A stretch of DNA of 64,000 nucleotides, from contig NC_043002.1 in the NCBI RefSeq assembly GCF_006345805.1, forward strand, positions 103,912,001 through 103,976,000, read 5' to 3'. A model generated the notes under the pieces. The model was given only the letters and a program-made list of their open reading frames with translations, made no database searches and was not told the origin of the DNA. Below, piece by piece: positions 1-64,000 of this stretch (positions are counted from its first letter, which is position 1; every line of letters begins with the position of its first letter). The stretch comes from Octopus sinensis. Taxonomy: Eukaryota. The translations under genes and the position numbers were made by a program.

Positions 1-2
1 TA

Positions 3-40
<38 letters not shown>

Positions 41-289
41 TATATAATATCTGAAAAAGTGCATGGTAAATAAACATGAGACATAATGTATACTGAGTGT
101 AAAACTAGACTGGAATCTTAGGTCCCTAATCTTTAATCAGCTTCGGAAGTGGCGCCGCCCGCAAAAATAATTCTTTTTACGGAGAATTCAGGGCCGACAG
201 CCAAAAATAAAAAAAAAGTGAGAGAGAGCATCAAAATGGTGCGTATATATGTTTGCCTTTATGTGTGTACTGTTGCTCTCTTCTGCTAT

Positions 290-1015
290 TAATTATTTGA
301 ATTCTTTCTCTGAAGCAGAACCGGTTTCTAAGTAAAGAAATTTAAAGCTCCTTCATTGGAATGTAAATAACAAAACCAATGTCCCCTTTTAAACTTGAGA
401 GGAATGTCTTGCATATTTTATTGTTCCGCTTGCGGATTCTATTTGTAACGTGCAATTTGGTTTATTTCTTTCTCTAAATACCCTGGCTTATCCACGTTGT
501 CACTTAGACATTTCTCACATATCTATGTATTTATGTATGTATGTGTGTTCGTGCATACGTACATACGTATGTATGAATGCATGAATGTATTTGCTCGAAT
601 CTATTATTTTACTCTGAGTGTTATTTAGGTTCTTCTTAAAAGAATTGAAGACGATGGCAAATAAAACGATTAGACATTTTGGGTTAAGAGAGATTTCTCG
701 GTATTTGTAAATATGTGACTGCGGTGTTGTTGGTTGAGCTTTCGGTGTATACACCGGAGTGCGTGCATTTTCTCACCTGATGGAGTATCTTTGAAATGTT
801 TACAAATGTTGAATCTGCCAGTAATTGCATTTGAAGAATCGGCGTCATTTTCTTTTACTCTTTCGTCGAAAGACCTAGTATTTCTGAGATTTTGTGTAAA
901 TTTCTTATTACATAATTTAATGCACCTCTCCCGATAGGTACAAATGAGGATTCATAGTCAGGGTACAAGAGGTGTAATATCCCGGATTAATTCGCCATAA
1001 ATGTTCTCTTTTTTT
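290..1015 (-). mobile_element. 3' fragment of RLE-type (R4-like) LINE, family B, decayed
   Basis: Minus strand reads KKENIYGELIR...(frameshifts)...LYPDY.F.FVPI, matching the EKENVYTELL...LLYPD...FMPVIIGALG segment at 63090-63190; 300-380 resembles the 3' UTR at 63490-63580. Confidence 0.6.
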
Positions 1016-1325
1016 ATGTATGTCATTATTCAGTTTATTTCAAAATTGCTTGCCAATAGAGAAAGAATAGTTTTCTAGCCTACATCCAAGGCGCCTTCAT
1101 TGGAATATTAACATCAACAACATTGTATTTTGTATGTATGTTTTATAAACGTACTCTCAGACAAATAGTTACATATCTAGACATACCCGTATGTAAAGGA
1201 TAAACGTCTGGAAAGTTTTACATATTTTTAGAGTTACAGTGATGGATCGGATCTATAGACTTCGAATTAAACTTTCTCCTTTCTGGTTTTGAGAAGGTCA
1301 ATTTCTCAAGATTAGTAATGCGTGC
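1016..1325 (-). mobile_element. 3' end/UTR of RLE LINE family B, head-to-tail with the previous copy
   Basis: Reverse complement aligns by eye to 63220-63590 and 62525-62645; flanked on both sides by (TATG)n. Confidence 0.7.
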
Positions 1326-1345
1326 GTTGTGTAGGTATGTATGTA

Positions 1346-1346
1346 T

Positions 1347-1438
<92 letters not shown>

Positions 1439-1450
1439 GATATTATATAT

Positions 1451-1496
<46 letters not shown>

Positions 1497-1520
1497 ATAT
1501 ATATATTATATATATTATTA
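1346..1520. repeat. (TA)n microsatellite; one of many (also ~13015, 13950, 24145, 26760, 37250, 42970, 44680, 60340)
   Basis: Directly visible dinucleotide runs. Confidence 0.95.
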
Positions 1521-2675
1521 TAGGTGTGTTGTGTGTGTGTGGTGTATGTATGTCTGTATGTATATATGGAATCTCTGTAAATGCGTTTATGGTGGCTGTG
1601 AGTATGCATGTGTGCGTGTGTATGTATGTGCATGTATGCATGTATGGATGAATGTATGCACATTTGATATACAGAATTCAAGAATATAATATTTCACCGT
1701 AAATGAAACTCGACATGACAGTCTAAACACTTAAAGTCCGTGCCCTTACAATGTGACAGTACTAAAAGTAACGTTTATAAATATAGTTCCTTAGATTTTT
1801 GCATATATTCTCTATTCAAAACTTTATTGACCAACTTATGCATTTGTAAAACCATGATTTGGATGGGGAACACTAGTCCAAGATAATTCCGTATGGGTTT
1901 TTACCAAGAAACAAGCGACTTCGAAGGAAAGTTCTTAGAAGCACATTCCTGTTTTTTGCAAACGAGGGCGACTTTTTCAGTTGTACGAAATATGCTGTAA
2001 ACTATTCTAACCTGACAGGAAAAACAAATACCAGAGATGCTTTGCCTCACGCAGAAATTGTAAGAACTATTTAAAGATAATTTAGTAAAGAAAACCTTCA
2101 CCATGTTGGCAGTATTCGTGTATCATCAGCAGGTATCACAGGATCCAGAGTATTTTTTTCGTGTAATCAATGTTTTCTGAAGGTAAGAGTGAAGACAGAC
2201 AGGAATTTCGCCAGTAGAATGTACCACCTGTAATCTCTTGTAAATTAGTCGAACATGAATTGGTCTCAGCTACCACATCTCTCTCTTCACTAGCTTTAGA
2301 TATTTGGGTTCCAAACCGGTCCTGTCTAGGAAATATCTCACTGACTTAGCGGAAAAGCCGGGGCAACGGATTGTCGAAAAAGAATGAGGCGAACGGCCAT
2401 TCTGTGACGAGTGTTTTATAAACAAAGTCCCGATATTTGCCGTAATACGCTTCATAAAATATGTGAAGTTTGTCCCCTGAAGGGACGGCAATTTCAGTCG
2501 TAATGTTTGGTTTTCCACTTCCAGATATTAGGAACACGACTATTTGGAATGATGCTAACCCCTAGCTTTTCTGGAAAGTCTAGTCTATTCCCTGATAAAT
2601 CCACTTACATCTCCCATTCTATGGCTTAATGTTAAGAAAGAAAACGTTTTCCACCCATAACAGCTTTATTTGACA

Positions 2676-3051
2676 CTAGCAGTATAGCCCGACGTTGCTC
2701 GGGGTGTAAGGGAGCATTTTTAAAGATATAATAGCCATCTCAATATGGCTAACCACAAAGGGGGGGGTTGTTACTGTAGCTTTTTACGTTCTGAGATTTA
2801 ATAATAAATTTTTAGAGAGTTACTTCCCTTATATATGCCAAAAATGTATTAAAAATGGGAAAAATTGATGGTAATTTTTTTTAAAATCGTAGACTCATCG
2901 TAGACGCGCGCTAATACACAGAAGGGCTCGATATGAAACACGACTATAAGATACCCGGTTTTGGTTAAACTGCACCGCAAAATGTGGGAGTAGTTAGGAA
3001 TCTAAATCGTAGGAGACAGACAGCACACAACCTTACTTTTATATATAAAGA
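2676..3051 (-). mobile_element. Non-autonomous Helitron
   Basis: Minus strand: A|TC 5' end (3051-3050), CTAG|T 3' end (2679-2676), subterminal hairpin CCCGA-cgttgc-TCGGG at 2688-2703. Its 5' end (TCTTTATATATAAAA...CTGTCTGT) is shared with 60948-62115. Confidence 0.8.
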
Positions 3052-3547
3052 TTTGGAGACTTCTCACCTTTTTATGGCAATCTGATACACATCGGTGACA
3101 ATATCTTTTGTTTCATTTAACTCATATACTAAATGTTTCATTTAACTCATATACTAAATGCAATGTATCCTTTTCGTGTTCGTTCTACTTGCTAGATAAA
3201 GCAGTTAAAAGACCATCAGGTTACATCCAACCGTCTTGGCAAAAATGAATGAATATCTTAAAGAACATGACATGATGATCACGGCTGGAACGCCTTTAAT
3301 AGTGAAATTATTCCCTTTTGTGATGATATAACTTTGAAACGTAAACAGGTAAAGCCTGAGAGAGGTGGGGGTCCAGGTGATTAGTTGATTTGTTAGGAAT
3401 CGCTAGTCAAATACTTTCAGATCATTTTCTACTGTTCTACAGAAAGAAATAGAAATTAAGCAGCGGTATGCTTATGTCAAAAGACAGGACGATCACTTCT
3501 GGAGCGTCTCTGATCAGGTGTCTCCATAGTGATAGTTTATGTACGGC

Positions 3548-3585
<38 letters not shown>

Positions 3586-4889
3586 AAAAGCATTCTGAGA
3601 TGAAAGTAGTTGGTAAAAATAATGTTGTTCTGCCTTCTAACTTTCTTTCTTCTTTGGCTAATAGCAATCACGTGCCTTCTCTCTCTTCCTATCTCTCTCT
3701 ATATATATATTTCCATCTCTTTCTCTCTCTCTCTCTCTTCCTTCTTCTATCCTCCCCTACCCCTCTCTTTCTCTCTTCCTCTAAACTGCTTTTTATTTCG
3801 GGATACTATTGATCTCACCGGAAATTATCGATTTTTATAGATACATTTTTTCATCTTCCACAAACTTGTGGGAGGAATAATATAATGCAGTTTTAATATG
3901 AGTAGAAGCATGCTCACCTCAACGAGGAAGCATATTATTGCTATATTGAAACGTATCTGTGGAATTGTTCCATAATTAGCCTTATTAAATAAAAGGAAAA
4001 TTTGGCAAAGATTCTGGAGGTGGGAATCGTTAGACATATTCTCCTTTCAGGAAAAATAGCTTTTGGAGCATTTTATTTCTAGCTATCGATGGATTAATGC
4101 CGAATGATGCGACATTTTAGCCTTGTTTACCTCATTTCCTCTCCATTTATATATTTATGAATCAGATTTTGGTATCGCGGAGTAATAAAGAACGCATTCC
4201 GTTAACATGGTGCGCGGTTCAATCTCACCACGTGATGTCCTTTTTCGAATGTCTGCTTCTGCACTGACCAAATATTTTAAATAAAATTTTATAGAAAGGA
4301 TCAGAGCGTCAGCTCCTCGTATACATGCACACACAGGCGCACACATACACACACACACTCACTCACACACACACACACACACGTGTGTGTGTGGATGTGT
4401 GTTACGATTTCATATTACAGAACTAAGTACCTAAACACATAGTGTCCACGCTAGTGATGTAGTGAAATAAAAGAAAGTGGATCTCTTGACGGACTACTTC
4501 ATACTTTGTTGTTGAACACTCCTCAGAGAACCCGTCCCCGCTCAGTATGTTTGACGTTCATAAATTGTTTCCTATAATTGTTAGGAAAACTCTGTTTAAA
4601 AATAATCATTTTATTAGTTCTGAAATAGTATATTTCGTGAAGCATTGAGTTGAGTTCAAGTTGTTTTACCTAATTCACGAAGATTCACGAATGTTGCATA
4701 TTTTCCTATAATCCGTGATTTTCTATATTCGTGAAAGTATGCTGTTAAAATGTGAAATCAAGGAAATTACGCTATTGTCACCGTCTTGTTGGCTCTGTGA
4801 TTCAGGAACTTCATTTAGCAAAATATCTGGAAGGATCTATATCAACGGTATTATCATTCTAAATCGTTTTTCCGGTTTTGAATTTTGTG

Positions 4890-5330
4890 ACCCTCTACAC
4901 ATACCCCACGCGTTCAGGAGTCATGTTTTCTAAGTCTCTCTGGTTCACTCTGCAATGTGCTACATGCATACAACCAGCCAAGTTTTTTTGGGTTTCCTGT
5001 CCATTCTTTGATGTCTTCGGACCACCAACGTCTTCCATGGTCTTTTGTTCTCTTCCATCCTGTCAATATGGTCTTAAACCATATTGTGGACTTGATTCTC
5101 AAACAATAAGTGTCTTTGGATTTTCAGTTCTCCTAGTACTGCAGCTCTTGTTACCCTGTCTTTCTAGCTTAATCTCTCCACTCTGCCACACGTTTACGTC
5201 TATTTCGTTTTGTTCTCTACATTGTCCAAGTTTCTGCTCCGTCGAAGATTAGTGACATAATAGAACAGTTTACTCGCATCAGTCTTAGTTGTACTGTTAC
5301 GTCTTTTGAGGGAGGAGATCTTTCTTTAAC
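4890..5330 (-). mobile_element. RTE-clade LINE 3' fragment, decayed
   Basis: KTILTG...GRRWWSEDIKEWTG resembles the RTE C-terminal KTILQG..G.R.RGRP...W.DDIKEWTG motif. Confidence 0.7.
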
Positions 5331-5751
5331 CTTATCAATTATTCTTTTAGCCGCTTTTTATTATTTGAGCAACTCCTTCGGGGAGACGCTCCTGATTTAT
5401 TATTGGCCCTAAATACTGAAAAATACAAATAAATTTACACAACAAAATCTGCTATGTGATTAGTATTGATATATAATGATAATGAATAGTATGAAGGGAA
5501 CTTTATAATATTATACAGCCAAACAATTAGTAGGAAATATTCAGTTTATGTCTTTGGAAAACTGATGACTTTGCATTTTAACAAAGAGAGTTATTGGTGT
5601 CATATAATGAGTTACGTCGTTAAACCGATTAGGGAACTTTATTTTACAATATCTTTACTGTTTCTACGTCTACGGATATTGTAGCTAATGAGGGGATGAT
5701 GTAACTCCTGTTCGTTTGTCATCCATTTAAATACATATGTATATATATATA

Positions 5752-5791
<40 letters not shown>

Positions 5792-5842
5792 ATAATATGA
5801 ATTAGAGGTAAAACCACTATTATGCAAATCAACAGTGAGAGA

Positions 5843-5942
5843 NNNNNNNNNNNNNNNNNNNNNNNNNNNNNNNNNNNNNNNNNNNNNNNNNNNNNNNNNN
5901 NNNNNNNNNNNNNNNNNNNNNNNNNNNNNNNNNNNNNNNNNN
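5843..5942. other. Assembly gap (100 N)
   Basis: Run of N. Confidence 1.
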
Positions 5943-6919
5943 CGATTTATCTGACGAAAATGATTCCAAGGCGCTGCCCCAGCATGGTCGTGTTTTACTA
6001 AGTGAAACAAATTTAAGAGTAAACTATATTGCAAAGTTTTATTTCCCGGTAATGCATCGGAAACGCCACCAGATATCATTGGTCTCATACATTATCCTGT
6101 TATAATCGTATCACGTGTCCCATTGTATGCTGTATCGCACGGCTAATTCAATAATGACTATCATTAACACGACACTATTGAATTACAAGCTGAAATATTT
6201 AAATAACATTAAACTTCCCTATTACATTTCATTAATTAATTAACTGTAATTAAATAATTGGCTCAGATATGACATGGTTTGTAACAATCTGAATTTATTC
6301 CAAATGAAACATCACTATACCGTATTAATGATAAAATAGCTGACACACCATAGTGATGTGTGTAAGTATGTGTGTTTATACACTCACACAGACACACAGA
6401 CAAACACACACATTGGATTGCTGATTTAGATGTTAGGAAACACCGAATCCTGGCATTATAAGAAGCTTTAGTTTTAACTCGTTAAAGAGTTTAACCTCAG
6501 CTGACTTAGAACCAGGTTTTGACTAATTAAGTGTCGTTGTTACTGGCAATCTGAAATAAATGATGCCAAAATCCCAATGTTTGATAGGTTCTAAGACTTT
6601 TCTTTCCATTGTGTATTCAAACGCGAAAGGGCAGTTCCTAAAATAATTGTACAAGCTCCTCGAAAATTGTAGGAGCCGAAGTGAGGATCATTTCATAGTT
6701 TAGATATTTGCATAGGCCTTAATTTTAGCAACGTTCACAGGACCAGGCCTGGCTATTTTGTAAGAAGTTTGCTTCGAAATCACATGTTTCCGGGTTCAGT
6801 CCCACTGCATAGCACCAAATATATTCTAGGACTTCCAGGAATACTGATCAGCTAAACCTCTGCATCTCCTGTCGATGCGAGTACACTTTGCTTATCATTC
6901 ATTGTTTTCACATAATTGC

Positions 6920-7118
6920 AACATTATTTACATTATTTACATTTGATGGATATTTGTCCTCATCTTTGTTGTTAACACAACGTTTCGACTGATATATCCT
7001 CCAGCCTTCATCAGGTGTCTTGGGGAAATTTCGAAACTGGGTTCTCATTCCAAACGTATTTTTCTATGTTGTTATTATGATTATTATTATTATCATCATT
7101 ATTATTATTATTATTATT
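6920..7118 (-). mobile_element. Hammerhead-bearing short element family A (tail plus (AAT)n spacer)
   Basis: Reverse complement of 8890-9030 with few differences; continues into an (ATT)n tract. Confidence 0.85.
6974..7019 (-). ncRNA. Minimal type I hammerhead ribozyme motif, core intact
   Basis: Minus: GACAC-CUGAUGA-a-GGCUG-loop-CAGUC-GAAAC-GUU^GUGUU. Stems I and II pair; stem III is the loopless palindrome ACGU. Confidence 0.75.
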
Positions 7119-7648
7119 GAGTGAGAGAGCAGTTCATGCCATCAAAGTGACACTGGGGTAAAATATACGAAGCCCAATATACCCATCATGACTACCCGTC
7201 TGATAAGGGTACACAAGGCACATGCATCACAACCATATGTGCGCGACATGGTGATCTCATATCAAGATAAACAGCACTGACCTTGCAGGTGGGGCCAGTT
7301 AGAATTTTCTTCAGGTGAGTAGCCCATCCCGCTCAAACGGTCCCTGAATAAGGGTGTTTACGGATGTTGAAATAACCACCCATGTTTCCAGAGGTGAATT
7401 ATTCAAAACACCAAAGAATCCCTCTCAACACATGGCTTTGATGCTCCCTCACTACTTCTGCTCGTGATCAGAGATGCACATATTGTCAGCCACTAAGGAC
7501 ATGCTCAACTGGTTAAGGTCAAACAACTGACAAGCAAATCTGGTATTGAGCAGAATATTTGCTGTAGCCCATCTTTTATACCAAGACAAAACAATGACAT
7601 GATAACACTTCCAATCAGTTAAGATCAGAAGCCATGAGAGCACTGCCT
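7119..7648. mobile_element. Unclassified ~530-bp insertion inside an (ATT)n tract
   Basis: Complex, non-coding-looking sequence with abrupt (ATT)n borders on both sides. Confidence 0.5.
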
Positions 7649-7715
7649 ATTATTATTATTTTATTATTATTATTATATTATTATTTTATTATTATTATAT
7701 TATTATTATTATTAC

Positions 7716-8576
7716 TTTTTGTTTTCTTCTTTCAAATTTTCTTCCATTTCTTGCCGAGTGTCTTCCCGACTCCTAGGGCAAAGAAACTCATAGTATATAT
7801 TGGTAGGCCATTAAACCAACTCAGTAGTTCGTTCATTTTTTTTTTTTTTTTTTAAAGTTAAATTAAAATACATGAGCAGAACAGTTCTCACATCGACAAT
7901 GCTCTTCTCAAATAGTGTGATGTACCAGTTAGACAATCTTTTGCACTCTTGCAGGGATGGTAAGCCGGATCATTCTCATATAATTTTCGGTTCCCTTCTT
8001 GATCATTCCTAGTGCTCCTACGATCACTGGTATTGTAACCGCCTGAGATGCCACATTTTCTCAATTTCAATGAGTAGGTCTTTATATTTTCTGAGCTTGT
8101 CAAACTCTTTCGCGAGATATCTGATCACAGGGGATGCTCATGTCAATCAATAAGCAAACGTTATTGTTTTGGTCTTTCACAACATATCTGGTTATGGCTT
8201 GATGGTTCGGTCTGTATGTACTGGAAAGTCCCACAGAATGGTTACATTTTTCTCTTCAGTTACAGCTCAGGGTGGCGATATACCATTGTCGGCAGTTTTG
8301 ATATTGTAATGCCGACTTATTAGCCAGTGGAGATATTGGCCAACTCTGTCATGTCTTAATTTATACTCCACTGGTGCTAAGACTTTACATCCAGAGATTA
8401 GGTGGTCCACTGTTTCAATCATGTCGTTGCAGAATCGGCATTTTGGGTCTGCTCCATTTTTCATCACATTGGCCTGGTAGTTCCGGGTTAATAGGCTTTG
8501 GTCTTGAGCAGCCAGGATGAAACCTTCGCTCTCTGCTTTTAGCCCTGAGCTCCGCAGCCACTGATGGGTTTGCTTC

Positions 8577-8578
<2 letters not shown>
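7716..8578 (-). mobile_element. R4/Dong-clade LINE, 5'-truncated, inserted in (TAA)n
   Basis: Across frameshifts: QWLRSSGLKAESEGFILAAQDQSLLTRNYQANVMKNGADPKCRFCNDMIETVDHLISGC (CCHC knuckle), RHDRV, ILWDFPVHTDR, PD..., LLIDMSIP, KYKDL, IPVIVGALG (RLE endonuclease); (TAA)n on both sides. Confidence 0.92.
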
Positions 8579-8607
<29 letters not shown>

Positions 8608-8639
8608 GTTATTATTATTATTATCATTACTATGCCCAC

Positions 8640-8710
8640 GGGCATATGGCGTAGTGGTTAAGAGCCCAGGCTACTAAACCATAGACTCCGAGTTGGATTC
8701 CAAGCAGTGA

Positions 8711-8769
<59 letters not shown>

Positions 8770-8828
8770 TATAATAATATAATAATAATAAAATAATCAT
8801 GATAATAATAATAATAATAATATAATAC

Positions 8829-8879
<51 letters not shown>

Positions 8880-9058
8880 CAACAACAACAACATCGGAAT
8901 GAGAACACAGGTTCGAAATTTCCCAAGATACCTGATGAAGGCTGGAGGGTATATCAGCCGAAACGTTGCGTTAACAACAAACAAGATGAGGACAAATATC
9001 CGTCAAATGTAAGTAATGTAAATAATGTATATAATTCCTCATCTCTTAGATATAGAAG
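8640..9058 (+). mobile_element. Family A full composite: tRNA-like head + (AAT)n + hammerhead-containing tail (SINE-like)
   Basis: Head 8640-8714 has A-box TGGCGTAGTGG (8647) and B-box-like GAGTTGGATTC (8690); (AAT)n/(AAC)n runs ~8715-8892; tail has CTGATGA (8932), stem GGCTG/CAGCC and GAAAC-GTT (8960-8967). Confidence 0.8.
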
Positions 9059-9129
9059 TATAATTTCAACAGACCAGAATATAAGAATGTAAAAATATAT
9101 TAATAACCTTCTATAAAAGCAATTGCAGA

Positions 9130-10250
9130 ATAGGAGTAACATTTCATTAAAGGTCTGATCGTTCAAGTTGTTCATGGTGTTTGATTAATTCCTCCACAGT
9201 ACCTTTGCAAAATTACTCTGCAACAAAATCTTCATCACAAGTGAAGCATTTGTGCCCTCTCTTAACCGGATTCTGAAATCACTTTCTAACAATTTAGATG
9301 CGATTCGATGTACTCACTTCTTCACAGTCATTTTCACCTGAACTCGTGCCATGAAATCTCTTCTTTGAACCGATCATAAGGAAATTGGCGCAATACTATG
9401 GAAACAGAAGCCACTGATCCGACTAATTTGCCGATTGCCTCACTTCTTGCCAAAGATGTTTTCGTTCGCGTATTGTCTTTGAGAATGGAGATCGTTCTCA
9501 GGTTTTTGTCCGATTCCTTACCTTTGAATTATTTCTTTAACCTTTTTGCGTGCCTCAGTGAACCACTCGATTTTTACCACGCAACTATGTTCCAGAAAAT
9601 CAAGGAGAGTAAAGTCCTTGTCTTACTCCATAACAGATACTATCAGCCTTTTTGATGATCACTGCCTCTTGAAAATTTTAGGAATGGAAATGTTTGTTGA
9701 AGTCATTCTACGGACCGAGCCTTGTAACCTGGATGATAAAGACATAGTCACGTTTAATTTCATATAAATAAGCAGGACGAAAGTGCATCTTGAATTCCTT
9801 CAAAAACTTAAACGTTTGTCGGTTGCCGAAATACCTACATTGAATTACCTTTTGATAATTAATTCCGCAATGCATTGTGATTCTATATCTATTGTGTAAG
9901 CAAAATCACATACAATTATTCGAATATACGAATGAATAATTTCGGCCAGTCTTTGGTGATTCGTGTCTGCCATCGTAGCTGTTGGTCACTCGCAACGTGG
10001 TTTTAACTCAGTCTTCAAACTTTTTCGTGTGCCTATCGATCTCCTGAATGGTGCCATATCTGTAAACATATAACCTTTAGTAATGCGTGGCAGGAACAGT
10101 ACACAACCTTCATCGACAATTACTGACAGCATCACGATTCTTCTTGGACGATTCTTCTTTGCGTGCATTGACAAAGAGGAAGAAGAAATTACGTAAAGGA
10201 AGAATTATTCTACGAAGATGGAGAATTTGTAGAACTTGTGGCAGTAAATA
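9130..10250 (-). mobile_element. Highly decayed RTE-like LINE RT region
   Basis: Minus-strand motif remnants in LINE order: TKDW (~9950), YGVRQG..SP (~9605-9630), KVLWRN (~9190). Confidence 0.5.
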
Positions 10251-10318
10251 ATAATTTATGTCCACTTTTGCATGACGTTCAGTGGCAGCGTCGTGTGTGT
10301 ACATGATCAAACGAATGC

Positions 10319-10352
<34 letters not shown>

Positions 10353-10362
10353 GCATATATAT

Positions 10363-10403
<41 letters not shown>

Positions 10404-10600
10404 CATATATATCTATATCTATATACGTATGTATATATATATATGTATGGGTGGTGTGTGGTGTGTGTGTGTGTGTGTTCTATATATGTGAACACTGACA
10501 GAATTATAAGCCGAAAAAAATGTATATAAAGCATGTGAGTATTGTGTGTGTCTGAGTGTGTCTCTTGTTCTATGTATATATATATAATATAATATATATC

Positions 10601-10641
<41 letters not shown>

Positions 10642-11201
10642 CATATATATTAATTAAAATCTGAAGTAAATATATGAACAGCAGGACAAGAATAGAACAT
10701 CGACTATTTAGGGCAGTTGGGGAGAGCAGAAATCAGCGTTGTCAAGCAAGCGTTTTACAATAAAATATGAATAGATGAATATTATAGTACAGAGTATAGG
10801 TCAATAGAATAGCTTAAAGTTCACGTTATTAACAAGGAAACACAATACACATGATTATCTTAGAAAGTCTTCCTATTTAATTTCTACGATATACGGCAGA
10901 CTGGCAGTGTTTACTGGCGTATTGACGGGATGGGCAAATGCAAAGGGCATTTAAAGAGGAGAAACAAAGAAATGCTGACACATAAATTATAAACCGTAAA
11001 CACTTATACATACACATACGTATTTACATGAGCTTATATACCTACGTGTATCTATCTATTTATAAAAGGTATTGGTATTTAGGCTATTTAGAAAACCCAA
11101 AGTGTGGCAGTTAACGCTAAGTAAGTGCTGTGGAGAGATCGTAGTGGAACATTTGGTTCGAAAGTGATACGAATGAGGAGCTTAACGTGGGTTTTGTGTT
11201 A

Positions 11202-11240
<39 letters not shown>

Positions 11241-11395
11241 GCAATATTTTTTATGTGAAGTCGTGTGTTGAAACAGATATTGTTTATTTTCGGAATGGTC
11301 ATATTGCCAGTTTAGCCAATAAAACACAGCACTATATATTTGGTGTTATTTTGCTTCAGTGATATTTATTTTTACATTAATCTTAATCTTATTTC

Positions 11396-11440
11396 GGCCA
11401 GAGTTCTTTCGTCACACTCCTGTGACCGCATCAGTGGTCC
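11396..11440 (-). ncRNA. Hammerhead-like motif with variant core (CUGAUGC)
   Basis: Minus: GGACCA-CUGAUGC-g-GUCAC-aggagu-GUGAC-GAAA-gaac-UC^UGGCC; stem II perfect, stem I largely paired. Confidence 0.5.
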
Positions 11441-11647
11441 TTTGTTTTCTTCTTTCGTATTTGTGTCTCTCCTTACTATGTGTGTGTGTATGTATGTATA
11501 TATATATATATATATATACATAATATATATATATATATGTGTGTGTGTGGTGTGTGTGTGTGTGTGTGTGATAGAAAAAAAAAGAGATAACAACGCCAAG
11601 GCTGTGAGGAATTTTCAGGATTTTATAAGGAAATATATATAGATATA

Positions 11648-11695
11648 GTCTAACAGCTGTTTCTGGGATATTATAGATATTCCTTCATCAGAGAC
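11648..11695 (-). ncRNA. Minimal hammerhead motif, family B (Penelope-like terminal repeat fragment ~11575-11775)
   Basis: Minus: GUCU-CUGAUGA-a-GGAAUAU-cuaua-AUAUCCC-a-GAAAC-AGCU-GUU^AGAC with palindromic stem III ACAGCUGU. A partial oppositely oriented copy starts at 11747. Confidence 0.7.
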
Positions 11696-12196
11696 GATGC
11701 TAGATGGTTTAATAGAGATTAATATTGGAATTCCACAATAATTCCTCTGATGAAAGGATATATACACATATCCAAAATTATAATTGTCTATTGCTTTATA
11801 TCATTGGAACGCTTGTTTTATGGTGGAGTAACGACTGCAGAACATAGGGACGAACTCTGTTGAATAGCTTTCCCTGCACATTTCCCTGGACACTTTTCAG
11901 GTTGGCCATACGTTTCTTTAACTGCTGAATTTTTTTTTAAATGTGATATTTTCTTTGTTCCACTATGATATATTTCAAAGTTTTACACAGTCTATCAAAG
12001 AATAATTAAATAAATAAATTGCTCCAAGGGTTATTAATTTATTGGAGGCGCTGTATGAATGATAATTCTACATGTATACAAATTTGTACAAATTCATATC
12101 ATGTAAATGAGCTACTGGTGAAGAGCGAAGAAGTGATTTACATTGAAAATTAGTGAATGCACAACACCACAATATGTCAATATTCTCTTTTTATAA

Positions 12197-12560
12197 GGAC
12201 GACAAGCTGGCAGAAACATTAGAACGCCGGGCGAAATGCGTAGCCCTATTTCGTCTGCCGTTGCGTTCTGAGTTCAAATTCCGCCGAGGTCGACTTTGCC
12301 TTTCATCCTTTCGGGATCGATAAATAAAGTACCAGTTACGCACTGGGGTCGATATAATCTAATTAATCCGTTTGTCTGTCCTTGTTTGAGCTCTCTGTGT
12401 TTAGCCCCTTGTGGGTAGTAAAGGAATAGGTATTTCATCTGCCGTTCGTTCTGAGTTCAAATTCCGCCGAGGTCGACTTTGCCATGTATCCTTTCGGGGT
12501 CGATTAAATAAGTACCAGTTACGTACCTGGGTCGATCTCATCAACTGGCATCCCCCCAAA
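12197..12560 (+). mobile_element. tRNA-derived SINE (Meta/MESC-like central domain), ~1.5 tandem copies
   Basis: Contains GAGTTCAAATTCC B box and GCCTTTCATCCTTTCGGG.TCGATAAA..AGTACCAG domain; near-identical to 47792-48021; internal restart at ~12430. Confidence 0.85.
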
Positions 12561-12889
12561 TATTGCAATAGAAGGACACACGTATGGATCTCTCTTAAAT
12601 AATATTTTCGCTCCGCAGGTTATCTAACAGTGATGAAAGGTAGAATAAAGGCACAGGGTCACAAGGTAATATGCTGTGACATTAAATAAAATGAAGCTCT
12701 TTTTTACTTCTGGTAACGAAAGCCCAGCGTTGACGAATATGAGATTCGATAGGAAATAGTGTTCAAGTGTTATCCCGATGATTCTCGTAAATTAAAACTT
12801 TTAAGTTGTCTAATGAGAGGGAAATATCGCAAAGAAGGGTCATACGATGGGAAAATGAACAGATAATAACAGGCTTGCTGTTGACACTA

Positions 12890-12927
<38 letters not shown>

Positions 12928-13011
12928 TTGTGTATGTCTGTATATTAACAAATACGTATAATATATATTAAACTTCTACACATACACATAACACTGTTTC
13001 GCCCGCTCGTA

Positions 13012-13072
<61 letters not shown>

Positions 13073-13086
13073 AGTTATTATATAGA

Positions 13087-13190
13087 AGGAGCTTCTACAG
13101 GACTAGAACTGTTTCATTCAAGAGAAATCTTCAGGAAGCTTCCTGAAGATTTCTCTTGAATGAAACAGTTCTAGTCCTGTAGAAGCTCCT
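13087..13190. repeat. Perfect 104-bp palindrome (52-bp arms, no spacer) carrying a hammerhead motif on each strand
   Basis: Centred on AAGCTT (13136-13141). Plus strand 13137-13187: AGCUUC-CUGAAGA-u-UUC-ucuu-GAA-u-GAAACAG-uucuaguc-CUGUA^GAAGCU. Confidence 0.9.
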
Positions 13191-13312
13191 CTATATAATA
13201 AATTAATTTTTCTCTGCTATGTATTGAGTACCTTATTACTGTGGTTAACCCCGAATCAACCCGGGACCTACATATATATATAAACATATATATATACATA
13301 TATATATACATA

Positions 13313-13358
<46 letters not shown>

Positions 13359-13957
13359 TATAGATGATGGGCATGTATGTATGTTTGAATGCATACATAT
13401 ATTTATACATAATATATATATGTATATATAAAAACTTGTATTATTATTATTATTATTATTACTATTATTATTATTATTATTATTAAAAGACGCGTAAAGA
13501 AAATACAGAAATATTTATAATAGTAGTAAACAAAACCTAAATTAAGATTCAGTGGTAATTAAATTATAAATGGTCACGGAATTTAATAATTATAAGAGCT
13601 GTTAGAAGGTAAAAATGAAGACAAAAATTAATAACAGATGTATTAATTAGAGAAAGAGTGGTGACGAGATGAGTTTTAGATCCCTGAAGTTAAATTAAAC
13701 AAAAAAAATGGGGGAAAATATATCTTAATGAAATATATTATTAAAAGCGGATAATGAAAAGTGATAAAAAAGGAATGCGGAAGAAAGTAGCTTGAAAGGA
13801 AAGAATGAAAAAAAAATAGAAATATAGATATGTGTATGTACATATACACACAAACACACACATACATAACATACAGCCCCCAACACACATGAATATATAT
13901 ATATATGCGTTGTGTGTATGTACATACATATATATGTATATCTGCATCATATATATA

Positions 13958-14023
<66 letters not shown>

Positions 14024-14078
14024 ATATATGTTAATATATATATACATGTATATACACATATAATATATACGTATATAT

Positions 14079-14130
<52 letters not shown>

Positions 14131-14325
14131 GTACAATGTGTACATGATTATGATTGCACCTGTGCTTGCGATTCAGCCAGTTTGTTTCTTGGAACCATTT
14201 TAACATACATGGATGTACGTGTGTGTGTGTGTGTGTGTGTGTGTAGGTATGTATTCATATGCGTATATACATCAATATATATGAGGAAACATAAACATAT
14301 ACAGACACACACGGACAGACACACG

Positions 14326-14357
<32 letters not shown>

Positions 14358-14573
14358 ACTTTAATTACTAAAACAATTTACGTAGTAATTAGTAATAATC
14401 AACGGTGGATTTAGAGAAATTAATTATTTAATGTGATGTTTGCAAATAAAATTGAAATTGCTTTAAACTAAACAAATAAATAAATCAAAATCTAAATCAT
14501 TGAATAATAATATTTAATTATGTGATAGATGGTGACTTTAAAGAATGTTTAGTCAGAGAAATAAAATGGAACA

Positions 14574-14621
<48 letters not shown>

Positions 14622-14830
14622 ATATATACATTCGCTGACATAGAGACAGGTTCTCTTCGCAGTTGTGTGCTGTGTTTGAATTCGTGTGCAGCTGCACATC
14701 ATTGCGCAAGTGTGGTTGTCGTTGTAGATGTGAGGGTGACTGCTTTGCTTCTTATGTGATCGTCGTGCGTCGTAAAATAGCAGGGTATCATGAACGAGAT
14801 GATGATGGTGATGTCTATACTACTACTACA

Positions 14831-15072
<242 letters not shown>

Positions 15073-15085
15073 TTAAAAAAAATTA

Positions 15086-15139
<54 letters not shown>

Positions 15140-15173
15140 TATTATTATTTTATTATTATTATTATTATTATTA

Positions 15174-15207
<34 letters not shown>

Positions 15208-15460
15208 GCTCCTTCAGAACAGTATCAGAAGGCGTTAAGAGGAATATAAGGGAAATTGGAATAGATTACCCGATTACCCTGTAGAAATGTTACAAATAAT
15301 TTGCCTCCTTGGTATGGAGAGAATAATCAGGAATGTATTAGATAGTTGAAAAGAACGGATGGCATGGTATCGTAAGCTGCAGACAGTAAGCACGCTGCGC
15401 ATGAAATACTCCAGGAGTTCCTACAAAACCTGTGATAAAAAGAAAATAATAACGACAATA
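15208..15460 (+). mobile_element. R4/Dong-type LINE extreme 3' end
   Basis: Reads ..EIGI...EMLQ.ICLLGMERIIRNVLD, followed by a short UTR ending in TAA-rich sequence. Confidence 0.65.
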
Positions 15461-15504
15461 AAAATGATAACAAATTATTATTATTATTTTATTATTGTTT
15501 GAGT

Positions 15505-15749
15505 TTATTCTAGATAGCCAGGTTGAAGAAACTTAAGGAATAGCGGAAAATGCTGTTGCAAAGAAGGTGAAAGTAACGGCACGGAAAAAAGGGTATGAAA
15601 GTTGGAAGCAGAAACTTCTACATGTGAAATGTGTGGGCCGTAGCAGACAAGCTGATGTAGAGCAGAAGCACAGCTGTCAGTGGCTACAGAGCTTAGGACC
15701 AAAACAAGAGAAGTAAGAGAGATTGGGAGAGAGAGAGAGAGAAAGAGAA

Positions 15750-15782
<33 letters not shown>

Positions 15783-16315
15783 AAGAAAGAGAGAGAGAGA
15801 GAGAGAGATGCTTCATCATAGTTGCTCCAGATCAAGCTTTGATCCGGAACTTAGAAACCAATGTAATGAAATATTGAGCAGACCCAAAGCTCCAATTCTA
15901 AAACGATGCGATTGAAACATTGGGCCACCTAATCTCTCGATATAAAGATTTACCACCTATAGAGAATAAATCAAGATATGACTGTGTTGATCTATAGCTA
16001 CACCGGTTGATATGTCGGCATAATAAAATCAAAACTTCTGATAAATGGTATAAGCAGTATTTTGAGTCTGTAACTAATGGGGAAAATGTAACGATTCTTT
16101 AGGACTTTGAAGTACATACAGACAGAACCATCAAAGCTCAAAAACTGGGTATTGTTGTGAAAGACCAAAGCAATAAAGTTTGTTTATTGATTGACATGAG
16201 TATACATTGTGGTCACAATATATGAGCAAAGAAGTTTGATAGGCTCAGAAAATATCAAGATCTGCTGATTGGAATTGAAAAAATGTGGAATATCAAAACG
16301 GTTAAAATAGCACTG
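15505..16315 (+). mobile_element. R4/Dong LINE 3' fragment interrupted by a (GA)n expansion
   Basis: WKQKLLH...CQWLQSLG.K [(GA)n ~15710-15808] FIIVAPDQAL...ADPK...VTIL.DF.VHTDRTIKA...CLLIDMSI...KYQDLLIGIEKMW; homologous to 7716-8578. Confidence 0.85.
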
Positions 16316-16515
16316 TGTACAAACTGTATACTTGGAATGAACAATTCTAAATAGTATTGGAATTTACTCACAATGTATTAGAATCTTATATGTATACCAT
16401 TGTGCCTAGATAATAGATCTACAAATGCAATATCCCTGCATATTTAACATCTGTTTAATTCCTTCACTTCACTGTCTATTTCATAGCATATCTAAATTAA
16501 CTATTTTCTCACACC

Positions 16516-16563
16516 GTCTCCGATGAAAGCATATAAAAATTATCCCGGAAACAGCTGTAAGAC
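16516..16563 (+). ncRNA. Family B hammerhead motif, core mutated (CCGAUGA)
   Basis: GTCT-CCGATGA...GAAAC-AGCT-GTA-AGAC; downstream flank resembles the reverse complement of 11575-11645. Confidence 0.55.
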
Positions 16564-19059
16564 TTATTTATAAAAATTCTAAAATCTTCACAGCCCTGGA
16601 TTTTTTATCTCATTCTGAAAAAAAAATTAAATGTATGTATGTATGTACGCATGCATGTATGTAAGTATGTATGTATATGAATGTGTGTATGCATGCATAT
16701 ATGTATATATGTATATCTTCAGACATGCAGTGTTCTACATAAAACGACATATATAACTGGTGAAGTGTCATGGTGGAAATGGCCCATTGAAAAAAAGGTG
16801 TTCTGTTTGTTCTGTTTGTTCCAACTGTTTTCAATCTGACAAAAAAGTCTGGGGTCAATTTTGCACATCGTTTAAGGGCTGCTAAAATAAAATATTCATA
16901 TTGCTCGGGCATGGCCTGATCATTCGAGACCAGACACCTGCCATATTTTTTCCTTCTTTTTGCATTCTATATTCTAGAATAGTACATGAAAGATATCCCT
17001 GGAGTTCCCACTACAAACTGTTCTGTGGAATTTTTGCACAGTCTGGGAGTTGTGAAAAAGTAAAGAGAGAAGTGAGCTATTTCCGTCAACAAGCACGTTC
17101 TCATTCTACTTTATAACAAGATGGTTTCTTGTTCGGCCCCACAGCACGGCGCCTGGATCGAATGTTTTCTGTTCAAGTCCCGGATGGACCAAAACGTTTT
17201 GAGGGAATATGATAGAAGGAAATTGTGTGGTTGCCTATCATACATACATACATATATACCTGTATGTGTGTGTGTGTCTTTGTGTTTGTGTGCCTGTGGG
17301 TGGGTGTGTTTGTTTGTCCTTGTAATTGTGCTGTCCCCCACCACCGCATAGCAACCCGTATTGTTTTGTTTCGTAGGAAACTAACAGAAAAAGTACCAAA
17401 CTTAAAAATAAAAATAAATTTGGGGTCGATGTGTTCGACCAAATTCCTTCAAAAGTATGTCCAATGTTGTACGCTGTCCAATAAATCAAGTGAAAAAACA
17501 AATATAAAGCTTTAAAAATAAGGAAACAAATTGAAATCATTAGAGTATGAGTGAAAATCCCCCCCCCATTGCTTCATGGTAAACATGTAGTTAATATTTT
17601 CTGTCACAAGAATGTTTGTCGCAAACTCACAGGCACTCAGTAAGGAAAAAAGTTTACAATTTACTCGTGGGTTCCAAGAGAACCGAAGAAAAATCTCACA
17701 TCGGGAAAAATATAATCAATCACTCACATGGTGTAATTTGGCGGACAGTTATTCTAAGGAAGACACGAATTTGTAGATAAATCTTGAGATTAGAACTTTG
17801 AAATATTGTTTTTGGTTTTCTTATTCATTAGAAAGCTCTTAAAATATCTAGTCATAGGCAGTTAGGTATAAATCACTTCTAGACGAAAATAGTAACTTTC
17901 TAAATAATGGTCCGTCTTTTTCTGCCAAATAAAGCATAAGAATAAACAAAATAGTGAGTAAGGAAATCTGTTTACCCTATATGCATATTTTAAAGCTGTA
18001 GTTCACGTCAAAGTGGAAATAGCACAATATATTTTCTTTAAATAATTTTTAAACAACCTTAATATAATGAAAAACTTTGGATTACAAGCGACTGAGGAAT
18101 TTAAGAAGATAGATTCTGAAATCTAATAAAGACGTTACATATAAAATAATATGACTTCGATAAACAACGTGTACATAAATATGAAGCTTAAAATGGCGTT
18201 GGAGTTCGGGGAAAATGTAAATGAGAAAACGTAATGAAATCAAACCCCAGCATATCTACAGAAAAATGAACAAAAATATAAAGAAAAGATAAATAAAATC
18301 AACAAATATGAATAATAAAACAAGAAAATATTTATGAATAGATAATCAAATATTATCATATGGATTAAGGAAAATAGTTTCCAAATAAAAATTGTAATGA
18401 TGTTATGTTAATAACGTTTAAAACCACATATCTGGCCATCGTCTGCTTAATAAAGATAGTCGTGATTATTGGTATCACAAGATAAGGAAAATAATACACG
18501 AACAATCAGTTGTTACAAATGAATGTAGTATTTTTTCGTTCGTTTTAGATCTACTTATAATACAGAATCAAAAGCCAGTGCAACCAGAAATAAATAAACA
18601 TAGAGAAAAAATGGCAAACAATGGAAAATATCTCTGAATCTCAAGTGAAATCAATAAAGGACAAAAGTGAAAGAACAAACACAACAACTCGTGAAGGGTG
18701 GCGGACATATTAAAACAAGAAGCCTGGCTATTACAAAACCGAACGACAAGAAGTCACCAAGAGATAATTATTTCCAAAAAAGAGTTAACGTACGGTATTT
18801 ACGAGCCTTAGTCATATATATTAAGAATGAGAAACAACAGTCAAGTAACACTTCGAGAAAGAAAACTTACACTTCTAATACTGATGGGCGATGAGCACTT
18901 TTTGCATCGGAGGCAGAACAGTATACTATAATGTTGTCGTTGTCATGAAATAAACAAACAAACAAATCAATCAAGATTATAATTAAATTGAACCAAACCC
19001 TAAATAATATTAATAAATGGATAATAAGAGGAAGTTTTTCCCTTTGAAAAATGATGCAA

Positions 19060-19472
19060 GGCGCAGGAGTGGCTGTGTGGTAAGTAGCTTGCTAACCAAC
19101 CACATGGTTCCGGGTTCAGTCACACTGCGTGGCATCTTGGGCAAGTGTCTTCTGCTATAGCCCCGGGCCGACCAATGCCTTGTGAGTGGATTTGGTAGAC
19201 GGAAACTGAAAGAAGCCTGTCGTATATATATACATATATATATGTATGTGTGTGTGTGTTTGTGTGTCTGTGTTTGTCCCCCTAGCATTGCTTGACAACC
19301 GATGCTGGTGTGCTTACGTCCCCGTCACTTAGCGGTTCGGCAAAAGAGACCGATAGAATAAGTACTGGGCTTACAAAGAATAAGTCCTGGGGTCGATTTG
19401 CTCGACTAAAAGGCGGTGCTCCAGCATGGCTGCAGTCAAATGACTGAAACAAGTAAAAGAGTAAAAGAGTAA
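19060..19472 (+). mobile_element. Full-length tRNA-derived CORE-like SINE with internal (TA)/(TG) tract
   Basis: A box GTGGCTGTGTGG, B box GGTTCAGTC, CORE-like CTTGGGCAAGTG, tail (AAAGAGT)n; homologous to 33113-33565 and 27650-27868. Confidence 0.9.
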
Positions 19473-19839
19473 GGCCAAATCTACCCTTGTTCGTACGTGC
19501 AAGTTGATCAAATCTGATCTCCGATAGCACTTGTTAGGAAATTATAAATTGTAATATTAAGTTAAACAGGTAAACAGTTTTGCATGCTGCATTGTAAGGT
19601 CAGGATGAAGTACACTGTCAAAATGGTGGAAGCTAGGTGCTATTAGCCAAAACTGCGAAACTCTAACAAATTGGCTGGCCTTAGCAAACCTTTACAAGCA
19701 GAGATAGTTGCACCCCAGGTTTTGTGACAGTTATTTTCTGAGAGACACAGTTGTTCAATTGGATTCTGGAAGCTATGATTTCCAGTCTAGTTTATGTACT
19801 TTGTGCTTTGTGTTCAGCATTAATCGATATATTTTTTGC

Positions 19840-20140
19840 TCCAGGAATTTGCCAGAACTTTGCGAGGGTTCGACATCCAAGGCTGAGCACCGAATTTGTG
19901 AAGACAGATTTTATGACATTTCAATGTTCGAAATCCAAGGTTCGAAAAACCGAATTTCTACTAAAATGGAAATCCAGATTTTATGAAATCCAAATGTTTG
20001 GAATGCATACTTTTGAAAAAACAAATTGGTGAGGCCAGGTTTTGTGTGAGGCCCATTTTGGTGTAACCAATAATTGTGAATACAGAGTTACGGATCCAAG
20101 TTTGTGAAATCAAGTTGGTGAAGCCGTGATTCTGAGTCGG
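19840..20140 (+). repeat. Degenerate ~15-bp periodic minisatellite-like array
   Basis: Recurrent units such as CACCGAATTTGTGAA, GACAGATTTTATGAC, ATCCAGATTTTATGA, GATCCAAGTTTGTGA, AATCAAGTTGGTGAA. Confidence 0.55.
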
Positions 20141-21039
20141 AATTCCTGAACTGTATATGTTGCCTTTGTAAATATTTTAGCTGCACGTCTGGTGTGGCAT
20201 TGTCTTTTTTTTTGTTTGTGTATATATTTGTTTTGTATGTAGGTTGTTTTTTTCCATGCTGACAATTGTTACTACTATTTTACAAAAAAAGTTCATGCTG
20301 TGTTGTTTTGGATTCACCCTATCCTCGTTGAGTCTGTAAATTCGGGTTATGGCCTTCAGGTCGTAACACACTAAAAGGATATTTTTTTTTTTATTCTGGA
20401 AGAGGATATAAAAGGAAAAGCTACCCAGATGATACGCTCTCGAATCATTAAAGTTTCTATGTGCCATCATAAATAAGCACGAGAGAAAAACTGTATTGTA
20501 CGTATATTATCGCAATGAGAGAGGAAAAGTGTAATACATCCAACTGAATGCTTCGATGAAAGAATAATTCTTCACAGCAGAATTAGAAAATTCAAGCCTA
20601 TTTCACAATTAACATGTTAGTTGTAATTATGGAAAACAGCCAAGGATGCGGAATTATTGAAAACACAAAAAAACCAAGCAGTGTGAACGCAAATGTGACT
20701 TTGCTTTGCATCGGCGTGTAAGATACGGGTAAAACCGGGGTTTTGTAAAATATATATATATACCAGAATGTATCAGGAATAGTTTCCTTGCAAGAATTCC
20801 ACTTTTCACTGCAATAATAGCAAAAACGTTTTCACCAAAAATTTTCCAAGACTCACAAATCAGATTCAGTTACTTCTGCTAAAATGAACGAAGCTAAGTG
20901 GAAATGGTTTCAAAGACATGCATAGTTTCTCACTATACTCTATCAAAGAATTTATATCGACATCAATAGAGAATTACCGATGAAATGATTTCAGACGATA
21001 GACTAAATGTATTCCAAGAAGTACTGCTCTCCATTTCTT

Positions 21040-21385
21040 TTATCGTTTACTTATTTCTATCATTGAACTGTGACCATACTGGGTCACTGCATGGAAAGAT
21101 TTAATCAAACAAATCGATTTCAGTATTCATGCTTTTCAAAATTCTGCTGCCTTTTCTTTCGAGTTCTTAGTGGCCTTACCAAATTTCAGTGATGTCAACA
21201 CCGATTGAAAGTCTTTGGTGGAGGACAAACATATACACACATACACACACATTCATACACACATATATTCGGTAGGATTGTACTTGGTTTCCGCTTGCCG
21301 AGTTCACAAAGCTTTGGTCACCCGGGATTATAGTAGAATACTCTTGCTGAACACGCCGCGAAATGGGTCTGAACACGAACGCTCA
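21040..21385 (-). mobile_element. Old diverged copy of the CORE-like SINE
   Basis: Reverse-complement similarity to 19060-19472 (GGTTTCCG..TGCC..GTTCACAAAGCTTTGGTC..CCGGG..TATAGTAGAA). Confidence 0.7.
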
Positions 21386-21499
21386 TTGCTGAATCTGTCA
21401 AAGATGTATTCCACGGTGTAAAGTGAGCTTCTCAGCCCCAAAGTCTTTCCCTGCACCAACTTCCTCGAACATTTCCAGCATTTATTCAATGTATAGAGG

Positions 21500-22690
21500 A
21501 CAGATCGGTCGGGACTAATCATGAAAATAAGGGAGAAGGAGTCCTTAGTCGACATCCAACGAGTCTCAGATAGAAACAGGACAGAAGTAGATAAAACTTC
21601 TAATCGGAAGTACATCATAAGAATATTGACATGAAATATGCTAATTATTGCTTTCGTACATGTATCAAAACTAGAAAAGCCGTCGTGTTTTGGGGATGTA
21701 ATCAAAATATTTCAATCCTCGAATAATTCACTCGAATATGACAGTTCCTACATATTGATGTGGTTACTTAGGTCGCACGAACTCCTGTTGTACACCCTTT
21801 GAAATCGAAGTGAGAACCAAGCACAGTCATCTACTGACCTTAGCCTTATTTAGCAAGTGGGCCAAAATTAAATCCATAACCAAAAGGTCTCACACTAACC
21901 GTTTTAAAGTATTTTCTTTTTTTTAACCGCAAAGCGAATATAAAAGTACACCGTGTTTGCGGGAGTAATGTTGTTTACTGACAAACATGATGAAATCCTA
22001 CATAGCTCAGATAACTCAAATATCTTGGTGGATGCTTTTGTTCGTGAAGCCAAAATATTTCGCTTCGCAATTAATAAACGTGGACATACTTGTCAGCGAA
22101 TTTATAACTCTCGTAAAAATGGCATCGCCGTAAGCCACAGTTATCGGAGAGCAAACTTGTATAAAAGAGAATTAATTTACAATTCCTGTCAGTACAATCA
22201 GAAAATGTTATAGATGGATGGATGAGTAAGGCGAGTTCGGAACGTGGAGATGTGGCAATGGTTCAGCCACAAGTGTTGTTTTTCCATGAAGCAGGAATCG
22301 GTATCGCAACCGTAAAATGTAGACGGCAGATATTTTGGAAAGATCGCAAGCTTTCGTGACGTGACACTTGATGCAGGTTATTTACAACATGTAGACAAAT
22401 AAGATCGGGAATATTCTCATAATGCGGAAAGCCAAAGAAAATACAGAACGACATTAAACCACTGCACGGTGCTGTCTTTGGCTGGGTAGAGAAAGCAAGT
22501 AACAAAAGAAGAAATAATAACTAAGAATTTAAGACTACTGAAAGATATTCCCAATAACTCCTCTAATATCATGTTCGATAAGGGAAGAAAGATGAGGGAA
22601 ATGCAATAAAAGAACATATATTTCAGAATTTATGAACGAGATAGAACAACAAGCGAATGAAGTCAAAGGCTATTAGGGAACATCATAATC
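21500..22690 (+). mobile_element. RTE-clade (BovB-like) LINE RT and C-terminus, decayed
   Basis: LIIAFVHVSK (cf. LYIAFIDLTKAFD), MLFTDKH..ILHS....ILVDAFVREAKIFRFAINK (cf. LLFADD...HS..LVD.F..AAK.FGL.IN), then RSQAFVT...DKI.N and KDIP...GR motifs. Confidence 0.7.
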
Positions 22691-23199
22691 GCTTTAGATT
22701 AATAATTAAAACCGATTAATAAGTGAATAAGTTAATATGTTTTGCTAATCTAGTTCTTCTCGCAATGAGAATAGTCTCAACATATAAGCTAAGTCATTTA
22801 GCAGGAACAGACTGGAAAAAAAAAAAGAGAAACGGCAACTACATTTAGATTACAAATAACTAAGAGAAGATTGCTATTATGACAAATACAAGGAGTGGAA
22901 GCTTCTGAATGTAGACAATATGAAATAATAATTGCAGACTCTAAAAATATCATGTAATGAATAATGGAAATCTAATAGAAATAGCTACACAACAATAACA
23001 ACGAAAACTATCATTTTCCTGTCTTGAAGGAAACTGATACAAAGCAAGTCTCGGCATCCTTTACCTCTCACCCCTCCTCAATGACCTCGATTTCTGTTAG
23101 CTGCCTCTGTGCATTCACCGTAAACTTCTATCGCAAGCGACTTGTTTGGGTGTAACCATGTTATTGTATTAATATATATGTGTCATTTTCATATCTTGA

Positions 23200-23490
23200 C
23201 TTTGTTTGCACGATAAGTACCTGCCTTACACCGATCGTATCTCTCGCATTTCAACTGCCCTCGTTCATCTTACAGACTTTTCCGCCCTCTTTCTAGCACT
23301 CTTCTCTCACAGCTTAAATACTCCATCACCCAGTATCCTCTCCCCAACCCTCTACTCCCGACACATCTCACTGGTTTTCACTTCTTACATCACTCCTCTA
23401 GTTCTACTTGTCTTTGTTTCTTGTTCACAGTTTTGCATCTTAGACTAAAAATACCAGTATTCTCCTACTCTCGCCAAAGAGGAGACAAGT
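23200..23490 (+). mobile_element. Possible Penelope-like RT-to-endonuclease linker remnant
   Basis: HISLVFTSYIT (cf. RIPLV.TYHP) and PVFSYSRQR (cf. P...YRR.KNL); lies upstream of the hammerhead at 23841. Weak. Confidence 0.3.
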
Positions 23491-23625
23491 GTGGCAAACG
23501 TAAATTTCTTAGTAGTTTCACGGTAAATTAATGCAGGGATATTTTTGTAACCATTGTTGTTAAAACAAAACTTTGTGTGAAGTAACAGAATAATGAGGAA
23601 AATAGGGCAAGGGCTTAAAATAAAC

Positions 23626-23673
<48 letters not shown>

Positions 23674-23747
23674 ATATATTAATAGTAATGGTATGTCAAC
23701 AAAAGAATGAATGACATCTCAATATTACGTAATAGGGGAATTTATCT

Positions 23748-23935
23748 GTAAAATAATATGTGACAGTTATTCGGTTGCGATAATACATCTCCGAGTTTCG
23801 GATGATGTCGGGGCGGAAATTTGCTCCGACCTCTCGTCTAAATAACTGATGAGATGCCGGAGCAGTTTTCCGCCCCGACATCCGAAACTCGGAGTTTTAT
23901 TATGGCAATCGAATAATTGTCATATATTATTTCAC
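23748..23935. repeat. Imperfect inverted repeat (~90-bp arms) whose right arm is a hammerhead motif
   Basis: Plus 23841-23901: AAUAA-CUGAUGA-GAUGCCGG..CCGACAUC-c-GAAAC-UCGGA-GUU^UUAUU. Left arm is its degenerate reverse complement (CTCCGAGTTTCGGATGATGTCGGGGCGGAAA). Confidence 0.85.
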
Positions 23936-24010
23936 ACACACACACACACGCACAAACACGCACACAGACGAACACACACACACACACACACAGACACACA
24001 CACATACACA

Positions 24011-24120
24011 CATAGTAGAACCTCGGTTTTCGAATAACATTAATCGTACTTTATCTCCTGTCTTTTTCATATTCATTCAATACAGTAGTACCTCGGTTAC
24101 GAAAGCGTCTGATCACGAAT
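24011..24120 (+). mobile_element. Two Tigger/pogo-like TIR remnants
   Basis: TAGTAGAACCTCGGTTTTCGAA and TA|CAGTAGTACCTCGGTTACGAA; no matching opposite ends found. Confidence 0.45.
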
Positions 24121-24140
24121 GAAACGTGCTTTATATATAA

Positions 24141-24222
<82 letters not shown>

Positions 24223-25126
24223 AGATATATATATAATATATATATATACATATACATACATACATATTCCATATACACACGCACATACACACACATACAC
24301 TTATTTCCTCCTCTTCTTCTTCTTCTTCTTTTGCTACTCTCCATCGCAGGTCGACATTGACTGTTCTTGTTCAGCAATGATCTCTGACAGTTTCCGCCTA
24401 CCTGCGCCACAAGGCCTTCTCTTCACCTGCAACAATGATGACATCTGCAGAAGCCTCTCATGTACTCTCAGATGCCTCTCATGTACTCGTTATTGTTTCT
24501 CCTCAATGCATGGTCCCAAATAAGCATATGAAGGAAGTTGGTTGTGTATTAATCAGGGACCACTTTTTTTTCTCTTCATTTGTATTTAACCGTAATCCTT
24601 TTGAGCCATCCGTCTCAACATATCGCTAGTAACATCACTGGGGCTCAGTGCCAGAATGCTCTATTTCTATTCTGTCTTCTCATTTGAAAATATCGTTTAG
24701 AACATATTTCTTTCATTGTTTACACTCTGAGACCAATTCTCTCGCATTGATTCACGCTACTTCGTGAGTAACGATGCCTCTGGGAACCTGTCCGAAAGAC
24801 AGACGCCTCTTTCTAGATTTCCTTATATGTTTAGGTATACAAACGTCTGTTAGTATCTACGCACTCACAAACATATGTGTGTATATACGAACGTATGTGA
24901 CTGTTCTATCTGTTCTTCTCGTAACTTTTCGCGGTATTGGTGTTTTGTTCTTTTTCTCATCTTGTCCTTGTTTCTACATCAACTCAGTGGCATTTACAAT
25001 ATCACCGTCACCACTGACAGACGACCTCTACCTGGAAATTTAAGAGCTCCAGACTTTAAACGATCCGAAACTGAATGCCATTGTAGTCTGGTTGTTGAGA
25101 AGGTATTTTCTCCTTGTCGTTCGACC

Positions 25127-25186
<60 letters not shown>

Positions 25187-25365
25187 GGAAAGTTTAAGAA
25201 AATAAACAAGGAAAGAAACAAGGAGAGAAAAAAAAATGTGTGTAGTAGCTAACGATCTAACATATTATAATATATATATATATATATAATATATAGTAAA
25301 TACATGCATATATATATACCAAATATATATATATATGTATATGTATATATGTATGCATGTATGTA

Positions 25366-25410
<45 letters not shown>

Positions 25411-25461
25411 ATATAAATGCGCTTTGGTGTGTGTGCGTGTGAATGTGTGTGCCTCTCTACG

Positions 25462-25737
25462 TGTCAAATAAAATGAAACACCTAAACCAAGGCAGTGTGA
25501 AATTTCTAGGATGTTTATAAAGAGAAAAGTAGTCTTACAGCTGTTTCAGGGATATAAAAGATTTCCCATCATCCATCAGAGACGATAATGAGAGAGCTAA
25601 ATGCTTTACCTCTCTCATATCGTCTCTGATGATTGAATGTCTTTTATATCCCCGAAACAGCTAACACTACCTTTCTCTTTATAAATGTCCTAGAAATTTC
25701 ACACTCCCTTGGTTTAGGTGTTTCATTTTATTTAACA
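25462..25737. repeat. Inverted repeat (~130-bp arms) of hammerhead family B
   Basis: AAATAAAATGAAACACCTAAACCAAGG...TTTCTAGGA pairs with TCCTAGAAA...CCTTGGTTTAGGTGTTTCATTTTATTT. Hammerhead remnants at 25532-25583 (minus) and 25622-25662 (plus). Confidence 0.9.
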
Positions 25738-26760
25738 TAGACACGCTCACACATGACCCGCAACAGACTCCTCACTCATACTATTATCGGATCGCTAGTC
25801 TAACAGCAGTTATTCCGTAGCACTTTCATAGCAGTAGCTGCCTTTTAGATCTTCTGGATATCAACATCGATACAGACGTATGCATACAAACATACGTACA
25901 TACACACGCACATATATATATATTTAGGTCGATCTCTATCTCTCTCTCTCACTCGCTCTCACTCTATCCCTATGTGTGTGTGTGTGTGTGTTTGTGTGAG
26001 TGTGTGTACCTGTGTATGCTTTGTGTTTCTCACTGACCATCGCTTCACAATCGGGGTAGATTTGCTTACGTCCCCGTAATCTAGCTGTAAATTTAACGAA
26101 AGTAATAATTATACCCGAGTTGGATGACTAAAATCCTGCAAAGTTATATAACTCAGGATGGCTTCAGTCGCAGTGAGTGAAGAATAAACCAGAAAAAGAT
26201 GAAGACGATTGGTGAAAACACGGCATCGCATTAACATAAGTATGCATAAGACAGGCCTAATGAAAATTATAACACTACACCACCTACAACCGGATAAACT
26301 TCATGAAGATATACCCAAGTAATAATCCAGAAAAACCATTAAGTAACACCTGCCCCAAACGAACTTGCATTTTTCATCATTCTTCCGGTAATATTACAGC
26401 TGTAGCCGAGCTCGTATGATTTCAGTGTGACGATCAGGTTACGGTTAAAGCGAAGTAGTAACAAGACCTGAATCTTATTGTCTCTTTTTCTTTTTTTTTT
26501 CTCTCTGCGACTGAAGTAGCAAGTCAGACAAATAGATTTTTCGATTGTTGCTCAAAATATAACCGAGATTCAATAGATATCTGTACAAAAGACAGAATGC
26601 ATTTGAAACATGAAGAAAAAAAAGGAAAAGCAAAAATGATATACACCGTCTAATGCACAATATTTCGAACAGTGAAACATTATAAATGTCACAATGATAT
26701 ATGCAGTGGATTTACTGGTGTATGAGGATATGCCTGTACGTGTGCGTGGTGTGAGTAGGC

Positions 26761-26876
<116 letters not shown>

Positions 26877-27063
26877 ATATGTATATATATATATGTATAT
26901 ATATGTATATATATATATATATATATGTATGTAATATATATATGTATATATATACATATATATATATAGGTATATATACATATACATATATATATATATA
27001 TATATAATATATTATATATATAACATATATATATATACATATATATATATAAGTATATATATA

Positions 27064-27109
<46 letters not shown>

Positions 27110-27649
27110 ACACGCACATACACTCACACACACACATGTAAAACTATCAGGGGAAGTGCATTATGAATGGCACCTACAATTTCCATTACATAGACGACAA
27201 ACCATTATACCGAAGAATGGATCGGTTTCTGAAGGGGACATATACCTTAACAGACATCCAATCGCGCACACGTGCGTACGCATAAACACACTAACGTGTG
27301 GCTGGGTGCAGATTTAAACACACACATAAATACATTAAATATATAGGTACGTGTTCTAATAATAGTCGCTCATATATACACTGATGTATCTTTATGAATA
27401 TAAAGACTCCGATAGACAAATAGATACACAGTGCAGTGAAATAACTAGCAATACAGAAACACATACACACACACACGCACACACACACTCACACACAAAC
27501 ACACACACACACACACAACACACACACACACACAAGTAAACATGCACACAGGCAAACACACATATGTATCTTGATAGCGGATTAAATATATATAGGTAAA
27601 TATACATAGAAATGTATATAGGTATATATATTTATATATGTGTATGTGT

Positions 27650-27868
27650 GTGTGTTTGTGTATCTGTGTTTGTCCCCCTAGCATTGCTTGACAACCGATG
27701 CTGGTGTGTTTACGTCCCCGTCACTTAGCGGTTCGGCAAAAGAGACCGATAGAATAAGTACTGGGCTTACAAAGAATAAGTACCCGGAGTCGATTTGCTC
27801 GACTAAAGGCGGTGCTGCAGCATGGCTGCAGTCAAATGACTGAAACGAGTAAAAGAGTAAAGAGTAAA
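27650..27868 (+). mobile_element. 3' half of the CORE-like SINE
   Basis: Nearly identical to 19255-19472. Confidence 0.88.
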
Positions 27869-28081
27869 GAGACAGAGAAATGATTTATGGATGCATGCGT
27901 ATATACTACGTTATTATTCACCCACCATTCGTGATTATATCTATTGCAGTATTTCCATACCTCTGCCTGTGGGTAATATATACATGCGTGTATATGTGCT
28001 TGTGTATGCGTGTCTGTATGTGTGTTCATACAGAAACATATGTACCTCTATACAAACACCTCCAAACACTTCACCCACGCA

Positions 28082-28146
<65 letters not shown>

Positions 28147-28172
28147 GTCTGTCTGTTTATCTCTCTCGCTCC

Positions 28173-28210
<38 letters not shown>

Positions 28211-28365
28211 ACCTATCTGTCTCTCTTTCTAGCTCTCTGTCTATCTATCTATCTGTTGGTATGTCTGTCTTTGTATATGTTTGAATAAATGGAATATACA
28301 CATATATAAATGATGCAATACGTGCACACATGTGTGCATGTATGCGCCTATATTTCTCTGTAGAG

Positions 28366-28401
<36 letters not shown>

Positions 28402-29099
28402 GCACACACACACACTCACATACACACACACGTGCACACATATACGCTTGAGTGTGTGAGAGTTATTGCACAGCCAATGACGAAGTGGAATGTCTCTCGA
28501 ATGTCTGCAACTTACAATAAAACATATTGCCGCCATTTTTTATATAACAACACAAAACATAAAATAGCAATAACAAGAAATATAAATAGACACTAAAAAC
28601 AAAACACAACAAAAATAATAATATTACATAACAAATTACATAAAAGTAAAATATAGACTGCAATAAAGAGAATTAAGAAAGAACAGCAGAAGAGAAACAA
28701 CAATATGAATTCTATATCGATGATGAAAATCTAGTTTTGGCATTTAATAACCACTTAGCAATGGATAGAATATTTGCCATTCTCTTTTGAAAGAATTTGT
28801 TTTTTATGTTTTCCGAAGAGGCATTTTTGTTTTTATATTCATGATAATTTTTTTTATTTCGTTTAGCTAAGTCGTTTTAATACAGCGCATGTTCTACGTA
28901 TTATAATATTGATAAAACCACTACTACTACTACTACTAATAATAATAAAACTCATAAGAATAAAATTTAATAGTGTTAGCATATGCAGCAGAAGTATTAT
29001 GATTATTATTATTATCATTATTATTATTGTTGTTGTTGTTATGTTACTAGAGTTGCCGATGACGCCATTCTCGTTACACGATAGTAAGAACTATGATAA

Positions 29100-29500
29100 T
29101 TAGTACTCCGGGAAGAAATCGTTAGAGATTACCCTAAGATCAAATCTAACACTAAGTCAGAAGTCTGTCTTTACCTTTGGTGGGCTAACACCCAGAAATG
29201 GTGTAGAGATAAAAATATGTAGTGGTTGTGACACCTCAAAACCACAGTCTTGTTTATGCGAAATGAAAACGTTAACTGGCATCAAAATCGAACCTACCAA
29301 AATGGGATTCCGAAAAAGTATATATAAACCATGGATAGAAAAAAGACGTGTACTCTTTCATGAAACAAAACTCCCAGACTTAGAAATCTCTACTCCTGCA
29401 AAGACAGAATCTATTGCAACAGGAAATGAAACCTCTACAAGACAGAAGAAAGACTGGAGCAAGAACATAAAGTTGCAGGGAAGTCAATAAATCCTCACGA
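29100..29500 (+). mobile_element. Possible R4/Dong N-terminal remnant
   Basis: IEPTKMGFRKSIYKPWIEK resembles the S.P...GYR.RM...W motif of Dong N-termini; follows an (ATT)n tract. Confidence 0.4.
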
Positions 29501-31099
29501 TGGAAATAACAGCAATGATTAAAGGGAAATTTTATTTCATGAAAGGAAAGTTACAGTGAAGTAAAGGAGGAAATGATCTTAGTCTAACATCTAAACGATA
29601 AAGGAGCTAGTGAAGGCCAGAGTGTAGCAGCCTAAAAGAAATCTAAAGCGGGTTTTGCTTTTACAAGTAGTCTATCTTGTGAATGTTCTTATATTTTACA
29701 CTTAAGTGCTTTCGAGCCATTTTAACTTCTTCCGAAAGCAAGTCTTATCAGAAATTTATAATTTTCTCTTGTTACTTTCCAGAGCAATGTGCCTGCCCTG
29801 GAAAGTAAGTAAAGAAAATTGTGAATTTGTCATAACACCAGCTTTCTAAAGAAGGTAAAATTGTTGTCGATTATGAAGAATTGCTCGTTTTCACTGTGTT
29901 TTTGCTTTCTCTGTATTGATTCATTTCTTTGTGGCCTTTTTCTCTTCTTCCCTTTTGTCTCGAACCAGTTTTTTTTTCCGTTTTCATCTGGAATGTCTTT
30001 CTCTTCATCGTACGGTGAGAATTTTGTACAACTTGGTTATGTTTCCATCGTTTTCTCTACTTTAGCAACCCGGAAGAGATGAAAAGCAAATGTGACCACG
30101 AGAGGTTTGACTACAGAATGCATATTCCTGAAATAAATATCGTAACGATTCTGCTAATTCTATTATGATTAGTGTAAAGATGATGAATCTAATTAAAATA
30201 ATTGTTCTTAATTTGGGCTGAAGGCCAATAAAATTAGCAGAGAAGGATTTAGCCGATTGCATCGATTCTAGTACAAGTCTTTTCCATAATATTATGCATC
30301 ACGAACAGATAAAAGGTATATTTATCCTGCTGCATTTCCAAAAGTGCTCAACTTAGAGATTATAAGGCAACTTGGTATATACTCCTACTACAGAAAACGC
30401 TTTAATTATCTGTTAAGAAACTTCTGCGCTCGGATATGCAGAGAAAGCATCGCAATGGTCGTAAAACTAAAGAACGTATCTTTCCTAACGCAGCCATATT
30501 GCAGCCCACTCAATCGGATGATGCATCGACCACCTTTTATCTAAAAAGACGGAAGAAAAAATTTATCTTGTGATATTCGTCATTTGAATCGAAAGCAAGG
30601 TATCGCAAAGCACAACAATAATCTTTTTATTTTATTCTGTATCATAGAACGCTGCGTTCATGATGGTATGATTTCAGTTTCGATTCCTGGAGCAGGCATT
30701 GTAATATGTTCTTGATTACCAAACATTATTTCAAGTTGCTCCAGTTCTCTCATTCAGCAAATATATGTAATATTTTGACGGACCGACGTCTCAGACTGAA
30801 AATATGTCGGCCAACGAATTCGGGAAACCGGCCTTATTTTCTTGTGGCTCGCGAGGGATTTAGTTTTTCATAATTGCATGCAATTGTTTTCTTGGTGTAG
30901 TTCAAGTGAAGTTTCGTTTAACTGGTAAAGGAGGCATGGTGTTATGATTTGCTTATTTTCTTTTCACTCTCTCTCTCTCTCTCTCTGGGGTTAATATTTA
31001 CTAAATTTAGCCATAATCTTTCAATATTTCAATTTGCAGTTGAGACGATTGTTTCAATGTGACAGTAAAAATAATTTCTATTCGAGTCCTAGGAGTTAT

Positions 31100-31310
31100 A
31101 GGCTCTGTTAGCCGGTTTCCATGGCGTAGAAGCCACCGAGATCACAGCACACCCCACTGAACAGGACTCTAGTGTGTCTCAATGTTCCTCATTTGCAGTC
31201 AATAGGAACACAACAACGTGAAATGAAGTATTTTGCTTAAGAACACAACATGCTCTCCGGTTCTGGAATCGAAAGAACAATCATGCGATTATGAGCGCAA
31301 CACCGCTTCA
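31100..31310 (-). mobile_element. Diverged tRNA-derived SINE
   Basis: Minus strand TTCGATTCCAGAACCGG...GTTGTGTTCTTAAGCAAAATACTTCATTTCACGTTG; a related plus-strand relic lies at ~30650-30860. Confidence 0.6.
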
Positions 31311-32003
31311 GTACGATATCTATTTTAGTTTAAGCTTATGCTTTTATAAAATTACATTCATATCCAGATTATTTCGTCCCTGGTTATACTTGTATTTTCT
31401 GGTTGCCTCTTGTTTAGTATTAGAGGCCAACATTACATTAAGTATATTATATTTGCGGACCTTGTATGTCCCACAGTTGCGTTTTTTTATCGGTTTATAT
31501 AATTCCCTTCGCTTCATTTTCTTGTAATGTTTATGAACCTATTTAAAGCATTATACATTATTCTCTCTTTTTGAAATGAATGTTTCGAGCGTTGACCTGG
31601 CTCGGTTGCTGTTAGTTTGTTTTTACAGAAATGCTGGCCAGTTGGCAATTAATCTGAACATTAACAATACAGAACTAATATTTGGCAAAAGAAAATAACA
31701 TTTCAATAATAAGTTAATGCATTACATACGTGGATATCATTCCAAATTTTCACCAGCTATATTTCGTTTAGTTTTATTCGATGACAAATCATCGACGTAA
31801 ATGGTTATTTTCGTAGCAATGGAGAAGCGCTGTTTTATTAAACGTGGTTATATTATAATTGTTATTTTCATTTTTATATATCATCAATTTTTTTCTCCAC
31901 TTAAGTTGTGACATTTTTCTATATTGAATGAAAGGATAGTGCCTAGTGGCAGTAATAAACAATACATTATTATCATTATTATTGTTGTTATTGTTATTAT
32001 TAA

Positions 32004-32078
<75 letters not shown>

Positions 32079-32557
32079 CATTATTATTATTATTATCATC
32101 ACCTAAAATTACACGGAGTTAGTGTATGTGCGAATCCATTTATTTTAGAAACGCTTACACACATAAGCATAGCAACACGCAATTCTGATACAAACATTTG
32201 CACAGAGCGAGACAAACTCACACATAGACATAATGTCATATCAATTTGATGGTAGGACACTTATGAAGTGCCAAAATTGGTTCATATTGTAGAAAAACTG
32301 GAATGCATCCAATGAGGTAGGTTGTGGAATTAATGGAAGATCGCATCATTTCGGATGGGTGATTCCTTTGGCAGAAATACTTTCCTTCTTCAGTGATTCG
32401 TCTTAAGAGACATGTTGTTATTCAATCATTATTACTCAAGTTACACCTTGCGGCTTAAGAATACGAAATTAACGCTAATCTAAAACGAAATTCATAAGAC
32501 ACTTCACCGAGGAGAGTGTCACAAAATCACACACACACGCACGCACGCACACACACA

Positions 32558-32616
<59 letters not shown>

Positions 32617-33112
32617 TCTGTGTTTGAAAAACAGAGAGATGATAACAGTAAAAATTCTTGAATATCTGACTTTCTCTGAAACGGTTTCCATTGTGGATTA
32701 GTGATCCGTTTTCGACAGGTGTTCTTCATGAAATTAAAACAAAAAATTTTGCTATTTAGGTGAGTGTCATTGTTCATCTGCTAGACTCCCTAAAATTCGA
32801 AGCTTCATGAGGCTACCGGTTCACAACAATATCAATAATTTTGGGTTCTGAACACAAAATCTATTTAAACTTAATAAAATAAAAGGGTTCTTCTGCATCT
32901 TTTATAAAGAGAAGGAAGTTATTCTTGGAGGAACTTTTCTATGAGACAAATTGTTCGAAGACAAACAAACTCTGCTAACAGACGTCTTTTGGTAAACGCA
33001 AGAAGACGACTAGTGATTGTGAATAAGTTTTCAGGTGACTTTATTCACTTGAAATGTAAAATCTGTACAAATAACGTTATAGAAATATGTTCTTAAAGCA
33101 AAACCGCTTATA

Positions 33113-33565
33113 GGCGCAGGAGTGACTGTGTGATAAGTAGCTTGCTTACCATCCACATGGCTCCGAGTTCATTCCCACTGCGTAGCACCTTGGGCAACTG
33201 TCTTCTACTATAGCTTCGGGGCGACCAAAGCCTTGTGAGTGGATTTGGTAGACGGAAACTGAAAAAAGCCTGTCGTATATATTTATGTATGTATGTATGT
33301 ATGTATGTATGTATGTATGATGTATGTATGTATGTGTGTGTATATATTTGTGTGTCTGTGTTGGTCCCCCCAACATTACTTGACAACAGATGTTGGTGTG
33401 TTTACGTCTCCGTAAATAAGCGGTTCGGCAAAAGAGATCGATAGAATAAGTACTAGGCTTCCAAAGAATAAGTCCTGGGTTCGATTTGATCGATTAAAAG
33501 GTGGTGCTCCAGCATGGTCGCAGTCAAATGACTGAAACGAATAAAAGAGCAAAGAGTAAGAGAGT
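33113..33565 (+). mobile_element. Full-length CORE-like SINE with expanded internal (TATG)n
   Basis: Co-linear with 19060-19472. Confidence 0.9.
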
Positions 33566-34069
33566 ATAGCAATGATGACACTGCCTTTCACAAGAGATCT
33601 CTCTCATGTTATTATTACTATATTGCAACGCAGTTTGATCGATCGTCTGCTCCGGTGATTGTACCAAAAAACGGCAAGGATGACGTTAATAGAAACTAGA
33701 AGAGCGAAGGATAGAAAGAAACGGAACATATTCGTAGTATAATTTTACAAGAATAGATTTGTTGGTTCTTAAAATTTCCACTATTATAGAGATCAGATTT
33801 GAATGGCATTAATGGGAGGCGCGCAAATGTGCGGAATTGACGTTAATGAAATCTGGGATGGATAATTACTACAAAGCTAATAGTCCTTCGTATTACTTCT
33901 GGATATATTGTTTGTATTTGGTAGCATCTGCTGGAAAGCAGTAAGTTGGATATACGAAGGAAATGAATGAATGCAAAACAATAAATTGCCATCTTGAATT
34001 TAGAAAACTGAAAAATAATATTTCTGATCTGAAGAAGACTATAACTTGGAAGCAAGAAAAATAAAAGTT

Positions 34070-35640
34070 AAAAAAAAGAAAAGCAAGAAATGATAGAAAG
34101 AAAATGTTGCTTTCCTCAATAACATATGTAAAAACGAATAGAATATATATTTGCTGAGAGAAATAGAGACCTTTTGAATATAAATTTACTGTCTTTATAG
34201 AAACGATCAAAATCTGTGAGTGACAAACTCTGGTATGAATGGAGAAATTTAGTGGAAAGCAATGACCAGTTTACAGAGATACAATAGGAAAATCAATCAA
34301 TGCCGTAGAGTTTCCTTCACAGAGAATTTCGAATTTATTGTGAAGAAAACATTTAGCAGTGACATGAAGGTTACTTCGGATGCAATGTACACGGAACAAA
34401 ATACGCTTTTAATGGAGAACCCTGAGAATCGCAGAAAAGAGAAGAAAATAATTCAGTATAAGAAAGCATGCGAAAGAGATTGATTGTTGGAGATTAACAC
34501 ATAGACTGACTTTGATTTTATCACAATGGGGCGGCGCCTTATAAAGCTTAATGGAAATATATGTTAGGTTATCTTTCGTTGGAAGAAAGAAATCTGATAG
34601 CAAACATATGAATGGCATGGAAAAAAATACTATGGACCTCATTTATAACATATATACATATAACCTACAAGCTTTACCTACAGAATTACTATGATTGGAC
34701 AAATATAAGGGAATGTACGAAAGATTCTGCTGGATCCGCTGAGAAGTGGTTAATAAGTTAAACAGTTATGTTGAAGGCTTAATTGTTTTGGATGAATTTG
34801 GTTAATCTTTGACTGGATTAAAGGAAATCGTAAGATGCAGCTTTCCATTCATAACTGCTTGTGGCTTTCGATTTGGTAAGGGACCATAATAAGTGCCTGA
34901 TTCACAATCTTGACGGTGAATGCAAGAAAGTGTGATGCTAATACTCATACGGTACAGAATCCTAGACAGATATTCCAAATAAAAATCGTTTTGTGAATAA
35001 CATAAACCTATACAATTATATCAAATAACATGCAGCGTAAAATCTTGATTTGTGAAAATCGTTTATTGAAGAGCAGCCATAATTACCAAATGCTAATTAA
35101 GACTCTATTCTAATGTAGCTTAAACATTCAGTAAATTTTTTTTTTTTATGAATCGAAAAGAAATCTAAATAAAAAGTGTGTGATTGGTATAAATGAGGGC
35201 TGGTAAAAATTACTACTGCACATAATCTATTTTTGGCCGAACTGAATTAAGTTGATAAGAATACGAATAGCACGAAGTTTAATCTTGCTACTGCAAACTT
35301 AAATGAGATAGAGATGGATTTGCGTCGGAAAACGTTCCTTTTTGATTTTAAAACGACGTAAACCAAAGCCAGTGTAATAAACTATTTATAAAGAGACAAA
35401 CTTCCTCCGATGTATTATGAGAATTTCAAAGATATTCAGTGTTGGAAGAAAACCTCCAGAAGCTGAATTTCTAACATGGCAGAATTAAGAGAGTGTATAT
35501 AACACCGGAATAAAGATTATGTTCAAAGTAACTCCTTACGTGCACTCAGCATATCGCTATTTGGGAAACTCAGTTGAGCACTTGAAAGAATGAACACCAG
35601 AAAATTCCATACAAGAGGTATTCACTATGCCATGATTGAA
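34070..35640 (+). mobile_element. Very decayed RTE-like LINE
   Basis: Scattered motif remnants (ARNDRK...RDL; AFDLV) in purine-rich sequence with many stops. Confidence 0.4.
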
Positions 35641-35644
35641 CGCA

Positions 35645-36027
35645 GGAGGCGCAATGGCCCAGTGGTTACGGCAGCGGACTCGCGGTCGTAGGATCGCGGT
35701 TTCGATTCCCAGACCGGGCGTTGTGAGTGTTTATTGAGCGAAAACACCCAAAGCTCCACGAGGCTCCGGCATGGGATGGTGGTGATCCCTGCTGTACTCT
35801 TTCACCACAACTTTCTCTCACTCTTACTTCCTGTTTCTGTTGTACCTGTATTTCAAAGGGCCGGCCTTGTCACTCTCTGTGTCACGCTGAATATCCCCGA
35901 GAACTACGTTAGGGGTACATATGTCTTTGGAGTGCTCAGCCACTTACACGTTAATTTCACGAATAGGCTGTTCCGTTGATTCGGATCAACCGGAACCCTC
36001 ATCGTCGTAACCGACGGAGTGCTTCCA
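35645..36027 (+). mobile_element. Well-preserved tRNA(Arg)-like SINE (octopus OR-type by recollection)
   Basis: GGCGCAATGGCCCAGTGGTTA A box, anticodon-like CTCGCGG, GGTTTCGATTCCC B box, followed by ~300 bp non-tRNA body. Confidence 0.8.
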
Positions 36028-37238
36028 TTAGATTGAACGCAACCAAAATGGCTGGGACTAACTTCAGCTGAAGTATCTTTTGAACATCTCGTCATTTATC
36101 TATTTCAGCACATGCATCGTTGGGTCTATTCTGCATAATTTGGTGAAAAGTCCCCAGAGAAGAAGTAAAGGAAATCGCCAGCAGCTATGTCTCTTAACAA
36201 AATTTTCAGGAAATGTTAACAGCTGTACCGCAAAAGATCGCTAAATGGATGACATTCTATTTACCACCAGAAACAACGCATGTCCTATGTCGCCAGAGTT
36301 CCACTATCTTAGATAATCAAAACAATATATGATGAACTATTACCAAACGTTTCTCTCCTAACTAGACATCCTGATGTAGATCCTATTCTCACTATGCAGT
36401 AGCCTCTAGAACAAGATATTTTCATTAAATTATAAAACATCAAGGATTTTCCTAGAAAGATCATTGCCTCGTAGGCAACATCCTGTAAACCACTGACTTA
36501 ATAATCAAGAAAGAAAGCGTGAAGCATTCCAAATATTCGCCATTTCAGTTTTGTAGAAGGAACAGGAAAGAGACACCATCATGTGTGCGCATATGTTATA
36601 CACGCACGCACACTCATAAAATGTAATCACATATACTTGTATACTACAAAAATAACTGCACCTATTAAATTAGAGCAGGTATGTCCACGCATGCGCCTTT
36701 ACACATGCACATATTGCTTAGCAATCTCACATTTGCATAACTCTGGTGATATTCCGTTTGACGCAAACGTAGAAGTCATGTCATTTTGTAAGTTACTAGC
36801 TTAAATCTGCGCAGGAATTTAATAAATTCTCAAGGAAAAGGAAAACAAGGACATACATACACGCCTCAATGAATACATGTATAGACACATATGTATATAA
36901 ATAAATGAATTTATAAACAAATATAAAAGAAGGAAAAAAAAAACAGTTATGCTATCCAATACGTCGAAGCAGAGAATAATACATGGGCGCGTATATGGAA
37001 ATTATCAAGTTACAAATATATAGCATGTGTATGTGAGTGTGTGAATATGATATATCTATGTGTGTATAATATATACATGTATGTATATGTATATATGTAT
37101 GTATATATATATATGTATGTATGTTGTATGTATGTATGTATGAGCGACTGTGCGTGTTGATATATGCTTACAATAAAACATAAATATTATATGTCTATAT
37201 ATATATAACTATATATAAATGGCTATATAACTATATAC

Positions 37239-37293
<55 letters not shown>

Positions 37294-37303
37294 TAGATAT
37301 ATG

Positions 37304-37340
<37 letters not shown>

Positions 37341-37377
37341 GTATATAGTTATATAGACATATATATATATACATATG

Positions 37378-37408
<31 letters not shown>

Positions 37409-37964
37409 AATATATATATATATGTGTGTATATGTTTATGTATATATATATATATACCCACTTGTATTTATACTTAGATGTGTATGTATATGTATATGCA
37501 TGTATGAATATGAGTGTGTGCGAGTGTATATGTAGATACTTACCATGTATAAGCATATGCATATATGTTATGCCGTGTAAGATGGCGTGCAGTTTCTGTT
37601 CTAATAAAACATTTTATTTCCACAGGAAAACATTAAGACATAAATCAATCTATAACGATAATAAAATAGGCAATATTATCGATCTGTAATATTGACAACA
37701 ACTGCAACAATAACACCAACAACAGCAACAGGTCTGACTGAAGAATAATATGATAAGAAGAACTTTAAAAAATACAGCGAAATATTAATGATCGATTTGG
37801 CTCAAATTATTCAGAAAACATCGGAGGAAAAAAAAATTCATGTATTACATGATGATAATGATGATGATGATGATGATGATGACGACGATGATTATGATGA
37901 TCATGATGATCATGATGAGGTTGATGATGATACTATTAATAAAAATAATTTATTATTATTATTA

Positions 37965-38003
<39 letters not shown>

Positions 38004-38022
38004 CATCATCATCATCCTCACC

Positions 38023-38059
<37 letters not shown>

Positions 38060-38127
38060 TATTATATTATTATTATTATTATTATTATCATTATTATTAT
38101 CATTATTATTTCCTTCATTTCCCACAG

Positions 38128-38412
38128 GGATATCGAATGAGGGTAAGCATTAGAAAGACAGTTTACAATTCGTGCGAGTTTTTACATAAAACACGCGCAG
38201 AAGAAAAGGAGGCGAAGCAGAAATGGGATATAAATACACACTTAGAGTACAAAATATGCGAATACGTAAAAGATGCATTCCTCTTAATACAGGATAAACT
38301 CCGACTAGGTCCAGTCAAGGAATCCCCCAAACCCCAGATTATTCTGGTTCCTAACGATACAAGATACCTTCCGACTGTTGGCCTCTATTCCCCAGGTGCA
38401 TGCGTAGCATAG
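38128..38412 (+). other. Candidate exon (94 open codons, or a 15-nt microexon 38128-38142)
   Basis: Acceptor TTTCCTTCATTTCCCACAG| then GYRMRVSIRKTVYNSCEFLHKTRAEEKEAKQKWD...GACVA*; GTAAGC donor at 38143. No family recognised. Confidence 0.25.
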
Positions 38413-38610
38413 CTCCATTCAATCTAAGCATATTTCTCAGCAGTCAGTCACCATTTTTACAAGTTCACTGAAACAGGGCAATCCCCTCTCCCCACCCCCA
38501 CCCACGTACTTGCCTTTTCCTGTAGAATTTTTCAAAAATGTCAATGAGCTTTCGTTCCTGAATCCTTTCAACCACGTCCACCGGACAAATTCTTTCGGCA
38601 TAGCATCCAG

Positions 38611-38636
38611 TTAAACACGATGAAAATGATGATGAC

Positions 38637-38679
<43 letters not shown>

Positions 38680-39007
38680 CCAGTGGAGATGATGATGATG
38701 ATGCCAGTGGAGATGATGATGATGATGAAGATGATTGCGATGATGACGATGATGATGATGGTGACGATGGCAGTGGAGAGGATGAGGATGTGATAAAGAT
38801 GATGGTAGGGGTGGCGGCGGTGGTTGTGATAATAACAACACAGCGCCATAATCATCGACAACACTTATAAATGCTTCCGTTACGCCGCAAACTTTGTTGG
38901 AACCAGCATTGAAGTCTCTTGGTCTGTAGCTTTGCCATTTACCCTGCTCCCCACTCCTGCTTCTAATCCTACAATTCAGGGCAAATGCACAGGCTGATCC
39001 CACTTCG
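38611..39007 (-). other. Candidate terminal exon encoding a Pro/His-rich tail
   Basis: Branch point TACTAAC (39056-39050), pyrimidine tract TCTTCTTTCTTTCTTTCAG|, frame open EVGSACAFALNC...QPPPPPLPSSLSHPHP...poly-His to stop. Part of the frame is an (ATC)n repeat. Confidence 0.35.
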
Positions 39008-39214
39008 CTGAAAGAAAGAAAGAAGACTTGACCAGCGGGAGTTGAATAGGTTAGTATTGGTGCTATGTATTCCAATTAAATTAATCTATCTGGATATGGA
39101 TATCTTCACTGAAAGGAAGTAGAAAGTAAGTGAAAATTCTTTGTGGCTAGAGCCAAATAAGTCTCTAACGGAACTGGAGAGAATGGATCAGGCTAGATCA
39201 GATTTTGGAGCATA

Positions 39215-39720
39215 CCTCGTTACAGCGCAGTGTTGCATCCTACATCTGTTGGTATATTCTCTGGTCCTCCTGAGTACCCCGACGATCGGGGTCCCAGTCA
39301 GTCCTCATTATTGCAAAATGCCTCCTCATATGCCGTGACCGTGTGGCTTTTGGTCGGCCAACACTAACCGTTAACCCAGTCAGATCATCAGTGAAGAGAA
39401 TGCGGCAAGCAGGGTTTACCTCAGAAAATCGAGAAACATGTCCAAACAGTCTGAGATGACACACCCGAATCAATCAAGCAACCACAGGGATCCAACTTTC
39501 TGAGTGGAGTGTTACATTGGATACAAAATCTGAGAACTGGGAATTATAGGCTATTTGGGAATTATAGCGCTCCAGGTACCAAAGGAGTTCAAGTGGCTCC
39601 TAGAGGAACTAGATTGTCTCTAAGTCTCACAACAATAGACGAAAATAAGGATGACCGGAGACTCGAACACCCGAAACTTTGAGGCAGCTCCGTCCAAGTC
39701 ATTTTAGGACATCGAACACG
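39215..39720 (-). mobile_element. RTE LINE 3' fragment
   Basis: LRLFGHVSRFSEVNPACRILF...GRPKAT is a typical RTE C-terminal motif. Confidence 0.8.
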
Positions 39721-39817
39721 CAAATTAAAATTCTATGAAACTCGCTGCCAAGATAAATTACCACTTCAGATGAATTACCACTTCAGGGAGTGCTAATAAA
39801 TAAATATTTAGAAGGGA

Positions 39818-39891
39818 AAGAGAAAAGTATTGCAAGGATAACCGAGACACTCGAAGAGAAAAGTATTGCAAGGATAACCGAGACACTCGAA
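39818..39891 (+). repeat. Perfect tandem duplication of a 36-bp unit
   Basis: AAGAGAAAAGTATTGCAAGGATAACCGAGACACTCG occurs twice. Confidence 0.9.
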
Positions 39892-40067
39892 AAGAATATG
39901 GAGAAACAGAACATATATTGGTAGAGATATTGTAGGGAGAATAGAAGGAGATGAAGTATTAGCTTTTATCAAAGATGAATTATTCAGATACGAGATGTAA
40001 ATACAGATGTAATGATTGGGATGAAAATAATAATTGGATTAAATTGAGTGAAGTAAAAGAGAGTATG

Positions 40068-40352
40068 ACATTACATAATTTACATTCGAAGGATATTTGT
40101 CCTCACCTTGTTTGTTGTTAACACAACGTTTCGGCTGATACACCCTCCAGCTTTCACCAGGTGTCTTCGAGAGATTTTGAACCTGGGTTCTCATTCCTAA
40201 GGTATTTCGAACCCAGGTTCGAAACTTCCCCAAGACACCTGACGAAGGCTGGATGATATATCAACCGAAACGTTGTTTTAACAACAAACAAGATGAGCAC
40301 AAATATCTGCCAACTGTAAAAATGTAGGTAAGTCCTCCTCTCTTCAATATTG
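40068..40352. mobile_element. Head-to-head inverted pair of 5'-truncated family A tails
   Basis: Minus copy 40068-40208 (core CUGGUGA, mutated) abuts plus copy 40209-40352 (CTGACGA 40239, GAAACGTT 40267). Confidence 0.88.
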
Positions 40353-40673
40353 GACAGCATGTCATTAATAGTGATTCATAATACGCCATCACCAATTTTA
40401 TCTCGGGACAGAGGCTGGCGAAACAAAACTGAGCTAAATTAACTCACAGTATTACTGAATGTCGGAAGAATAGGTTTACCTAACATAAGAAGGCAACATA
40501 TGTGTATATACTCTCTCTTTCTTTCTCTCGCTCTTTCTCTTTCCCTCTCTCCCTTTATGTCACATACACACATGCACAAGCACTCATAAATTATTTACTC
40601 ATACTCAAGTGTACTCATAAAATCAGACGATATTAAAGTGAATGAAGTTTATCGTTCCCATAAGACAACTATT

Positions 40674-40901
40674 TGATTACAACCGTTTCGTAATCATCTC
40701 AAGATTACAGCGCTTTCATTATTATCTCATTATTAATTGTAAAATATTAAATTAATGCATAAACCAAGAGGCATCTTTGGTATTATATATTACAAAAATA
40801 TCATTATATAATACAACATTATATAATAATATAATTTGATGCGTTAAATGTAATAATTAATATGATTAATAATTAAGATGATTACGATACGGCTGTAATC
40901 A
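40674..40901. repeat. Degenerate inverted repeat with GAAAC-ggtt-GTA remnants
   Basis: 26-bp arms 40674-40699 and 40876-40901 with 2 mismatches. Confidence 0.65.
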
Positions 40902-41317
40902 GAAACAACTCATATGGAAAAAATAAATCTATTTTGTCCTCATATCTCTAAATTTTATGACTATCCCTTCCTCATCGCAGAAATATATGCAATTTGTATG
41001 TCCTGCAGGGAGACGTTAAACTATATTGTAATTTAATTACTATGTGAACTGATAACCGAATCATTGCGAGGGTGCTTACTGTGAAACCAGCTTGATTCCC
41101 TGAATTCAGTTCTCTAAACTATATGTGTATATATTTATATATATATCAACAGAGAGACTCTTCGTTAGGGGGAGGTAGAATAAAGGAGTCATTAATAGGG
41201 AGAGTTAAGAGCACAGGGCAAAATTGAGATATTGTTTGGGAGTGAAAAGGAAGTGAGTGGAGGTGATTTAGAAGAAGAAGAAGAGAAGAAGAAGAAGAAG
41301 AAGAAGAAGAAGAGAAG

Positions 41318-41350
<33 letters not shown>

Positions 41351-41719
41351 TGAGTCACTGAGAACACTGACTGTTATATAACATTATTTTCCAAGCTTCA
41401 TATGGGAGGAGGTCACGAAACTAGGAGAATATACAGTAGAGTTAAAGAACAAGGAGGGCTAAAAATAATATGAAGGGAAGATATGAATTAACAGGAAAGA
41501 CAGATCAGTCCCCTGTTGGGTATAATAAGTCTGGTTGAACTTCTCGCCACCTAGATGTTGGAAATCATACAAGTTTGTAAGGGTGTGAAAGGAGTTTTAG
41601 GACATTAAGAAAGGAATGCAAATGCAGACGAAAGAGATCAAGTTAGGGACAAGGCAGAGAAAGGAATTATATTTAAGAAAATTGTAATCACGTAGTTAAA
41701 CATAGTTTACAAATTTTGA

Positions 41720-42318
41720 TTGAAAGCTATTTCGATTGAGCGGAAAGTCGATCACACCGACCACAGCACTCAATTGATGCTTGTTTTATCGATCTCGAAC
41801 GGATGAAAGGCAACGTTACTTTCGATGGAATTTAAACTGATAACTTAAAGACGGACGAAATGCCACGAATAATTTTACTTGCCATGCTAACCATTAAGAC
41901 AGCTAGCCGCCCTAACGTGAGTAAGTATACTTTTAAACACTAGGCACACGACACGAAATTTGACGGGGCGGAACTATTCGATTAGATCGACCCCAGAACG
42001 CTTCATTTATCGACCCCGAAATAATGAAAGGCAAAGCTGACCTCGGTGGAATTCGAACCCAGAACGTAAAGATAGACGAAATACCTATTTCTTTACTACC
42101 CACAATGGGCTAAACACAGAAGGGACAAACAAGGACAGACAAAGAGATTAAGTCGATTACATCGACGCCAGTGCGTAACTGGTACTTAATTTATCGACCC
42201 CGAAATGATGAAGAGCAAAGCCGACTTCGGTGGAATTTGAACCCAGAATATAAAGATAGATGAAATACCGCTAAGCACTTCGCCGGCATGCTAAAGTTTC
42301 TACCAGCTCGCCACCTTA
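41720..42318 (-). mobile_element. Cluster of three Meta-like SINE units (one tandem dimer plus an older copy)
   Basis: Three occurrences of TTTATCGA.C.CGAA..ATGAA.G.CAA...GAC.TCG.TGGAATT. Confidence 0.85.
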
Positions 42319-42601
42319 ATGCGGATAAGTATGAAATAATATCTAAAAGACAAAAAAATGCATAGTTATAAGGGTAGATGAAATGTAACGCTACTTGTTT
42401 AGTCGGACAATAAGGAGGTCGAACTAAAACTGGTGACTAAAAGTAGCAAAATAATATATATATATATATGTATGTATGAGTGTGTGCATATGTATGTATA
42501 TATATATGTATATAATTAATGAAGGATACAATTTCTTTCGGGGAAAAAATTTCATCAATGGCCAGCATATAAAAAAATACCTTTAAAGGTTAAATTTATA
42601 A

Positions 42602-42971
42602 ATAATTTACAATATAAGGTCAAAAGAAAAAATTCTAATGCCAAATATGCCGAAAAAGAGACAGGAATTGTCAACCATTATAATTTATGCGTCTCGAAAT
42701 AAACCGATAGAAATTTCTAAAAAATTCGTTATTACCGTATTGGACCAATTTCGGAGTTAATTCATAAGAATTTTCTCCTCTTCACCGGCGAATACGCGAG
42801 ATATAAGTGAAATACTTACTCATACCCACGGAAAAAGCAAACACCAAGTCCTGAGCAGACCTAAGCACCCCAACGAGACGCATAAATTATAATGGTTAAT
42901 TGACAATTTCTGTCTTTTTTTCGGCATATTTTGCATTAGAATTTTTCTTTTGCCCTTATATTGTAAATTAT
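42602..42971. mobile_element. ~95-bp inverted repeats enclosing a degenerate minus-strand hammerhead; probable Penelope-like terminal repeat
   Basis: Arms 42602-42696 and 42874-42971; minus 42790-42740 reads GUGAAGA-GGAG...CUCC-GAAA-uug-GUC. Confidence 0.7.
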
Positions 42972-42984
42972 ATATGTATATATA

Positions 42985-43036
<52 letters not shown>

Positions 43037-43060
43037 GTGAGTGTGTGTGTGTGTGTATAC

Positions 43061-43091
<31 letters not shown>

Positions 43092-43124
43092 ATATATATA
43101 TAATGTGTGTGTGTGTGTGTATAC

Positions 43125-43184
<60 letters not shown>

Positions 43185-43244
43185 GTATATATACATATAT
43201 ATATGTATATATATACATACATATAGAAGATACTGAACTATGGT

Positions 43245-43740
43245 AAACTGGAGATGTATTGAAGAGGCAGTGTCTGCAGAAGTGTGTTGCTTCCCTTTGG
43301 CAGGTCAGCTTACTGTGGAAACTCATTGAAATTAGAGGGACACTGCTACAGAGATTGCATGGAGTTTTACCAACTTCATACGGCTTTTCCGTTCTAATAA
43401 TGGACCAAATAATATTGTAAGGAATGTTATTGTTCTTAAGATATAATTAGGGTATGATTAGCTAATGAAGTGGTAGTTTTGCGCAAAATTTCTGACTTCA
43501 TTAGCGTTTAGAATGGTGCCTCATACGTTGTTTATTTTTCAGTCTAAGATGATATTTGGTGCAAAAGATAATTTAATAAAACTAGTAAAATCTTGTGTGT
43601 GAGATTGTCGGACTAATTGTAGGACAAAGTCTTGTCGGATATAATTTCAGAGAGCCATCTATATATTAAACATAATGCAAATGCAGAGCTGAAAGGCAAA
43701 TTTGCTGCAGTATCATCCAAAGATAACATTTCTTATATGA
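43245..43740 (-). mobile_element. Penelope-like element GIY-YIG C-terminal remnant
   Basis: IKLSFAPNII...KQRMRHH...[39 protein letters not shown]...REATHFCRH matches the PLE T.LS.YIW.LK...Y.I.WSI...CNLC...CRH pattern. Confidence 0.75.
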
Positions 43741-44126
43741 CTGCTCCGCCTGAAGAAAATAAACCAACGAAAGAAGGTGAAAATTGACTGAGCCACAGCT
43801 AACAAGAACACCAAGTGTATTTCGCTTAGGTCGATCTTCTCATCTTGTCGTTCATCGATGTATTTATATTCGGTATGATACACAGATAGCTATTCTATTT
43901 AACGCTTCTCTTGCTCAAAGACACACATTTACTCATCCGGGCGGACATTCGCATTGCAAGTGAACTTTACACATTGCTTCCTATATATCAGAGACGAAAA
44001 TCTCTCGGCATATGGATGGTTATGAGTTGATAACATCCAGCTAGGCCGAAAGTATCGGACGTTTTCGATAGCAGCCGGTAGGAAAATTCTTGTTGCCTAC
44101 CGATGTATATCTATCTACCTACATAC

Positions 44127-44211
<85 letters not shown>

Positions 44212-44247
44212 AATCTATCTTTCTTTCTTTCTATCTATCTATCTATC

Positions 44248-44300
<53 letters not shown>

Positions 44301-44766
44301 GTCTGTCTATCTATCAATCTGTGTGTCTGTCTGACTGTCTATCTGTGTGCATATTTGTAAGTATGTATGTATGTATGGGTGTGTGCATGTATGTGGATTT
44401 CAGATTTTGGAACAAAAGCACAAGACCGGGTATTTGTGGGAGGGTGTAAGTCGATTTCATCGCCCTCACGATTTGATGGTGATTAATCCTGATTGAATGA
44501 AAGGCAAAGTAGACTTCCTCGGAATTTCTTCTCAGAACGTAAAACGGTTGAACTGCCGACCGGTAAGCATTTGGTCCGGCATCCCAACCATTCTGCGAAC
44601 CAGCTTTCTCGCCCCACTATCTCTCTCTCTTTCTAACTCTCTATCTCTCCATCCATTCCCTTGTCTCTCTTTCTCTCTCGATATATATATATATATTATA
44701 TATATATATTATATATATATAAATATATATATATATAGATATATATACATACATATATATATACAT

Positions 44767-44806
<40 letters not shown>

Positions 44807-44907
44807 TATATATATTATAATTGCATTTCAAAATGTAACCACATTTGAATCGTTCGTGACTTTTTTCCCCTCCGTCTTCCTTTCTCTTGGACTTTCCTCT
44901 GCCTCCT

Positions 44908-44942
44908 GTTTTTGAAGAAGAACTTTGCGCGAAGCGTAAAAC
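44908..44942 (+). ncRNA. Degenerate minimal hammerhead (further family)
   Basis: GTTT-tTGAAGA-a-GAAC-ttt-GCGC-GAAgC-GTA-AAAC; two core changes, stem I intact. Confidence 0.4.
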
Positions 44943-45617
44943 CATTTTTCAGTGTGTGCTAGTACTTTGTCTTGCTGTTTATCTTGCCTTAGTGTTTATC
45001 TTTTTATTTCTTGTGTTTTTTTTTGGGGGGGGGGATGTAATGGACTCATAGGTGAGTGGTGCCTGAATAAAACCTTATAACTTCTATAACTCTAAAACTT
45101 ACTGTTCCTGTGCAAAAATTAGAAAGAAATATTAAAGTATAATATTATTAAAATATTATATTAACGTGTTTTACTATTATTTTTGAAGCCACCATCTGTA
45201 TTTGATTTCTCGTTCCAAATTTCATGGGAACTCATGCTCAATAAAGTAGTTTATCAAGGTAAAACTTTAAATACGGATATTGTTATTATATTAAATTAGC
45301 TTCCTTTACGTCGTGAGTTCAAATCCCATTGAATCTTACTCTAAGCGCCAATATTCTACGTTTGGCGAAATAATGTAACGCTCAAATACTGATATATTAC
45401 AAATCAACACAATCTCACAATCTACACAAATCAACACAGACTCTCGTGGTTATTTCCTAAATCTCCCTACTTTTTCTTGTTGTTCGTATGTAAGTCAGTC
45501 TTGATCTAGCCAACATATGATGAACGAAAATGTAACCCTGAGCATGGTGCGTGTTTTGTGGTATAATATCAAGCTGTTATTAAGTGGTGTTTTTCCACAT
45601 CTATAACGTGTGGCCAC

Positions 45618-45854
45618 TGTTGTGATTGTAGCAGTTGTATCTACTCTTGTGACCACGATGATTTCTTAGTATCGGATACAGCGTACGTCTTCTATGCCGG
45701 AATGGTAATACACCGCTCCGTCTATCATGCTATCGCTCATCGCCCTGCAAGACACTAAATTTGAACCGCCTACCTTGGCTGTGACTCGAACTCGACTGTA
45801 GCACGTACATGACACTCAACACCAGCTAATAACTAGTACAACGATTCTACAACA
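45618..45854. mobile_element. Solo LTR (237 bp)
   Basis: Starts TGTTGT, ends ACAACA, flanked by 5-bp direct repeat GCCAC (45613-45617 and 45855-45859). Confidence 0.75.
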
Positions 45855-46682
45855 GCCACACAACTCCCTGTAGTTTCTGACGTCGTCTCACTTTATAGTG
45901 GCCCTTTCATACAACTTATATCACATCGGTGTACTATTTCAATAACAATGCAAGCATTGTACGATACAGTTTGTCTGTTTTGAATGGTGTATTTGTCTTT
46001 GGGTGATTTAAATAGACATGACTAGAAAATCCATTTCATTTAGAAGCCACTTAGTTAATCACTTGCTGACACTATTCTTAAGATGTTTTTATTCTTGTTT
46101 TTTTTTCTCGGTGATTAATCCCAGGTAATGAGACAAAGCAAAAAAAAATAGGAAACATAATATTGCATTAAGAATTGTAGTAGGCTCCGAATTAAATGCA
46201 ATCCAAAGAAGAATATCTAGTCAGGTTTGTGCCCATTTTATCAATTTTATCAATTAGGTATGGTTGCTGTTTGCGGCAACTACTGCGCCATAAAAAAAGA
46301 TTGCTCAACGGATCGTTAAAACAATGACTGCTATCATTTATAGGATACTGAAAAACCGAATTCACTGTGCTACTTTGAAAATTTTCTTTGGAGTCTCAAT
46401 ATAAATTCCTATGGGTCAAATTTGCTTGTTTTCATATCGCCACAATCAATGGAAATAATAAATACATTTAACGCATTTTGATAAATTTAGTTCCAAACGA
46501 AGAACTTATGTCAATATGATTAACTGAAGACGTGGATGCATTGCTCCAGCATGACCGTAAAGAGTATAAACGAACAAGCGCAACATCGCTTATGAATCGA
46601 ATATTTTCATCCACTTAAGCTATAAATTGCTTTGAGCAAATTCTGAAAATCATTTTGATCATGACCATCATCATAATTCTTG

Positions 46683-46729
<47 letters not shown>

Positions 46730-47039
46730 TATTATTATTATTATTATTATTATATTATTATTATTATCATTAATATTATTATATTATTATTATTATTATT
46801 ATTATATTATTATTATTATTGTATTATTATTATTAATATTATTATTGTTATGATTATTATTATTATTATTATTATTTATTATTATTAATATTATTATTGT
46901 TATTATTATTGTTATTATTGTTATTATTGTTATTATTATTATTTCAAGTCATGTTCTGTTGAAATTGTTGGTGTTGTTGTTCTTATCCTTATTAGTATCA
47001 CAGCTGATGCAGTTATTGTTTTTTTTATTTTCACGGTCT

Positions 47040-47490
47040 TTTTTTTTTCTTTGTTATTAGTATTGGAAGCGGACACCCATCAGTGTAGTAGGTGGCAGAA
47101 TGGGCTGTCGGCGGCAGCGGTGACTGCGGCGACTAAGGCGGCAATGGAAGCTGCAATACAATAAAATAGGTGAAATCTAACAGACGGTATTATATAACTA
47201 TCCCAGCAGTCAGTCTGATTCGTATATAGGGAAAAAAAAAACACAAAGCAAATCCCAAACAAAAATCAAAAAAACAACTACAACAACTTCACTGAAAGCA
47301 TAACATCACAGACGCAGAGTGCATTGTATAATAGTCTATTGTTGTTACATTAAGATCACTTACTGTGCTGCAAACTGCCTTACACTGACGGTGGTGCAGC
47401 CAGATGCATTGCAGACACGTTCATTTATGCATCATGCAGTGTAGCTTTCCTTCCGCACTCAATGAACACAGAAGACACTATTATACGACT
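47040..47490 (-). other. Candidate spliced non-coding/UTR exons in unique, GC-richer sequence
   Basis: Minus: acceptor TTTACAG| at 47490, donor GTAAGT at 47363, acceptor TTTTATTGTATTGCAG| at 47151; all three frames of exon 47364-47490 contain stops. Confidence 0.35.
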
Positions 47491-47791
47491 CTGTAAACAC
47501 TCAGATCCGAGAGCAGAGCGAATCGACAAGCCAAGATGCATTCCAAGATAAAGCGTTTATTGCTCTTTCAAATTACTTCCTACATATGCATATAAAAAGT
47601 TAAGTCTCGTGATAAAAAAGGGCAAAACTTATATCTACGTATCTATCTATCGATGTATCTATCAGTCTATCTATCTGTCTAAGTACCTATCTATCTTTCT
47701 ATCTATCTATCTATCTATCTATCTTCTATCTATCTATCTATCTATCTATGTATCTATCTATCTATCTATCTGTCTATCTATCTATCTATCG

Positions 47792-48021
47792 AGGCGGCGA
47801 GCTGGCAGAAACCTTAGCACACCGGGCGAAATGCGTAGCCGTATTTCGTCTGCCGTTACGTTCTGAGTTCAAATTCCGCCGAGGTCGACTTTGCCTTTCA
47901 TCCTTTCGGGGTCGATAAATTAAGTACCAGTTAAGCACTGGGATCGATATAATCGACTTAATCCGTTTGTCTGTCCTTGTTTGTCTCCTCCGTGTTTAGC
48001 CCCTTGTGGGTAGTAAAGAAA
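47792..48021 (+). mobile_element. Full-length Meta-like SINE inserted in (TATC)n
   Basis: GGCGGCGAGCTGGCAGAA...GAGTTCAAATTCC...GGGTAGTAAAGAAAT, with (TATC)n on both sides. Confidence 0.9.
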
Positions 48022-48055
48022 TCTATCTATCTATCTATATCTATCTATCTATCTA

Positions 48056-48104
<49 letters not shown>

Positions 48105-48452
48105 ACTTGATCAAGCTCTCTCTCTCTCTCTCTCATGTGTGTATATGAGTAAAGATACGAACACAAATGTTTGTGTACGTGTGTAAATGTACAAACACGC
48201 ATATGTATATACTTATGTACACAAATTCATACGTATATGTGTTCATGTGTATATACATAACGAGTACATTACAACAGATATCACATCCAATTAAATACAC
48301 ACCTATACCATTACTTTCTCTTTTCATTCGTCCGCGCTCTCAAAAGGGCATAAAGAGAAGTTCAAAGACCTTTAATAGTCTCCCAATCCACTGATATCAA
48401 CAGACAACAGGTTCATTGCACCGACAGAGTTCGTGGTTGGCTACGTTGCATA

Positions 48453-48533
<81 letters not shown>

Positions 48534-48700
48534 TGATGTTGAAAAGGTTAAGAGGTTTCACATGATTAAATTTATATTAAAAAAACGAAAAAATATGCTT
48601 TGAGAAATTTATCATGGATAAAAAAAGTATTTAAATATACCATGAATCTATGCTACAGGTCTTCACCTCCCACTCCTTGAATTGCTACTGCTGCTGCTGT

Positions 48701-48744
<44 letters not shown>

Positions 48745-48847
48745 AGCGTCCATTAGAAAAAAACAGTAGGACTGCGCAAGAACTAGGTATTTGCAATGCA
48801 AGTTTCTTAAGCAGACAGCTATATCTTCCCCTGTTAGTGCATTGTGT

Positions 48848-49408
48848 GGAGACACATGGCCTGTAGTTAGATCAGCGGACTCACCGTCCGGTTAAGTGAA
48901 CGTGGGTTCGTATCTCCGACCGGTCTATGTGTGTGTTTATGAACGAAATACCGAATCTCCAAGCGGCTCCGGCAGAAGGTAATTGCGAAATTCTGCTGAC
49001 TCTTTCGCCACAAAATTCTCTCACTCTTTTTTATATCTCCACTACCTACAAGGGGCTAAACACAGAGAGGACAAACAAGGACAGACAAACGAATTAAGTT
49101 GATTATATCGACACCAGTGCGTAACTGGTACTTATTTAATCGACCCTGAAGGGATGAAAGGCAAAGTCGACCTCGGCGGAATTTGAACTCAAAACGTAAC
49201 GGCAGATGAAATACTGCTAAGCATTTCGCCCGGCTCGCTAACGATTCTGCCGGCTTGCCACAAAATTTTCTCACTCTCTCCTCCTACATGTAGGAGCTCA
49301 CATGCGACGGAGAGGCGTGCTGTCCAAGTGGGGAACCTATACGCCAATAAAACCGGGAAACCGGCCTTTATGAACCAGGCATGGTTGGAGAAGGAACAAA
49401 CAACAAAA
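48848..49408 (+). mobile_element. Older OR-type SINE split by a minus-strand Meta-like SINE (~49040-49259)
   Basis: Head related to 35645; 21-bp direct repeat GCCACAAAATTYTCTCACTCT at 49007-49027 and 49257-49277. Confidence 0.8.
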
Positions 49409-50018
49409 TGAGTGCATTGTATCGCTCAGGAATGTGCTTTTAGGCCCTTCTATATTCAGTATTTCGTACAAAAATATCTCTGTTTCGTAAATCGTGTTTT
49501 ACTTATAAAACTTTTTAATGATTTCCAGTTATTGCATAAAAACCCACTGAAATATTTGTTGAATCCTCCAAAAGCTTAATGGCAATTCAGCAAAAAATAT
49601 TTGTTGTGCAAATTTCTGAAGTTGTTCATCATTAATGATTTGTAGGTAAGTGGCACTTCGTTATGCAGCCATAATATACTATAAAGAATAAGAAATGTTT
49701 TTATAGGTCAATACCACGTACTACTACTTAATAAGAGGACATGTTGTATGTGAACTACTTCAAGTTTCATGTACAGTTATCCGACATGCTGCTATATCAT
49801 AACAGGTAGTCTCCTGCAATCGTTGTCACGAAATAAACGGTGACATTTCTTGAGAAAGTACCCATGACTATTGAACCTGAAGCCAGGATTGCAGAATTGT
49901 GCACGGAATGCGATGTAAACCGTGAAACTGCTACATACCTACATACATGCATACACACACACACACACACACACACATATATGTATATATACAGTCATAC
50001 ATACATATATATATATAT

Positions 50019-50049
<31 letters not shown>

Positions 50050-50294
50050 GTCATACATACATACATATATATATATATGCTTACGTGTAGGATTGTAAAT
50101 GTACGCGTTTGATATGTGTGTTTGTCTGTATATATGGGCAGATAATTAATTTTAAGGATAGAGTGTGACAGGGAAAGAAATATGAATGCTCCCGTGCACC
50201 ATCTCAACAAACAATTCCGTTGGTATATCTAGCTACAGGCAACTTCACTATCATAATTCTTCTCTAACATTTTGTATATGATATACACACCGCG

Positions 50295-50333
<39 letters not shown>

Positions 50334-50397
50334 GTGCGTGTGTGTAAATATTTATATGCATACATACGTATTTACACACACACACGCGCACGCACAT

Positions 50398-50431
<34 letters not shown>

Positions 50432-52820
50432 GTATGTATATATATACATACTTATATATGTGTGTGTGTATGTATGTATTTATGTGTGTATATGATTAGA
50501 ATGTGTTCACGCACGTGTGAAATTGACTTCGGATCTATCCGCGCATTGTGTAGATCGCGAAGCGATGAATTCTTGTGGAAAAACAATGATAAATCTGTTG
50601 ACATATCCAATGAATCACTTTCGGTTTATATATATCTCGGAAAAATTTCTCTAAGAATTTATTCAGTTCCAAAAATATGTGTATTTGTGTGTGTGTCCGT
50701 ATTTCTTGTCAGTATATATCTATTTTTCTATGTCATTGTGAATTTTGATACAGTTAATGCAATGTCTTATTTTCCAACTTTTCTTATTTTAACTGAACTC
50801 ATCGGCCAGTTTTTATACTTTATCATGGAAATAATTGTTTATATATTTTGTAGGGTATATTAACCATGTAATCAGAGATATGAATGCTGGTTGTAACTTC
50901 ATTGTAATTATTTAACTGAATATGGCTGGAACATGTACGGAACTTACCAACGTAGGTACACTTTTTAGTTTAAAGGTGTAAATTTTGTCCACTCGGTTAT
51001 TGCTTCACCTCTGATCTTTATTGCAACAACGAGGAAATCTACTTAAATAACCGTATCCTCTAATGCGGCCATTCATAGATTTCAACAAGAAAATGTCCTT
51101 AGGCCATAGGTAACAGGGTTTATCACCTGCGTTGCACCGGTGAGTTCTTCATGTTGGTAACTCAGGAAATGTTCGTTTTTAATTCAAACCAACTGATCTC
51201 GAAATATTGATCATCAGAAGAAGAATATTGTTTCAGAAACTTCGTTGGGCCAAAGACTGTAAATACCAAAACTACTCATATAAATTTCCTTTGAAGTTCT
51301 TAGAGATTTACTTCCCTGTGGAATGATTTTTTTTAAAATATTCAAGTAAAAATATTAACGTAAATACACATTCAGCCTCAGCGAATATTTTTCGACCAAA
51401 TTTAGGTTTAAGGACATTATAAATAGATTGCAAACAATGACATTCGTAAAAAATTATGCCCATGGGTTTTATAGAATAAGGTAGAATTAACATTCCATTG
51501 TGATATTAACTCTTTCCGTACATCGGACAAATAGCTGACTTTTGAGTATAGAATAATCGACAATACGAACATGTGATCACTTCGAAGTTCCAATTTAGAA
51601 CAGAGGGACTGCTTAACTAAGAATTGTATTGATAGGAGGGGAAAAAGACATGAATAATATATATTAATGGTAACTGGGTAAGAGATGTTAGGAGTAGTTT
51701 CAGACCAGCATTAGCTACAGTGCATTTTAGTGCCGCAGTTTCTAATTTTGTGAAAGAAGCAAGCATAGACATGATTAGCATACAAAAGGACGATGTATTG
51801 TTAAAGTGAAGAGGAAATTAGTTGTAAGATACTTTACTTTCTACTTTTTCATTTTCTTTTCTCAGATAGAACGTAACTTGCTTTGCATTAAATATTATGT
51901 CATTTACTTTCCGAACAAGATTGAGTACAGACTAAGACATCACTACTACTTCTAGCAGATCGTGTGGGTCTATAAAAGTTCTATGTATATGAGACCTTTA
52001 CCAGTTGAGCACCTCTGCTGTGAGGAACGGTAGATGTTTCAAATAAAAATATTTACACTGATTACCATGCAAATATCCTCGAAAATGCTATAATGATAAG
52101 GTATGTTAATGAGTTTAAAACACATCCCTTATATACGAACACTCATATCTGTTATACAGCAGATGCTTACATGCATGTGTATGTGTGTGTGTGTATGTAT
52201 GTCTGTCTGTATGTAGGAATTTTGATGCAAATACAAAGGGTCAGTTTGACATTGTTTTTGATCTCTAAAATCCGTTAGCATTCTTACACGAGTAATCGCC
52301 TGACGGTCTCTCTAATATGTGCAGAAATCTATTAAAATTCATATGATTAGCGAAACAGTATAATTTGTATACATAAAATATCTCTGTTAGCATTAGCCAC
52401 AAATACCAGCCATCGAATTAGCATTTTTACTCTTTATAGGAAGACAGGGAGGCGGTGAAACATGCAACAGACCTCTAATCTATCAAAAGTTCACGCAGTG
52501 CGTTCTAGCGTCATATATACAACGCATTAGCTTCATGAATTCATAGGTTTTTCAGTTCAAACCAAAAACACTGGTCGTGGCTTGAAGAAAAGAAAGAATA
52601 GAGAATTTTTGCTTTGTTGTTGTTGTTTTTTTTTTCGTATAGTTGTTGTTGTTGATGTTATTGTCGTTTAATTTAAGTTTCTCCCTGATCAACCACATTA
52701 TGATATACATCATGCGATATTTTTGAAGCTGTCGATTATATGAATAAATTAATAGATATTCATTTCCATATTCGTATGTATATATGTGCGTATATGCATA
52801 TATGTATGTATATATGTGTA

Positions 52821-52887
<67 letters not shown>

Positions 52888-53148
52888 ATATATAATATAT
52901 ATATAATATATATATAATATATATATATATACATATAATTATACATACATATATGTATACATAAATATGCACATACATATATGTATGTATATTTATATAT
53001 ATATATATATATATATATACCCTCACTTATGCATACATGAATAAATATACTAAAATGCCTCTGTGTGTATGTGTGTGTGTTTATGTGTGTGTGTGTGTGT
53101 GTGAGAGTGTGTGCGTGTGTGTGTGTGTGTTGTGTGTGTGTGAGAGAG

Positions 53149-53205
<57 letters not shown>

Positions 53206-53608
53206 AATGCTTTCGAAATGGAAGAAGTGCGAGAAAATTGAGTAATTTGAATAACAGTCGCCCCGTTGTTTTTGTTCAGGCTCATTATGTATTCTCAATT
53301 CATACCCAGACGGGGGGCAAGCTTTCCTTTCGTCATTCCAAGGACTCTAAAATAAAACACATCTCAAGAACCGAGGTCGATTTTATCGACTTTGCCCTCC
53401 CACTACGGATTTCTAAAGTTCTGCCTTTCCTAAACATGATGTTATATAATTAATTCAAAACTTTCCAAACAGCTCGTATATACATATACAATGTCGTTAT
53501 TACAAACTATTTGTTCACTAATGAAAGTATAGAAAAGAAGTTACGTGTGAAAGTTTATTGGAATGCAATATGTAAAGTTTCACCATATATTTTGATAAAA
53601 CCATTCTA

Positions 53609-53643
<35 letters not shown>

Positions 53644-53999
53644 ACACACACACACAGATTTATATATCGGTTAATGTCCTGGAAGAATAATGTATTTTTA
53701 AGAAGGCCATATTTAATGGTAAATAAAATGTAGGAACCGTGTTCGATCTTTCGACGTTTCCTTGTATCTGTGATTGGACTTCAGCCACGCTGAGACACCT
53801 TGAACGATTTGTCTTCAGTGCATAATGTATTTTTAATTAAGGTGCTAATTCTATCGGCATCATTTACCAGAGTGCAATGTACGACCGACGCAAACAAAGT
53901 AACACCTGTTTTCAAGCAGTGGGTCGCTCGAAACACATTCGTAGGCTTGTCGGCCCGCTGCTGTTAGAGAAGTAACACAGGCATTTGAACAAATTTGTT

Positions 54000-56900
54000 T
54001 TATTCTTGTAAAATATTGACAGTATGTATAAAGCTATTTGAAAAATAAGCTTTTAGCCAAAACATCTGCAGTAAACTTTCGTATGTATGGTAATGGAACT
54101 CTATAAGATACGTTGAGGTGTTGAGAAAGTAATCTTTTTAAGAATTGGAAATGATCTTGTTACTTAGTGGAATAACCTGCGCCAGATATATTTTCCGTAT
54201 AAGTCGGTATATATAAGTCAGTATATAATATAACTAACATATGTGTATCTGTTACATTGTTGTAACCGTTTTGATATGCTAAATCTTTTCGATTTCAATA
54301 AGCAGATCTTTATATTTTCTGAGCTTATCAAATTCTTTTGCCGAAATATTCTGATCATTGAGCATCCTCATGTCAATCAATAACTAGACTTTATTGTTTT
54401 CGTCTATTAAAACAATATCTCGTTTATTTGCTTTGATGGTCCGATCTGTACATACAGGAAAGTCCCAATGAATCGTTACATTTACTCACTCAGTTACAGA
54501 CTTAGGGTGTTGATTCTACGATCTGTCGGCGGTTTAAAAGGCGACACATTATCCATTGAAAATATTCGCCAATTCTGTCATGTTTTCATTTGTACTCTAC
54601 AGGTGCTAAAACCTTTCGTCCTTAGATTAGATGGTCCACTGTCTCTATCCCATCACTGCAGTATCGGCACTTTGGTTCTGCAACATTTTTCATCGCGTCG
54701 GCTTGATAGTTCCGGGTAAACAAGCTCTGAACTTGTGCAACCAATATAAAACCTTCACTCAGCCTTTAACCCTAAGCTTCGTAGCCACAGGTGAGTGGGC
54801 CTCTGGTCTACGTTGTTTGCTACGGCCCACATATTTGCCATCCAGAGATTGGTGTTTCCACCTATCAGCCAATTTTTCAAACGCACTTTGCTTTGCTATT
54901 GATTTTACTTTCTTTGCAACTACAGTTGTTGCACTTCTGTCATGCTATTAAAACTGGGCATTATGCATAAATGCACTTGAAAATTCTTTGTACTCCTTCA
55001 TAGCAGAATGAAGTTTCCTAAGTCTTTTGTGGTTTTCAACGAGGTTTAGCATCCTGTCTTTAGATGTTTCAAGATATTTCGCCCCTCTAATTGTGATAGG
55101 CTTTTTCAAATTGGATCAAGCCTAGGCCTCCTTGAATGCTGGGTAAGTAAAGACGCAAATGTCTTTCGGTGGAGCATTTTATTGCAAGTCAGCAGCTTAC
55201 GGATTTTCCTGTCAATCCTTCCTTTTTCGCACATATTCCAGTTCAAAACATTGAAACTGTAAATAACAACGGCAACTGCTAAGGAATTTTTAGCCAACAC
55301 CTTATTACGTGCACGTAACTCGGATTTTACTTGCTCGTAACAAGGATCTCACCACTGAATACTTTCGCAGTACGTGGTAGTCCTTCAAGTTTATTATCGT
55401 ATTTACCATAGAGTTTTAGGTCATCCATATAAAATAGATGACTTATTTTATTTTCGCCAATTTTATATCCATACCCTGATCTGTTAAGTACACCTGTAAG
55501 TGCATTAGGACTACGCAAAAATTAAAGGTGAAAGTGAGTCACCTTGGAAAATGCTGCAGTTGATATTAATATTTTGTGGTCAGAACTCCATTCGAGTTGT
55601 ATAATTGGAGATTCATATTCCACATTGACATGCTGTGCTTCAGGAAATTTGAAATCACAGGAGAAATTTTGAAAATATCAAACGTTTTCAAGATCCATAA
55701 ATAAGGTATGTTGTCGAACGCCTTTTTATAATCAATCCTTACAGAACTGAGAATTCCCTGTTTGTTATGACAGTTCTCAAGGATCATGCGATTGACTAAT
55801 ATTTAGTCTTTGCATCCATCTGAGCCTCGTCGGAAACCTTTATTCAGTGGGGAAAATATCGTTCTGTTCCTTAAATTTGTATGTTTTCTTCACGAGGATG
55901 GATGTTAAAATTTTATACATGGTAGATAGGCATGTTATGGGCTTCATTGTACTTCGGCAGTAGGTAATTAATACCTCTTGCTAACCAGTCAGGTGTCCGC
56001 GTTGTATCTCTCATAATTTCATTGATTAACAGGCTCATCTTTCCTGCGCGCTCGGGAGCGAGGCGAGCCATAAATTTGGCACCCTATCATTACCAGGGGA
56101 TTTCCACTTATCAGCTTTCGTGAGTGTCATCCTTATGTCTGCTATTGTGATGTATTCCTATGCTTGTTCTGGTAAGTTTTGGTAGCGTCCTTCGGTGCGT
56201 CTAATCCAATTTGCATTTTCATTGTAAGTCTTGTCATCACTACAGCTATTTTTTCTGAAGTTTTTAACGTCTTCCATAGGAAGGGGAGAGTCTTCAACGG
56301 TTATTTTCTCTTTCTCTATTTCTCTGTAGAATGTTTTCCCATTGGATGTGAACAGCCTATTTTGCTTGTAAAATATGTTTCTCGTCACAAATATTCATAT
56401 TCTTTGCGCTTTTGCTTGGACTTTTACTGTGTTTCTTTAGGTGAAAGTAGTTCTCTTGTTGAGAATCTGTATTTCTCTACATTTTTCTTCCTATTCTGGT
56501 TTTCATATCGTTTCCTCAGATTACTTCATTCTGCATTGATATATATCACCTCTCATTATTTCAATCGCTTTTCAATTTTACATTTCCAGTTTTGAATTTT
56601 TCTCAGGTTTGTATTTCTTATTTTTTCAGAGGCATACAACTGGTTGCAGTTGTCTTCGCAGCTGTGTAAATAATTTCATTTAATTCAGTGAGATCTGGTT
56701 TTAGTTCTTGTATAATTTCCTTTGTTACACAGTTTCCAATTTTAATTTGTTTTCTATTTGGGATTATATTTGAGATTTTATGAGATGGTTCATTTCCCAT
56801 GCATATTGGTGTATCTTACAACCGTAATCTTATTCAGGATCATCTGCTTCAGTTCTATCATAGACTCTCTGCGTTCTTCAGTAAATGTATAGTCTTCAAG

Positions 56901-57235
56901 TATTGTTTCTTTACCACTTTGCTTGCTATCTTTATCAAGTAAATTACAATTTATTTCGCCAGACGTTTGCGTGTTCTGGTCAAAAGACAATCTTTCAATT
57001 GAGACTCGTGAAAAATTGCTTTCTTCGTCTGGCTCTTCATTTCCTTTCCGTCTTATATTTAGGACATTTTCTACTGCGTGCTTGATCGCTGTTACTTCAA
57101 TATCTGTAAGTCTTTTATTTCAGAGGATATTCCTCCTAATATTTGCTAACAGGTTTTATTCCAAATATAGTCTGCTTGCTTGACTTCATGTTCTCCATAT
57201 TTGATAAGAGTGTGCGGTGTGATTCTCTTCAGATG
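54000..57235 (-). mobile_element. Near full-length decayed R4/Dong LINE (RT + CCHC + RLE)
   Basis: LANIRRNI..KRLTDIEV (N-terminus), KWKSPGND, PITCLSTMYKILT, IDYKKAFDNIPY, FQGDSLSP, SHLFYMDDLKLY, YSFNVLNW, GGLG, WDFPV.TDRTIKANK, KYKDL; many frameshifts and stops. Confidence 0.93.
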
Positions 57236-57239
57236 ACCT

Positions 57240-57500
57240 GCCTAATGCATATCAAGTTCTCCGACAATCACTGGTATTGTAACCGTTTTTAGATGCACAT
57301 CTTTTCGATTTTGATTAGAAAATCTTTGTTTTCTGAGCTCATCAACTTATTTTTCCAAGATATTATGATCACAGAGTATGCTCATATCAATCAATAAGCA
57401 GACTTTATTGTTTTGGCCTTTCACAAAAATATCTCGTTTATTTGCTTTGATGGTCCGGTTTTTACATACTGGGAAGTCCAAAAGAATCATCACATTTTAT
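57240..57500 (-). mobile_element. Additional R4/Dong RLE-domain fragment
   Basis: Homologous to 8020-8250 and 54260-54480. Confidence 0.85.
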
Positions 57501-57519
57501 CCCTCTATCATTATTATTA

Positions 57520-58045
57520 TCTTTTGTATCGTATGAGAACTCAAAATGTATTTTGTTGGGTATGGTGGAAAGTGCCAGCTGACCACAACCAGCTGACTAT
57601 GATGACGCATGTTTACTGGTGATGCTTCAAGAACCTAGCAACGGATTTTTGCAGTTCCAAGCAATGCTTATTTTTGTAGGTGTTCTACCTCCACATTTGC
57701 ACCGATCTTTTTCTGCCATGTTCGTAGTTGAGTGGCCCAATTACTATTGGTATCAAGTCTATTCTCTATATAGACAACAACCTTCGTATTTCCCACACCA
57801 AATCGTCATAGCTGTTTATTTTTTTTCTTTCACATTGATCTTGTTGTCATCGGGGCATGCTATGTCGATTATCATACATGTTCTTCTTTTTTTTTTCATC
57901 ACAACAATTCCTGGTTTCCGATGCCTGGTCGGGTGATCACATCATTGCACCCCACAGGATTTTTCAATTCTCATTTTCGGTGACTCCTTCTGGAGTTGGC
58001 TCATACCACGTCTTTGCACTTTGTAAGCCCTGATTTCCACGGAGC
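57520..58045 (-). mobile_element. 3' end of a different R4/Dong subfamily within (TAA)n
   Basis: TWYEPTPEGVTENEN.KILW...TCMIIDIACPDD...YDDLVWEIRRL...IPIVIG...EHLQK.ALLGTAK; (TAA)n at both ends. Confidence 0.85.
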
Positions 58046-58067
58046 ATTATTATTGTTATTATCATTA

Positions 58068-58109
<42 letters not shown>

Positions 58110-58135
58110 ATTATTATTATTATTATTACTATTAC

Positions 58136-58174
<39 letters not shown>

Positions 58175-59316
58175 GATTATTATTATATTTTCCTTTTTAC
58201 ATTTGTGCTCTCACTGAATATTTTCAAGCACGTAATTTGTATGTGAACTGAATTTTGTTTCTCCCTAATTCTGTTTCTTTAATTGAAATTCTCTTATTGA
58301 ATATGTATGTTGTGCCAAATCATGCTATTTTTGTCTGCCATGAACTTTTGTTATTTCTGTGATGTGGATTAGGCGTTTATGTGTACCACCCCAAATCTTA
58401 AAACTTGAATAAATTTTCCAACTGTTTGATTCCTAGTTTAACATCAATTGGGACTGCTATGTCGATTTCAAAGCACATCTTCCCATGGCGGTTCTTCACA
58501 ACAATTTCTAGTCAATTACCATTCTTCCATCTTTGTCTCTTTGTATAAGCATAACCCAGTGTATCCTTACTTTCTCATTTTCTGCGAATTTTTACTTTGC
58601 GTACTGAAACCGTACTATTTGTTTTTTAGCAGCTATTTCTTGATGGAGGCACAGTTCTCAAATTGTGTTTATGGCATACATGCAGAGTCACATTTTTCAA
58701 ATCAGAACCGGGAAGTTACATACAAAGAAATTGCATGATTCTTCGCATTCTATTCAAATTTTTATTTTTTGTGAAAATCATATTTGCAGAACCGCTAAAG
58801 AACTAAAAAAAAAAAAAAATTGTTTTGAGTCGTTTGTTCGGCTCTTTATGTTCAAATCCCGTCCAGCTAAATTTTGCCGTTAATCCGTTCGGAATCGATA
58901 ATACGAAATGCCAGTAGATTTGCGCCAGGACTTAGACTTGTCCTTCATATTCTCCAAGTAAAACAAATAAAACATGATTGGACACAATAAATTGCCAGAG
59001 GAAGTAAAGGTGGGGGGTGGGCGATGATATTGACTCCCCATCACCTAAAAAATTCGCGCCAATTGATGGACTGAACCATCAACAATTGCTGTTACACTTG
59101 TTTGTTTCTTTTTTTGATTATGTGTTGTTGTTGGTAATGGTTGCTTATGCAGTTGTTCGTTTGCGTGGCGTGTTTTATTATAATCGCGGTATTTTGAGCT
59201 GATTTCTAGCGTGATGTTAGAATTCGAAAAAATTATTTAGTTTTCTATGAAAATAGAAACGATTTTCACCAACTGGATTGAAAAAAGATTTTAAATTAAA
59301 ATATACTGACACTATA

Positions 59317-59800
59317 GGAAGATGAGAGCAAGGGGGGGAAAAGGAGTAGGGAGGAGGAGGAGAAGGAGGGGAGGAGAAGAAGAAGAAGAAGAAGAAGAAG
59401 AAGAAGAATAAGAAAAAAGAAGAAGAAGAAAAAGAAGTAGAAGAAGGAGAAGAAGAAGAAGAAAGAAGAAGAAGAAGAAAAAGAAGAAGAGGAAGAAGGA
59501 GAAGAAAAGAAAAAAAGAGGAAGAAGAAGAAGGAGAAGAAGAAGAAGAAGAAAAAGAAGAAGAAAAAGAAAAAAGAAGAGGAAGAAGAAGAAGGAGAAGA
59601 AGAAGAAGAAGAAGAAGAAGAAGAAGAAAAAGAAAAAAGAAGAAAAAGAAAGAAGAAGAAGAAGAAGAAGAAAGGAGAAGAAGAAGAAGAAGAAGAAGAA
59701 GAAAAAGAAAAAAGAAGAAGAAAAAGAAAAAAGAAGAGGGAGAAGAAGAAGAAGAGAAGAAGAAGAAGAAGAAGAAGAAGAAGAAGAAGAAGAAGAAGAA
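59317..59800 (+). repeat. ~480-bp polypurine (GAA)n-rich tract
   Basis: Directly visible; almost purine-only on the plus strand. Confidence 0.95.
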
Positions 59801-60336
59801 TATCGACAAGGATGAAATCAAGGAAAAAACATAATCATAAAATAAATTGAAAAACCTGCAACTATAAGAACAGCATCGAAACGCAACGAAACCCACAGAG
59901 AAGAGAAAAAAGAAAAATTTCTTAGATTTATAAAGATAACACACTTAACAACACAAGAACAAAAACAAAAAACCACGGCTTCAACAAATAAAGAAATAAA
60001 AATATATATAAATGAAATAATAATCGCAAGAAAATTAATGTTTTTGCTATATCTTATCTGTCGATGTGATTTTCGTTTCAAAATTTACGGATATATTTGT
60101 TTTTGTTTATTAAAAATATTTTGAAAAATTATTTTGCTGTTTTCTGTAATTTGTGAGGTTGTTCTTATATATGTTAAATATAATATTTCGTCATTGTTCA
60201 ATTTTTTTCTTCTACCTCAATCATTATTTAGAAACGTATTTATATATAAAAAGACCAGAAAATCACCAAAATACAGAAATACAAATACATACACAAATAC
60301 ATACTTACGCACAACACACACCCAAACACTCATATA

Positions 60337-60412
<76 letters not shown>

Positions 60413-60459
60413 TTATATATATGTATATGTGTGTGTATATATATGTGTATGTGTGGGCA

Positions 60460-60513
<54 letters not shown>

Positions 60514-60518
<5 letters not shown>

Positions 60519-60718
60519 ATCCCTCGACTATCGCATGTGTAACGTTCCAAAATCTCCCACAGTAATAATTACCATATAAGAAATGTAAAAACCTATCGGC
60601 TGCAGAAACCCGCGATATACTGAGGAGTCCGCGATAGAAATTTACATATACTAGCCAGAAAAATCCGTGATGTATTGAGTGCGTGATAGGTGATTCGCGA
60701 TATGGCGAGGGATTACTA
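60514..60718. mobile_element. Tigger/pogo-like MITE
   Basis: TIRs TAGTAATCCCTCG / CGAGGGATTACTA, extending imperfectly, flanked by TA. Confidence 0.85.
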
Positions 60719-60947
60719 TATGTGTGTATGTGTGCGTGCGCATGTGTGTGTGTTTACGTTCACAGATTCACATATACACATATATACACAATCTATATTG
60801 ACAAAGCTCTGGCTTAATGTTTCATATATTCACTAAATTTGAACCTGCTCGAGACTGCAAATGATTGTGTTTAATGAACAAATTTCTGATACTGAATAAC
60901 ATTTCCTGCTATTTGTCTAAATATGATGCTTACGTATTTATTGAGTA

Positions 60948-62115
60948 CTAGCATTAAAGACCCGTCGTGCCGGGTCATAGTGCTAGTGCATGTATATATG
61001 TGTATATATATGTGTACATATTACATGTACTTATATATATATATACATCTACACATAAAATGCAAAATACAAAGTTATATCTTGATATCGCTAGTGATAA
61101 CAATACGCAAAATATATAACAGACTGGTATTGTTAGCCCGTCTCTTGTAATTTCGATCAATTGTATCTTGTCTTCCCTCTTGTATAGAAGTGTGGCTACA
61201 ATCCAGCCTACCTCTACTTCTGGGGGGAGGACATTAAAATTTTTTTTCCGGGACGTCCTACGTCCCAGATATAAAGGTAAAAATAAAATATTTCCACTTT
61301 GCAAGTTCGAGTCGAGTACTCCCTTGCACGCTCCGTTGACTCGAACCTTGCTTCTATTGTGGCGAATTTACCGCCTCTGGTTAGATACATTTCATAGTCG
61401 CACCAAGACACTTTTCGAAGGTGCTTTTCTCCATTTGTTCAAATCTTTTTTCTCTACATTGTATACTTTATAGACAATAGTCTTTTCTTTAATTTAATTT
61501 TTTATTATCCATCCTGACTATTCCATTTCTGCACGCTAATTTTATTTTTAATTTATTACCATTCATGTGAAACCACTTCTTCAAGTTCAAATCATTGATG
61601 CAGTTTTATACCAATTGCTATTTTTACATTTGTTATGTTACTTTAGTTTGATTTTAATTATTACTTACTACATATAATTCAATTGTTATTATTATTTTTA
61701 TTGTTAAAGTGAAAGTATCTGACAAAAAATAGAGAAACGTTTTTGTTTCACTTTTAACACGTAATACTGAAATAGTGGAGAAGATATGATATTGCTATGG
61801 GCTCGCTCTAGGCAAGAAGTTGAACATTTTTTGGCCCATGAAACTACATGGACACTAAGTAAGGCATGTGTAAAATTTGAATGGTATTGGTTGTGTAGTT
61901 CTCAGGTTTTAGGGAATCGTAGTGGAGAAGATATGATATTACTGTGGGCTCGCCCTAGGCAAAAAGTTCAAATTTGTTTTTGCCGATGTCACTCCCCGGA
62001 CCCTAAGTAAGGCATGTGTAAAATGTGAATGAAATTGGTTGTGTAGTTCTCAACTTTTATGGAAACAGACAGACAGACAGACAGACACACATTCCCAGTT
62101 TTATATATATAAAGA
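60948..62115 (-). mobile_element. Non-autonomous Helitron with internal ~147-bp tandem repeat
   Basis: Minus: A|TC at 62115, CTAG|T at 60948, hairpin GACCCG-tcgtgc-CGGGTC (60959-60976), (GACA)n near the 5' end, repeat units starting AGTGGAGAAGATATGATATT at ~61774 and 61921. Confidence 0.78.
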
Positions 62116-62524
62116 TGACAGAAAGTAAGTAAGCATTGCGTAGGACAACTTGTTTAGGAAGAGAACAATAATTTGGGGGCGCCATTCAAGTTCGTAGGTT
62201 TTTGTGACCATGCAGCTGCATCTAGTTACTGAAATATATAGAAAGGTTTTCACAAACCCAACATATGAAAAGCATTTCGTATACAGATATAGCTACATTT
62301 ATAATGAAATGGCAAGTCTGTGAGAGAGTGTTATTTCAGTTTTCAGTACAGTGCACAATCACGGTGTGGGTATTAAATCCTTCAAATACGACTTAGAAGA
62401 ATACAATACCAGTAGAAATTTGAAACACCGTAGCGCTTCTTTGATAAATAAACACACACACATACACACATATATACATGCATACATATCTTCATAAATC
62501 AAAACATAGACATATGTATATATA

Positions 62525-62660
62525 CATACAAAAATACCCAGTTGTTGATGTCGAAATTTCAATGAAGGAACCTTGGATCTGCGTTAGAAAAGGGCTCTTT
62601 CTCTATTCACAAGAAATCTTGAAATAAAACTGAACAATGACATAACTACATACATACACT
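62525..62660 (+). mobile_element. RLE LINE family B 3' UTR ending in (CATA)n
   Basis: Similar to 63470-63595. Confidence 0.75.
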
Positions 62661-63438
62661 TTCAAGATTATGAGTTTGCAATGCAGGAGCAGGAAATATT
62701 AGCCAAATATCTGAGGCAGAGATGCAGGAAATGCAGTAAAATATGACAACCGATGCAGACATGTTGGAGTTAACACCGAAGATATCACCCACAGAGTAAG
62801 CAGTTGACCGGAAGTGTCATCACGGTATTATCTACCGATGTGACATAAAGTTGTATCCGGGACACCGGATAACAAGATCCGTGGAAAAGATAGCCAGAGA
62901 ACAAAGAAATAAGAACCTACAATGAGGTGGACAACGTAAACACTTAATTCAAAAGGAATACCAGTGAAAAACTCAATAAAATGTAAACACAATAGACCTA
63001 ATATATTGATTTGTGGTCTACGAAAAGAGATTGTGTACACTTATAGGAATCAGCTGCCCAGCGGATGTTAACAAAAAGATAAAGGGCTGTGAAAAAGAGA
63101 ATGTCTACACTGAACTATTGAAAACTCTGCAGCTACTGTATCCAGATTAAAAGTTCATGTTTATGCCTGTAATTATTGGGGCACTGGGATATGTAACACA
63201 CTGCCTAAAGACCAATCATGAAAAATTAGGATTCTCAAAATCAGAAACAGGAAAGCTGATTCGAAGACGACTACATATACAATTCTTCACCGGAACTGTA
63301 AAATTCTGTAATACGTTATAGAAGTATATCATTTAAGTATATATGAGCATGTCTAGATATGCAAGTAAATGCACAAGAGGATATACATGAAACAAAATAT
63401 AGAAATATGCATGCAAACATACACACAAACACACACAC

Positions 63439-63469
<31 letters not shown>

Positions 63470-63595
63470 CATACAAAAATACCCTGTTGTTGCTGTTGAA
63501 ATTCCAGTGAAGACGCCTGTAATCTAGGTTAGAAACCGGTTCTTTCTCTGTTGGCAAGAACTCATGAAATAAAACTAAATAAAGACTCATGTTGA
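62661..63595 (+). mobile_element. RLE LINE family B, 5'-truncated (CCHC + RLE + 3' UTR)
   Basis: FAMQEQEILAKYL...YDNRCR...EDITH.VSS...YYLP...KCKHNRPNILI...ISCPADVN...EKENVY.ELL...FMPVIIGALGYV; UTR carries an internal (CATA)n. Confidence 0.85.
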
Positions 63596-63653
63596 TACAT
63601 ATACACATACAAACATACATATATGCATGAATATGAACATATATACATATAAG

Positions 63654-63687
<34 letters not shown>

Positions 63688-63797
63688 TTATTTATATATT
63701 ATTTATATATTATTTATTATGCAATTTTCTAGATGGTGTAATTTAATTATTCATTTTGAATTGATAAAAGGTGGGTTTTTTTCTAATATTTATATAT

Positions 63798-63863
<66 letters not shown>

Positions 63864-64000
63864 TACATACATATATATTCTTTTACTTCTTTCACTCATT
63901 TGACTACGGCCTTGCTGGAGCGCATACACATACATATATACCCATACATACATTAAACTTTTTATCTCTTTTATCTCACGCAGGTATGTTTAAGCCATAA

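What the first reader, a model, noticed from the sequence alone, without database searches (positions are those of the whole stretch)
6920..9058. Candidate hammerhead-tailed SINE: tRNA-like Pol III head + (AAT)n + Penelope-type ribozyme tail
Seen: 8640-9058 joins a tRNA-like head (A box TGGCGTAGTGG, B-box-like GAGTTGGATTC), an (AAT)n spacer and a ~165-bp tail folding as a minimal type I hammerhead (CUGAUGA, extra A, 5-bp stem II, GAAAC-GUU with loopless palindromic ACGU). The same tail occurs four times in the window (6920-, 8890+, 40068-, 40209+), always facing a partner head-to-head. At 8631-8646 a TATGCCC-ac-GGGCATA mini-palindrome marks the junction. Known: minimal hammerheads with palindromic stem III that cleave as dimers, and inverted 5'-truncated repeats, characterise Penelope-like elements (PLEs), whereas typical SINE tails come from LINE 3' ends. 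Inference: this is a Pol III-transcribed non-autonomous element that borrows PLE rather than LINE machinery. I do not know of a standard description of that combination.
Basis: partly seen in the sequence, partly recalled or inferred. Interest (0 to 1): 0.85.

Follow-up and report, generated by a model that had tools for sequence, protein, structure and literature searches.

The report
Penelope retrotransposon end with tRNA promoter
This supposed SINE is the terminal repeat of a Penelope-like retrotransposon, and that repeat carries a tRNA-derived stretch that likely acts as an RNA polymerase III promoter, which would explain why thousands of short copies of the repeat spread on their own like a SINE.

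Summary
Head + (AAT)n + 'tail' is the pseudo-LTR (pLTR) of a 2.6-kb Penelope/Poseidon-type element (PLE). The head follows the RT/GIY-YIG ORF end in 28 of 29 loci. The 'tail' is the ORF's own N-terminal coding region, overlapped by a minimal hammerhead. Window 6921-9059 is one insertion with a 12-bp target-site duplication, later split by two insertions into its (ATT)n. All of that is known PLE anatomy. The unusual parts: the whole UTR is tRNA-like with consensus A and B boxes, and copies stop sharply at its 5' hairpin. Exact 20-mer counts are 4,938 mid-head against 896 at the ORF end 57 nt upstream, where background truncation predicts a 12% loss. Best reading: an RNA 5' end there, likely Pol III, so solo pLTRs retrotranspose as SINE-like copies. 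Pol III transcription and self-cleavage are untested, and RNA-seq shows no start site. The family is decayed (about 4-5% divergence). I found no description of a tRNA-headed PLE in ten literature searches; Repbase and Dfam could not be searched.

The parts
6912..6923 (.). left target-site duplication (12 bp, 1 mismatch to the right copy)
   Evidence: duplications of 9 bp or more at 52 of 148 insertions against 6% of 400 mismatched-flank controls
6921..7119 (-). inverted 5' arm of the insertion: pLTR coding part with hammerhead (6921-7051), pre-ATG piece, and (ATT)n
7119..7645 (-). nested multicopy 530-bp element inserted in the (ATT)n; not part of the PLE; probably a TAA-targeting element's 3' end (inference)
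   Evidence: the same element sits in the spacer of L007, L026, L041, L057 at 91-96% identity
7717..8565 (-). nested 5'-truncated non-LTR element (zinc knuckle plus restriction-like endonuclease motifs) in the (ATT)n; Dong/R4-like label is from recalled motifs and the TAA target
   Evidence: translation; Pfam zf-RVT E 2e-4, below the curated cut-off; Dong targets TAA per PMC3812793 passage
8631..8646 (+). 5' hairpin TATGCCC-AC-GGGCATA; TGCCC onward belongs to the element, the leading TA is typical of fold-back junctions
8633..8716 (+). tRNA-derived head = the PLE's UTR; A box 8647-8657, B box 8690-8700 (mutated in this copy)
8715..8893 (+). (AAT)n/(AAC)n spacer; head-to-tail gap under 100 nt in 102 of 121 units
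8896..9059 (+). 'tail' = N-terminal coding region of the PLE ORF (ATG 8899-8901), including the 30-40-nt terminal extension
8927..8972 (+). minimal type I hammerhead motif; predicted cleavage after 8967; stem I damaged in this copy
9060..9071 (.). right target-site duplication
40068..40326 (.). second insertion of the same family: inverted pair of coding-part fragments (40071-40197 -, 40209-40326 +), truncated before the head; no duplication found

Best explanation
The element is the pseudo-LTR of a decayed Penelope/Poseidon-type retrotransposon, and its tRNA-derived head likely serves as an internal Pol III promoter whose transcripts, starting at the TGCCC hairpin, were likely copied by the element's own reverse transcriptase into thousands of short SINE-like insertions. 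Shown: the unit is ORF stop - head - (AAT)n - ATG and first ~55 codons - rest of ORF, in partial tandems; copies have two fixed 3' ends, inverted 5' arms and target duplications; most copies that include the head end at or inside it. Inferred by analogy with the anole element PAc (PMC11167929): the protein binds the ORF-start RNA and starts reverse transcription at two internal sites, which gives the two 3'-end classes without needing hammerhead cleavage. Inferred here: RNA made from any pLTR (the downstream pLTR of a full copy, or a solo copy) begins about 14 nt upstream of the A box; cDNA runs to that end, then either folds back on the hairpin and primes the second strand (palindromic junctions) or joins by microhomology. 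From the upstream pLTR the same promoter would read into the ORF. The hammerhead is predicted to cleave only as a dimer.
For: Head follows ORF end in 28 of 29 GIY-YIG-selected loci and in 12 of 12 RT-selected copies that reach the stop (15 examined). Tail is in frame with the ORF and aligns with the N-terminus of homolog P0008 (E 1.4e-7 against 120 proteins without composition correction; E 4e-4 pairwise with correction). Boundary: 4,938 against 896 exact 20-mers, about 18,000 against 2,000 after correcting for exact-match rates of 32 of 119 and 27 of 60, where truncation inside the ORF (0.0022 per nt, 29 loci) predicts 88% survival. Only 6 of the first 30 head-start hits continue into the ORF. 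Of 29 tail-selected loci, 9 end at the hairpin, 9 inside the head, 1 continues, 10 have no sense head. Some hairpin-end junctions use microhomology instead of fold-back (L015, L019; L103, L123). Among copies whose upstream pLTR joins the ORF start, 4 of the 6 that reach the hairpin stop at or in it (30 loci examined). RNA read depth falls 1847 to 586, 1363 to 308 and 1291 to 330 from mid-head to the ORF side, then stays level for 320 nt. A and B boxes are consensus in the family while the cloverleaf is lost. The sense strand has no T4 run in 2,307 ORF positions.
Against: No direct evidence of Pol III use. RNA-seq reads lie on both strands equally, with no pile-up of starts at the head or of ends at the cleavage site (standard cDNA libraries, about 6% of each run read, possibly a related species). 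Absence of T4 is not significant (P 0.14-0.25) and the neighbouring non-LTR piece also has none. The hairpin sits exactly at the boundary and could cause part of it. About one copy in five to one in nine does continue into the ORF, as it must for full copies. No compensatory changes in the hammerhead among 152 copies, and the core is no more conserved than its flanks. No intact, active copy was seen (only the best candidates are scored). The one PLE promoter I read about, in D. virilis Penelope, is a Pol II-type TATA-less internal promoter (PMC2377424 passages).
Confidence: 0.6

Rival explanations
1. Ordinary 5'-truncated PLE copies. The head is a passive relic of an old tRNA or SINE insertion in the UTR, and the boundary arises because cDNA made on long read-through RNA folds back at the small hairpin.
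For: 127 exact fold-back junction hits, many counted on both strands; loose ends at the hairpin in all three RNA runs; PLE copies are normally truncated and inverted (PMC8557442 passages); same age and subfamilies as long copies.
Against: The stem is only 5 bp with a 2-nt loop. A hairpin of the same shape in the tail (positions 28-39) shows only a small fall in coverage, 150 to 137 copies between positions 40 and 20, though in a sample biased to long tails. Several junctions end at TGCCC without fold-back. Both promoter boxes are intact in the family although tRNA pairing is lost.
Confidence: 0.25
2. The boundary is a transcription start, but of Pol II, from an internal promoter as in D. virilis Penelope; the tRNA-like sequence was co-opted or is incidental.
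For: Precedent for an internal Pol II promoter in the pLTR (PMC2377424); a protein-coding RNA of 2.6 kb is normally capped Pol II RNA (established knowledge); PMC10886601 argues that autonomous partners must use Pol II.
Against: The UTR consists only of the 84-nt head, the repeat and about 23 nt; the start lies where a type 2 Pol III start is expected relative to the A box (established knowledge).
Confidence: 0.1
3. One reading: an independent SINE lineage that acquired a PLE tail and amplified separately from the PLE.
For: Short copies outnumber ORF-bearing ones; a resident tRNA-SINE head (L151) is the closest non-family match to the head, score 66 against 52 for the best sampled tRNA.
Against: Long RT-bearing copies carry the same head; both haplotypes occur in short and long copies; tail divergence is alike, 4.3-4.8%; no head was seen with another shared body. 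Solo copies may still have acted as secondary sources; this was not resolved.
Confidence: 0.05

Closest known systems
Poseidon PLE of Anolis carolinensis (PAc; PMC11167929, passages read)
   Same: pLTR = UTR plus ORF start; hammerhead overlapping the start of the ORF; two reverse-transcription start sites 30-40 nt apart giving two 3' ends; AT-rich targets
   Different: No tRNA-like UTR or Pol III promoter in the passages read; here the ATG lies 28 nt upstream of stem I, there at stem II
Minimal hammerheads of metazoan PLEs (PMC4209133, parts 1-2 of 4 read)
   Same: short stem I, extra base between positions 9 and 10.1, G10.1-C11.1 pair, palindromic 15.2-16.2, solo and opposite-strand copies
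   Different: stem II is 5-6 bp, not 7-8 as in the Schistosoma motifs; activity untested here
Schistosoma SM-alpha / Sj-alpha SINE-like elements (via PMC6765202 and PMC8490949 passages; original papers not read)
   Same: Pol III-type promoter followed by a type I hammerhead in a short repeat
   Different: canonical active hammerhead, head-to-tail tandems, no identified autonomous element that carries the same head; here a minimal motif, inverted arms, and identity with a PLE's own pLTR
Animal non-LTR retrozymes (PMC7229834 passages; bioRxiv 10.64898/2026.07.22.740005 part 1 of 5 and passages)
   Same: short, hammerhead-bearing, PLE pLTR-related, proposed to move by PLE machinery
   Different: tandem arrays and circular RNAs; the terms tRNA and Pol III do not occur in the preprint's main text
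TRIMp3 elements Cassandra, Helenus, Ajax (PMC10886601 passages)
   Same: small-RNA-derived Pol III promoter inside a terminal repeat
   Different: non-autonomous LTR class; their autonomous partners lack the promoter, whereas here the protein-coding element has it
Non-autonomous Chlamys PLEs such as MRC1 (PMC8557442 passages)
   Same: short PLE-mobilised elements sharing the 3' end
   Different: no tRNA-derived head in the passages read; other PLE clade

Membership tests
Penelope-like element, Penelope/Poseidon clade | single ORF with RT and C-terminal GIY-YIG endonuclease | tested here: met
   RVT_1 E 1.2e-9; DKG, YVDD and VYSIPC...YKGET motifs read in translation (motif names recalled); 68% identity over 551 aa to P0001 and 36% to an Anolis homolog. 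The endonuclease was not scored by Pfam on our copies.
Penelope-like element, Penelope/Poseidon clade | no zinc-finger-like linker between RT and endonuclease (unlike Neptune, Nematis) | tested here: met
   no CxxC cluster in the linker of L165 as read; criterion from PMC8557442; no tree was built
Penelope-like element, Penelope/Poseidon clade | pLTRs from partial tandems, inverted 5' copy, optional 30-40-nt tail | tested here: met
   pLTR-ORF junctions; inverted pLTR piece in 9 of 15 long copies and inverted parts in 84 of 148 insertions; 85 and 99 of 206 hits (not de-duplicated) end at tail 140-159 and 180-188
Minimal type I hammerhead of PLEs | CUGANGA and GAAA-NUH core, stems I and II, extra base at 9-10.1, palindromic stem III | tested here: met
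   152 copies: stem I 82-89% and stem II 90-95% paired; position 7 varies T67/A30
Minimal type I hammerhead of PLEs | covariation in the stems | tested here: inconclusive
   none within one young family; DNA of distant homologs not obtained (one search found none)
Minimal type I hammerhead of PLEs | self-cleavage as a dimer | not testable with these tools
   needs an assay; no read ends piled at the site
SINE (SINEBase definition, PMC3531059) | under 700 bp, tRNA-derived head with A and B boxes | tested here: met
   unit about 300 bp; head aligns end to end with genomic tRNAs, Z up to 7.5; source tRNA not identified, since the 31 distinct tRNAs sampled cover few isotypes
SINE (SINEBase definition, PMC3531059) | transcribed by Pol III from the internal promoter | not testable with these tools
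   indirect only
SINE (SINEBase definition, PMC3531059) | depends on a partner LINE | tested here: not met
   the partner is a PLE and the unit is part of it
SINE (SINEBase definition, PMC3531059) | lineage separate from the autonomous element | tested here: not met
   shared haplotypes and age; small sample, no tree
Non-LTR retrozyme | head-to-tail tandem arrays with a hammerhead in each unit | tested here: not met
   copies are solo or inverted pairs in the loci examined; no genome-wide tandem search was run

The most novel reading that the evidence does not exclude
A protein-coding Penelope-like retrotransposon that replaced its promoter with a captured tRNA-type Pol III promoter, so that one sequence is both the autonomous element's promoter and a complete PLE-mobilised SINE; the 2.6-kb coding RNA itself would be a Pol III transcript.
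Probability: 0.3. Interest if true: 0.82.

Novelty: new variant of a known kind. Interest (0 to 1): 0.58.

Why it matters
SINEs are defined as Pol III elements that depend on LINEs. A tRNA-headed unit moved by a PLE would extend that partnership to the third retroelement class and show a direct route: promoter capture into a pLTR yields a SINE-like element at once, because the pLTR already holds the RT recognition site. If the full-length RNA is also Pol III-made, it would be an autonomous retrotransposon with a Pol III promoter, which PMC10886601 considers unlikely for LTR elements. The family also gives a genome-scale record of how PLE 5' inversions form, with a defined fold-back site, and a short substrate to test it. 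In practice, repeat libraries may label these roughly 20,000 insertions as unclassified SINEs.

Tried and rejected
Rfam scans listed no tRNA or hammerhead match; ARAGORN found nothing, also at a relaxed threshold. Independent SINE with a LINE tail: rejected. Separate SINE subfamily: not seen. Head with another body: not seen among 12 tail-less heads. T4 depletion as Pol III evidence: not significant. A second PLE family in the genome as a control: the top hits to a distant homolog were largely the same places as the family search. Sequencing-run search: no RNA holder listed. The source tRNA was not identified. Random sampling reached only 400 kb, with 3 insertions, all inverted pairs, none with ORF, so the copy number is an order of magnitude. 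Whether P0043 is PAc was not confirmed (no hit in 3 supplement files). Earlier scan findings: none. Two key papers (PMC108972, PMC5785218) are not held; bioRxiv supplements are closed and may list relevant elements.

Full report
Observation. The motifs are at the stated coordinates. BLAST inside the window finds the tail four times and the head once. The window lies in a 2.72-Gb genome; its repeat make-up looks octopus-like to me, which is my inference and comes from no call. Rfam and ARAGORN recognise neither part. The 8896 copy is damaged: B box mutated, two stem-I changes, a deletion before the ATG and a frameshift.

Head and tail travel together. Across the fetched loci, which were selected in several ways, 121 of 133 heads with a complete 3' end are followed by the tail within 1.3 kb. 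Of the other 12, two show the tail on inspection, two run into the nested 530-bp element, and none shares a different body.

The unit is a PLE terminal repeat. One tail-selected locus (L024) had a GIY-YIG C-terminus upstream. Searching with it gave 29 further loci: the head follows the ORF end in 28 and the tail in 28. Of 15 RT-bearing copies, 12 reach the stop; all 12 continue into the head and 11 into the tail, and 9 of 15 have an inverted pLTR piece at the 5' side. L092 holds a near-full ORF with RT and endonuclease motifs. The tail, read from the ATG at window 8899, is in frame with the ORF start and aligns with the N-terminus of a 52%-identical homolog, P0008, over the residues that encode the hammerhead core. 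The two subfamily variants in the tail fall on third codon positions. Copies joining tail to ORF start are common. This matches the anole Poseidon element, whose pLTR is UTR plus ORF start, with a hammerhead over the start codon and two internal RT start sites (PMC11167929 passages). Here 85 and 99 of 206 hits end in two windows about 40 nt apart, 84 of 148 insertions have inverted parts, and 52 of 148 have duplications of 9 bp or more against 6% in controls. The window's 6921-9059 is one such insertion, with a 12-bp duplication; two other elements later entered its (ATT)n. Long copies differ 4.4-6.1% from their majority; many best RT hits carry stops and no full open frame was seen.

Hammerhead. 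The family fits the minimal PLE motif (PMC4209133, parts 1-2 of 4). In 152 copies stems I and II pair in 82-95%, and 44 keep the exact core and stem III. There is no covariation and the core is no better kept than its flanks, as expected for dead copies. Activity is untested.

What is unusual. The UTR is almost wholly tRNA-like. It aligns end to end with tRNAs of this genome (Z up to 7.5 against shuffles; best raw score Arg-TCT; 31 distinct tRNAs of few isotypes) and keeps consensus A and B boxes without a cloverleaf. A resident tRNA-SINE head scores higher than any sampled tRNA, so capture from a SINE is possible. Copies stop sharply at the head's 5' end. Exact non-CpG 20-mers number 4,938 mid-head and 896 at the ORF end; corrected, about 18,000 and 2,000, while truncation within the ORF predicts only a 12% loss over that distance. 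Of 681 exact head starts, 87 have the exact ORF-side 9-mer and 127 hits the fold-back 9-mer, many of the latter counted on both strands. In the first 30 hits (28 loci), 6 have ORF sequence upstream. In 29 tail-selected loci: 9 end at the hairpin, 9 inside the head, 1 continues, 10 lack a sense head, L024 among them. RNA read depth shows the same step in three runs of one study.

Results against the Pol III reading. Those RNA reads are strand-balanced and show no start pile-up, so they look like passive read-through or an unstranded library, and they may come from a related species. The sense strand lacks T4 terminators, but chance gives this at P 0.14-0.25. The hairpin coincides with the boundary and could produce part of it. 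Short and long copies share haplotypes and age, so no separate SINE lineage is evident.

Mechanism. Shown: structure, shared pLTR, PLE-type insertion marks, the boundary. Inferred: RT starts at internal sites in the ORF-start RNA; RNA begins at the hairpin, likely from the A/B-box promoter; the cDNA end folds back or joins by microhomology to make the inverted arm; solo pLTR RNA is therefore a complete substrate. I put this at 0.6, a pure hairpin stop at 0.25, a Pol II start at 0.1 and an independent SINE at 0.05.

Comparison. It is a member of the Penelope/Poseidon-type PLEs by motifs and structure (no tree built). It works like a SINE if the promoter is real, but fails the SINE definition on partner and independence (PMC3531059 passages). 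A Pol III promoter with a hammerhead is known from Schistosoma SM-alpha (reviews only). PLE-derived short elements are known as retrozymes and non-autonomous Chlamys. Small-RNA promoters in terminal repeats are known from TRIMp3. Ten full-text searches (listings read, 13 papers opened in part) showed no PLE with a tRNA-derived pLTR; a recent octopus repeat annotation lists many unclassified SINE and Penelope families and does not use the word ribozyme. Repbase, Dfam, subscription journals and preprint supplements were not searchable.

Verdict. Real and largely explained as PLE anatomy, with one unexplained and testable feature: a tRNA-type promoter inside the pLTR and a sharp copy boundary at it. 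New variant of a known kind; interest 0.58.

Noticed in passing
window 7119-7645 and 7717-8565; L007, L026, L041, L057, L058, L097: The PLE's (AAT)n spacer is a frequent landing site for other repeats: the 530-bp element and the Dong/R4-like element sit in the spacer of at least six other loci. The 530-bp element has no obvious reading frame and was not classified.
   Followed up: partly
window about 13075-13200: Near-perfect palindrome of about 125 bp with a 1-nt loop beside a (TA)n tract; possibly a fold-back insertion of another element.
   Followed up: no
ORF end upstream of the head, e.g. L073 and L068: A TATA-like TTTATAAG lies about 30 nt upstream of the G in TGCCC, inside the last codons of the ORF, where TBP would bind for a Pol III start; solo copies lack it.
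   Followed up: no
L224, L226, L225, L228, L234: Copies in which the first 230-260 nt of ORF jump directly to the head or tail: internally deleted derivatives or template jumps.
   Followed up: no
proteins P0008, P0023, P0039, P0043: N-termini of several distant PLE proteins carry peptides compatible with an overlapping hammerhead (PDD...PKR or ETS), so the overlap may be detectable from protein alone; their DNA was not seen.
   Followed up: partly
window 15664-16315, 54260-54804, 57255-57498: Three more, about 76% identical, relatives of the Dong/R4-like piece.
   Followed up: no
L177:682/734 and 702/886: Opposite-strand joints seen in all three RNA runs and not in the contig run; most simply inverted genomic copies inside expressed genes of the sampled animal.
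   Followed up: no
window 35640-35770; L144, L150, L151, L161, L164: Other abundant tRNA-headed SINE families, distinct from this head; L151 is the closest.
   Followed up: partly
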